The position numbers were made by a program, and so were the translations under genes. A DNA stretch of 64,000 nt from Pelomyxa schiedti (taxonomy: Eukaryota; Protista; Evosea). The notes beneath the pieces are model-generated. The model did not search any database. It saw only the letters and a list, made by a program, of their open reading frames with translations, and had not been told where the DNA came from. The stretch spans positions 80,699 through 144,698 of the forward strand of contig JAHLWZ010000800.1 in the NCBI GenBank assembly GCA_020536535.1. Direction: 5' to 3'. Positions 1-64,000 of this stretch are shown here, piece after piece. Within the stretch, counting starts at the first letter, position 1. Each line of letters begins with the position of its first letter.

Positions 1-38
1 TACATGAGGTGCCAAAATTTTTTGATAGGGTTGTAGTA

Positions 39-2373
39 TTAGGGGAGTTGGGGTGTGGTACCTGCTGTGGCTTTACAAGTCACATCTGTGGGTGTGTCAT
101 GTGTTGGAGGAGGTGAAGTACATGGTGGGGTTGGCGATGGAGTTTTACTGATCCTCTCAGGTGTTGGTGATGGTGGGGGGGTGTGTGAATGTAGTGTGAT
201 GAAGCTTCCCTCCGAACTTGTTGCTGTGGTGGCAGTGGTATTCGGTGTTGGTGATTGTGGCGGTGGTGAGGTTGACGGTGAGGGAGGGAGTGAGGAGAAG
301 GGTGCGGAGAGTGAAATCGAGGTGCTGGGTGAGCGGGGTGACAATCGGGGGCTTGGGGTGGAGTCGTGTGTTTTGGCACCAAAGAACAGCGATGCGTGTA
401 TGTCGTCTCGGGTACTGGCAGATATGTTGATCTCCTGGGTCGATTTTAGTGAAACTTTAATGCCACAACAAGTCTCTAGCACACATTTTTTGCCTCCTCG
501 TCGATATATAGAAAATACAGCCGTATAACTTCCATTTTCAATGCTATCTAAGCAACCCCATTAGTCTGTTGATAGATGAAAAAAAAAAAAAAATACTGGA
601 TCAGACTGCAGTTTGCTAAGCGCTTTCACTGCAAGTATAAACGCCAGGTCTATTTTGATTGTTGTTCTTGTGGTTATTGTAAAGAAACACGATTACTTTC
701 AGCAGCATATTCGGCCTCAAGCCACTGTTGAAATGACGCCAACAGTACGGGAGACTTCAGCAGCAACGGTAAACCTATGAGGGGCAGAACAGTAATAGTC
801 AATACATGGCAGCACTTTACCTGTGACCTTTTGATTTTTTAGGTGTGCCCACTTAGGAAGCAAGTCACTCTCAATAAGGTAAGTCGTTTCAGTCACTGCT
901 TTATCAAAGACATGTTCGGAGATTATTTTGTGGTCTGTAGAAGAGCTAGAAAGGGATGCTTTCTTTTCCAATATTCAATACTGGTGGAGGGTTGATTGAC
1001 TTACAATTATTTTGCTTGTGGATGTTCCGAAATCTACGTTTTGAATGCAGGATGCACTGTCAGAAGCCCCTAAAGGATGTATGTCATGATCCAACTTTAC
1101 ATGGAATAGCACACTTCTCTTCTTCAAAAATCCAGAACTGGCTATTCGTCGTAGGGTACCAAGTTTTGACTGTGATGTGGGCTGGGAAGGAACTTCTTGT
1201 CTAGATTTCAAGTCTCGTTCTTGCCAAGCAATAAAGGATTGCCGTACGCCATTTGCATCATCCCCAGGAGCTTTGCAACTAGTTTGTGAGTCTGGGATTT
1301 GTAATGGCAAATCACCTGGTTGAATTTTTGGAGATGATGGTGGTGTCCTTTCTGGTGTGTGATGTCCTGATGGTGTGGTGGCGGCTGAGTCTGTGGAAAC
1401 CGGAACTTCGGGGCTTTCGCTTCCAGTTTTTGATTGCTGCACCTATCTTAAAACCAAGATTGATATAAGCACATTGAGGATACCATGATGTCCTTTTTAT
1501 GCCAAAACGCAAAGGCACTTGACACTTTTTCCTCTTGGGTATGGCTAGTGAGTCCCATCAATGATGTTCCTATAACACTGTGTGTCCTCGCGTGGCGGCT
1601 CTTTGGTATTGAAACATCAATACACCAATCATCAGCTGATGTGGCTGCTGCTGTTACAATGTCACATTCACTCGAGGGGATATTGCTGCCACTTAAACCA
1701 GTATCGGTTACCACTATCACAGGGTGGGAAGCTTTCACTATGCCGGAATGTGAATGTTGCGAGAGGGAGAACTCACGAGCATAATGTGAAGGTGGAGGTG
1801 AAGTTGCAGGGGAGGTGATTCCATCCAATGGTGGAGGTGCAGACGTTCCCCTCGCAGAGCGTGGGGGAGACTTGCTGTGTGTATGGGTGTGAGAATGCCG
1901 AGAACGTGGTGTGTGAAGTGAAGTCCCTCTGTGAGATGTTTTTTAATGGTAAGTCAATAATGAGGAAAAGGTAACCCTAACCCTTCTTCCTTATCAATAC
2001 TATGTTATTTGGCTTGTGTTTGGGGAAAAAACAAAAAAAAAAAAAAGGAGAAAAGGCACACTTGCATGCACTCTCTGGTGTTAAGTGCAAGTGGGGCCGC
2101 GAATGTAAATGATGGGAAGAGACAACAGGAGACAGCGGGCCTCCAGTGGGTTTGCTGGAGTGTAAGATTTAAGTTGGATTGGTGCTCAGTAGCCTAGCCC
2201 CAAGAAAAACAAAAAAAAAAAACCACAACAAGTTGGGTGTGTTTTGTTGGGACACGGGTGTCCCAATACGGACTGGCCAAACACAAGAACTACCTCGGGA
2301 CGGGGTCTCCTTCAGAAAGTCTGAAGGGGGAGGCTGATCTGCTCAGCTGTCGTTCGTTTTCGTCGTCAGCCAT
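39..2373 (-). CDS. Spliced Ser/Pro/Thr-rich protein with a probable RGS-like domain
   Basis: Consecutive minus-strand ORFs joined by GT-AG introns, starting at MADDENERQ (2373). After removing a 42-nt intron near 960-1001, the segment QNVDFGTSTSKII..VFDKAVTETTYLIESDLLPKW resembles the RGS C-terminal helices (vNid..FdeAq.ei..lme.D..prF). Confidence 0.45.
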
Positions 2374-2560
2374 CGCAGAACCAACCTTTTGATTCCTCAG
2401 ATCGTTCGCAGAAAAAGAAGTGTCTGATAATTTCTCTGTGGAAGACTGACGATTCGAATCCACTTCGTCCAAATGGGTTCATGCTAGAATGGTGCCTCTG
2501 GGTTCCTTTCAGGGGTTCGCCGATCGCACCAAGTTACCTCAAAAATCAAAAAACCGACGA

Positions 2561-3161
2561 ATGGCCACCATTTATTTCTCCGAGCCTGAGGGGCAATACG
2601 CCTGCTTCTCTAATTTTTACGAGGTGGATTTCGTGCTTGACGGGAAATCATGGACTAGCACCGAGGTCAACAGCCGTTTTTTTTTGTTTCTTTCTGCTTT
2701 TACCAACAAAACCCTAAGGCTTATTTTCAAGCGCATAAATTCACAACTCCAGAGTATCAAGAGCAGGTTAGTACAATGTACTGGCAGGTTTTTTTCTCAA
2801 TTTTTCCCCAGATAAGGAGGTCAGACCCTGGCACCGCCAAAACACTGGGGTCACAAAGAAGACCAGATTACAGGAAGGACTGGGATGATGTGCGCAATGA
2901 ATACATGAAAGGGGGAATACGTGCCAAGTTCCAGCAGCACCCTGATTTGGCCGCTATCCTTCTATCTACTGGTGATTCCCCAATAGCAGGTAGCCATTTA
3001 TCTCTCTTATCCTTATGGCATTCAAACTTCACTAATTTTCATAATAATAATAAAAAGAACGTGCACCATATGATGCTTATTGGGGAGATGGACCTGATGG
3101 AAAGGGGAAAAACATGCTTGGGAAAATTTTGCAGGAACTAAGGACCGAACTGAGGGGATAA
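2561..3161 (+). CDS. ybiA: NADAR / YbiA-family N-glycosidase (3 introns)
   Basis: Spliced product MATIYF..YACFSNFY..WTSTEAYFQAHKF..AKTLGS..RKDWDDVR..IRAKFQQHPDLAAILLSTGD..ERAPYDAYWGDGPDGKGKNMLGKILQELR carries the family motifs. Confidence 0.92.
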
Positions 3162-3210
3162 ATAGAATTCATTTTGAGTTTGCCAAAAAAGTGGATTCTT
3201 GATTTTGACC

Positions 3211-6200
3211 TTAGTGTGAGTTCGCACTAATTCTTTGGGTTTGGGTGTCGTAGTACAGCCAGAGCTGTTTCATAAAGGAATTATTTGGGCACACAATTGG
3301 CCTTACAGTTCTCAGATACTCCAGTGCCTTGTCTGGTGCGATGTTTTGCACAGCAATGAGATAGGCACAAGCAATTGTAGCACTACGAGACACTCCTGCA
3401 AAGCAGTGAACAAGACAACTGCCGCCACTCCGAACAGCCTCACTGATGAACTCCACACAGCTGGAAAATGACTGAGCCAGCTTCCTAGCCTGTAGTTCCT
3501 TGTCTTCATCTGCAGCATTCAAGATTTTGTAGCGGAAATCTTTTGGGAAGTAATAGTCGGGCATTACGGCAGCACAATTTAAAATATGTGTTATTCCTGT
3601 TGGTGTGTTAGACGAGGCCCGAAGTTTCTGTGTACCTTTCAGTTTAAGAGAACTTTTGCAGGATGCAGCCCTTATGTTTCCAATGTAAACATTAGGGCAA
3701 AACTCCTGGGCATAACACGAAAATTGAGAATCATTGATCTGGTGAAGCTTAAATTTTCGGGGTACTCAATGGAAAGAATACCTGAGGGACATCTTGAAGG
3801 TATTTTGGGACAACTATGATTGGATTCAGTGATACATCAAGTGGGGTCATTTTCCTCAAAGCACTAATGCCACAAGATGCAAGCGTATCTTGTGGTGGAG
3901 ACTCTGTTAGGTTTGCCTCCACAAGTGGATCAAACTCGGAAATGTCGTTTGAGTGGAAACTGACAGAGGAAAGTCCTGGGAAATAAAATTAGACAAGTAA
4001 AAGAAATAGGTATTAACCAACCTTGTAATGCTAAGGTTGCAATAATCTTTGTTGGGAACACACGAAATAAATTATGTGATAAATCCAGAGTAGTCAACGA
4101 GCATAGTTGGGTGATGGTTGTTGGAAGAGTTGTTAGCTTGTTGTTTTCCAGTAATAACTGCGTCAGGTTTTTGAGCCCACAGACGTGGCTTCCAAGCACA
4201 GCAATGGTGTTGTGCGACAAGTCCAGTTCACGCAACATTGTCAAGGAGAATATCTCACTGGGCAATTCTCTCAAATGGTTTCTCTGCAGATTAAGGATTG
4301 TTATACGAGATAGGCACTTAATTGCTGACGGTGGAATTTCCGTGATAAGATTTCCAGCTAGACTCACAAACTGGACAGAGGGTGGCATGCAGCAGAAGGA
4401 TTCATTTGTAAGTCGATTGTCGTTTAATTTGAGTGTATGAAGTGCTGTGTGAGTGCGAGAAATGTCAGGAAAATGTGAAAGTGAGTTTCCCCCAAGAACA
4501 AGGGTTCTCAGGTTTGTGGCAGAAACCACAATATCACATTCAGTGAGTTCATTACAGCACGCATTGAATTCACACAGGTTTGCAGCGAATGTCCGGAGGC
4601 CCTCCAGAGAGGTTAATTCGTTTGCTTGCATATTAAGTGACGTGAGTGCAGTGAGTTGTGATAGTTCATGTGGTATGGTTTTAAACGAAGCTCCTTTGAA
4701 GTTCAAAGATTTGAGGGAAGTCATGAGCAAAACTTCTGAAGGAATAGCGCAGATATCGGAAAAGGATAGATCCACAACTTTCATAGGATCCACAGTCTTT
4801 GGTTTCTTTGGTGGTTTTGTTTTTTCTATATGAAGTTACATTATACGATTTAGGAAATAACTGGGCAGACTTTTATTTGGGCCAACAGAGGGGTGAAACT
4901 CAGAGCGAACAACAAGTGTCATAGCCACGTTTCCTAACGCTATAAGGACTTCTTTTTAAGTGCAGGAAAAAAACCATATCCCCCGGTTCTTGTTAAACGT
5001 TCATGATAAGTAGTAAGATGGTGAGGCCCATCCTCAGTCCTGTCATGTATGAATTTCGAAAGATTGAATTAGGAAAGGAATACCGATACACAAAGAATTT
5101 CCACTTAGAATTGGAGTCATCTGGGCCTCGACTCAGGTGTATTGTTGAAAAGTTCTCCAATGTTGTATACGTTCCTGATGCATCATCCACGAATACTACG
5201 GCAGCGTAATGAAAATTGGGGGTATAAAGGCTATGTTATATCTTTAGGTTAAACAGAAGCACAACCAACACTTACTTGTGATCCAGGGGCACTTTCCGAT
5301 TCCACTGTTTGCTTAAAATGGCAGGAAAGGTAACCTAAAACGGGTGAGTTCGATTTTTTAACTTCCAAGTTGCGCAGACCAGTGCATCTCCAGCTTTTGG
5401 ACAAGCAAACTAAATAGAGATCAGTAGTTACTGAAAGTAGGTGTGCAAGGACCTCATTTATTCCAAATTTTCGAGAGAAATCACATAGACTTCCAGAGAT
5501 GTAATGACTCCCGTATAACCCCCACAATTCCTTAAGTTGCTCCGTCACACTACTTTGTATTGAAGCAGTTAAAGACTCCGGAGCAACTTCAACAGCCTCA
5601 CATGTGGGTGTGGGAGGCGCTGAAACTCGATGAAGGGAAGTAAGGTCAAATGAACGCAAAGTAGAAAGAAGATCCGCCCGAGAGGTGTCCTTTCCAACTG
5701 TATTTTTGCTACTTGGTGCTGGAGTGCATTTTTGCTGAGCAGATAACATAGACAAGAGGTCTTCTGAGGCAGTGTTCAACAAAGCACAACCCAAACGTTG
5801 GGCTAGATTCAAGTTTGTTTGTTGCCCAGTTTCCACTTGCGTCTCGTTGCTGGCCGCAATTGGAATAATGATGTCATTCAAAAATGGAACCGCCACACCA
5901 CAAATCGCGTCGCTGTCAAGCAAACCCCCGCCGCAAACAGCGGAGCACACCCGGGCGCAATCTGTCCATAGAACCATACGGGGTAGAGTTGCGTGCAAGC
6001 AACCAAGCCCGTCAGCTGCCGACGCACAAGCAGCCGCATGAGTGCTGTTGGCAGAATCTAGTGCAGCGTGGTACGTACTGAAGCGGGCCAGAGATTCCCG
6101 CAGCCTTGCTCTCCTCCCCCTCACCGTGCTTGCTGCCTCATTTTCCCCGCTCCTGATCGCCGACCCCGCAGACGCGCTGGCGGCGTTCGGCAGCCCAGTT

Positions 6201-6649
6201 TCCTGTGCCGAAGCCGAGACGGCAGCTGCGGCCGTGGATCTTGCTGGTGCGCCTTGGACGGCGGCGGCGCCGCAGTCGGTTGGCACCGAGAGCGAGGCGC
6301 CGCGCTTTCGTGTCGGCGACGGCCGCCACAGCGGCACTACGCGACACAAGTTTGTGGTTGTGTCGCCTTCAGATCTGCCGTTGTTGCTGCACGCGCAGCA
6401 CGCGAACGAGACCCTGGACCCCATGAAGTCCAGAGAACGCTGGCATCTACCCACGACCCCGCGGTCCACATACAACCCATCGTCGTCGCCGCTCGTTGGT
6501 TCGCTAAGTATCATCTCTCTCAGCCCCTTGGTTGTTTTTTTTAGTTTCTCTTTGTTGTTTAGGAACATTTCTCCTTGAAATGTCGCATTTCCAGAACTGG
6601 AAAGCCGACCTTTCTTTGAACGGTTAATTAGACGAGTAGATCTTGTCAT
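3211..6649 (-). CDS. Leucine-rich-repeat dual-specificity (MAP kinase) phosphatase with long N-terminal extension (Dictyostelium Mpl-like)
   Basis: LRR array at 3930-4793. DSP catalytic motif VHCFAGVSRSATI and AYLI..RPIVCPNNSF at 3211-3564. The 5249-6649 ORF ends at a GTAAGT donor and is probably spliced into the same gene; that join is less certain. Confidence 0.85.
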
Positions 6650-6797
6650 GACTGACGGTGGTGTTGCGTCCGTGGCCACTCCGGCGACAGTACGAGGAAT
6701 GTGTTGCGAGGCACATGAATCTTTGCCACCTGTACGTATTAGTACTACGAGATTTCTTTTTTTTTTTTTCTTTTTCCAGCCTGTGGCAACACCGTCG

Positions 6798-8789
6798 ATG
6801 GTGTCAATTTGTATTTTCTTGTTGGAACTTGTCTTTTTGTGAAATAACGACCAGTGCAGGGTTGCGTTGCAAATTTCGGAACTGGGGAATCAGGCGGGGT
6901 GGCGAAGGACAACTGGGCCGTTTTGGTTGCAGGAGAGCACTGGAAATTGGCCACTGGAGAAAGAATGATGGGAAGCAACCACTGCAGCCTGGAATGGGTT
7001 GGCTCAGCGTGCGTTTGGAATGTGATTTAGTACTCAATTGCTGATTTAAGTTGTACTTGAAGGTACGGGCAGATTGTGGACCACTATGGCAGAGACCACG
7101 TCATTGTAATAGCACAGCTGCAGGAAGTTGGCTTTCCTCTCCACACATGATTAAACCAAAAAACTTTTAACTTCTGGTTTTTCCCCAGACTATACAGTGG
7201 CTAAAGAATGCAATTGCCTCTGGATTACCACTCTTCTCCTCGACATTGTCTGTCGAAGAAAGCAAAGTGAGATGGCAGGCCAAAGTTTGTGATATAAGTA
7301 CTGGCTTTATCTCACCTTTCCAAGTTGGACAGACTATTTTACAATTGCAGAAGGTTGTATGATGATGGAGGTTCAGACTACGATGGCTTGGATGTGAATC
7401 CAGCTACGCTAATAGGAGTGCTCCTCGGCAACCCTATTAAACCTGGTACTATTTTTTCCATTAACCTCTCTTTCCAACACCCTTCCTATCTTTATAAGGG
7501 CACAGGGTTGTCCCACAATCATCACGTGGTAGCTTATTTCTTGCAATTTATTCTCATGGTTCCGATTGTACTGTTAGTGATGACCGTCAGAGAGAGATCG
7601 AAGCTACAATAATTTGTGACACTTGTGGTAGAAAACATGAGCCCAATATGCAATACGACCATTATCATTGCTCTCTTGTGTGCCCATCATTCAGTTTTCT
7701 TTCTGTAATATATTTTATAGGGAACAAGGGAATGGTATTTCCATATGCCACACCCTTCTCCTCCAAGTTTGTATGGTATACTCCTTTTTTTTCCTTCTTC
7801 AACTTATTTTACTCAAAGACCTTGGAATTTCGTTGCCAAGCCAAAGTCCCTATACGAAAGTTTTTTGGCAGCAGCTATTCCAAGTGTACCACCAGCTCAC
7901 TGCTCAAAATCCCCATCGCCCCATTATTGGCGTTATGAACTTCTGTATGAGTGGGGGGACAATCAAATTCTGGAATCGCCCCTCCTATAAGAAATATTGT
8001 AAAGTAGATTCTTGGCCTCTTTGTAATGCCTGCCGAGCCTTTTTATAATGCTGACGACTTCAAATTAGTCATCTGTTGCAGTAGCAAGGAAACAAAGTTT
8101 TCTACAACAGGAAGCTTATTTGAAGCATGGTTTCATTGCCTCTCGCGATTAATACGAGATGACACTTTAACTTTGGGAGACTTCTATGGCGAAGTGGTTT
8201 GTGTCACTCTGATCTAAGCAACCTCCAACTCTTGGCAGGAAAACACATACTGGGCTAATAATTCTGAGATTATAGTAGATACTGTATTACAACAGTGGAC
8301 GGTACCCCCTGAATTCTATGACCTAATTCAAAACTCTTTGCGCCTAATTGCAAGCAATCTTGCTCACATTGACGAAGCTCAATTGGTTTGAGCCTCCTTC
8401 TGATTTGATCAACCTAACTCGAGAGTAAAGAATTCTCTGCAAGAGTTGGTACAAAAAGCAGGCGTCACAAAACTCACAATGTGTTTACATTGCAAAAAAT
8501 TTACTGGTCAGAGAGACCAACAGGGGCTATGCTCCACATGCTTTAATGCAGCCAAGTCAGGCCAAATAACTTTCCCTACTCTGGAACCCGCTGAGGTATT
8601 ATTTACCTCCATATCATTGCCGTTCCTCACAGTAACCCACACATATTGACTCAGGCTGTTCCAGATGTGCTGGCAGTGATTAACGCAGCCAAGAACCCTG
8701 AGACTCAAGACTGTTCCCTGTGTGTACAGTATGGGGGCATTAGTCAAATACAAAACCTTCTTGTAAAAAATATCTTTGGTAACCACTAA
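6798..8789 (+). CDS. Peptidase C13 (legumain/GPI8-like, clan CD) cysteine protease with C-terminal A20-type zinc finger
   Basis: Spliced exons give NWAVLVAG (~6911), AYGQIVDHYGRDHVIVI, DYDGLDVNPATLIGVLLG, LFLAIYSHG (catalytic His, ~7555), GVMNFCMSGG (catalytic Cys, ~7944) and CLHCKKFTGQRDQQGLCSTCF (A20 finger, ~8480-8545). Confidence 0.8.
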
Positions 8790-8979
8790 TCCGTCACTAT
8801 CCCACAAAACAAGAGTGCAATAAAATGCTTGGCTTGCTATTTTTTCGTACCTACTGCTATTCTAAATTTAATTTGCTAAATTCTATTGCTCCTTCGCAAT
8901 TGCCGATCAATTAGCCCTAACGAGAGGCGAGTGACGCTGAAGGCAGTGGTGCGCGCCACTACGAAACGCAGAAACAATT

Positions 8980-11900
8980 ATGGGAATATTTAGCCTCGCT
9001 GTGTGCACTTCTCGTTCTCACAATCAAGAACCAGCAAACAAATTTGCCCCAAACCAACCTAACTGCCACGAAGAAACGCACATCGTCTCTGGGAAAAGTA
9101 GTAGACTTGAACGCAGTGAATAAAGGAGACGAAGTGAGCGTCGTTATTGATGGAGACTCGTTGGTGTATTGGGTATTCACTGAAGCTATTTTTGCTTTGG
9201 GTCCTGATTTTTGGGTCGCTGGCGGACAATATGACACGTGCGTTTGAAAATTTCCTTATTGGTTTTTTTTTGTCTTAGGGGTGAAATATAATCCAATCCT
9301 CCTTATATTGTTTGACTGAACTCAACTGACAAAGATTGCATACGATTATTACACAGTTAGTAAAAGCGTTTGCTAAAAGGAACATTCTTCTTCACGTAAT
9401 TTTCGATGGACCTGTTGTATCCTATGAAAAGGTATTACTCTGGTAGCGGTTTTTTCCAATAACACATTACCATAACAGGAGCTCACATTTAAGACACGAA
9501 GGAGCACTGAAATAAGAGCTGTTTCTAGTGTATGGCGCACTCTTCGTAATTCCATTCCTCTTCAAGCGGGATGCCCTGCAATTCCTCATTTATCAAAGGC
9601 ACTCCCTGTGTTAAGAAGAATTTCACACTTTGACACATGTTAGATGCAAATTTATTGGACCCTGAAAAGCTTAGGTGTGCCGACGTATGTTGCTCTCAGT
9701 GAAGGTGACAGAGATGTTGCACAATATTGCTTTTCGAGGTTAATTATCTTCTTGCATCTTTCCATCTTAATAAGCTAAGGCCAAAGTTACTCTATGGCGT
9801 TATTTCCCAAGTACTTTGCCCCGTTTCAAAGGTTCTCTGACAGTATTCCAGGACTCAGACTACCTTGTTTACAAAATACCCAATTACATCCCTTTTAATA
9901 GCCTGGTTTGTTCTTTCTTTCTCGTTGTATCTCCTCACTTTTTTGATAGAAATTTCATAGTTCTTCGTTGGTATGCAAAGTTATTTCTCCAAAAGAGGTT
10001 TCTGAAAATTACGGCATTCACGTTGATGTATGTAATCAACTTCCAGTGACAATTTCATGTACACCACAAAATAACAGCTACTTCCTGTTTGGGCCTGTAT
10101 GCTTGGAAATGATTACTTTGACCGAATCGCGTATGCCCTGCCCTTTGGTTTTTCTCCTTCATTGTTTATGGTTACAAGATCTCTTGGAATTGTGGGGTCA
10201 AGCCAATTTTTAGAGAAGGCCTGTCACTCTAAGAATCTACACCTCTCACAGAGAGAAATTGAAGAAATTGTTACTGCTGTTGCCAATAATTTCGCCAGTG
10301 GGCACGAAAAAGGTTATTTCAGTTTTATTTCAGACCTGTGGTCACTTGTAAATAGAGGGGTTCAAGCGCAAACTTTTTGCTGCTCTTATGCAGTACTATT
10401 ATGCCTCCAATTTGACAGTGGGAGAAAATGTTATTTCCCTCTACGAGGCGGAAGAGTGTTACCTATCCAAATGCACCCGAAGATTGCCACCAAAAACCCC
10501 TGAAACTGAAACAACACCAGTTAGTGATAGCAATGCGGTATGCGCATCCCCAGAAGGAAAAAATGTACCGTCAGAGGTGAATATTTTGCCTCAAGCTCCT
10601 TCCGAGTGCACTGTGCACTCGCAAGTAGTTGAATCCACCTCCAAGGATCAAACACCCCCAACTACTGTATCAGATTCCGCAGCTAGTCAGAGTACTGTCA
10701 CCAGTGCTCCTGTAATTTCACCATCAAAATCGAAGAAGAAAAAGTCAAAGAAAAAAAAATCAAATATGGACTTCTCATCTCACATAGACACAAAGCAGCA
10801 TGCTCCTCACATGTTGAATGTACCACACGGTAAGTGTGCACTTTCATTTACAATGTTAACATGCTGCAGAAATACTGGAAGTGCTGCCTAATACAATTTA
10901 CCTTAGAAGAACAGTTGAAGCTGCCTGCTTTCAAAGAGTATTTTGTCGTGTACTGAACCACAGTGAACATTCTCGTGTTCCCTCTCCCTGGCTTCTTACC
11001 CGACCTATAAGAAAGCGTCTTTATGGCGTGTTACTGCCACCAACTGGAAGTGTGTCCCTTAAAAAGAATATACCAATTCTCATTACAATGAAAAGAGCCG
11101 GTGGTTGAATGGTCACAGGATGCATCTGTAGAATATTCTTCTGCGTCTGTGCATCCTTATAAAGAAGTTCATGGCACACCTCTACCTCCCATTGGAGATA
11201 TTCTTGTGCTTCAGCCCACTGATTCAAAGCGCTTTTCTCTTTTTTGGTTACTGATGGGAGTCAAGTCCCCAAATGTTTCTATTCCCGGTCCACTTGATAA
11301 TGTGTGGCTCCTATGTGTATGCAGGTGTTACTATGAAAATCTGAGGAGGAAACATTTACCCTAACATGCAGTGTTCTGGTTTGTGCTATTTCATCCCTGT
11401 CGCAACCCCTTCTGTCAGAATGGGAATTTGATGCGTTGGTTTCTTATTTTGTATCACTGCATGAGTCTCCCGAGCCCTCAATTCCCATTACCAATGTCAG
11501 TAAACATGTATTTTAATTCCTCTGATGACACCTAATAGCTTCTGGTACATTTCATGGGTGACTACCAACAAAACGATACAAATCCTACCACCCTAGAAGT
11601 AGTAAGACCACCACACCTCAATGCACCTTTGAATAACAGTGATGATACAAGCAACCAGCACTATCACCACAACCCCCCATCACGCAGACACAAGAAAACC
11701 TCCACCATTCCCGTAGTTCAGCCACCCTACTTATCGTATTGCCTTACGGGGACATACCTTCCACTTCACAAGAAGTATTCACAACGCGATCAGCACCCCA
11801 CGCGGACAGTACTTACGCGAGCAGTTCACCTCCTCAATGTAGTGCAGGTCCTGTGTGACCAATGCTTAGAGATAATTCAACTGTGTTGGGCACCCACGGT

Positions 11901-12325
11901 TGTACCAGGGATGCCCGGACCTCACCAGTTGATCAATGGACTGGCCTGGCAGAAATCCTACCAAGAAAGGCTACTGGCACATTCGCTTGTATGCCACCTT
12001 TTTCTCCTTCACCCTTTTAACAGCTTCTCAGGGGACTGAGGCCGAACTTCCACTCTCAGCTGCCGCAAGAAATATCAAGAACCTAGTTCTCTCCTGCATC
12101 CCACAAGCACCAGTATTCCTACGGTACAGTTCATCAGACTATGATACCACAACTACAACTGCATCAACTTCCACTTCCACTTCAACTACAGCTACCACTT
12201 CTGATGAAGATAGCACAACAATTCAAGAACAAGAGCCCCAGCCCAGCAAACCAGAAGCTGAAGAAACGAACCAGCCGCAATTAGGAGAAACTCCACCCGC
12301 CGATCACTCACCCGAGGAACCTTGA
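8980..12325 (+). CDS. Asteroid/FAM120-like protein with XPG-type PIN nuclease domain
   Basis: MGIFSL start, then VVIDGDSLVY..GGQYD, VIFDG, SEGDRDVAQY, ISQDSDYLVY and CLGNDY, which are the XPG-N/XPG-I acidic motifs. Many introns. Confidence 0.8.
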
Positions 12326-12471
12326 GGCGAAACTTCCTCAGGGTTTGACACCACTTCCCTGCGTGGTCGGATTTGCGTCTGATCCGGGGTTTTGGTTCTT
12401 TCAATCAGACACTCACCCCCAGTTGCTAATTATCGGTACATTTTTTTTCATTTTTTTAATTAAAAACTGGA

Positions 12472-15191
12472 ATGGCAGATCCCGGGTTTCGACGTAGCAG
12501 CGGGCGAGGGGCAAGTAGTGAGTGGTCTTCGACATCTACGTCCGCGTCTGCATCGTCGTCGTCGTCATCATCTTCATCTTTGTCATCTTCGCATGACGAC
12601 GTAATCGCTTTGTCGCGGTAACCTTTGCCGCTCGCACTCGCCAACTTGTGCCACCTTTCTTACGTTCTTTAGAGAAGACGCTGCTTTCATCATCGGAACC
12701 AGTGCTACGTGTAAGTTGAAAATAGAGCGCGTGTCCGGTGCCACTCTTATTCTCGACAATTCTCGCGACAACCCCAGACTTACCATCAAGTACTGCATCT
12801 ACTTCTACCTCAAATACCTACACTTTTTTTGTCTCATTCGGCATGACTTCAACGTTAACAGCATAAATAATAATAAGCAAATCATCATCAACACCATTAA
12901 CTGTGTGTACGTCGTCATCTTCTTTTCTTCGTTTTCTTCCAAGCATTGTCCTTATTAACCAATCACTTCTTCATCACGGCAGTGTCATTTTTACCCTCAC
13001 AAATATGTATCATCATCAACTTTGCCCTAACCTCTTCACCCTCGTACCCCAACATCCATCAGAGGAGATCGTATAGCCCGCCGACGTGCTAGGAAATACG
13101 TTGACCTAATTTGTCAGCAGCGAGTTGGTCTTGTTCACGTTGATCCAGAGAACAACCACGATGACGACCTTACACTTCTTGAGGTACCTTTGGATTGTGT
13201 TGGTTATGTAACAGGTAACGAGTGACATCTCACTACCGAAAATTAATTTAATTAATTTACTTGGCCTTAGGAACCAAAGGGGCAACAATGAGAAAAATAG
13301 AGGAGGAATGGGATATTCTGTTATTTTTCATCACACATCATACCCTCACCAAAGGAAGCAAGGTTGAAACTCTTGCCATTTTTGGTGATCGGCGTGGGAG
13401 GTACACTTCTGTTTCTGTTGTGATAGATTGAATAACAACAATGCAGGAGAGGTGCCGAGTTGAAACTCATGTCAGCAATAGAACAGAAACGGCCGGGACA
13501 CTATACCCATAATGCAAAGGATACCACTTGTGATGATGAATGGGGAACAGAAACTCTGCTGATTCCAGCTACAGCCCTGTCCTACATCCTGGGAAAACGT
13601 GGTTCCACAAAGTGCTGTTCATATTGCATCCCTCTCTTGTTAATTTTCTTTTCTAGGAGGAAGATTGCGCATGCATCGGGTAGCATTATTGAATATGTTG
13701 GCAGTGTGGCTTACCTCTCTGGGTACCGTGCTGAAAGACAGCGTGCACGGGAGTATCTATTGTTGTTGATGGAGCAGCGCCTTGGTCCAGTTCATGTTGA
13801 GACACACAGCACAAGACGTGACTGCACCTATGTGGACATACCGACTGAGTGTGTTGGGTATGTCACAGGTTTGAAGGTTAGTTTCATAATCTGAGTGTTG
13901 TCGTTAACAAAGTGCAGGGTCGTTCTCTCAGGTCAATAGAAGAAAGTACTGACACCTTCTGCTTCATTGATGGTGGCAAGTCAGGCGTACACAGTGATAC
14001 AGAAAGGTTACTTATATTCGGCTTTGTGGAGCGGGGGAGAATGCGTGCTCAAGAAATGGTGATGGAGCTGATTAAACAGAAGCTTACCAATGTACTTTAG
14101 AGTGTCAAAATTGTTTCTTATATAAAATACAGGACAGAGAGGCACGAGGTCAATCCTTGTCTGGCTCGTCTGGAGGTCTCTTACCGGCACCAGTGAACAC
14201 CTCCTATGCAGAAAAACGTATGAGTCCGCTTTCAACTGCACCTCCTCCGTCCAAGTATGCTCGAGTGGATTCACATGAACGGGATGAATACGATCACTCT
14301 TTCTATGGGGCAGACAGCCGAGACCCAAGATTTATCAGGGACAGAGATGTCAGGGACAGCAGAGAGATCAGGGAGAGAGACAGAGATAGAGACAGGTACC
14401 GAGACCGAGACAGAGAGAGGGACAGAGATGTAAGGGATGCCAGAGATATCAGGGAAAGAGACAGAGAAAGAGAGAGGGAAGTTGATGTGAGGAGTACTTA
14501 TGACCCGATTCGGGAGAGAGAATACCGAGAAAGGGAGTACCGAGAGCGTGAGAGAGAAAGAGTTGATCTAGAGCGATTAAGGGAGAGGGAGCATGATAGA
14601 GACAGAGATTTGAGGGTTAGGGAACGAGACTTCAGAGAAAGGGAACGTGAGAGGGAGAGAGACATTGGAAGGGAAAGAGATCGATTATACGAGAGAGGTA
14701 CAGAGAGGGAACGAGAGGAACTGATTGAAGAAAGAAGCAGGGGTTGGGACAGGGAGAGAGACCAAGAGCGAGTAAGAGGCAGACCTGATCTTGAGCTTGA
14801 CCGTGACAATGATCGAGACCGCGACCGTGATCGCGACCGGGAGAATGAGAGACCAGCGGTGATGCCCAGATCCAGGATAGTGGATGTTATGGAGGCTGCA
14901 AGAGAAACTGAGAGGGATAGGCTTGAGAGAGACCGCACTAGCTACAGAGGCGACAGAACCAGCAAAGAGACTGATAAGGATGAAGAGAGGGACTCCTACA
15001 AAACTAACAAGGATGAGGAAGCTGATGCGGAGCACTCGAAAGAACGCAGCACCAGCAATTCTTCACACACCAAAGTCAAGGACGAAAGTGTCTACACACC
15101 CCCTGAGGATGTATCTCTAGTGAACAACTACACAACAGAGGACACACCACACCCAGCCACAGCCCCACCTCGCCCCAACGATCAGCCTTAA
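12472..15191 (+). CDS. Multi-KH-domain RNA-binding protein with RE/RD-rich C-terminus
   Basis: KH GxxG-type motifs AAFIIGTSATCKLKIERVSGA, LSYILGKRGSTK..IAHASG and VGYVTGLKGRSLRSIEE. Long RERDRD low-complexity tail at 14300-14950. Confidence 0.8.
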
Positions 15192-17530
15192 CATCGTGCT
15201 CAAAAACTGCCCAGCGCTTCCGTCTTCAGAGAAAATGGAAGAATAAGGCGTTGTTTTTATGGTCTTTACCTCTCGTTAGAGTTTTCCAAGCAACCAGGAG
15301 GTGATGGTGTTTAGTCGGTCCGTGCACAGGTGATACAACATCATCTCCGCAGATGCGCACCAACCCACAATTCATTCGCCCTCCCAGCCACCATAAAATT
15401 CCTGCGTCGCCGAGAAGTCCGTGCTACACCCAGTGCAATACAATAGAACCAATTCCCTGCACCACACTACACCACCGCGACAACGGTACCCCACAACCGC
15501 ACCGTTAAAAAGGAAGATAAAAAGAGAAAAAGCGATGAATTCGTTCCGTAAATTGCGTACGATACCCCATCCGGTGGCTGGGGGTTCTTGGTTGCTGAGT
15601 TGGAGGAAGTGGTTGTGGCCGATTTGAGAGTGTGAAATGGGGCCATGTTTACTGGCCGATTTGAGAGGAGCCATGTTTACTGGCTTTTGGGGAGGAGAAA
15701 AAGTGTACTGATATACCTTGGACACCTTCTTGCAGAGAGTATTTGGGGGGTAAGTATGACACTCGTAGCGCACTGTAGCCATCCATTAGTAGCCGATCTT
15801 GCTTGCTGCCATTGTGTGCATTCCATTTTCTGGTATTGGCTTCAGAACAATGAAAATAATGGAATTGGGGCACAAACCTGGCCTCGGCTCTCCCTTCTCT
15901 CGTACTAGTACGAAACGAACTTCATGATGCACTGTAAGTGACCCCTCTGTAATATGATAAGAATTAATAAAAGTTACTGGCGTGGGGAGTCGTTTAAATA
16001 ATGGACGTAGCGTGTTTAACGAGTTATTGCAGTGCGCAATTTATATTTTAAAGAGCAGATAAACGCGTTATACCTTCTTGAGTTGCACGTAGGTGGTGTT
16101 GCGGCTGCGGTTTCAAGTACGATTTGTTGTTGACACTTGCGATAGTACAGTTGGTGCTCGGGAGTATTTATTTACGTTTTCTGCCGTAGAATGGTTTGCT
16201 TGTATTTAATGGCGTTTGCCTTTCAGAAAGTGACACATTAGCAATTGAACTTAGAAATAGGATAGCCTTTTGGATAGCAGAAATCACAGGACTCGACTGA
16301 GATGCAGGCTGCACCGTCACACGGACAACACTGCGCCTTGTGGGCACTGCCCCCCACATTGGGTGGTTGATCCCCAAGGGTCCCATCACATACTCCTGAG
16401 ATCTGTACCTGACGAATCTGCAATCATTTTTCGGTGCGGGGCAGAATTGGAGGCGGAGACGCAAAAGGGCCGCGGCTGCCACGTGTGCTTCGATCTCGTG
16501 TTGGCGTGCAGGGGATTGACGCACTGGAATTGGGGCTGTTTGGATGTCCACAACCGCGCGCAGGCAAATTGGTGCGCAATGTACGCAATGTGTCACAATT
16601 ATTTCAATTTCCTCGGCTGGATCTTGTGGCACGCCATGCATGCGGGTGGGTGTGTGGGAGTGAGTGAGTGGGGGAGAACGTAAGATCCCCACAACGACAT
16701 AAAGCAAACAGAACAGCGGAGCATCACTATGTCAAGCCTCGTGTTGGGAGTGTTTGTTGAACTCTTGATTGGGAGCGTTACTGTTGTCTTGGAAGACACT
16801 GGTTTGTGCATTTGGTGGTAGGCCGTTGGTGGCGCGTTTTTCACAATTTCTTCAGATTTCCATCCTACAAGTGTCAGTTGACTACCAGGGTATCTTCCAC
16901 CAAAAGGGCATCTGCACTCACAGACTGCGGTACACTAACAGGCAGTTGGGGCATCAAAACAACCGAAGCTTCGAAGCCATCAAATTATTGTTCCAATAAC
17001 AACAACAAGACCTTTCTCCTTCTCTACCTTGTGCTACCATTTCCCCAAGGAATACTTGTGGGCACTCAATTATGCTCCCACTCCCTTCCACTCTCGTGTT
17101 GATGCCTGGTTCCACCAAGTACATCGAGTGAACCATCAGCGAGGAGTGTACACTCTTGCTCGGGTGTCAATGGAAGTCATTGGTACGCGGGAGAGGGCTG
17201 CTTCACGTTTGTCCATTTCACTTACTCAAAAAACAACCTTCCAAAGGTAATGCATTCTCATCTGAGGGGGGCATATCTGGATCAATGGGCGGTGATTTTT
17301 TTTCCCGATCAAGTTCCTGTAAACGGCTCTGCCCCGTTTTTTTGGGCGGTGATCCAGTCAAAAAGCTGTGAAAAATCACTGCCCAGGGCGGTGATAAGTG
17401 GTTTGCACCTAGCTGTTATTCCTCACTGCAAAAGGCCTGGTCTTGCTTATTTGTCCCTGTGTTACTGGGTATAATAGTGAAGATCTTGTTCTTGTACTAA
17501 AGACAAGAAAAAAAAATTGGTTGTTGCATA

Positions 17531-18792
17531 GTGATGGGACACAATAAACCAACGAGAGCAACAACTGAGGTAGACACAGGAACGTCGTTATTGGTGCCTC
17601 CAAGTGTGGTGACAAGTGCGTTGTTGGGTGGGACACTGGGGGAGGTGACGACAGCAGCAACAGGGGGAACAATGGTGGTGACAACAGGGGCAACAAATGT
17701 GGTGAGTGCTTTCAGTGGGGCAGGGAACGGCATGGTGGTGGTGCAGCAGTGAAATGTGTGGTGGCTGCCATGGGGGGAGCTACAACATTGGTGACAAGTG
17801 TGGCAACGGGTGTGGCGACGACTGCGGCGATGGGTGCGGCAACGACTGTGGCGATGGGTGCGGCGATGACTGTGGCGACGGGTGTGGGGATGAGTGCAGC
17901 AACGACTGCAGTGATGGGTGTGGCAACAAGTGCCAGGATGGGTGTGACTGGTGGGATGAGTGCAACAAAGGGTACTTCAACTGGATTGCTACCAACAGGT
18001 GCCACACACACTACTACAGTGTTGTCCCCTTTAGCTAACAAACAATCAGCAGCACCTGCTTCCTCTCAACCAAAAAGAAAAATACCCCCAAAATCAACAA
18101 AAAAACCTTCAAAATATAAAACTAAAAAACCCAAATCTTCACAAACCAAAAAACCCAAATCTTCAAAATCAATTCAGCCACCAGAACCTAAAAAACCTAA
18201 ACATTCACATGCTCTTCGTGTACCACATAGACATGCACCCTCAACCTCACTTCAACATTTTGGATCACCAAGGGATTACCCTGTTTCCAGCTTGGATGAT
18301 GAAGCCTTTTCATCAGAAGATGATGGTAATGCAGCCTTGATTTTATAATAATATTGTATAGATGTCATAAATGTTGATAGTGACAACTCTGGTGATAGAA
18401 ACTCATCAAGTTCTTCTTTGCTGATGAATCTCTTGTCATCATGTCACGCATGGCTGAAGTCTCAAGGTTATAAAGCAATTGCCACTGCCTTGAAGACTTC
18501 CATCAACACATGTGCATCTCACTGGCCAAAGAAAACTTTTCAGGCAAACATAGCCAAGGAAGTGATGGTTTCAGAGTGTTTGTATCACCTTTGGGATGCT
18601 CTCTCAACAAAGGTCAAAACTGAGTTAGATCAGGAAGTGGATGTGTTGTGGTGGCCACATGTCACACAGACCTGGACAATCAGGAGTATCCTTGATGATC
18701 TTGTGTCTGTTTTGCATTTTGCATATGAGTGGCTGCACTGTGAAAGGCTCTCTTCATCAGACACACACAACACTTGGGAGTGCTTATTGTGA
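17531..18792 (+). pseudogene. Cargo ORF (Thr/Val/Gly-rich, Lys/Pro-rich, then globular C-terminal part), apparently frameshifted
   Basis: ORFs 17531-17752 and 17749-18348 are in different frames. A GTAATG..TATAG intron (~18326-18361) joins 17749-18348 in frame to 18418-18792. Confidence 0.45.
17790..17960. repeat. Degenerate 12/24-bp tandem repeat (TGTGGCGATGGG / TGCGGCGACGAC)
   Basis: Visible periodicity. Reads ATTAAMGA in one frame and CGDDCGDG in another. Confidence 0.8.
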
Positions 18793-18950
18793 CAAATAGT
18801 GGCTTTAACTGGCCTGTCAGCACTGTTAAATATTGAGTTAGATTAAGAGCAACATAAAAAAAAGTTTTTTTCTTGTGGTTAACCCTGGGCGGTGATTTTA
18901 CTGACTGGCTTATGTGCTCAACCACCGCCCGGGGCAGTGATCCGATTTGA

Positions 18951-19028
18951 CTGCAAAAAGTGCATCATCACCGCCCAAAATCACCGCCTGGGTGGTGATT
19001 TTGGGCGGTGATGATACACTTTTTGTAG
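18951..19028. repeat. ~78-bp near-perfect subterminal hairpin
   Basis: CTGCAAAAAGTGCATCATCACCGCCCAAAATCACCGCC..GGTGGTGATTTTGGGCGGTGATGATACACTTTTTGTAG; the arm mismatches are transitions. Confidence 0.9.
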
Positions 19029-19187
19029 GGAAAAAAATCACTGCCCACTGATCCAGATATGCCAACCAGTGCTCTACCCAGTTAAAACCTTTAACTTGGT
19101 ACCAAGTTTCCTTAACCTTTAACTGGGTTAACTGTTAACTGGGTTTTTTTAACTTGGTAATGGGGTTTTCTGTGAAAAAAAAATGTG

Positions 19188-21219
19188 TTATTCCTCATTG
19201 TCCAGCTCTTGCGTTGCAGGTGGTGGTGCTTGAGGGAGTGGCTTGTAATTAAAAATTTTCTCAAAGTTGTAGTGTATGAAGACAAGCTTCTCTGTCAGAG
19301 CAGGGTCAAGAGCATTGCGGTAGGAGTTGTGCACATAACCTTCCCAGGAGAAGACCCTCTCACAGTCAGCTTCTGTTGCAGCCACACCACAAAGCAATAT
19401 AGCTAATTCTGAAAGGAATGGAGAAATAGCCAAAGATGCCAGCCAGTAGTTTGAGCAAGTGAGACCAGTCTTTGCACACCCAAGTTGTATTGGATCAGTC
19501 TTGGACACATGCTTGGATAGCTGAGATGTAAGTTCAGCACGAGGTACCTTGCTAGATACTGGTAGCAGACCACGCTTCATCCATTGGGGGTACTTCTCTG
19601 CAACTAATGTGAGCATCTGCATACTTCCCTTGGAAAAGGTCTCTGCCTCAAGATTTTTACCCAATCGGGCTTTGGGCATTAAACAGCGGGTAAAATCAAA
19701 TATCCTTGATGCCTCAAACTTGTGAAGCATCTCTTTCATGACAGCTTGCACAGGCACTGTCGAATCAGGCCACTGCTGACAGATTTTGTTGGAAGTACTG
19801 AGTAATTTCTTATAAGCTATAGCGGCATCAAGGAGATGACCACCATCACGCTGACAGATGTCTACAGCAATCCGAAATGGTTCCAATAATGGCATTGCAA
19901 GGTCAAGGCCAGTGGGCACTTGCTCATTCAGAAGTTTCAAAAAGCGTGAGAGCTCATGTACCCTTCCACAGATAATTGGATTGGCATAGAAGTTCTATGC
20001 CAATCCAATTATCTGTGGAAGGGTATAAGCATCTTCTTTGGTTTTGGTGGTTTGGATGGTTTGGAGAGATCTGAAGGGTCAGAAGGTTCAGGAGGGTATT
20101 GGAGTTGGATATCATTCAGTTGTTTTCGTTTCTGCTTGTGAATCTTAAAATTAGAAGCAATGGCATGACACTGAGTGACAATGGCATTTAAAGGAGGACA
20201 TGCAGCAAGGATTTTTGCTTGGGTGAGTTCCAGGCAATGTGCCATGCAACGCACAGGAATTACTGTGGGATGAGATTCAATGGCTGCTTTTAACCCCTTT
20301 GTTTCAGCATGCTCATTATCACAGGTTGCACCAACAACTGTGGTTGGGGATGCCTCTGGAGTATGTTTTAAAACAAATAATGAAACAGCAATGATACCAA
20401 GCTCAGTAAAACACTCAGAAATCAAATGGGTATAATCCTCAGCATATGTGCTGTTGTTTCCCAGGTTTTTGAGTTTCCAAAGGTAAGATTCCACCTACTG
20501 TGACACAAAACGCAATGAGCTTGTTGCCTGAAATGTCTTTGCCACCATCAAAAGTCACAGCCACAGCTTCATGAGCTGCCACAAACTCAGTGAGGCCTTT
20601 CCGAAGCCAATCATACAGTAGATTAATCCAAGCATGAATCTTTTCGATTTTAACATCCTCCATACATGATATTAGTATTTACTAACCTTTTCAGGTGATG
20701 CCCCATAAATCTTCTCAGGGCTCAGGATACGACGGAAATAAGGGGAAGAGAGCATGGAAAAGGGAAGTCCAAGCATGGCAAATGCTAAAGCTACCTGTGC
20801 TGCATAAGGATGTTGGTGGGAAAAGGGAAAACCAACATCAAGTTGATTTTTGCTAAGTCCGGGTATCCTGTCACCAAGAACTGCTTGGACATACTTGTCG
20901 ATTGTTTGTGTTGCTGTTGGTGTTGGTTGTTGGGACTTTTTGACAAATTTATGTGCTTTTTCCAAGTGGTAACTATTGCCGGTTAGTAAATAATTGACTC
21001 GCGCTCCTTTTCCCTCTTCCTGGGGCCTCCTTTCCCACATATTCACCCCGCCACACTAAAACAGTACCCAAGAGTAGAAGTGCCTGCACTCAAGGCAAAT
21101 GGCTTGTGTTTACACTTTGGGGCAGAGGGGTCAGCTCGATAATTGCACTCCCAACCACCAGGGGTCTGTTGGAAATATTGCTTGACTTCGGACGTTGCAG
21201 CAGGTCCTCGTTTTGACAT
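19188..21219 (-). pseudogene. hAT transposase (BED finger + DDE + hATC dimerisation), disrupted
   Basis: SEVKQYF..WECNY..KCKH (BED), AVTFDGGKD, ATCDNE, RCMAHCLEL (CxxH) and ATEADCERVFS..YRNALDP..EKLVFIHYN. Frameshift near 20490 and a stop introduced by the palindromic insert at ~20009. Confidence 0.88.
19959..20025. mobile_element. Perfect 67-bp palindrome (micro-MITE/foldback) with TA duplication
   Basis: TA-CCCTTCCACAGATAATTGGATTGGCATAGAA-G-TTCTATGCCAATCCAATTATCTGTGGAAGGG-TA. Removing 65 bp restores the transposase frame (KKMLI-HELSRFLKLL). Confidence 0.8.
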
Positions 21220-21403
21220 GCTACCAGTACTAACGCAAACACCGAAGAGATTGATTTTTCTCAGAAAATTTTTGCTAAGGGTTTGTTTAACTGGGTTGGG
21301 ATCTTGGTTAACTCTTAACTGGGTTTTAACTTGGTACGGTTAACCGAGGGAGCACTGCTTTTAACAATACTGTTCGGACATACTGTGGGTACATGGTTGT
21401 TGG

Positions 21404-23312
21404 TTATGGGATGTCATGCGGAATGATGGGGGAATTATCAGTGGCCATTGTGCTGGTCATTTTTTCAGCAAATGAGGATTCCCACTGTGATTCGTGTGTG
21501 AGGTGATGCTGGTGATACAGGCGTGACAGGCTGGTAGCCCGCTGCACCAGGTCGAGGTGTGTGCCGTTTGATGCCATGTGCCACCAGGCCAGCTTGGACA
21601 GTTCAGCGGGGCACAGGCAGAGAGGCTGGGCGTCGGATTCGGCGAGGGAATTGGCTCCGTTCATGCAGCACTGCCACCAGACACAGTGAGCAAGGCCTAT
21701 TACGTGGCCTACTTCGTGGTAGACAAGCTGCAATATTCGCCGTAGAAACTCAGGGAATGCGGGCGACTCCGGCGCTATCTCGTCGTAAAACGGCATCAGT
21801 GGTTGGGCACTCGCTGCTGCGCTCGGTTCTGCCGTGGTTGTGGTGGTGGTTTGTGAGCCAGGAGTACCAAAGCGGGGGTGGTATCGTGCAAAAGAAAGAG
21901 CACATGTGCGGATAACAGGGTCACCTGTGTGAAATTGTATTAGGACAACCATGGAAAATTCGGAAGGAGGAGTTACCTGTACCAAACACCCAGCCTAGAT
22001 TAAGGGCGAATAAGTCAATCATGGTTATTCCAACAACGCAATACGAATCTTTGGTGTGAAAGGGTTGAAGGCCCGCTACAAAGTCGTCAACATTTGCTCT
22101 GGGAAGATTTGTCTTCTTCGATGTTTTGAGTCGAACACCTTTGATATCTGCCACAAAGGTGTCAGTGTGGTGGTATTCCATAAAGATAAAAATATACCTT
22201 GCAGCATCAGAGCTTCTCCCAACTCACATTCACAGAGATAATATGCTTCAAAAAATTGCATTACCAACTTCAAATATACAAGGGGCGATCCAACAGAAGG
22301 ATCCAAAATTGGTAAAAATCTAATTTTTCGCCGACTCTCCACGCCAGGGGTGGCAACCCCGCTATCAAGGGCCAGTATATATTCCTCTAGTGATTGCCCA
22401 AGAGGTTCCTTGTTCAAATAAGAAAGTTTTTGGTTGTAAAAAGTGGAACCTTTGCCCAGCGAACTGCCATAAGTGAAAGCCAGTCATCGGGACCTGGAGG
22501 AGTCTGTATAGGAATGTGAATGAAAGCTCCGTATAACGGTGCTTACTTTGACAGTGTACAAAGAGTTCCATAGATCTGGTTGCCTCAATGCTGATAGTTG
22601 ACGTTGTAACGTTGGAACGAGGCACTGATACCACCCTTCCTTTATTTCAGGTTGACAACTAACAGCAGTCTTCAAGCGTTCCAAATCAGGAACCACAAAC
22701 TCCGGAGGTAGTGCAGTCCTATTCCTGTTCTCACAAAAACAGAAACAACGTGAAGTCAGAGAAAAACAAGTACCCAGTCAAGTAACAAAACTAAAACAGT
22801 ATTATTAATAGAATAATAAGACTAGGTTTTTTTCCTTGTGGAAAAAAAAGAAAAAAAAAAGCAAACCCAGCAAACCTATAAACCACAGTAGCGGCAGGAG
22901 AAGCCACGTGCAAGAATTGATCCAAAGACAGAATACTTGTACACCCCGGCACGGGGCACTCCACCGCGTCGGGCTCCGATCTGCCCTCAACATACTTCGA
23001 GGACAAATGTGAATCCCAGCACTCGGAGCAGCACCAAGTACAACAGCAGCAACGGCATAAATTGCACACAAGATCGCACGAGCAAGAAGGCTGCGCTGCA
23101 CCATCGCCGCCTGTTTCCCCCGTCGATCTGAGAGATCTAGAGACACACTCACATGACTGCGAAGAAGATGAACACGAAGATTCTGCTGTATCGGACGATC
23201 GGTTGGTAGGGCGAAGATTCGGGTGCAAATGCAGACCGGCGGGCCGGACATGCGCCCCATTGAACGACTCTGTACTGCTCTTTTCCTTACCACACACTGC
23301 GCATTGCCACAT
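21404..23312 (-). CDS. Archaemetzincin (peptidase M54) with N-terminal RING/RBR-like Cys-rich domain
   Basis: HEVGHVIGLAHCVWWQCCMNGANSLAESDAQPLCLCP, and CVVGITMIDLF..LGWVFG. N-terminus has CCSECWDSHL..VECPVPGC. Confidence 0.88.
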
Positions 23313-23567
23313 CTTGAAATATCACGACGTATTGCCGACCGTTATTTTCTGGAAATGCTGCGACGTGCGATGAGCGCCAACAACAACAACCAATTTAGTG
23401 AACCAATTGAGCCACTCGCACCAATTCCTCCTTTGCGCAGTCCATGCGCGTGCTCTAAACTAGGACTCCCAGTTACCGCCTGCTGCCCCCAGACAGTCGA
23501 AAATTCCTCAGATCTCTTACACCAACCCAATTTCGCGGAGTGTTGCTATTATTCATTCTTCGACGCT

Positions 23568-25015
23568 ATGAGCGGGGCGCCGCCAAGCACGAGCACGAGC
23601 ACAACGGGTACTTCGACGGCGGCGAGCGGTTCGACGCCGGGAGGCGGGGCGACGCGGGGGCCGATGGGCAGCGCGCTGGCGATGCGGCGGGCGCCGACCA
23701 AGATCAAGCTGGCGCCGCAGAAGAAGTACGGGCTGCTGGTGCCCAAGGGGTTCGAGCGCGACGACGGCACGACGGTGCTGCCCACGGAGCGCACGGCGGA
23801 GGAGATGAGGCGCATCGAGGCACTGGAGAGGCAGCGTGTCAAGGAAAACAAGTGCCGTGTACTCTGCCCTCATTCTGTTATTGCTTTTTCTTTTGTTTTG
23901 TTTTGTTTGTTTGTTTTGTTTGTTGTTCCCTCAATTGTTGTTGTTGTTGTTTTTGTTTTTGTTTTTTGTTGTTATGTTCGGTTTATTTCGCTTGTGGGTT
24001 TCTTTTAGGAAAAAAACAAAACCTTTCTGATTTCTCCTGTGAATTAACTTAACTTTATAGGATTGCAGAATTGCAATGCGCTGAGGCACTAAGGCAAGAC
24101 CCCACGGTTTACGAGTATGATTCGCTGTATGACGAAATCAAGGCTAGTAGTGCCAGGCCCAACGTACGAGACAGTGAAAGTGGTGGACCAGGTTCAAGAA
24201 GGGCCCCAAAATACATGGGCTCTCTAAAAGACATGGCTGTGAAGAGGAGGCAATTTCTTGATGTGGCCTTTGTAAATAAAATCAGAAACGAATCTGCAAG
24301 GGACAAAGCAGTCTATGGTGAAACTGATGCATACATAACACAGTCATACAAGGATCATCTCAAAAAAAACCAGCAGTGGATAGAAGACGATGCACGTGCC
24401 GCTGCAGGAGACCAGAATGATCCCTCACAATTGGATATGACAAGATTCTATACCACACTTCTTACAAGAAATGAAGCATTTGGTGCCACAGGAAGGCCGG
24501 TCAAAAAACCAACGGCAGCTTCAACCACAACCTCAACCACAACTGCAACCTCAACAACAGCCTCCGAACAACAGAAAAGAAATGCTGCTGCAATACTTGC
24601 CGACGCAGACAGAGAAGAACAGGCTGATGTGTGTGCTGCCCTAGAGAAAGAGGACCGAGAGAGAGAAGAGCGTGAATTGCGCGAGATGGAGGAGCATGAC
24701 CGCAGGGAGGCGCGGAAAAGGCAACAAGAAACAGCAAAGGCTACCGAGGAGCAATTCCAGCGTGTTCAAGAAGAGAAGCGGGTAGCCGCAATTAAGGAGC
24801 GGGAGGAGCTTGTTACAAAAGTTTCAAGGAGGACATCCGAAGAAGGAATCAGTGCTGCCAAAGAGCGCTATCTTGCCAGGAAGGCCCAGCTACAACGCGA
24901 ACAGGGGTTGTATGGCCCCACACAAGCCCCACCATCAACAGAAGCAACACCAGCATCAACTCCAACAGCAACAAACACCTCTGCAGAAACCACACACCCA
25001 GAAACACAAGAGTAA
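23568..25015 (+). CDS. NSRP1: Nuclear speckle splicing regulatory protein 1 (CCDC55/DUF2040)
   Basis: KKYGLL, EALRQDPTVYEYDSLYDEIK, PKYMGSL, AYITQSYK and SAAKERYLARK. One intron (~23852-24060). Confidence 0.85.
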
Positions 25016-25207
25016 AGACACCAGAACGGGAGCTTCCTTGTGGGTGTTGTTTGTGTTTAAACATGTTTGCCTTGGTCAAACAAAAGAACAAAACAGTGAA
25101 AATTTTGTGCATTGCAAGTCTCAAGTAGAAAAAAAAGACTTAAGTTTTTTTCCTTGACGGGGATGATTCCCTTCTTTCCTACATCAATCGGTGCTGTGTA
25201 ATGTTGC

Positions 25208-27400
25208 CTAGTTCTCCTCGTCATCATCATACTCTTCCTCTTCTTCGTCATCATACCCATCCTCTTCCTCTTCCTCTTCCTCCTCTTCCTCTTCTTCTTC
25301 CTCTTGGGGACCATTGTTCCTGGCTGCTTTGGGATTTGAGGATTGTTTCTTGTTTGCAGGTGATGACGAGTATTCTGGTAGATATGTGCTGAGGATTTCA
25401 TTAGCTTGCTTCTTCACTTCGCCAGATGTATGAGACACCAGTGCCATGAAATTGGAGGCCCGACGGCATTTTTTCAGTTCCTCAACATACCTTGGTCCAA
25501 AACCAAAAGCTATCTCAACCGCCTGGTATTTATTAGAATTGGCGTGGGGATGGAACATAAGGTACTCTGAGGATGTTCATAAGCAGCTGGTTGCTTGCCA
25601 GTGGGACAATATTACATATTTCATCGAAGACTTTTAACGTCAGCAGAGCGCTATGGTGGCAGTCCAATTAAGTGCAAGAGTAAAGTGTCATTCACTACTC
25701 ACTCAATGAAGATTTTTTTCCCACAGCAAAAAATGTTTGTTACAGCCCAACAGGCCTCACATCTCGTATCATTATCAGCAGTTCTCATGCATTTTACAAG
25801 TGGCTTGAAAATGTCATTTTCATACATTGCTTCTACTTGATATCTACAAAAGAAATTTAAGAATGACTGAAGTTGATACCACCAAAAGCTCACCTGGTTC
25901 CACCAGCTATATTGGATAACTGTAGATGGTTAATGTTAACCAAGTCTCAAGTAATCATACCAACCAACAGGCATTCTTTTTACTCCGGGGGCTTTTTAAA
26001 CTGCATGCCATCACCAAACTGAAAAAAGAAACCGAGTACATACAGCTGGTACATGACAGGAAATATCCCCGCATCAATGACTGCTTGCGTTTCTTCATCA
26101 CTGAAAGGAAGACGTTGAGGAATATGAGATTGAGTGAGGCAATGTGCTCACCTTCCAGAGCAAAAAGATCCCAGAGCTCTCAGTGATGGATTTTGTAAGT
26201 TGATATTTGCAGTCTACTTCAGTGAGAAAGGAAAATATATGGATACAATAAACCGCAAGTAGAGCAACAAGGCTTGTGCAGACACCAGCCTGAAGGAGTG
26301 CGTGTGTCATTTGAGGACTATTCTCAGACAGGTAGGACACAGCCCTTATGGTACAGTGATGGTAAGCCACTTGGTTTGAAGAACAAGAACAATGATAAAG
26401 AGGAACGTACCACGCCATATCTGTTACTGTGTCAATGTCATCATGACCAAGGAGAACTTTGACAGTGGGCAAAGCTTGATTTTGATTGGCGTTATGGTTT
26501 TACCCACTAGGATAGCAGATACCAGAATAGAATTGGTCAGGCTTTGGGCATGGCTTTTGCCTGCAAAGATTTGAGAAAGTCCAAGCCTTTTCATGTAAGC
26601 CACACAGGTGTAAAAAGAGACAAGTACCGCATTACGGAGCAATGAGATAGGGCACGTTGCATAAGAGTCTAGCATTGCAATTACCGGAGGGACAGCACCC
26701 ATGCTGAGCACATAGTCTCGCATGGTTGCATTGGTGCCAGCAATGTTTCCTAACCCCCAGACACACTACAGGATGAAATGTTGGAAAACGCAGGGAAGGG
26801 GAGGGTACCTGTTCACGCAATTCATCATCACCTGAACTGAGAAGGCCAACAAATGCAGACACCGCCCCAGCATCGATAACAACTTGAGATTGCCGTTCAT
26901 TCCCACTTGCCACTACAGAGAGTGGCAAGTAAAACAAAAGAGCTAAAATTCAAGGGGAAAAGTAAGTACCGTTTGTTATCGCCCATGCTGCCTCGAATTG
27001 TAGTTTTGGGGTTTCAGTCTTCACAGTGAAATAAGTATCAGAAGAAGGAGGAAATAAGAGAGCACAAGTACCCGTGTCAAAAAGTCAACTAATCTTGGAA
27101 CCACACCAGTTTCAATTACTTCTTGTATTGGAGGGTTTTTCTCTAAAGCAATAATGAAAACCAAAAGAAAAAGAGTGAGTGACATCTTGTCGCATACCAA
27201 TGGACAACAGCTGGCGTAAACGCACAGTAGCAGGAAGGTGCCGGGACAGGTCTTCTCCCATGCACGCTTCAGCAAGTTCCGCAATGCTAGATCCCTACAC
27301 TGACTTAAAACAACGAACCGGCGAATAAGCACGTCATTTGCAATGGCAGAGATCTCGGCAGTTGTGCGTGTGAACTCACCTCATACTCCGCCTCCGTCAT
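25208..27400 (-). CDS. Importin alpha (karyopherin alpha), apparently lacking the IBB domain
   Basis: [63 protein letters not shown], RDYVL and EACWAVTN; acidic tail. Confidence 0.9.
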
Positions 27401-27599
27401 CACTTGTGCGCCGTTCACGGAATGCAGTCTTCTGATCAACAGCCGGGAGCTCTTGAATCAGCATACTTGGGAGAGGCTCACAGTACCCTGGAAGGACCTC
27501 CCTACACTGGCGGCAGTGCAATTGGCCCCCACTCTCATCCTCCCGTTTGGGTCCTTGTTGAAAAGGGAATTTTCCGATGCTCTAAATTGCAATTTAGAA

Positions 27600-29355
27600 A
27601 TGACCAGGAAGAAGGGCAACAACCGACGTCAATGCGCCAAGAGCAGCGCGCCCCGGTCCCCAACTCCGGCCCCAACTCCAACCCCAACCACGACGGCGCC
27701 AACGCCAACGCGAACTCCGGAGCCTTCATCTTCTGCTACAACTACTACTACTAGTAGCAGTGCGTCTGCCGCTACCTCCTCCACTACAGCTACAACAACA
27801 ACGACATCGACTAGTACAACAGAACCCACAGCCGTCTCCGCGACGCTCCCCACGGCGACACCCGTCGCGGCGACCTTGGCCGAAGGAGCCGCTCTCACCG
27901 CCAGTGCTGCGCCCGAGGTCACGATGGTTTCTCAGAAGTTCATGTACACGGAGCTGTACGCCTGGGAGTTCTCAGTCCCTCTCAGAGTCGGGATAACCGT
28001 TCCCCCTGACAAAACAGAGGACAGACAATTGTGGGAGCACGTGGCACCACAAATAGCCTCGTGTTTGGGAGTGGCTGAGGATGAAATGCCACCATTTGAC
28101 CGAATAAACATGGTGTACTGTGTTGCAAATCCTTCTCCCAGAAGACTGGTACCTGGTGCTCCAATCACACTCAAGCAGTTCGATCAGAATAATGGCTTTG
28201 TCAAGATTGAGATGCTGGAAGCGCAGCGCCAGTCCGATTCGCTTAGCGGCTTGCTAAAGGCCACTCGTAGGAGAATTATAGCATTCCAATTGCCACTAAA
28301 AGTTCAAATAGATGCAGATTTACATGGCCTACAACAAAAAAATGCAGACCTTCAAAAGCAGTATGAGAACTGTTCGCAACATTTTGCGGTTAAGGTTGTG
28401 CCTTAAAAAAGTTTCAGACCTTAGTAAAGTAACCACCTGTTAAAGGAGAAACAACAAAAAGATGTTATGTCACAGGCTATGGTATCATGCTATGTTTTAC
28501 ACTGAACAAATATTAACTGTCAACGAATAGAAAAATAATGCCTCACTAAAACAAAACCAAAAGGGTTACCAGAAAGAACTGAAGGTTCTCACTGCTCCTT
28601 AAATTGGTTCTCATCAAAATAACAGAATTCGCGGGTTCAAATCACTCAACAAGAAGAGGCATATGCAAGATTGATGCTGGATCTGGACAAAAAGGTGGCT
28701 GCTGCCATTGCTCCGCTGGAAAAGGAGATAGCCGACCTCAACGAGAGGGTGACCACCCTTGAAACTGAAAACGCCGACCTCAAGAGTTCAAACACCAAAC
28801 TCCACGAGAGGGTGACCACCCTTGAAACTGAAAACGCCTCTTTGAAAGCCAAAATTGAGGTACTTAATCTTTTACCATTGCATTGAGAAGTTCACCTAAC
28901 CCGGCTAAATGGAAAGCATTTCAATGTGAATAATCTGGTGACTGCGGTATTAGCAGAGGCACGAACAAAGGTGGCTTTAGCGGTCGATTCTTCAAGTCGG
29001 GCAGAAAAATGTTTGCTCTTAAGCTTTATGTGTTGCCAACCTAATCAAATACAGACTTAGATGTTTGGGTTAATCTTCCAGAGGCCTGTATGGCCTGCTG
29101 GGATTCCCTTTATCCCGACAGCTGGGTCTCTTATGGAGAACTGTTACGCATGAAGACCGTGCGTAATGCGGAGGTGACAACCCCTAAAACCTACGTTCTT
29201 CAAACAACTTGTAGTACCACAGCCTTAACTACGCTGACGCAACTGAGGTATTGGCCGAAACCACAACATCCCTAACTCCCCACCAAAAAATCTTAATCCA
29301 AGGCCTACTGGGTGTCCTCTTTCGCGACGAAATAGAAAAGGCCAAACGAACATAA
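27600..29355 (+). CDS. Hypothetical protein: Thr/Pro-rich N-terminus and coiled-coil C-terminal half
   Basis: ORF 27600-28406 plus downstream spliced exons (LEKEIADLNERVTTLETENADLK). Stop at 29353-29355 followed by an A-run. Confidence 0.6.
28741..28838 (+). repeat. 63-bp-period internal duplication (ERVTTLETENA twice)
   Basis: ACGAGAGGGTGACCACCCTTGAAACTGAAAACGCC at 28741 and 28804; the 21-aa period equals three heptads. Confidence 0.9.
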
Positions 29356-29436
29356 CAAAAAAAAAAAAAAAAAAAAAAAAGACGAGATCTTCGTTTATTC
29401 TTCACTACATAAAGAGAAGGAGTGGGGCCGTCAGTG

Positions 29437-32240
29437 TCAGTGGCCACCACCGGACTGTGGGGCAGACGCCACGGAGCTGCTGACCATTGCCGACAGCGCA
29501 TCAGATACATTGGGATTGGCGCCAAAGTTGAACAGCGGCACTGACTTGCTGGGCAGGACAGCCGTGCGGATGTTTGACATTGCGCGGGCCATGATCTCCG
29601 CCTTGCGAAGCTCGCCGTAGGCCCCGTACTTATCAAGAAGCTGGGCTTCTTTCTCGGCGGCCACGGTTTTCATCTGGAGTGCCTCGGATTCGGCCGCTGC
29701 CCTGGTTTTTTTTTTTTTTTTGGGAATTCAGTGGGAGGCTGATGCGAAGCGGGGCGATTGGTTTACTTGATTCTGATTGCCTCGGCTTCCAGTTTGGCGG
29801 ATTCAAGCGTTGCCTGCATCTCGATTTGCTTGGCTTCGGCTGCAGCTTTGGCCTTGGTTACATGGTTTTGGTTCACTCGTTCTTGCTGTGGAATTCGGAT
29901 GAGAATAGTTCGGAATTCGGATTAAGGATACACACAGCAATTCGTTCCTGCTCAGCCTTCTGGTTTGCCTGCGATTGAGCAATTTGATATTGCTTTTCAA
30001 GAACAGAGGCATCAGCATTTGCTTGTGCAGTAATCAGGGAGAACTTGGAAACCTAAAAATCCAAGAAGTGAGAGCACAGATATAAATGGTAATTGTACTT
30101 GAGCAGCTATGCTAGGATCCAGAATCTAATAATACAAATTAATGAAGATTACAGGCAAAACAAATACCTTAGGAGTTTCAATATTAAGTCGGACAAGGTT
30201 TATACCGTACTCCTGTTGATTAGTAAGAAGAATTGTACTTCAATCATGAAAATATAATACCAAAAAATCTCTGCAAAGCTGGTTTTTGACTTCATCCTGC
30301 AAATGTCGAATAAACTCTGGGGCACTGGGGCTGCCATCTGAAGCAGGCTCTATAAAAATAGCTCAATTGATTTTCTATGCAATCGATTATCTTACGTAGT
30401 GGGAGCCTGGCTTTTGTCTGATCAGTGCTTTGGAAATCACTTGATGAGCACTGTAAAGGAAATCAACTTTGTGAATGTAATGACTAGTTTAAACCTGCTG
30501 AATTACTGCACCCATATCGGCTACAACTAAGCTTTCTATATGAGGTACAATTTGCTTTACGTTCAGCTTTGTCAGAGTCAACATTGGTTCAGTCATTTCA
30601 TAGACTACAAGCAATTGGACACCAATAGGAAGTCCATCTTTTGTACGGAATACCTGAAGAAATAATGGGCAGAAGGGGGAAAAAAAAAAAAGAAAAAGAA
30701 AACCTCGTAGCAGAAGTTTGGGTCATCAGGATTTTCCCGTTTGCGTGTATGCTTGGTTTCTTGGCTAGGGAACAACAAAGTCTTTTTGTTTTTGTTTAGA
30801 ACGCTCAGAATTGGACATAGAAGTGTACCTGAATATTTGTTGGGAGGAAAGAATCAAATGTATGTATTGGAGACGTTATGAGTATTGGCTGTAACAGGAT
30901 TAGGGTCAAAGTGTTCCTTCAAAGAGGTAAACCTGATTTGTACGAGACGCAGAGTAAATTTGTAGGTGCCCATTATCATATGTTATTGCTACTTCGCCTG
31001 TACGTGGCATAAGCCTTTTCAGTGACCCATGTAGAATGACTGGCTCTTGGGCATCATGGAAAGGAATACCCTTTTCCTTCTCATCAAGTTGGAATATAGG
31101 GCTGTTGACAATATATGGTTCCATACGACTCTCCAAGAAGAAAGGCTCAGAGCCGTACCAAACCTACCAATTTCAGGGATCTTATGGAAGGCTCAGGGGA
31201 GAGATACCTTGGCGATTTTGCCATTAGGAACACGTAGGATGTGAATAGTTCCGTGGCAGATATAGGGGTGATACACCGCCCTAAATCCACCTCGGCGATC
31301 AAACATGAAGTTCTGGTCATGTATCACATGAGGACCCTCACCCTGAAAGACACAATGAAATAAGAACTTACTTAACAATTTAGTGTCAAAGCACACATAA
31401 ATGACAGGGATTGTGCCAGACATAGCAAGGGCGAGTTGACCTTGGGGCACGTTGAGAACATATACACCGTGTCCCCCAAAGAAAGGATCAGTTTGCTGAA
31501 AGTAATAAATACTTTCAAAAATGTAAATTGAGCCCTACTGGAAAAGTCCCCATTTCCCCTGTGAGGCCAGTAAAATACACCTTTTTTCTGTGAGGAAAAT
31601 TTGGGAGAGGCTAAGAAAAACTGATTTTCTCTGGGGAGTATCTTTAAAAAGTACGAGTTCTGGAGTAAAATTCCTGTGTACAAGCCTAGCAGACGATGAA
31701 ACGGGATGGGGCCAATATAAAAAGGAGTACCTGAACTGACCACGGTCAATACGAGTTCCCCATATCAAAGAATCAACCATTATCGAACGTTTTCCTAGAT
31801 ACATGTGAGGAAAAGTACCATGTGAAGACTATACCTTTATTGAACGCCTTTGCAATGTTGTCCATTTGTTGGACTGGATCAGGAGCCCTGTAAATTCCAT
31901 TAGAAATAAGGATAGAACATTGTAAAAAAAAAAAAAAACAGTACCTAAGCGTAGACTGTATAATGACGTCATCAGGATTCAGGAATTTTGGCAAGTGCCC
32001 ACCCGGGGGGCCTTGGCTTGGAGGCGTCGGAAGACCGGACGCCCCGCCGTCGATCGCAGAACCAGTATAAGACGTAGTGGCTGTGGCAGACAGCATTGTG
32101 GGACCGCTGCTGCTCTCGTCGTCGTCGTCGCGGCGCCTGTGCCTGTGGGGCTTGTGGCGCCCGTCGTCGCCAACGTTGGGCGAAAGTGCGGCGGTGGCGA
32201 GGGCCTCGGCCGACGCGTGCAGGGCGGTGCTCGATGCCAT
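29437..32240 (-). CDS. Vacuolin-like SPFH/band-7 (prohibitin-domain) protein
   Basis: N-terminal repeats GPHVIHDQNF, YICHGTIHILRVPNGKIAK and ILHGSLKRLMPRTGEVAITY. SPFH segment FRTKDGLPIGVQLLVVY..EYGINLVRLNIETPK, then an AE-rich coiled coil. Many introns. Confidence 0.75.
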
Positions 32241-32785
32241 TGTAGTGTACTTGTGGGTTGGCTTTGTTGTGTGTGGCGGTTGTGGGTTTTTTTTTCCGAA
32301 CTGCTTTTTTCGCCGAGCCGTTCAAAAGACATCAAGAATCGAAGATTTTGGGTTTTTGCGGAATGGAAGAGATACCTTCCACTCTTGGGTTCTTTGGGTT
32401 CTGGGCCCGTCCTACTTGTGCGTTACCTGCACAGTATGTGTCTTCAGTGGTGAAGAAAATAGGGTCAGACAAGAGTGATAGTTGAGAATCATGCATCACA
32501 CCAAAATACAAAACCACAACTTTTCTTTGATTGGTCCTGTGGCTAGCTTTTGATTCAGTTCTAATTTCTTGGTCAGAGTACCTTGTTATGTAAAATTCAC
32601 ACAATGCAACATTTCCTTCTTGTATGGCAAATGACTCCACCTGATTCCAAATGGCTGAAGAAAAAAAACACCAGACCACCGATCCCAAGCGATGATAACG
32701 AAAAGTAAAGCGTTCCGGTCTGTTGAGAATTTTAATCAGCCAGGTACCTAAAAAGCAAAAAGGAAATCATCTTTCGGAAGATGAT

Positions 32786-33088
32786 TTAGCTCCCAGTGTA
32801 AGGGAACTTGTCCCAACAATCCTTGAGTTTAACGCGCACCTCTTCTGCGGTGGGTTTATTTTTATCTACCTTCCACTTTTCAAGCCAGTCCGGGAGGTAG
32901 AGCTGAAGCTTGCCTCTCATCCTGAAAGTTTGTCCTAAAGACAGTAAGTCTTTTAATTCGTAATAGGTCAAATTGGTAGGACTGGAGTGGTACCTGTCCC
33001 AAAGATTGACGAATCTTCGAAGCCGTTTCCACCAACACTCGCGTGAGGCATGAAGCGGTCGGGGGGCTCGAGGAGGATGTTTCGCCAT
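32786..33088 (-). CDS. Possible short hypothetical protein or exon
   Basis: 100-aa ATG ORF preceded by an A-rich leader; no recognisable motif. Confidence 0.25.
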   Translation of the reverse strand: MAKHPPRAPRPLHASRECWWKRLRRFVNLWDRYHSSPTNLTYYELKDLLSLGQTFRMRGKLQLYLPDWLEKWKVDKNKPTAEEVRVKLKDCWDKFPYTGS

Positions 33089-33620
33089 TTTTGTGGAAGA
33101 TTTTTGATTTGGCTTGTTGGGATAAGTCCCCTTTGTTTTGCTTTTTATTTGCTTTTTTGGAATTTTTGGATTGTTGTTCCTTTTTTACGAAGTTGTGATT
33201 GATTGGATTTCTTTTTAACAGAGGAAATTTGGCTGCAACGTACTTGTGGGAGACGTTGGCTTTCTGTACTTGGTGTGGTGGGGCACTTGCTGTGGTGTTC
33301 GGGATATTCTGTGGTTAAGAACCATGAACAAGGGTACTTGTGCTGAGGTGATAAATCCTTTCCTGTGGGTACTGAAAAGGACACACCGAGAATTCTCCAC
33401 ACTCTTCTTTACAACCTCCCCACAGTACTCGCCTTTCGTGATGGCTGAATCTCACAGTCTCACTGCGCCCGTGATCGAATTCGTTTTCGTTTGTTGTTAT
33501 GCTCAACGGGGCTACACCGTACTATCCTGAAGAACAAAAAGAAAAAGCCCGTCATTTCCGCAAAACAAGGTTGAAACACAAATACAAAAAACAAATCATT
33601 GGATCAGACACCAAGTACAC

Positions 33621-36370
33621 ATGTCTACAGGGGCGGTAAACCGGGTGGTGATAGTGGGTGGAGTTGCAGGTGGTGCTTCCGCTGCTGCGAGGCTTAGGAG
33701 GGTCAACACTGAATGCAGCGTCATTCTCTTTGAGAGGGGGGAATACGTGAGGTGACTGTCAAACTGCATCCCTTGTTTCTCCTGGGTTTTTTTTTTTTTT
33801 TTTGGCTCACACGGGTGCACTGTTTTCCAGTTTTGCAAATTGCGGTATGCCATACCACATTGGCGGCACAATCAAAGAGCGGGACAGGCTGCTGTTAGTT
33901 TCACCTGATACTTTGCGCCGGTTCCTTCCTAATTTAGATTTTTTCCCTTTGTTTTGTTTCTCCCATCGCCCACTAAATTTCTTTTCTGCACACAGACGGT
34001 TCGACATCGATGTTAGGATACGCACTGAAGTTATTTCCATTGATGCAGAGCGAAAAGAAATCCTGGCTAGAGCTCTCACAACGGGAGTTGAAGGTCAAAA
34101 AGCTCCCGTGGAAGCTTCTTGTTCTGACATTTTCTAGAGCGGGTTCCCTATGATGCCTTGATATTGAGTCCAGGCGCATCACCAGTGAAACCACCTATTC
34201 CAGGAATTGACCACCCCCGCGTCAGAGTTCTTAGGGATATCAGCACAATGGACTCTATGAAAACTTTAGTAGACGCAGAAGTCAATAAGACAATGCAAGC
34301 TTTCTTTGACTTTATTTCCATTTTCTCACTGAGCCTAGACCTCGCCCAATTCTCATTCTTGGAGGTGGATATATTGGCTTGGAAGTGGCTGAAGCTATCA
34401 TTCACAGAAAACTTCCTTGCATTTTAGTGGAATTCTCCAATCAGGTACTCTTTAATAATCTGTACCAAGGTCCTTTTAAAAATATTTACAGGTTATGGGT
34501 CCAATTGACCCTGAAATGAGTTATCCTCTACATCAAGAGTTGAATGCAAATAATGTGGACCTTAGGTTGGGCTGCACTGTTTCAAAATTCGTGGGCACCG
34601 ACACGGTACTCTTCTTTAGCAGCACCACCCCTAATACATTTTCAGTCTGTTCTCTGCACTCTCACAACAGGGGAGGAAATAGAATGTGCATTTGCTGTTG
34701 TTGCAATTGGTGTTCGTCCAGAGACTGAACTTGCCAAGACTGCTGGTTTATAATAGCCTTGTGTTTAAGCACTTGACCTTTTCAAGGTTTATCAATCGGC
34801 CAACGTGGAGGCATACTTGTGGACGAGTTCTTGCAAACATCCAACCCATCAATCTATGCAGTTGGTGACGCAGTTGAAGTACCTTGTTTCTTAGTGTCTT
34901 CATATTATGTTTACTTGTATTAGGTCCAAGACTTTGTTACAGGGACACAAGCACATATTCCACTTGCTGGACCTGCAAATAGACAAGGTCGAATAGTGGC
35001 AACGAACTTGTTTTGTAAAAATCCCAAGTTCAAGCTTTCTTACAAAAAGACTCAAGTACTGTATATGTAGTCTCTTGAAATTACTCACTTGTCGTAGGGA
35101 ACAGCTGTGTGTAAAGTCTTTGATTTGACTGTTGCAATGACTGGCGCAAACGAGAAACTTCTCAAAAGATTAAACAAACCATACAATAAAGTCTATCTAC
35201 ATTCAATGAGTCATGCCTCTTATTATCCCGGTTGTTAAGGTTTCATCTATAGGAAATTTAACAACACTTAAGGGGCACAATTGATGTGCATTAAACTGAT
35301 CTATGACCCGGAATCAATGAAAATTTTGGGGGCACAAGCCGTTGGCAAAGAAGGTCAGCTGAAGGTGCAATTAATGTGATTTATGAAGAAAACAGGAGTC
35401 GAGAAAAGAATTGACGTAATTGCTGTGGCACTTCGTGGAGGTTTGACTATTAATGACCTGGAAGATCTCGAGCTATGCTACGCACCTCCTTATGGAAGCG
35501 CAAAGGACCCCGTTAATATGGCTGGTTTCATTGCCTCTAATCTCGAACGTGGAATGTTCCGACAATGCTTTGCGGAGGACCTGCACAAAAAGTTGTCTGA
35601 TGGTGGGTCTGATCTTCCATTTATTCTGGATGTAAGAGAGCCGGAGGTAGGAACAACCGTCGCCAAAGATGTTCGATGTTCTTATATTTCCAACAGGAAA
35701 CTACGCAAAAAATACCTCAGTCAATTAATATTCCTCTGGCCCAAGTTGTATCCCGTCTACATGAAATTCCTAAGGATAGACCCATTGTCGTTACATGTGC
35801 ATCAGGTCTACGTTCCTACAATGCTACCATGACACTACTTCACAATGGATATAATGCCCAAAATCTTAGTGGAGGGTTTAAGATTTGGAGTTGGGTGACT
35901 GGAAATGATCCAAAGAAATGGGTTAGCTCTTTTTCTTACCTTACTGTGGTGCTTATTTCTCCTTCAGATAAAACCCATTTCCTTGCCACCCCCTTCTTGT
36001 CAAGCAACCACTTCATGTCAAGCAACGTCTTCATGTACCACTGTCTCCCCTTCTGGTGCACTTGATGTTGCAAAGGAGGTTCGTTGCATACTTTGCAAAC
36101 TACACATTTCACATATTTTTTTTTCAGGTTGATGCCATGTGTATGGCGTGCCCTGGGCCCATAGTCAGACTTGCAAAAGCCATGAATGATGTAAAGGAAG
36201 GAGAAGTTGTGAGACTACGTGCGGGTGACAGAGGGTTCGCACAAGACATTGTTGGCTGGTGTAAGAGTACTTCCAACACCCTTGTCAAAATGGACACAGA
36301 GGAAAAGCCGGAGTACTGTGTAACAGTCTTAATTCGGAAAGGGACTGCCACCAAGTCCTCATCCAGTTGA
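33621..36370 (+). CDS. CoA-disulfide/persulfide reductase fused to rhodanese and TusA/SirA domains
   Basis: [29 protein letters not shown] (redox Cys), [47 protein letters not shown]. Rhodanese [15 protein letters not shown]. Tus[26 protein letters not shown]. Numerous introns. Confidence 0.93.
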
Positions 36371-36429
36371 AAAAAATAGTTCTTTTTTTTTTTTTTTTAC
36401 AAATAAAAAGAGATAGTAACTTGTTGTCA

Positions 36430-38274
36430 TTATGAATCGTGTGGTGTGGTTGTGGTACTGCTGTGATTGTGCAATGTGCAGCCCTGAAGTTCACTATCAG
36501 CCAACTTCTGCTCCATTATGTGCAGAATTTCCTCGTCCATGTGCCTCATTCCCAGGCATGCAACTTTGCCCAGGTTCACAAGTGATGTAATTCCACTCGC
36601 GCCAACAATTCCATCAGAAGATGGAATTCCGATTCCGCTCATGGCGAGATGTACAGCTCGGAATGCCGCATCCACAGCAGTCATGGCTTTGAGGGCGCAA
36701 CCCATCTTGGCACCATCACATATCTGATGATTTGTAAGTGTTTCATGTAAAGTCCAGAGGGGAGTTCATACCATTCCAGCAACATTTCCCACCATGTTGT
36801 TGCATGCGAGTGATAATTCCCTTTCTCCACCATTGTTCATCATAACTAAACCAGCAGCCAAACCGATTCCAGCAGCGTTATTACAGCCACATATAGCTGA
36901 GAGGGTTCCCAGGTGTGCAGTAGTGAGTGAGGTTACCAGGCAGGCCATAGCTAGTGACTCCTCAATGAGGTTTTGGGGAATCCCTAGGTGCCTTCCTACG
37001 ATGTTCAAAGGTACACTAGATGTTATTCCCTACTCATGAATTAGTCCCCAGACAACTGACGGACCATACTTTATTCCCAGAACCAGCGAGACAGTAAACT
37101 TTGCAAGCGGTGCCGCACATACGGGCATGCACACCTAAGTGGGTGAGGGGTTGGAAATTGAATAAGAAAACAAACCATGAAATACAGTGATGGCCGCTCT
37201 AGAGTAGGCATCCGATGAACTAGCGGGATTCAGTGTTTCGCGGAATCCCTTCATTCCTTCCGCACAGATTGCAAGGTTGCACTAGGCAAGACTCAGAAAC
37301 TATGTAGGGGAAAAAAAGAAAAAAAAGAAAGAAAGAAAAAAGCCGTACTTCACTTCCAAGTCGAATCATTTCTCTATCCTCGGGAGTAATACTTCGGGCC
37401 AGACGGAATAACTCGGTGAAACTCATTTTACACAACCTGTCATAGATGGAGATGCGCTTCGGGGTTGCTTCCTTGCCTGAAGGCTCCGTCGTAGATAATG
37501 GGGAGGGAGATTCTCCATTGAGTAAGGCATCAACATTTACTGGAACACCATCCCTCGCCACCAATGTTACATTTGTATGGTGCTGAGTAATTACACATCT
37601 CCCTTTCACCGCTGGTGCTCTAGTAACGGTACAATCCACCAGTAAGTCTGTGTCAGCTTCAACATCCTTGCGAACGGTGACGTGCACACGATTGTGTGTC
37701 ATAAGGAATGTGGCATGGGCTAAAACAGCTTCATCTGTGGCACTGAAGCACTCTAGCTTCAAATTTCGCCTTATGGCTTCATGCGTGAATGAAGCTCCAA
37801 TAGCAACAGCCCACTATAATATCTCAATCAAGATATAGCATAAAATTAGGTACTAGACGAGAAAAAGAAACAGGAGTGGTACTTGTATTCCTGTTTTGCT
37901 TTGTGAGTGCGGAATTCCAACAGCATAGCAGTTCTTGTACATCCTTGGATCACATAGCAAAGTAACATCCACCACTTCACCATCACCAGCAGCAAGACTA
38001 GCCAATGAGCACCCATAAGCTATCCAGGCAAAAATAGATTGACTCATAAGCTACATTCAAAAGGGGCCAAAAAAAAAAAAAAAAAAAGCCAAAGAACCAA
38101 AAAAACCCAGACAAAAAAAAGCAGCCTCCAAAGAGCCAAAAAACGAAAAGTACCAATACTTGCAGGTTCAGTGCATCCCAGTGTTGGTCGCCACTCTTGT
38201 TTGAGGTACTCGCTAAATGTGAGCTCCTGTGGATCGCTTGCCGACGACGTTGGGGGTGGGGCAGTGGTGGCCAT
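36430..38274 (-). CDS. cyuA: L-cysteine desulfidase (YhaM/CyuA/CdsB, UPF0597, Fe-S serine-dehydratase-alpha-like)
   Basis: LKQEWRPTLGCTEPASIAY, MYKNCYAVGIP, HARMCG..AGSGNK, LGTLSAICGC, GMICDGAKMGCALKA, DGIVG..LGMRHMDEEILHIM; spliced. Confidence 0.9.
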
Positions 38275-38552
38275 GGCGATTATGGGTCGGTTGGGGGTGG
38301 GGGTTTGTTAGTTGAGTTTGAGGTTGTTTCTCAGTGTGATTTGCTGAACGAAGTTGACAGTTTTAATTAATTGCTTTGTTCAAAGGGGTTCCTTCGAGAA
38401 CCAAAAAGATTTCATCGCCGATCATGTAATTAAGGTAATGTCAGAAAAAGGACGGAACGACTCGTTACTAAAAGAGAAGGTATGGGAGTTTTGAGAAATC
38501 TATTTCATAGAATGGTAGAAAACTGACTCTAGGAACTCACAAGTGGGGTGCA

Positions 38553-39409
38553 TTATGGCCTGCATTTTGGGCAGACGGGCATGCCATTAAGGGGGTAGAA
38601 TGACTCGTCGGGATTGAGAACTGTGTGGCATGTCACACAGGCAAAGCACTTGGGGTGGAAGGTTACACCAAGCTGCAAGGGGGTGAATTCATTGAAATGG
38701 AAACGCAAAAGCAAAAGAAACATACAGCTTCGACCCCTTCTTCAGAAAGTTCCACTTTCAACTTCTCGTGACATACATGGCATTCCTTGGAGAACTTGGC
38801 ATTGTAGTCATCAGCACAGTACCAGGCGTTATCTACTGTCCAGAACTTGATTCCGGGGAGTGGCTTCTTGCATGTAGCACACACGAAGCATGCATTGTGG
38901 TATCCTTTGCCCTGCAGAAATTACAGAGTAAGTGGATGAAAGTTTCCTTTGTACACTTACAGAGAATGTGGCCCAGGAGCTCTCGGTAATTGGTTGTGAG
39001 CAAACAGGGCAAGGGTCCGTAGGCTTCTTTGGAGCCGTCGCTCCGTGGCATTCGTTGCACCACGCTCCATCACTACAAATATTGTCACAGTAAGTAATAT
39101 GCATTTTATTTTCAAAAATAATGGCGGTTAGAGGGCGTTATTGTGTATATTTTTGAGAGTTGAGCGGCATACGGGTGCTTGTAGAATGAACCAACAAGTT
39201 CTTTATTGCAGTGAACGCATTTCCAGCACGCCTTGTGGTACTTCTTGCTCATAGCAGTAAGAATAGTGTCGGTCTTGGCAATGGGCTTGTTGCATCCGGC
39301 GCAAACGACTTCAACAGCGGGATCTGGCCATTAAAAATACACAAGCGTTAGATCGTTTTTGTTTATATTTGCCTTGTGGGTGTTAACCGAGGTGTCACCA
39401 ACCTGCCAT
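38553..39409 (-). CDS. Three-LIM-domain protein
   Basis: CAGCNKPI..YHKACWKCVHC, CPVCSQPI..MHASCFVCATC..YCADDY, and CHVCHEKL..FHPKCFACVTC..PVCPKC. Confidence 0.9.
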
Positions 39410-39519
39410 TTCGAACGGTTTTCTTTTTTTTTTTTTGGGTTGTTTAATTAAATTTTCGAAACGCTTTGAGCCAAAAATCTGTCCCTCTGGATAGACAGCG
39501 ACATGCTTTTAGAAGAACT

Positions 39520-41826
39520 TCACTTCTGACACATTCTCCTGAAGCTCCCTGAATCTCTTCTCCTAAAAGTCCTTGTGCCAGGACACACAACACAAATGCC
39601 TATTGAGACTGTGAAAAAAAGGATAGGGGAAAAGCCCATTTATTGCAAAGGTGGGTTGTGTGCAGGAAATTATGTCACTGTCAGTGTGATCTGTGCTGTC
39701 ATTAGTGGCTGAGTGTGTGGTGCTCATTCCGGTTTCATCGTCATCCTTGTTCCAGCCCTCCACAGAACCTTCCTCAGACAGAGACAGTACAACTACTGGC
39801 TGGGCTGTTGACAGTGGTGCAGGAGTTGGTGTTGGTGTCGGCGTGGCACTGGGAGTTGCTGTTGGGCTTGGCGTGTTGCTTGGCAGGGGTGAAACTGGTA
39901 AATGGAAGAGCGATGTGCCGCGTGGTGGGCTTGAGGGAGGAAATGGCATTGTTAGTTGAGACGGGGTAACGTCGCTGTGGAAGTGCTGAGTGGAAGAAGG
40001 TGCTGCTGTCTGTGAGTCTTTTTGAGGGGAGCCCATGTGCTCATCAGGAGGTGTGTTGTTGGTATCAGTGATAGGGGGCAATTTGTCCTGTGAGGACTGT
40101 TGGGTGTGCCTTTCATTGGCTTTCAAAATTTGGTGGGTGAGGGGTGTTATGGGACTAGACAGCAGGTGTGAAAGGGGAAAATTTCCATTCGGCAAGAGTA
40201 AATTCTGGTTGGAGATTATCGTTGTTGGAGTTGTGGGTGCTTGAGGGGTGAATGGAGTGACGGGTGCTTGAAAGGAGACTGATGACTCTGATACTGATGG
40301 TATTGCCGGAAAAGTGATGGGATCCTGTATGAGGGTGTCCCAGGATTTTGTTTGAAGCATCAATGGGGGATCTGATGTGACGCTATCCAACGCTTTCAGT
40401 AAAGCCTGTTCCACATTGAATGCCAACTGTTTTTGCTTTGCCAGGGGTAGACACTCAAAAGAAAATAAGTGACACTCAGTAGAGTGTAGTGAAAGCTTAC
40501 GTTTTCTGCAAGGAGTTCTTGGACTAGAAATTCGTTTATACTACAGAAAGTGGACAGTGATAACCGTAGTGTCGTTAGTCGCGAAATTAACTGAGTAAAA
40601 GTGAGTTTTTTCAAAAAGCGCACTGAGTACCTACAGTTTCTAATTGCTGCAATTTGTGGGTGAGCAAAAAAAAAAATTGTTGTAAGAGAAATACCGATTG
40701 TAAGAAGGAAATGTTCCGGCTACAAATAGTTCTTGATTGTAAAAGCAACGGAACAGTTGCGGAAACTTGCCGTAAAACCCATTGTGGTTGTTGTAATGGG
40801 GTCTGGACTTCCTTGCTAGGACAATTTAGCCATGGCTCTATGTGGTATGACCATTTTATGACTTTTCTGGAATTTCTTACTCTGAAGAAGAGAAACAGTC
40901 TGTATGGCATGATTTACTGTCCGATAGTTGGCAAGCTCTTGAGTTATGTAATGCATGATTGCCTCTATTTTAAACCCAAGAAGACCAATCTCTGCTATGA
41001 GTGCTGCTTCGTCCCTGTATGATGACATGACTATAAAACTCAATTTTCGCCATAGAGGTTACTTGTTTTTCAGATTGGCAATAAATGAAACAGGAGCCTG
41101 AAGCAATGAAGTAAGGGATGGCATTTCAAAAGTCGTGTTTGAATCTGATATTTTCTGTGAAATTTCTTTAGGCTCAGCATCTGCGCCTCCTGTAGATGAC
41201 AGCACACTTCCAAAAGAGGTTTTTGGAAAAGGGGGTGCTGTGGAATGGGATACGGCCGTTGAAGCAGTCTCTGAGGAAGTTGGTGCAATTTGAGCATTTG
41301 TATCTGCAGTGCCTGAAACATTAATCGACGGGGGATGTTCTGCAGCACTCTGTTGACTTGGAGGGGAAGAAGCGGCAGAGTTCGTCATATCCACCACATC
41401 GTTGGTTGTGCTGGTTTCACCAGATTCTTTTTCGGTGGGGCTTGGTTCTTGCGATGAGAACAACCTTGAGCTGATACTGCGTGTGTGTTGTGCGTGCCTG
41501 TCACTTTGTTTCTTGTAATGGTGCCTGTGCCTCTCACACAATGACTGCGAGCTAAACGCGTGGTTTCTCTCGTCGGTTTCTTGGTCGCCGAGCTTGGACG
41601 GCGACGAAGAGACAGGCTCCTCCTTCAATTCGCCGCCCGCTTTGTCGCCCGAGGAAACAGACGGCGGCGAAAACGGGTTCGGCTTGATCTCCACTCTCCG
41701 GATCTTGGGCGGCGTCAATGCGACGTGTCGTCTCGGACTCTCCGCATTCCACGTAACTTTCTTTTTCTCTCCTGTTCCGCGCCCCTTTCGCCGTACTGCC
41801 GACACGAGCGGCGGCTGCGTCTGCAT
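39520..41826 (-). CDS. Hypothetical Ser/Pro/Thr-rich protein
   Basis: Long ORFs 41059-41826 and 39563-40426 with intervening small exons; 3' end approximate; no family recognised. Confidence 0.5.
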
Positions 41827-41914
41827 CTCTCCTTCCTTTCTCTTTTTTATTTTTTTGAAATGACAAATCAAGATCTCCTCTTCGTGTTTCTTCGAATTTT
41901 GGGTGAGCGGGGAA

Positions 41915-44351
41915 CTAGTGCCGTACGGCTCTTGTTGGTGGTTTTCGTCCTTTGGGGGCTGCTCGCTTGATCTGTTTTGTTTTGGGGTGTTAGAAATGAA
42001 AGTAGTATAGTATGTTTGATTGCAAACATGTTCTAGCCTAGCCTCAGTTGATACGGGTAGTCCATCTGCAGTATATTTTACATGAGCCGGCCTGGTTTTG
42101 TTGGAAAGTGTTTTGGTTAGTGAAGGTGTGGTGAATGGTTGATAGAGCAGTACTTTGGTTCCGCAATACTGGGTACTTTAGTGGGGATACTTTCTGTTGG
42201 GGCATTTGTGGGCACGGAAGTGCCTGCGGGTACAGCGGCTTCATTTGAGGTTGGTGCTGTATTTACATTTGCATTTGGATTTGGAGTTGCAGGTGCACCC
42301 ATCATCATCTTCCCTTTAAGGATATCTTCAAGCTGAGACGAGATTAAAATATGAAACAAATCGATTGAATGGGGATTTACTTTGGATTTGATGTGTTGTG
42401 ATCCCTCTGAGGAAACTTCGATTTTGATCTGTATGGAAGGGATTATGACTTGTTGCTTGATGGAAGAAAGAGAAGGAAAATTAAGGAACCTTCCTTTCTC
42501 GTGGTGGGAGCTATAAGTTGTTAGAGGCTACACAATACACGAAAATGTACCTTTTCGGGTTCTGTTGGAGCTAAGAATACACCTGGCACCTGGGAAAAAT
42601 AAGTAAATCGAAATTCATGAAAGAAGGAGAACTAACCATTAATTTTCCAGGTCTGGCTGCCTGTGCCCTTGTAGGTTCCTCAGGTTTTGTAGACTGCGGT
42701 GCTCTGGCTGGTAAAGATCTTCCAGGGACAGAAGTTGGTTTCGCTTGAACACCACCTGTTGGAGCTGGTTTGAGGTTGGAAGAGGCAGATGCACCAGAGG
42801 TTGGGGAAACTTTGGGAGGAGGGGTGGGTGTTGGTTTGGCAGGGGGTAATGAATTAGGCTTTGAGGGGGGAACAGGAGTAGGTTTAGGAGGTGGTGTGGG
42901 TTTGTCAGCTGTGCTTGTTGAGCTTGGGGGTGCAACTTTTGGCACTTCGTTGATAGGCGAAGCTGAATCAGTTGTGTCAGGCACTACATTGACGCCATTC
43001 GTGACAGGTGGGCTTACATCAACCGTTACCTCGGGATTTGGAAGCGTTGTGGTAGATGGGGTAGTAGCGGGAGTAGTGGTTGCAGTTGCTTCGGAAGTAG
43101 ATACCTCTGTTTCTTTAGGTTCAATTACTTCCTTGACTTCAATTGCTGGAACTGTTTCACAGGTTGTGGGCTGTGATTGAATTGAGGCATCCGGAGATTG
43201 CACCGGCTCTTCATTTTGTTGAGGTACGGAAGAAGTTGTAGCTGTTGTGGTATTTGTATCAGCATCTGAAACGATGGTGAAGTCAGATTCAATTTCTTTG
43301 CTTTCTTGTTGTTGAGATTCTTCAAGTTGCATTTTAGCAATCTTAGTAACAAGGTCCACAGGTACATCGCTTTCAGGAATATTGTAATCTCTACTGATTT
43401 CCCTTATTGAAAGGCGTACTCTTTCTTGCCTTTTTTGTTTTAGTGTTTCGTGGTAACATCTGGCTGATTACGTTTCTAATTGGGCTAGAAAATCGTCATT
43501 CAGTGACTCTCCAGTACAGACATCGATTGCCATAGTTTTGCGTTTTGATTGGTTCTCTGGGGTGTCTTCTCTGTAAATTTTGTTGACAAAGGATTGAAAC
43601 TTAGGTGCGCACCTTGCTGCTTCACTCTGTGAAATATCTTCACCCTTCTTCACTGAAAGATTGCAGTTGTTTGGAACAGAGTGGTAGCAGACATCATGAG
43701 CCCGAAAATTACATACTAATTTGATCAGGAAATTCCTGTACGTATTTTACAATCATTCACCTGTACACTGATAACTTTGTGCTCCCATTCCCCATATAAG
43801 GTAGCCGCATTGGCCACAGGAGGTTGGCCAGGCAAACCGAGTAGCTACCCAGTTGTGAGAAGCATCAGCTGTATTCTGGACTACAGGCTCAAGCTCCCAC
43901 TCGCAATTTGGCTTCCAAAAGTAAACACATGATATTGTCCCTAAGGTAGGTCAAACGGGGAGAAAAAAAATTAAAGTGAACCATCTTTTTCACTTGCAAG
44001 CCAGGATATGTGGGCAGTCCTGGTACGAAATTAGAAAGCTAAGATATGATACATTGTGGTACTTCATAGAGAAACGGATTGCGGATTCAGTAGCTTGTTT
44101 TACAAAGAAATGCTCCCAAGACTTGGCCTCAATTCTGTTGCAAACAGGGCCACCAACAAATGGAACACACAAAAATTTGCCAAACTCACTGTAACAATGT
44201 TGGTGGAGGTATATTTGATGAGGGAGGACAAGGCAGTAACATACGACTTGAGTGTGAGGCCATTTTCGTCAGTATTGAGGTTCCACGTAGTCCTGAACCC
44301 AGGCACACCTTCTGGCACACAAAACAAAAACCCCATCTGGTTGGTACCCAA
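41915..44351 (-). CDS. C1 (PKC-type zinc finger) protein with Pro-rich region and C-terminal CPI-like motif
   Basis: HNWVATRFAWPTSCGQCGYLIWGMGAQSYQC..CNFRAHDVCYHSVPNNC (~43665-43860). PTPPPK repeats. Spliced end RLEH-IKRAAPKGRKPPTR. The 5' end is uncertain and may extend to ~44770. Confidence 0.7.
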
Positions 44352-44825
44352 GAAAGTCCCAAAGCATGTCTTGAGCCTATAAACACCCCCTATTCAAAAT
44401 GTGTTGAGCATCCCAACAATGGGTTTTTTTTTTTTTTGGTTTGGTGTTGTTATTTGTTCTAATCATTTATCGATGATGTTTAGCAATGCCAGCCTTACGG
44501 ATAGCTTTAGAGTCAGGGGCAGTGCTATTGACAGTTTCGGGGCTTGTTTTATTTGCACCAGACGACGACGTGGTCAGTGACATCTCCACCACTTCGAATT
44601 TATCGGGGTTATTTTTGTATGTTTTCTAAACGGCCACATCTCTCCAAGTTGGAGTCCAGCTCTCTCTGGTCTCCAGAGGTCTGTCAGAGCATCAATGGAA
44701 AAAAAGGGGAACTCACCGTTCACTTCCCAGTGCCACCCCCAGTGTCTGAGCACATCCCAGCCAATTGAACCTGTGTTGAACGAGAAGTTGTCGTTGCTTC
44801 TGGCTTATTAATCTTGATCACAACA

Positions 44826-47800
44826 ATGAGCCAGGAGCAGAGCGCAGCAGCACCGGCGGCCAAGAGGCGGTGCCCGAACCAACGCGGGAGGGGGTCCCAT
44901 AATCCGTGCCGCGGGGGCGGCCGCGGCGGGCGGGGCAGAGGAGGCCGCGGCCGGGGCGGTCGCGGGCGCGGGCGTGCTCAGCCGGCGGCACCAGGCGAGA
45001 ACTTCGACATCCAAGCGGACGACGACGGCGGAGGGCGGGGGGAGGCCGTCCCCACAGAAATCGATGGAGACGAGGTCCGCGACGACTCGGCCCCGTCGTC
45101 TGCGGCGGCGACGACGACGACGACGACTACGACGACGAGTGCACCCGGGGGCGACCGGGAAGTAGTGCCAAAGACGGTCAGATCTGGTTCTGGGTCCGAG
45201 GGGGCTGAGGACGACGAGAAGGACGGCTACTGTGTGGGCATGAGGTATGGCTCATTTCAACTTGTGGGAACAGAGCCACCACTGCCACATAGCAAATAAC
45301 AACCAACAAAATTACCAAAAAAAAAAAAATCCCAAATGTAAAAACCCCAAACACAAACACAGTAACTTAGAATAATCTCGCTGCGTAAAGGTGCTTTATG
45401 AACCAGGGAACTCCATTCCGGGCAATACTTAAGCACAGGTACTCTGATTTCCTCGTGAATGAAATTTCACCTGATGGTAACGTTGTGCACCTCACAGACA
45501 TGTCCCCTCCTTCTCCTGGTAAAAACCACCCACTTCCCACCATAATAAACACATTTTTTTCCCTGATGCACATTTTGGCAGACCCTGCTACTGTATTTGA
45601 TAGTAGCACGGAAGACCCTTATATACAGCTTGCTGCAATTGTAGGAAGCGAACAAACTACAGCATTCAAAGCCGCCCTTGAAGTGCCTAACCATGTCAAT
45701 TGTGTAGGAATTAACAATGTCTTACTAGGACAGCTGCAAAGCTAAGGAACTTGCTGTTTTCAAATTTGCTGCTGATCCAAGTAAAGAAAAAAGAACTAAG
45801 TTGCACACTTTGATTAAAGCACACTTCCCTGAGCTGGAATCTTCCACTGAGCAAGGGTAAAAACAAACTGAGTTTGGTGAAGAGTGATGTATGTCCCAGA
45901 TTTATCACTGTGACTCGCGTAAGAGGAAAACCAGCACGTTCATCGTGGCCTAGTTCTCTTCCTGGCTATCTTGTTTTTTCCCTGTACAAAGAGAGTTACG
46001 TAACCCAACAAACAAATATTACCCCTAAACTGATACAGATACTGACATGGGACTGGCTATTCAAACCCTTTCCAGAGCGCTCCGACTGAAACCGTCACGA
46101 TTTTCCTATGCAGGGATTAAAGATAAGAGGGGGATTACAGTTCAGCGGGTATCTGCTTTAAAAGTACCGTCAAGTCAGGTAACAAATGGAAACTTTGACC
46201 AACTCTGAATATCAATTGTAGATGGCAACCTTCAATGGGAGATTTCCCTTGTTAAGGGTTGGAGATTTCTCATATCAAGAAAATCAAATTCATTTGGGTG
46301 ACCTGTGGGGAAACAGATTTTGTGTTGTGCTCCGAGATGTTTCTGGAGCTACGGAACAAGAAATTGCAGCTAGTATCGAAACATTGAAGTCTCAAGGGTA
46401 CCTTTCTCTTGTCACCTCTGGAGACTGTACAAATTTTTTTTTTGCTTATAGATTTATCAACTATTATGGTCTTCAGCGATTTGGCACAGGCTCAGTTTCC
46501 ACCCACAGGATTGGAGCCTTGCTGTTGAGTAATAACTGGGAAGCTGCAGTGAAAGCCATTATATGCAGTGCTACAACATCCGACTGTGATGAAGTTAGAA
46601 AGTAAAATGTCCTTGGGAAATAGGAAACTGCCACCTAAATCTTCCAGGGCGCAAGCTTTGTTTGAACAGGGACAACTGGAGGAATGTCTGGAACAACTTC
46701 CATATTTCAAACGTATTAATATGCCGCCTCATGCCAAACTAATGCACTTAGACATTGAGAGAGAGCTTGTGTCGTCACTTATTCGTTGTGGACCAAAGGC
46801 ATATTTCAATGCCGTGGATAGATTACCCCGCTTCACTCAGATGCTCTACGTGCACGCATACCAGAGCTTTGTATGGAAAAACCGTTTTCCTCCCAGGCTT
46901 TTCTCACTTTCTTCACAGATCTGGAATAGTGTGGTAAGTGACAGAATGGAGATGTACGGCCCTCGAGTTGTTGTTGGAGACTTAATTGCCACTGGCAATA
47001 TTGAAGAGCCCTCCACTAGTGTTGAAGAATCTGCCATTGAAAGTGAGAAGGATAACACACGTGAATCAGATCAGGCATCACACAAACCCTCAATGCATGT
47101 TGTCACTGATGAAGGTACACCATAATTGCACACACAAAAAAAATAACACAACACAGATGTTGCATTAAACAGATTTTCTATCAATCAAGTGGTAATGCCT
47201 CTTCCTGGTAGCCAAGTTCAATATCCAGAGAATCGGTCTGGACGTGAACTGTATGCTCAATATCTTGCCGCGGACTCACTTACCTTTGAGCACCTATGGG
47301 GGAAACACAAGGCATTCCGCCTTACTGGTGGATATCGGCACATTGTGGAAATTCCAACTGCATTGTCTTGGAGAATGATTAAGTATGCAACTCCAGATGA
47401 GACTTTGACAGTGAGCGAAGCCGAAGTACTTGACGCAAAAAGAAAGGCTGCTTCTCAAATAGCATCACCTGAGGCCCCAATCGATTCTGTCCCTACTCCC
47501 GCTGCTGCGTTGGAAACCACGGGCACCACCGCCCCTGTGTCCAGCACCCAACCAGCGAAACCGTACACTGCACTGGTACTTGAGTTCAGCCTGCATAAAT
47601 CCTGCTACGCAACCATGTGCTACCGCGAGCTTCTAAAGCAAGGCACTTCGCGTGCCGCGCAGGTCAAGCTCACAAATTCCACCCCGGATTCTGTTACCTG
47701 CACCCAACCAACCCCGCTTCCGCCGAAACCGCAAGAACAACAAACCGAAGCAGCAGCACAACATCAACAGCCACCCGAACTAGCCACATCAACTACAGCA

Positions 47801-47950
47801 GAAACAACAACAACAACTACCACCACAACAACAGCACCTCAACAGACACCAGAACAGCAACAACCCATAATAACCGCGGCCGCACCCCAAAACACAACAG
47901 GCACAACGAGCGATGCAACGAACACCGCAACGCCCAGCAACCAGCCCTGA
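44826..47950 (+). CDS. PUS7: Pseudouridine synthase TruD/PUS7
   Basis: FRAILKHRYSDFLVNEI, FSYAGIKDKRGITVQ (catalytic Asp), LGDLWGNRFCVVLR, FINYYGLQRFG, YVHAYQS and FSLHKSCYATMCYRE; RGG-rich N-terminus. Confidence 0.95.
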
Positions 47951-48070
47951 AGGCATCTTCCAAAAACCCATATCTCTTATCTGGTGCCAAACGGCGTGCG
48001 CACAACAAACTTTCGTTTTGTACGAAATCAAAATTGAAATAATTGCCCGATGATGGGGAAACACACTCCG

Positions 48071-49830
48071 ATGTTAGTTGTTATTATTGGGATTGTTGTT
48101 GGTGTGGTTTTAGGAGCATCTATTCCTGTTCCAAAGGTAACTTATGAGCTGATAATGCCTGGGGGCACATTCCCTTACTGGTGTGAGGTTTTATAGTTCT
48201 TTTGAAACACAATACTCAAGGGATTTCTCTCTCTTTTTCCTCTCCAGTCATGCATGTTCTATTCAAGAATTGTATGATGGAACGGTTGTGGCTGTTTTCC
48301 ATGCCGGAGTATGCCGAGGCACTCTTTTTTTCACTTTCATGGGAGTAATGAACTTTGTAGACAAATGAGGGAAATGAGGATTTATCTATTTGGACGTCGA
48401 GGAGGGACCCTGCAACTGGTACCTGGTCTCCAATCACTGTTGCTGCCAAAACCCCTGGAGTGTGTGATATGTATGGCCTTCTTCTCCCTTTCACAGCATA
48501 TAATCAAAATAAAAAGGAATCCTTCTCTGTATATGAATGACAACGGAGTTCTGTACCTTGACTTCCACTTTGGAAGTGATTCCATAACAGATCCTAGTGT
48601 GTTTCTATGCAAGGTGAAAATCTTGCCTAAGTTTCCAAGATTCCTGTTCCACACATTCTTGGGAGGGAGCATATGTCAGCTCTTCTGATGGAGGTGTCAC
48701 ATGGTCGTCAGTAACATACCTACCCAAAGGGTATGGTACCATCACCTTTCAAGTTAATGCAAAATAACCTAAAATAAGGTTCCTTGCTGGAATCAAGAAT
48801 AAGTGCATCACCCTCAGTAATGGAAATGTATTGTGCCCGTCCTCTACCGAGTCTGGGCACGTTGATGAACTCATTGGTACAACATCTCAAAAGTACTTTC
48901 CCTTTTTCACACTACTGGAGGAATTTGGCAATCACACATGGAAACAACCGATCAAGATTATCGTCAGTTCTTGTATCCCTCCATTATTACTCACTATATC
49001 CAGAACATTGGGAGAAGAGCAATGATATAGATGTGTTCCATGAGCATGAAACTTGGTGTCAAGGACCTATTCAGCCAACTCTATTTGAATTGGAAACACC
49101 AGGAAAGGTTCGTGCTTTTCATTTCACTCAAATTTCAACTTAGAATTTCCCACACAGCTTACTTGCCTTTTGCGGACAAGCTGTGACTGGTTAGCTCAAA
49201 GCTACAGTGATGATTATGGTCTCTCTTGGCAGAAGCTAGCTGATCCAACTGATTTGATGAACCCAGGAGCTGGTAGAGAACTCTTTTTGTTGACTTCCTT
49301 TTGTACTAATTTCCCAAATAGGTATTGATGGTGTGCGCATGTATGGGGATGGTGCATACCTTGGATTCCTTCTTATGATGAATAACAGTACCCAGCAAAG
49401 GTTGGTTCACACACTATCTGGATAGAAAATCACAATACATATGAACACTCACAAGGTGCCCATTGACATTGGCACACAGTGGTGACTGGGGTGAGACATG
49501 GGAGTATGTCGCAGACATTGAAACTGATTGCACAGGCACTTAGCCCCTTTAATTTTCCCAGTTCTCACATTGTTGTTTTTCACCAACTAGGAAGCTACCA
49601 ATACCCAGCCATTGTGCAAAGCAGAACAAATCCAAAGTAAGGCGATATAATTTAACTGAAACCTCCCCTAATTTATCCCAGAGTAGCACATGTGTGTTAC
49701 ACATTAGACTATGGAAACCGCACCATGGCCTATGCAAAATTGCAGTGGTCTTAATTAAATTAAACTTTCATCCAACTGCATTTTTTTTCAGCAAGTGAGA
49801 ACCATCAACAAACAATTCTGTACACAATAG
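48071..49830 (+). CDS. Secreted BNR/Asp-box (sialidase-like, BNR_2) beta-propeller protein
   Basis: Signal peptide MLVVIIGIVVGVVLG, HACSIQELYDG..VFHAG..EG, WNPSL, Asp-boxes SSDGGVTWS and SDDYGLSW, IQPTL. The 3' end is approximate. Confidence 0.78.
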
Positions 49831-50165
49831 TGGAAACACCAGGTTTTTTGAGAGAGAAGATTGATGGATGATGATTGCATTACTGACTTGGCCAACACAC
49901 ACACAAAAGACAACCCCAACACCAACATAGAGCACTCCCCAGATGCACCAAACAGTGACCCCCAAGCTGTTTTGTTATGTTTGTTTTTAGATAGCTACCA
50001 AGGATTCTGTGGTACGGGATGCAAACAGCAGGGTCTGGTCACGTGGAAAAATGGGAATTCTTCAGACTGACAACACTGAGTACTGTCCCAGTAATCATCT
50101 CAAACAGAACGAAAAACAGAAACCAAAAAAAAAACAAACAAACCCATTGCAGTGAACCGGCAGTA

Positions 50166-52770
50166 ATGGCAGCAACCGTAACGACAAAAACACGCGCCGA
50201 GGTACAATAGTTAGTTGCCTGTTTGTGGTTTAATGGCGGGATCTAGATCGAAGAGCGGTGGAAGTGGGACCTCACCCCAATGTTTCCAAATGACGAAGCG
50301 TGGGAAGTTGCTCTCTTGGATCTCAAGACTCTGTTGCCGGCTATTAACGAACTCAAAGGCATTCCCTTTTTTGCCCTTTGCCACCCTAACTCTCTCACCA
50401 ATAGGCAAACTTGCTGTATCCGTCGACAATTTAGTGCGTGTTTTTGAGCTGGATGATAACTTAACAAGGGCAATGGAGAAAGTTTTGACCTATGCCAGTT
50501 TGAGGTCTGATGAAGATACAGGCAACTCACAAGGTTAGCATTATCTCCTTTTTTTTTTTTTGTGAGATGGAGTGACTCCGTTGTAGCACTTGCAATGAAA
50601 GAGAAAGCCGAGTCTGAAAAGTCGAAATTGTGTGCAGCCACAGCTTGGATTCTGCCTGAGATAATGAAAATCCCAGAAGAAAAAATCAGGGAATTTTCTG
50701 TGAGTCCTGCAATGCAACCCTATAAACGGGCTCTTGAGGTACATTACCGGGATACCTTATTCCTTCACTCTGTAATCAATTTCAAGGTGATTTTGAGGAA
50801 TAAGCCCCACATCCTGACAGAAGATGAAGAAAGGCTTCTTGCACTTGCGGATGATACTCTTGATTCCTCTCACACAATCTACACCCTCCTTACTTGTGCC
50901 GACATGAAATTTCCAACCATCGTGAATGACAATGGGGAAACACAACAAGTAACACATGGAAATTTCATTACTCTTATGCAGGTAGTTGATCTTTTTTTCA
51001 ATTCCCTTTGTCTTATATTAATAGAGCCAAAAACGTGCTGTGCGGAAGGAGACCTTCACAGCACTTTACACTATCTACGAGAAATTCCGCAATACTGTCG
51101 CTGCCTGCCTAAATGCCACAGTAAAAAAAGATGTTTTCCAGGCTACAGCACGCCACCACCCCTCTGCACTTCGTGCTTCTCTACACAGTGATGTCGTGCA
51201 GCAGGAGGTAAGCTACCTGAATCTCTTCCAACTTCCTCATGGTATAACAGGTGTACGACTCTCTTATTGAAGCTATGCACAGGTCACTGCCCGCATTCTA
51301 CGAATATGTTCACTTGAAGAAAACATGCCTGAAACTTGATGCTATTGATATGTCAGCACTAAAATTTTTCTTTTAATTGTTTAAATACTGTGTAGGTATG
51401 ACATTTACGTTCAAATTGTTCCTGACTTCAAGATGGAGGTTATTTTTGCATTCTGGGTGGGTATGATGACCTTTTCATAGGTGAGTTTCGAGCAATCAGT
51501 TCTATGGGTAAAAGAAGCTCTAAGGCCACTTGGCCCAAATTACTGCAGCATTGTGGACAGGGTAGGACAATGTCCAAGCTATTGCATTGTTTTCTAAATT
51601 CACCTAGGCATTCAATGAACGTTGGATTGATGTGTACGTACTCAAACCTCTTCTCAACACAGCACTGATAAGAATAGCTATGAAAACGTTGGAAAGAAGT
51701 CTGGTGCGTACTCTGGTGGTTGCTTTGACTCTCCTCCTTACATGCTGTTGAACCATCAGCCAGACCTTGATTCGTACAAGCATATTCATCCTCTTTATCT
51801 CTAACTTCTTTCAGAGCTTTTACACTTATTCATGAGATGGGTCACTCCATGCACACGTTTTTATCCAATTCGCACCAGACACATTTATATGCAGAGTGTG
51901 TGCGGGGGATGGGGAAACATTAAAAGAAATTTTACCTGGAATGTTACAGATACAAGATCTTCGTAGCAGAAGTTGCCAGCACCGTGAACGAGCTTCTTCT
52001 ATTCACACACTTGATGAAGACCTCCACTGACAAGAAGCTGAAAGCCTATCTGCTTAATCATAGGTTTTCGGTTTTTGTTTCCTTTTCCCTGGCTCATTGG
52101 CTCCCAATTTTAGGTGCGATGATTTCAGGACCACTGTTTTCCGGTAATACCTCAAGTTAATCTCTACAGTACTAACTTACGGCAGACAGACTATGTTCGC
52201 AGAGTATGAGAAACTTATACACAACAAAGTTGAGACAGGAACACCCTTAACCGCAGACGTTCTGTGTAACGAGGTACCTCCTGTGCTTGCAAACTGAATC
52301 TTAAACCACAACAGTACTTCGAACTCAACAAATTGTATTACGGTCCTGAAATGCAAACCGACCCCCTTATCAAATACGAATGGGAGCGCATTCCACATTT
52401 CCACTACAACTTCTATGTCTACAAGTACGCCTCTCACATTCTCGCAAATTTATTCCACTCACATTTGCATGCAGGTACGCAACCAGTTTCTGTGCTGCAG
52501 AGAAAATTGTCTCGTTGATCATGTCTGGTGAACCCGGGTTCGTTCAGAAGTACATCAACTTCCTTAGTAGCGGCAACATCAAGGACCCCCTTGACCTTCT
52601 TGCCGAGGTACCAAAGTTCCCACCCTCCTTTTCCTTTATTCCTGTTCTAACACAAGTCACAACAGATGGGTGTTGACCTTCGCTCTGTCCAAGTCATTGA
52701 GGATGCACTCTCCCACTTCCGCGTTTGTGTCCGTGAACTTGGCGAACTTTTGGCTGAGGAATCCCATTAA
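50166..52770 (+). CDS. pepF: Oligoendopeptidase F (peptidase M3B)
   Basis: WDLTPMF, RNKPHILTEDEE, RWIDV..SGAYSGG..PYMLLNH, FTLIHEMGHSMH (zinc motif), IFVAEVASTVNE, WERIPHFHYNFYVYKYATS; many introns. Confidence 0.93.
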
Positions 52771-52876
52771 AGTCCCTCGTCAATAAAAGCAACAAAGGAA
52801 AATAAGTTAGTTTGTTTTACAGTGCTATGTTCTTTTTTTTTAAATTTATTTGTACACTGGTCTGAGAAAATGTCTG

Positions 52877-55800
52877 TCAGGAACAGTATTTGGAGCCACA
52901 AAAGTGACAACCACAAAAACTGCATCCACACCACTCACATTCACAGTTTGAAGTGGCGGAATTATGGTACGGAGTTGTAGGTTCATTGTCCAGTGGCTGG
53001 AGAGTGGGCCTTATGTAGTCCAAAAATGGGATTGACAGGATGGCACCTAGGCTAGTCATTGCCTCCAGGTCTCCAGTGTTGCATTGCTTTTGTATTGCTT
53101 TCACTGCCGTAATGAAGGTGGATGCGGTGGAGAAGTGGCATGACCACCGGAGAATGTTTCCTAGCAGAACCCAGGGGGGGTTTGGCAGTCTAACAAGCAT
53201 TGCGAGGATAACCTGCTGTTCTTCTTCTGGTGAGTATCTGAAGAGTTCCGGAACCACTTCACTGGTGATGGTCGCAAGGAAGTTGTCGGGCGCATTTCTC
53301 CTAGCCAGATAAGTCGTTACAAGTTGTTGGCAGTACTTGGCTGCGAATATGTGGTGGCTCTTGGCTATTCTGCACGCCATGCTGGCCCATCCTTTCTTAC
53401 AACTGAGAGAATTCTGCATGCGCGATGAAGAATCAGGTCCGAAAGGAGAGAAGTGCTCACAGAAGTTGATAAGAAAAGGGAAGTCTCTTGTTGGGTGTGC
53501 ACGGCACTCTGTGTTCGGTGGGTGACTTGCACCAAAAATTGTACCTAATGCAAATAGCAACTCCTCAGACTCTTCATGCCCTTGGCGTACAACGGAAGTT
53601 GCTGTGTTGTTAATCTCGTACTCCAAGCTTGGAGAATAGAAAGTACCGTGCTCCCGAAATAAGTTGGAAATGAGTAGAATATGGCCGAATTCTAATCGCC
53701 CTGCACAATTTTGTCTCATAAACAACTGAACTTGCCCTGTTGAATGTAGGGCATTGGCCAGTAGATTTACTGCATATCGGCGGATAAGCAGTCTTCCTTG
53801 CAATGTAACCCTTGTTAGGGTGTATATCAGTTCAGGAGAAGGAGCCTTATCAAGCGCCACAAGTAACTTCAGCTGTTCACAAAGACTGTCCTCAGAGACA
53901 AGCCTCTCAAAAGGCGCGTTGCCCAAAATGTTACTGGCTCTATTGACCAAGTCGGTTCGAAAGGGTTCAACTGTATCCGAGTCAAGTTCAACAACAATTT
54001 CTGAAGCTAGACCAACATAGAATCTTGTTACATTGCCAAGGACACTAATAATAGTGTCATTGGGTATTATTGGTTTGATGTTGGGGTTCCTAGAACATTT
54101 ACCCATTATCACTACAATAGTTTTGCAGATGGTCATTTGAGAACTTTTATCTTTCCCCTCAAGGCAGTTCAGAAGGGAGCCGAAAATTCTGGCAATGATA
54201 TCCGGGGCACAACACAGACGAATTAATTCAGCCAGTACCCATTGTATGGACGTTTCTGTGCTTGATGTTGTGTGAGGGGTAATCCATAGTCCTCTGGACG
54301 GCACCGTTTCGGTAAAAAGTTTCTGTAAAAATGATTTGGCATATGTCAATCTGGAACCTGGGTGTGCCTCAAGAACTTTTATTACCGTGACGCACAACCT
54401 CCGGGTTACAGCAGTTTCACGAACAAAAAGTTCTCCCATCATTTCAATAGGTTTTGTTGGGGCTGAGAACATGGTTCCAAAACACGAGATTGCCTTGGAT
54501 CGAACTTCGGCGGAACGGTCATGCAAGAGATTGGCTATTTCTGCAGTGGAGAGACTATTATTGTGCACCAATATTGATGCTGCGTTACATCTTACTCCGG
54601 CATTTGCATCGTTAAGAAGTCGCCGAAGTTCTTGCAAGATTTCTGGTGTTAACAAATGTTGGTTGTGCCTAAGGAGATGACTTAAACATTTGGGAAATGC
54701 AGAGTGTTTGTATTCCTTTCTTAGTTTCGTGACAAATACTTGTAAATCAGGGGCTGGAATAACTGCAGAATGAGAGCGCATGAGTGCTTTCCAGAACATC
54801 AACCCAGTATTTTGGAACTGTGCATAAGGTCTTTTAACGCGATCAAGACAATAATTCAAAAATGACAGGATCAGAGGCAAAACAAAGAGGTATTTTTGAA
54901 TAGCTTCATCCAGCCTTTTCCAAGCTCGAGGGGTTATGAGTTTATATTCTAGCTGCTGAAATAGTATTGCTTGATTGTACTCCTGGGCAATACAACCGAC
55001 CAGTTGGAGCTTGTATCTCTTCCAGAACTCTGTATTATTAACTTGATAGAACTTCAAGCTTTCACTGTTGAATTGTGGAATCACACACTTAGATAGATCA
55101 AGTTTATTGCACCCTCTAATTTCAAAGACTTGTACATCTACAGCGCTGTTATTCTTGATTTCAAACTTGAATTCCGCCAGTGCTTCACATTGAATAACGT
55201 GAACGCATTTAATCTGGCTTGCTGCGGTTATTTTCAGGGATTTCATTGCAGTGCAGTCTTTGATGACCAGAACCCGGATCATTGGAAATTCCCCGGTTAA
55301 TTGTAAGAGGTGACTACACCTCAAAACGTGTAGACTTTCTAGGGAACTGAAGTTCGGGAAAGAGACAATGTGACAAGAATCGAGCCTTAAATGCAGAAGA
55401 CTATTTCTTGATAGCTGCAAAAGATTCACAATAGCGGATGTAATCTCACCTTGGATATTCACAAGAGACAATTTAGTAAATTGAGCCTCTATTGCTATGC
55501 AATGCTGAAGCAAAGAGGGTGCCCATAGCTTGGCAGAACTGTGTGAAAATTTGGCGTTATTCAGCAGGTTTTGCTTCTTGCCCACAATATTGAGTTCGCA
55601 AAAACTCTTAGTGATGCCTTTTTCCAGATCTCCGAGGATATGGAAAGCTTCCTCAGACTCGGAACAAATGTCGTCTATGGGATAAGTCCCTAACTGGTCA
55701 AAGCTATAAATATCGCCCTCTGGATAAAGTGTGTGAAAAGGTGATAATTGCTGACTTCTAATGCATGACCTGATTGTTGGAATTTTTTGGAATGCGATCG

Positions 55801-58800
55801 AGCCATCACATTTCCAATTTTCTGTTGCTATCCTGTAGCATTTGGCCATTCCAGAATCAAAAAAATCAAGCAGCTCTCCGTGTGTACAGTTTTGAGACAA
55901 GGGGCTGCTCAGAAGATGTCGCAAGTACTGTATTTCCTTCCCCAAGTTTGGTAGGTTAGAAAAATGCATGAGGGATGTCATCTTATACTGTTCCATTAAA
56001 GTGGGGAATGCTCCAAATAGTTCTTTGATATTTCTATCATGTGTCTGGATTTGCTGCAACCAAAGCTTGAGAAGCTGGACCGGATCCAGTGCCAAGAATG
56101 CGGATACTACGTGGGGGTTAAGCTTTACGTTGCCATCACACATCTGAGGGAGACAGAAAATGAAGCTCTTTAACTGACAAACCCCATCCTGGATCAGAGG
56201 AATTGGCATAAATGAATTGGTTGACTGTGACAAGACCCAGCCCTCTTGGATGTACAAATTCTCAGCTGAGTCGTTCCGAGGTTGAAGAAGTAGTGTTTCA
56301 ATCATTTTCCAAGTGAATGCTTTTTTATGGAGGGATGCAAACAATTGATCTGAAGATCTGATCATGTTGAGAGAATCACCTCTGGGCATGAACATAAATA
56401 CAGGGTAGGGTTCTTGTGGTCGGTTTGGATGAACAATTTTACCTAATACAGCAACAGTTCCATGTCCACTCAACAAATATGTGAACTCATCAGCTGCCAG
56501 TTGCCGTAATGGATAACTGGGATAAAACATGATATGGGCTATTGGCTGGCCATCACTTTTTTGTAGAAGCCTCATAATGGAGGGGTCTCCTTGAATTGAT
56601 CCATTTACATCAAACAGCATAGTGGAATACTCTTCTTTTAGGTTATATGTTGCATTTGCTCCCCCTGGGTTAACCCATGTAATTGTTACTTGCGTCATTT
56701 TCAGTGGGAGTGGGAGAACAAGTTCTGATAGGCGAGTACGGAAAGATACTTTAGAAATCTCTGAGGAGAGATGATTTCCACTAGAATTGAGAGGCACAGA
56801 GCCCAACCAATTATTTATATGGGGAAACCTTCTCTTATCGTATAAGTGTTCATTTACTCTGCAACGTGCATCAGCAGGTAGTTTCCAGTAGTACCCCTCC
56901 CATTCCTCCAATCCAATCTCCTCATTACATAGTAACTGACAACAATCTTGAAGAATTTGCTCTTTCCAACGTGGGGTATTGAAGAAGGCACCTTTCCTTT
57001 CAATAAGGGCATTGATGTTAATAAGAGTGTAATCCAGTTGGCTCATGAACGGATGAGCAAGTACCACAATGCCCGGATCAAGGTCGATCGCATTAGAGAA
57101 GAGGGATAAAAAGGCATCTGTTTCTCTTGAATGAAGGTATCTCGCAATGGCAAGATTTAGCATAAATTCGGCATCTTGGCGATCGAAAGAGTTGGAAGCC
57201 AGTGCCATTTTATAGTAGATGATAGCAGTCCCCCATTTTTGAGAAAAAAAGAAGGCATCACCTCTACTTTTCAGTAAGAGGTAACGAGGCAATGGAGAGG
57301 AGTCCAAGGAACAAGCATTCAGGGAGGTCCATTCTTCATTTATTTTTTGGTGCAGTTGATGAATGGCAACTTGAGTTTGCTGAGGATACGCAGTGCCTGA
57401 TATCTCTTTGTCACAAACCTTTTGGAGTCTGTACAGAAATTCTCTGCGTCTAATTAAATCGTCAGAGTACACAAGTACACGATAATAATCTCGAAGTTCC
57501 TGTATAATATAGTCTGGAACACTGGACACTGTCGTTGGTTGGGGAATGTGAGTAAAAACTGAGGTTTTTTCAGTCATGTCACAATTGAATAATGACTGGT
57601 TATCACGGTAAAATACAACAAATTCTGGGTAAACCTGCTGTTCAGGAACACAGAATTCATTCGAGTCAAAATGGCTCTCTGAATCGAAAGCAGAATTTGG
57701 TCCAAAGGAGGAATGGAAACCCTTTGGTGGACCTGCCTCAAACTTGTGATCTTTCTTTTTGTTGACATAAATATTTCCCAGTGTAACCCGACATATGAAA
57801 ACTGCTTTCAAGTGATTGCAGTTGTTTTCTGTGCAACTTTCACATCTTGCATAGGTAGCTGCCTTTGGAAATGAATCAGATAAGTAAATTCCCCCACCGC
57901 CAAGTGCCCCAAAGCCAGAAAAAAGGCCTGGGGTCGCAAAACTGCAGTTGAACCCGTCTTTGGTGATTTTTTTCATTGTCGACTGTGATGTTCCATGGAA
58001 GAGCCAGCATTCTCCAGTTAATTGATCAAGTACTGGAAGACCACTTTCTAGTTGAGCCAGCCAATGTATCTGCGATATTTGAGACTGCTTTGCTCCCTCC
58101 CGTAGAGAGACATAAATTTCACCCTTTTTTTCTTGGCATTGCTGCCACAGCTTGGGATTGTTAATAACTTTGATTTCGTAAATGGTAATGCTTTCAGATT
58201 GCCCCAGGTGCGTAGGGGGTTGCCGAGTCTCTTCCTGCAAGAAATGAAGTAAATTTCCTCTTTCAACAGCTTTCTTTAGCCTAGAGAGTTCACAGTAAAT
58301 CGATACATAGGTCTCTGTATCACTTGTGGCATGTATTAGGTACACCAGTACCTGGTGAAGCTTTTCGCTTTTGGGAATACTGCAGAGTGCACCTGAAGGA
58401 GGAAGCCAATTGGTATCTTTTTCCCACCCACCAAGTGGCCATAAAGGAGAAACACTACCGCCTGTTCCAATTGTATCATTCGAAAGAAAATTAGTCATCC
58501 AGCTTCTGTCCACTCTTACTGTCTCAGGAAAGGAGAAACCCAACTTGCTCTTCAAAGTCTCAAGGGATTCATCTTGGGAAATCGCAAGAGAGCGAGGTAC
58601 TATTGCGCCCTGCACTGACTTACATGAACACAACTGGGCACTTGTAAGTCCTTGAGTATCTTCGAAATTGGCGTCCTTCAATACACTGTCGTTTAGTACA
58701 CTCCCTGTAAGGCTTGCACCCTGCATGTAAGCCACAGAAAGTGCTGCAGATGAGAAATCCACACCAGATAGGCATGCATAGTGGAACAGGGGCCTTTCAG

Positions 58801-59822
58801 CACAGAACATGGACATATTTGCATCACACAGGTTGGCCCAGTCAAATTTTACGTGATCTCCATGAGCAGTTCGAAAACTCGAACTCATAAGTGACGATGC
58901 TGTGAAATCAGAGTGGCTAATTTCACACCCAGAGAAGTTCGTGCGATCCAAGCAGCAGCCGGAAAAATGTAAGTTTTTCAATTTTATGTGACCAGTAAAG
59001 GTAGTTCTAAAAAAGGACAGTCCATTGAAAACAATAGAGCCATTCGTATTGGTTAGAGGTACCCCTGAGAAATTGCAGAAAGTGAAGTCAATATAGACAC
59101 ACCCACACAGAGAACTGAAGTTGCTCAATTTCAACACAACGTCATCAGATTCTCTCCAAGAGCCATGGCCAAGAATGCCCAATGTGACACTTTTCCAAGT
59201 ATCATTCGGATCTCTCAAAGCAAGTGTAATCAGCAAGCTGAGCGCATGCTCCGACTTTGATGCCAGATCTGTCAATCTGCGCCGCTCACTTGCCGTCAGA
59301 TCCAGCATTGAGATGTGCAGAGGTGACGAAGACCCCGGAGTGATTCCGGAACCGGTTCCGGTTCCGGTTCCATTGCCGGAAACGCCGCACCGCTCGCAGA
59401 ATTCCTCGCTCGGAATTAGAGGCAGCGACACCCTGGTTATCAAATCGGCGCAAAAGAGGTTGTTCTCGTAATCCGAGTACTCGTCGGAATGCCCATTCGC
59501 GTTGGCGCCCGCAGGAGAAGAAACGCCCCCCAACAACAGCGGCGGGGCGGGGTCGCCGCCTCCCACAATTGGCCTCGGGGCCCCGCGGCCGATCTCGATG
59601 CACTCACGCAACTTGGCCTCGAAGCGCATGCGCCTGAGCGCCTTCGCTCGGTTCTGCCACAGAGGCTGCCCTTCGTGCCTCAAATTCGGCCAGGCGTAGG
59701 TAATCAGGGGTTTGAAGAACGCGGTCAGCAAAGGTGCAAGCTAAAACCAAGTCAATTGACATGTCCAAGTACAACTTAGAATCATGAAGCACCTTTCTTG
59801 CATTTTCGGCCTGTTGTTCCAT
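52877..59822 (-). CDS. ~2300-aa multidomain ADP-ribosyltransferase: pentapeptide repeats, PARP catalytic domain, TPR, kinase-like domain, LRR, HEAT/ARM, Cys-rich tail
   Basis: One 6.85-kb exon plus a short first exon (MEQQAENARK, 52-nt intron 59741-59792). Pentapeptide repeats ~58600-59100. PARP motifs WLFHGTS..GGGIYLSDSFPKAATYA..FICRVTLG..NEFCV..QVYPEFVVFY ~57600-58200. TPR LKSRGDAFF..AIIYYKMAL. LRRs ~55050-55480. HEAT LLNDANAGVRCNAA. Confidence 0.88.
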
Positions 59823-60151
59823 GTGGCCTGCAGGCCTATTTTTTTTTCTTTTGTTTGTGGCCACTGCCCACCATTTTGCTTAAAGTTTTTGTAAAGAAAC
59901 TTGGTCGTTTTCGTGGAATTCGGCGAGACAGCACCAGTGCAAAAAATTAAAGTCAAAAATTTGCGTTCTAGTGATACGATCAAAACTGTGTTAGGGGTCA
60001 TATTAACATCGGGATAACACTGGTGTGTAAGTGGTAGGCTAGACAGACACAATGTTATCTAATAGAGGGTGCACTAGGGCCAGCTTCCATACTAGGGAGG
60101 GAGGAAACTGGGATTTCTCTGCTGTGATCCAGGTCATTGACCGCTTCACTG

Positions 60152-61638
60152 TCAGTGATTGAGGCAGTAATCCGGCTTGGTGGAACTGCTTCTTTTGTCA
60201 TCAAATTCGATTGTGTAGGTGGTGAGGAAACTGCTATAGTCGGTGTGGGGTGGGTGGCTTTCTGGTGTGTTTTTGGGTGCGCCCAAATCCGGGCCCAATC
60301 TGGTCTTGTCAAAAAGTGTTGGAAGTTCAGGTGTGGGTCTCACGATTACACTTGATTCAGTAGTATCCGATTGTTCTTCGTGAACGACTTCTTCAGATAC
60401 TGGTCCTACTGGTTCCTCTTCCCCCTCCTCCTCTTTCTCTTCCTCCGCTTCTTCTTCGTCGATTTCTTCCTCCGCTTCCGCTTCTGCTTCCTCGATTTCT
60501 TCCTCCGCTTCCGCTTCTGCTTCCTCGATTTCTTCCTCCGCTTCTTCTACTTCCTCCTCAACGACTTCTACTACTTCCTCAACTACTTCCTCTTCAACTC
60601 CTTCTCCAGTTTCCTCTTCCCTTTCTTCCACTTCCACTTCCTCCGCATCAGCCTCTTCCTCCCCAACTTCACCCTCTTGTTCCTTGATTTTGTCATCGTC
60701 ATCTTCAGATATGCAATATTTACGCACTGGTTTTTCCTCGTCATTGTTGTCATCTTCGTGACCGTCCTCCTTACTTTCATTGTCTTCCACCAAAATCTCC
60801 TGAGCATGTGTTTGATCTTCAGCCTCCGCCCCATCTTCTTCCTCACTGTTTATTTTTTCGTCATCCCAGTCGCTCTCATATGCCTCTTCTCCAGATTGGT
60901 TTTCATCTTGAATGCCACCTTCTGTTTCCTGCAAATAATCCCCTTCGCGTTCCAGTCGGCCACACACTTGCTCTTTCCAAGACGGAACACTAGTTCCACT
61001 GTTCTCATGGTACCAGTCGTCGCCCTCGTCCTTCTCATCCTCCCAACCATCCTCGTATTGCTCACCGCTTTCTTCTTCCTCTTGGTCATTTTCCTCTTCA
61101 TCCTCGTCCTCTTCGCGTATCTCCACTCTGTAGCCACAGCCATCCTCGTAACCGGTTCCGGATGCGGATTCGTCGTCACTTATGGGATTACTTCTGTCGT
61201 GGCAACTCTGCCGGCTGCTACCATCGCCATCCCTGGTGTCCTCCAGTAATCCTTCCTGCAGAATTGTTGACACAGCTTGGTACAGTGACTCGTCACGGTT
61301 CTTTACAAGTTCCACCAGCGTTCCTACAGCACATTAGAGATGGTGGACAATGGACAAATAATAATGGTAGCAATAATAATAAAAACTCAGTTGCAGCAAC
61401 ACAAACTTAGTTCCTCCTCGATAAGATCGTCGTCACTCTCGCTGGAGGCGTAGGAGTTGGGAGAACCCGATCCCACAATGGCGTCTCGTCGGCCCTGCCC
61501 GCTCTGCCGCCGGCGATCTGTTAGCGCGCCGGCAAGTCTCCTCACAACCTCCGACGGAATGTTCTGCTCCCTTGGTCGCTGTCGCTCGTCCAGCGCGCTA
61601 GACGTTGTCGGTGTCTCATGTGGTACTTCGTCCGGCAT
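60152..61638 (-). CDS. Highly acidic (Glu/Asp-rich) hypothetical protein
   Basis: First exon MPDEVPHE (61638), then a 387-codon E-rich ORF; GAA/GAG bias supports this strand. Confidence 0.6.
60445..60545 (-). repeat. 36-bp coding tandem repeat (EEEIEEAEAEAE)
   Basis: About three copies of CTCGATTTCTTCCTCCGCTTCCGCTTCTGCTTC. Confidence 0.85.
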
Positions 61639-64000
61639 TTTTTGGTTTTTTTTTGGTACACTGAACTACGTTGGAGCTGCCAAGTTCCACAAGCCACACC
61701 CCCTAATGAGCATCACCCAGAGGCAGTAAACAAGAACAAAGTTCAGCAGGGAATTCTGGGCCAAAGCTAGGATTGTTGAATGCTCCTAGTCGTGCCACCT
61801 TTTTTTTCAAGGAGTAAGATCAAAGGCATTAGTCGATTGTGTTACACCGGTGTGCAAATGACCGGAGAATTGAGCGTTCAAAATGACAGGTTGATGAGGC
61901 GTTTTTTGAAGATACCACCATCAAAAAATCGGAGTTTGGGGGGCTCTTTACACTTGGCGGGGTTCGCGATTTTGCGGTTGGAACTTGGGGAGAGAAAACA
62001 GAAAAACAAAGAAAAATAACGGGTGTGTTGGTGACACCATGCTGGTGACGCATCGTGCCAATGTGTGTGGGTGTTGCGGAAGTACAACGTGATGGTGTTT
62101 ATATACGGTGCATGTTACCTCAGGCATGCTTTTTTTCTTTTTTTTTCCCTCTCCAAGTTTCCCACCTCAAAACAGAGAGTTGGTGACATGACACCGTTGG
62201 CTGTGGGACTTCTATGGACCAAGCTGGAACTGCATGTACCTTCTCTGTTTTTCTTTTTCGCGTTCTTACATTTGAAAACCAGCTGGTGTTGGGGGGGACA
62301 TTGCAGACACAGACAGGAACAGGGAGCTGAGCTGACAATCGAGCCCACGGTTATCCAATCACTCTCTACTTCATGCCACTCAGGTTCCCTTTAGAGATGA
62401 CCTAATCCAGAGGACCACATTCATTTCCCGCAGCTTGGCCACTGGTATATTTCTTATTTCTTCTTTTTCCCAGTTTCACCTTGTGTACTAGATGATGGAC
62501 TTACCGACTGCTGAGATGACAGCTGAGGTCACCATTCCTATCCCTTTGCGTCGGCATACCACACTCAGGGCTATTAGATACAGACAGTGCATGCCAGGTC
62601 CTGGAAACATGTGGGCTCCTCCTCCACATCCTTTCTGCATTTCCGCACCTTGTCACACTGGTATGTGTGGCTTCTTTTTTCTTTCTTCAGTCTGACGTAC
62701 TTTATTTAGGTTGTGAGATTTCCGGCTGAGAATAGGATGTCACCAAGGTACTGTCTCCCTTTTTATAATCGCCCAACTCAGCAATAACAGTTACCTCCAC
62801 TGCTGGAATGAGCATCACACCAGGCCAGACTTCCACTCAACAACCCACATTCTCACTCTACTTCCCCACACCTCTCCCTCTATCTCACACTCCAATCTGC
62901 TCTAAAGTGGGAAAAAAACGATACCAATTTGGAGAAGGTGGAGTTTAGGTCCTTAATGTCTTTTTTTTTTTTTTTGCCTGAAGTCGAAAATTGACTTCAG
63001 GCCAGGGCACATCAGGGGAGAAGTGGACTCTGGCATGTAGGGGCAAAGTGAGGAAGGTTCTGGAAATGCATTGAAGATGTTTGAATGCGGGAAAAAAAAA
63101 ACCTGGGAGTGGAGGTGAGGCCATACTGGGGGGACACTGAAAGTGAAAACCTGAGGAACGCGGAGCAGAGCTGCACACCATTCTCCTGGGCGGCGTCAGT
63201 CCAGGGTACCTATTATGTTTCAGTGGGGTGATGATGAAAAGGGAGAGGGGGATTTACCATGGTACAAGTAGGACAAGGTGAAACGAGGAAAAGAAGAAAC
63301 ATACCAGCGGCCAAGCTGCTGGAAGTCAAAGGGCTCCAATGCCAGCACTCCCACTGCATACAGGCTGAGTGCGGGAAAGGATCTAGAGATTGGAGGTGAG
63401 TATATTGGGTAACTCAAAGAAGAAGAGAATACCGCTGAAATGGAGCTGAGCTGCACACACATTCTTCTGGGTGCGTGCTCGCTTCTGCCTTCAGGTCTCC
63501 CTGCACCTGTCTGCCTCTCAACTAACATCTAAAACACCACCTGGTTATCAAATGTGAGAAGTCGAAAAAGAAAAACAGAGAAGATAAATGGAAACCTACC
63601 AGAGCACCAGCACCCCTGCATCATTATCTTCAAGGACCTGTGTTGATGTGGGAATAAAAAACAAAACCAAACTAAACAAAAACGAAAACGAATAAAACAA
63701 ACTTAAATAGCAGGAGACAAAGTGAGAAACAAAAAAAATACTGACTGAGGTGTTTAAATTAAAGTAAATTACATTAATAAATAAATAAGCATACCAATGG
63801 CGGAGCCCTTTCAGGAGGAGAAACTTGAAAATGGTGGTACGCTGCTGGGATTGAGAGGCCGAAACTGCGAAGTATGAGAGAAGAGCGAAAAGGCGTTAAG
63901 AAGGGATGTTGTAAATTGTGCAAGAGGGAAACTGGCAATAAGTGGGAGTGCATACATCCTCAAGCACTTGAAACGCCGGCATAGTGGACCCAAACCATAG

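Follow-up and report, generated by a model that had tools for sequence, protein, structure and literature searches.

Within the stretch of DNA from the anaerobic amoeba Pelomyxa schiedti that we analysed (64,000 nucleotides, hereafter the window), two intron-bearing genes converge on a short spacer. The plus-strand gene, g1, encodes a fusion of a CoA-disulfide reductase (CoADR), a rhodanese and a TusA domain, and the minus-strand gene, g2, encodes a member of the CyuA-type L-cysteine desulfidase family. A preliminary description of this DNA had placed the two genes tail to tail with stop codons about 60 bp apart; the gap measures 59 bp, and the coordinates and motifs given there were confirmed, with the motifs in frame. 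The features of the locus, in window coordinates, are as follows.

33621..36370, plus strand: g1 gene, 15 exons, 687 aa; CoADR-rhodanese-TusA fusion
33621-33751, 33831-33920, 33996-34093, 34138-34294, 34339-34444, plus strand: g1 exons 1-5
34492-34605, 34646-34745, 34787-34878, 34924-35055, 35098-35230, plus strand: g1 exons 6-10
35273-35353, 35396-35646, 35697-35921, 35968-36078, 36128-36370, plus strand: g1 exons 11-15
33621..35526, plus strand: g1 flavoprotein part of CoA-disulfide-reductase type, residues 1-455 (Pyr_redox_2, Pyr_redox, Pyr_redox_dim)
33841-33843, plus strand: codon of the g1 redox Cys48
35569..35982, plus strand: g1 Rhodanese domain, residues 470-575 (Pfam E=1.7e-10)
35796-35798, plus strand: codon of the g1 rhodanese catalytic Cys529
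36131..36367, plus strand: g1 TusA domain, residues 609-687 (Pfam E=1e-15)
36149-36151, plus strand: codon of the g1 TusA Cys615
36371..36429: spacer between the convergent stop codons, 59 bp, rich in T/A runs
36430..38274, minus strand: g2 gene, 7 exons, 481 aa; CyuA-type L-cysteine desulfidase family
38274-38154, 38019-37883, 37813-37349, 37281-37176, 37134-37070, 37029-36772, 36723-36430, minus strand: g2 exons
38167..38175, minus strand: g2 Cys34/Glu36 codons, proton-abstraction dyad, aligned to Cys23/Glu25 of M. maripaludis CyuA (MmCyuA)
36697..36891, minus strand: codons of the predicted g2 [4Fe-4S] ligands Cys345, Cys386 and Cys393, plus an extra Cys347

The g1 gene begins with an ATG at 33621, remains open after its exons are joined, and stops at a TGA (36368-36370). 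RNA contigs from three single-cell transcriptome runs contain every one of its 14 introns as a splice joint (13 with GT..AG borders and one with GC..AG) and end at 36364-36368. When the exons were scanned individually, exons 1-11 gave the Pyr_redox-type Pfam matches of a class I pyridine-nucleotide disulfide oxidoreductase with FAD and NAD(P)H folds, NCBIfam recognized a CoA-disulfide reductase C-terminus, and exon 12 matched the CoADR-to-rhodanese junction of PDB entries 3icr, 8a56 and 3nta (E=1e-16 to 1e-17). The earlier reading of g1 as an intron-rich CoA-disulfide reductase-rhodanese-TusA fusion holds for both its domains and its splicing. The flavoprotein part keeps 151 of 171 residues that are invariant in 20 bacterial homologues, including Cys48; over the whole protein 179 of 208 invariant residues are kept, among them Cys48, Cys529 and Cys615. 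Pfam found no DsrE-like (DrsE_2) domain in the joined gene model, and the protein ends after TusA.

This architecture resembles that of the enzymes known as Npsr, CoADR-RHD or CoA-persulfide reductase (3nta, 3icr, 8a56), in which a CoADR flavoprotein with a single redox cysteine is followed by a cysteine-bearing rhodanese, but in g1 the rhodanese is followed by a further domain, TusA. Closest to g1 are four-domain proteins of ~820 aa, not the ~570-aa Npsr-type enzymes. These bacterial CoADR-rhodanese-TusA-DsrE-like fusions (for example P0217, loci L005-L084) are 50-52% identical to g1 along its whole length, across the three domains that they have in common with it, whereas g1 lacks their C-terminal DsrE-like domain and the ArsR-type regulator that often neighbours them and is interrupted by 14 introns. 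We take their Rhd-TusA-DsrE arm to resemble Staphylococcus aureus CstA, a multidomain sulfurtransferase. Npsr itself is specific for persulfide or polysulfide rather than disulfide, and holds CoA tightly (PMC7969121).

The genome contains a second, intron-bearing copy, g1b, elsewhere (contig C1019), which is 61% identical to g1, retains the DsrE-like domain and carries two TusA domains. Its gene model was built by homology with GT donors only, not from RNA; in this model, nine of the 14 g1 introns recur at the same position and phase, indicating that the gene was duplicated inside the eukaryote. Across the assembly, Pfam detected TusA domains in g1 and g1b alone, and DrsE_2 on C1019 (g1b) alone; the neighbours of g1b yielded no informative Pfam match and no sulfur-related gene. 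In a phylogenetic tree, g1 and g1b form a clade (SH-aLRT 100) nested within a clade of Planctomycetota, Verrucomicrobiota, Omnitrophota and Armatimonadota (support 99); this tree and that of g2 were quick searches with SH-aLRT as the sole support measure. By descent, g1 is a truncated derivative of the four-domain CoADR-Rhd-TusA-DsrE family. A search of representative proteins with g1 exon 12 returned relatives no more than 58% identical over at least 200 residues and missed the amoeba's own protein, and no eukaryotic source was found among ten of the most similar matches. Because the library is clustered at 50% identity, these results do not imply that g1 is absent from other eukaryotes.

On the opposite strand, g2 starts with an ATG at 38274-38272 and ends with a stop codon at 36432-36430. 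Our model is identical to a protein already annotated in Pelomyxa schiedti (P0333, KAH3757560.1), which GenBank names just 'serine dehydratase subunit alpha family protein'. The spliced RNA contigs of g2 extend over 36414-37813 and begin at 36414-36431. Exons 6 and 7 matched Pfam SDH_alpha; NCBIfam yielded no useful match for the g2 exons, and no relative turned up when 185,579 species genomes were scanned for exact peptides of exon 6. A phmmer comparison with M. maripaludis CyuA gave E=1.3e-25. The AlphaFold model of g2 (pLDDT 90) had CyuA as its top PDB match (9he0; TM 0.83 on target, E=5e-20), and its best matches were all CyuA chains (TM 0.77-0.84 on target). The seven-exon model, the SDH_alpha domain and the best structural match all agree with the initial identification of g2 as an intron-rich L-cysteine desulfidase.

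Similarity to CyuA extends to the active site. Like CyuA/CdsB/YhaM (MmCyuA, PDB 9fsl/9fyi/9he0; E. coli CyuA), g2 has a two-domain fold with an SDH_alpha catalytic domain, three [4Fe-4S] cysteines, an additional fourth cysteine, a Cys/Glu dyad and a GSGN loop. [quoted passage not shown] The corresponding cluster residues in g2 are Cys345, Cys386 and Cys393, with Cys347 aligned to MmCyuA Cys289; g2 retains each of the six residues that the solved CyuA structure singles out, and Cys34, Glu36, Cys345, Cys386 and Cys393 do not vary across 76 homologues. The two proteins differ in that g2 is only 21-22% identical to solved CyuA, contains two short insertions, has 16 additional N-terminal and about 20 additional C-terminal residues, is the product of a eukaryotic gene with introns, and belongs to a separate, unassayed subfamily.

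The nearest protein to g2 comes from another amoeba, Mastigella eilhardi (EP01105_P016494, 55% identity), and possesses the three [4Fe-4S] cysteines. The two form a clade (SH-aLRT 99) within a 54-row bacterial subfamily (support 100) that occurs mainly in metagenome bins of Acidobacteriota, Myxococcota, Planctomycetota and Riflebacteria. A long branch separates this subfamily from the biochemically studied CyuA enzymes and from the CyuA rows of Bacillota. That branch, the low identity to solved CyuA, the fact that we found no assayed subfamily member and the GenBank name would all fit a subfamily acting on another substrate (serine, another beta-substituted amino acid or selenocysteine) or serving mainly as a sulfur donor for Fe-S clusters or tRNA thiolation. 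We consider this unlikely given the invariant Cys/Glu dyad, the label L-cysteine desulfidase that JGI gives to many subfamily members, and the AlphaFold model, which fits CyuA far better than L-serine dehydratase (4rqo; weak match, TM ~0.5, E=1e-5). Moreover, Pfam detected no SDH_beta domain in g2; SDH_beta occurs just once in the genome, on contig C451 beside another SDH_alpha, in a separate canonical serine dehydratase.

Although both proteins are of bacterial type, the probability that this stretch represents bacterial contamination or mis-assembly is close to nil. Together g1 and g2 contain 20 spliceosomal introns and yield spliced transcripts, their coding G+C (0.46-0.49) is host-like (window 0.45), the flanking genes are eukaryotic and include a LIM-domain gene, and the pair resides on a contig of 144.7 kb that is annotated as P. 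schiedti. We rejected contamination on the basis of the introns, the spliced RNA and the eukaryotic neighbours.

The preliminary description had presented the pair as laterally acquired, intronised and clustered genes forming one module. Much of this stands: the genes are of bacterial type, transferred, intron-bearing, expressed and adjacent. The part that finds no support is a single acquired or conserved module. That description's proposal that the genes could dispose of NADH onto sulfur and exchange H2S with the environment or symbionts is a hypothesis. Rather than converging on one bacterial donor clade, the g1 and g2 trees indicate different bacterial groups, and adjacency of homologues in bacteria proved almost absent: a CyuA relative, itself distant, lay within 10 kb at one of 80 g1-type loci, and no g1 relative lay within 10 kb of the g2-type gene at any of 22 loci. 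The 17 genomes that carry the nearest g1 relatives contain no g2-subfamily gene; four of them have only CyuA-family genes of 31-38% identity, and in the one complete chromosome this gene lies ~465 kb from the g1 relative. The only neighbour to stand out in our scan of bacterial neighbourhoods was a regulator of ArsR type, upstream of the g1-type gene at 24 of 69 loci; no conserved partner was seen downstream of these genes or near those of g2 type.

These data weigh on two ways in which the genes might belong together. Transfer of g1 and g2 as a linked pair from one bacterial donor would fit the presence in both subfamilies of members labelled Planctomycetota and Riflebacteria/Ozemobacteraceae, but it is highly improbable in light of the 17 nearest-g1 genomes and the 22 g2-type loci described above, and of the duplication of g1, whose copies diverged to 61% identity without g2. 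Both bacterial subfamilies do occur in Planctomycetota and Riflebacteria-like lineages, and a common donor phylum is possible. Less improbable, though still rather unlikely, is a genuine functional module that the eukaryote put together, its adjacency kept by selection for co-regulation, in which CyuA would mobilise cysteine sulfur and the Rhd-TusA-CoADR protein would take persulfide or sulfane sulfur and reduce it with NAD(P)H. The 59-bp spacing and the chemistry in common speak for such a module, as do the confinement of TusA domains to g1 and g1b and the proposal that CyuA passes sulfur on via a [4Fe-5S] intermediate (PMC12647591); contigs of both genes also appear in the same three single-cell RNA runs, although contigs cannot show co-regulation. 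Against it are the near absence of bacterial linkage, the convergent orientation, which precludes a shared promoter, and g1b, which has the complete relay yet adjoins no sulfur gene. That two transferred sulfur-related genes should come to lie 59 bp apart by pure chance seems unlikely, in a judgement made after the fact. The adjacency of g1 and g2 was probably not inherited from bacteria.

We therefore favour, as the probable account, two separately acquired bacterial genes, one CyuA-type (g2) and one Npsr-type (g1), that have long resided in the Pelomyxa schiedti nuclear genome and now lie tail to tail. They are better described as two sulfur enzymes that possibly share chemistry than as a demonstrated unit, the case for a module being weak, and the data point to no new kind of system. 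Relative to bacterial proteins, the N-terminal extensions of g1 and g2 amount to at most 7-16 residues. We infer the substrates, cofactors, cytosolic location and physiological roles of the two proteins as follows. For g2, the likeliest function is that of a cytosolic [4Fe-4S] L-cysteine desulfidase converting cysteine to pyruvate, ammonium and H2S; its pyruvate could enter fermentation in the amoeba through pyruvate:ferredoxin oxidoreductase and hydrogenase, and the enzyme may also keep free cysteine in check. For g1, we consider most likely a cytosolic enzyme of the Npsr or CoA-persulfide-reductase type that uses NAD(P)H to reduce persulfide or polysulfide. Sulfane sulfur loaded on the rhodanese and TusA cysteines would be released as H2S via the flavin, Cys48 and probably bound CoA. 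The g1 gene arose when a four-domain gene was duplicated inside the eukaryote, the other copy, g1b, keeping the DsrE-like domain. As both proteins touch sulfide/sulfane-sulfur chemistry, a loose metabolic link between them is plausible. A stronger link, which we regard as decidedly unlikely, would be an amoeba-assembled sulfur cluster in which CyuA hands cysteine sulfur, cluster-bound or as persulfide, to the rhodanese-TusA arm of g1 and the flavoprotein releases H2S using NAD(P)H; if true, it would couple cysteine fermentation to a redox valve and provide sulfide for the methanogenic and syntrophic endosymbionts of Pelomyxa.

Bacterial genes of anaerobic metabolism that have been integrated, intronised and expressed in the nuclei of Archamoebae represent a general pattern (PMC8136499, PMC8887013), and g1 and g2 follow the pattern seen in the lateral transfers of Mastigamoeba, Pelomyxa and Entamoeba. 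Neither family is mentioned in those two papers, and our literature searches found no description of a g1 or g2 gene in a eukaryote. The term 'cysteine desulfidase' was not found with the amoeba and protist names searched, and together with 'protist' it occurred in one paper on a Trichomonas/Mycoplasma endosymbiont; the CyuA survey in PMC12647591 covers prokaryotes only.

Together, the results identify CyuA as a nuclear gene, conserved and expressed, in two pelomyxid amoeba genera, where it has been hidden under a 'serine dehydratase' label. g1 and g1b, which hold the sole TusA and DsrE-like domains found in the assembly, offer a clean case of a transferred multidomain bacterial gene that gained introns, duplicated and lost a domain in a eukaryote. 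Both g1 and g2 are additions to the catalogue of transfers that shape anaerobic protists. On its sequence, g2 would give these anaerobes a PLP-independent route from cysteine to pyruvate and sulfide, one that bears on energy metabolism, thiol balance and possibly the sulfur supply of endosymbionts.

The two adjoining genes g1 and g2 lie in the nuclear genome of Pelomyxa schiedti, an anaerobic amoeba. Bacterial contamination is ruled out by the introns, by splicing seen in RNA, by a host-like G+C content and by a neighbouring gene with a LIM domain. The features are as follows (window coordinates unless a contig is named):

33621-36370, + strand: g1, CoA-disulfide-reductase (CoADR)-rhodanese-TusA fusion gene; 15 exons, 687 codons, frame open after exons are joined at RNA-shown joints
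38274-36430, - strand: g2, predicted CyuA-type L-cysteine desulfidase gene; 7 exons, 481-residue protein
38663-38884, - strand: LIM-domain exon of the gene flanking g2 on the right (domain match)
Contig C1019 of the P. schiedti assembly (G000), about 10658-14358 (locus L138:1658-5358), - strand: g1b, a g1 paralogue; homology-built model, 16 exons, about 966 residues

Three single-cell transcriptome runs from the same study gave RNA contigs in which all 14 g1 splice joints are present. Thirteen introns have GT..AG boundaries; the remaining one, intron 4 (34295-34338), has GC..AG, and contigs of the three runs agree on it. Spliced RNA contigs cover g2 from 36414 to 37813; its introns were set by frame enumeration (introns 3-6), a 9-letter loose end in the RNA (intron 2) and homology (intron 1), and the model protein is identical to GenBank KAH3757560.1 (P0333). 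Introns of the pair are 40-134 bp long with a G+C of 0.36, and coding G+C is 0.46-0.49 versus 0.45 for the window. The ORFs to the left of g1 (31-33 kb) had no Pfam match. The two stop codons are separated by 59 bp, and the preliminary description of two adjoining intron-bearing genes was correct in every detail. Databases were searched with the g1 and g2 models exon by exon and later, for g2, with full-length P0333; the joined models, built from coordinates, served only to compare sequences, map introns and build trees locally, with sequences already retrieved.

Pfam domains in g1 run from Pyr_redox_2, Pyr_redox and Pyr_redox_dim through Rhodanese to TusA, and the exon spanning the flavoprotein-rhodanese junction matches Bacillus anthracis CoADR-RHD, the CoA-persulfide reductase 8a56 and Shewanella 3nta (E=1e-16 to 1e-17). 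Its nearest full-length relatives form a large bacterial family of ~820-aa proteins that carry a DsrE-like domain after TusA and are 50-52% identical to g1 over its whole length. Among 208 residues invariant in 20 of these proteins, g1 keeps 179, and redox Cys48, rhodanese Cys529 and TusA Cys615 are all retained. Studied NADH-dependent persulfide reductases (Npsr) use bound CoA and the rhodanese cysteine for NADH reduction of persulfides and polysulfide, not disulfides (PMC7969121). By its sequence, g1 is a persulfide-reductase-type fusion. Directly upstream of the bacterial g1-type gene, an ArsR-family HTH regulator occurs in about 24 of 69 loci (L005-L084), and no conserved downstream partner was found in this set. 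The ArsR family includes some persulfide-sensing repressors, and this neighbour is only a hint at a part in reactive-sulfur handling.

The paralogue g1b encodes CoADR, rhodanese, two TusA and DsrE-like domains and is 61% identical to g1. Nine of the 14 g1 introns lie at the identical codon and phase in the homology-built g1b model, and the two proteins have in common derived substitutions at otherwise invariant positions. In the tree g1 and g1b group together (support 100) and fall within a larger clade made up of Planctomycetota, Verrucomicrobiota, Omnitrophota and Armatimonadota sequences (support 99); like that of g2, this tree is a short search with SH-aLRT support only and with taxon labels taken from bin titles. 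The whole assembly holds three TusA domains, one in g1 and two in g1b, and a DsrE-like (DrsE_2) domain in g1b only. The simplest history would start with a single transfer of a four-domain gene, which then gained introns and was duplicated in the amoeba lineage; after that, g1 would have lost the DsrE-like domain and g1b would have acquired its second TusA. This account of introns and domains is a clean by-product of the analysis.

For g2, Pfam places SDH_alpha in exons 6 and 7, and the sole sequence match among solved structures is Methanococcus maripaludis L-cysteine desulfidase CyuA (E=1.3e-25). In that enzyme Cys 287, 329 and 336 bind the cluster, a fourth cysteine, Cys289, is non-essential, and a Cys23/Glu25 dyad takes off the C-alpha proton (PMC12647591). 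Alignment gives Cys345, Cys386 and Cys393 as the g2 counterparts of the cluster cysteines, Cys347 as that of Cys289, and Cys34/Glu36 as the dyad; all but Cys347 are invariant among 76 aligned homologues, distant Bacillota members included. The eight PDB chains that best match the AlphaFold model (pLDDT 90, pTM 0.90) are all CyuA (TM 0.77-0.84 on target, E down to 5e-20), and Legionella L-serine dehydratase is a far weaker match (TM about 0.5, E=1e-5). A separate canonical Fe-S L-serine dehydratase, SDH_beta then SDH_alpha with introns, lies on contig C451 (10881-12293, + strand). A second g2 copy was not found in the P. schiedti genome. The aligned residues and the structure model identify g2 as a CyuA-type enzyme; because these and the separate serine dehydratase point to CyuA, the GenBank name 'serine dehydratase subunit alpha family protein' understates the sequence evidence. 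In the tree, a long branch sets the g2 subfamily apart from the Bacillota CyuA rows, and we found no enzyme assay of any subfamily member.

Within Archamoebae, Mastigella is closely related to Pelomyxa. In a search of 5.8 billion proteins with P0333, the best match other than itself is a 447-aa Mastigella eilhardi EukProt protein (55% identity) that carries all six of the aligned residues; the remaining top matches are all bacterial (45-53% identity), with named sources in Acidobacteriota, Myxococcota/Deltaproteobacteria, Planctomycetota and Riflebacteria bins. A quick maximum-likelihood tree joins the two amoeba proteins (SH-aLRT 99) inside a 54-row bacterial subfamily (support 100), beside an unlabelled metagenome protein. 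This nesting fits one transfer predating the split of the two genera. One of the closest bacterial relatives (L100:8957-10291, metagenome contig JGI20214J51088_10000860) is full-length except for one in-frame stop, which may reflect either an error in the sequence or recoding of that codon. The trees, which nest both proteins among bacterial ones, and the spliced RNA contigs bear out the earlier proposal of bacterial-type, laterally acquired and intronised genes; g1 falls in the four-phylum clade and g2 in a separate bacterial subfamily.

The preliminary description also cast the pair as an acquired module. That the eukaryote itself made the cluster is possible but unsupported: the genes lie close together, both concern sulfide and sulfane sulfur, and contigs of both occur in the same three RNA runs, although contigs give no measure of co-expression; however, their convergent orientation rules out a common promoter, and g1b, with its full sulfur relay, adjoins no recognisable sulfur gene. 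Bacterial genomes likewise speak against a module. A CyuA relative lies near a g1-type gene in 1 of 80 loci (flanks up to 10 kb), and this lone case, from a Clostridia bin, is 28% identical to g2 and 6.5 kb away. No g1 relative was found in the flanks of g2-type genes at 22 metagenome loci, 14 of which hold the closest known bacterial relatives of g2 (45-50% identity). Four of the 17 genomes that hold the nearest g1 relatives carry a CyuA-family gene, but one with only 31-38% identity and not next to the g1 relative; in the only complete chromosome among them it lies about 465 kb away. No operon partner is conserved in either bacterial family, the ArsR regulator excepted. On these counts joint transfer is very unlikely, and an acquired or conserved module is not supported.

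Both proteins clearly belong to enzyme families already described, and Archamoebae are well known to have acquired genes laterally. The published CyuA survey was restricted to prokaryotic proteomes (PMC12647591), and the Pelomyxa genome, consortium and Mastigamoeba genome papers mention neither family. In the literature covered, no paper brings the amoeba and protist names searched together with 'cysteine desulfidase' or with these reductases, one Trichomonas/Mycoplasma paper with 'cysteine desulfidase' and 'protist' aside.

A cytosolic location is suggested for both proteins, the sole basis being N-terminal extensions not beyond 7-16 residues. By a mechanism carried over from the CyuA paper (PMC12647591), g2 would be a [4Fe-4S] enzyme that binds the cysteine thiol to its free iron while Cys34/Glu36 takes the C-alpha proton; sulfide and aminoacrylate would leave, and the latter would decay to pyruvate and ammonium. 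Escherichia coli is described as fermenting cysteine via CyuA (PMC9040844). In P. schiedti the pyruvate would feed fermentative energy metabolism, and g1, as a flavoenzyme, would load sulfane sulfur on the cysteines of its rhodanese and TusA domains for NAD(P)H reduction to sulfide.
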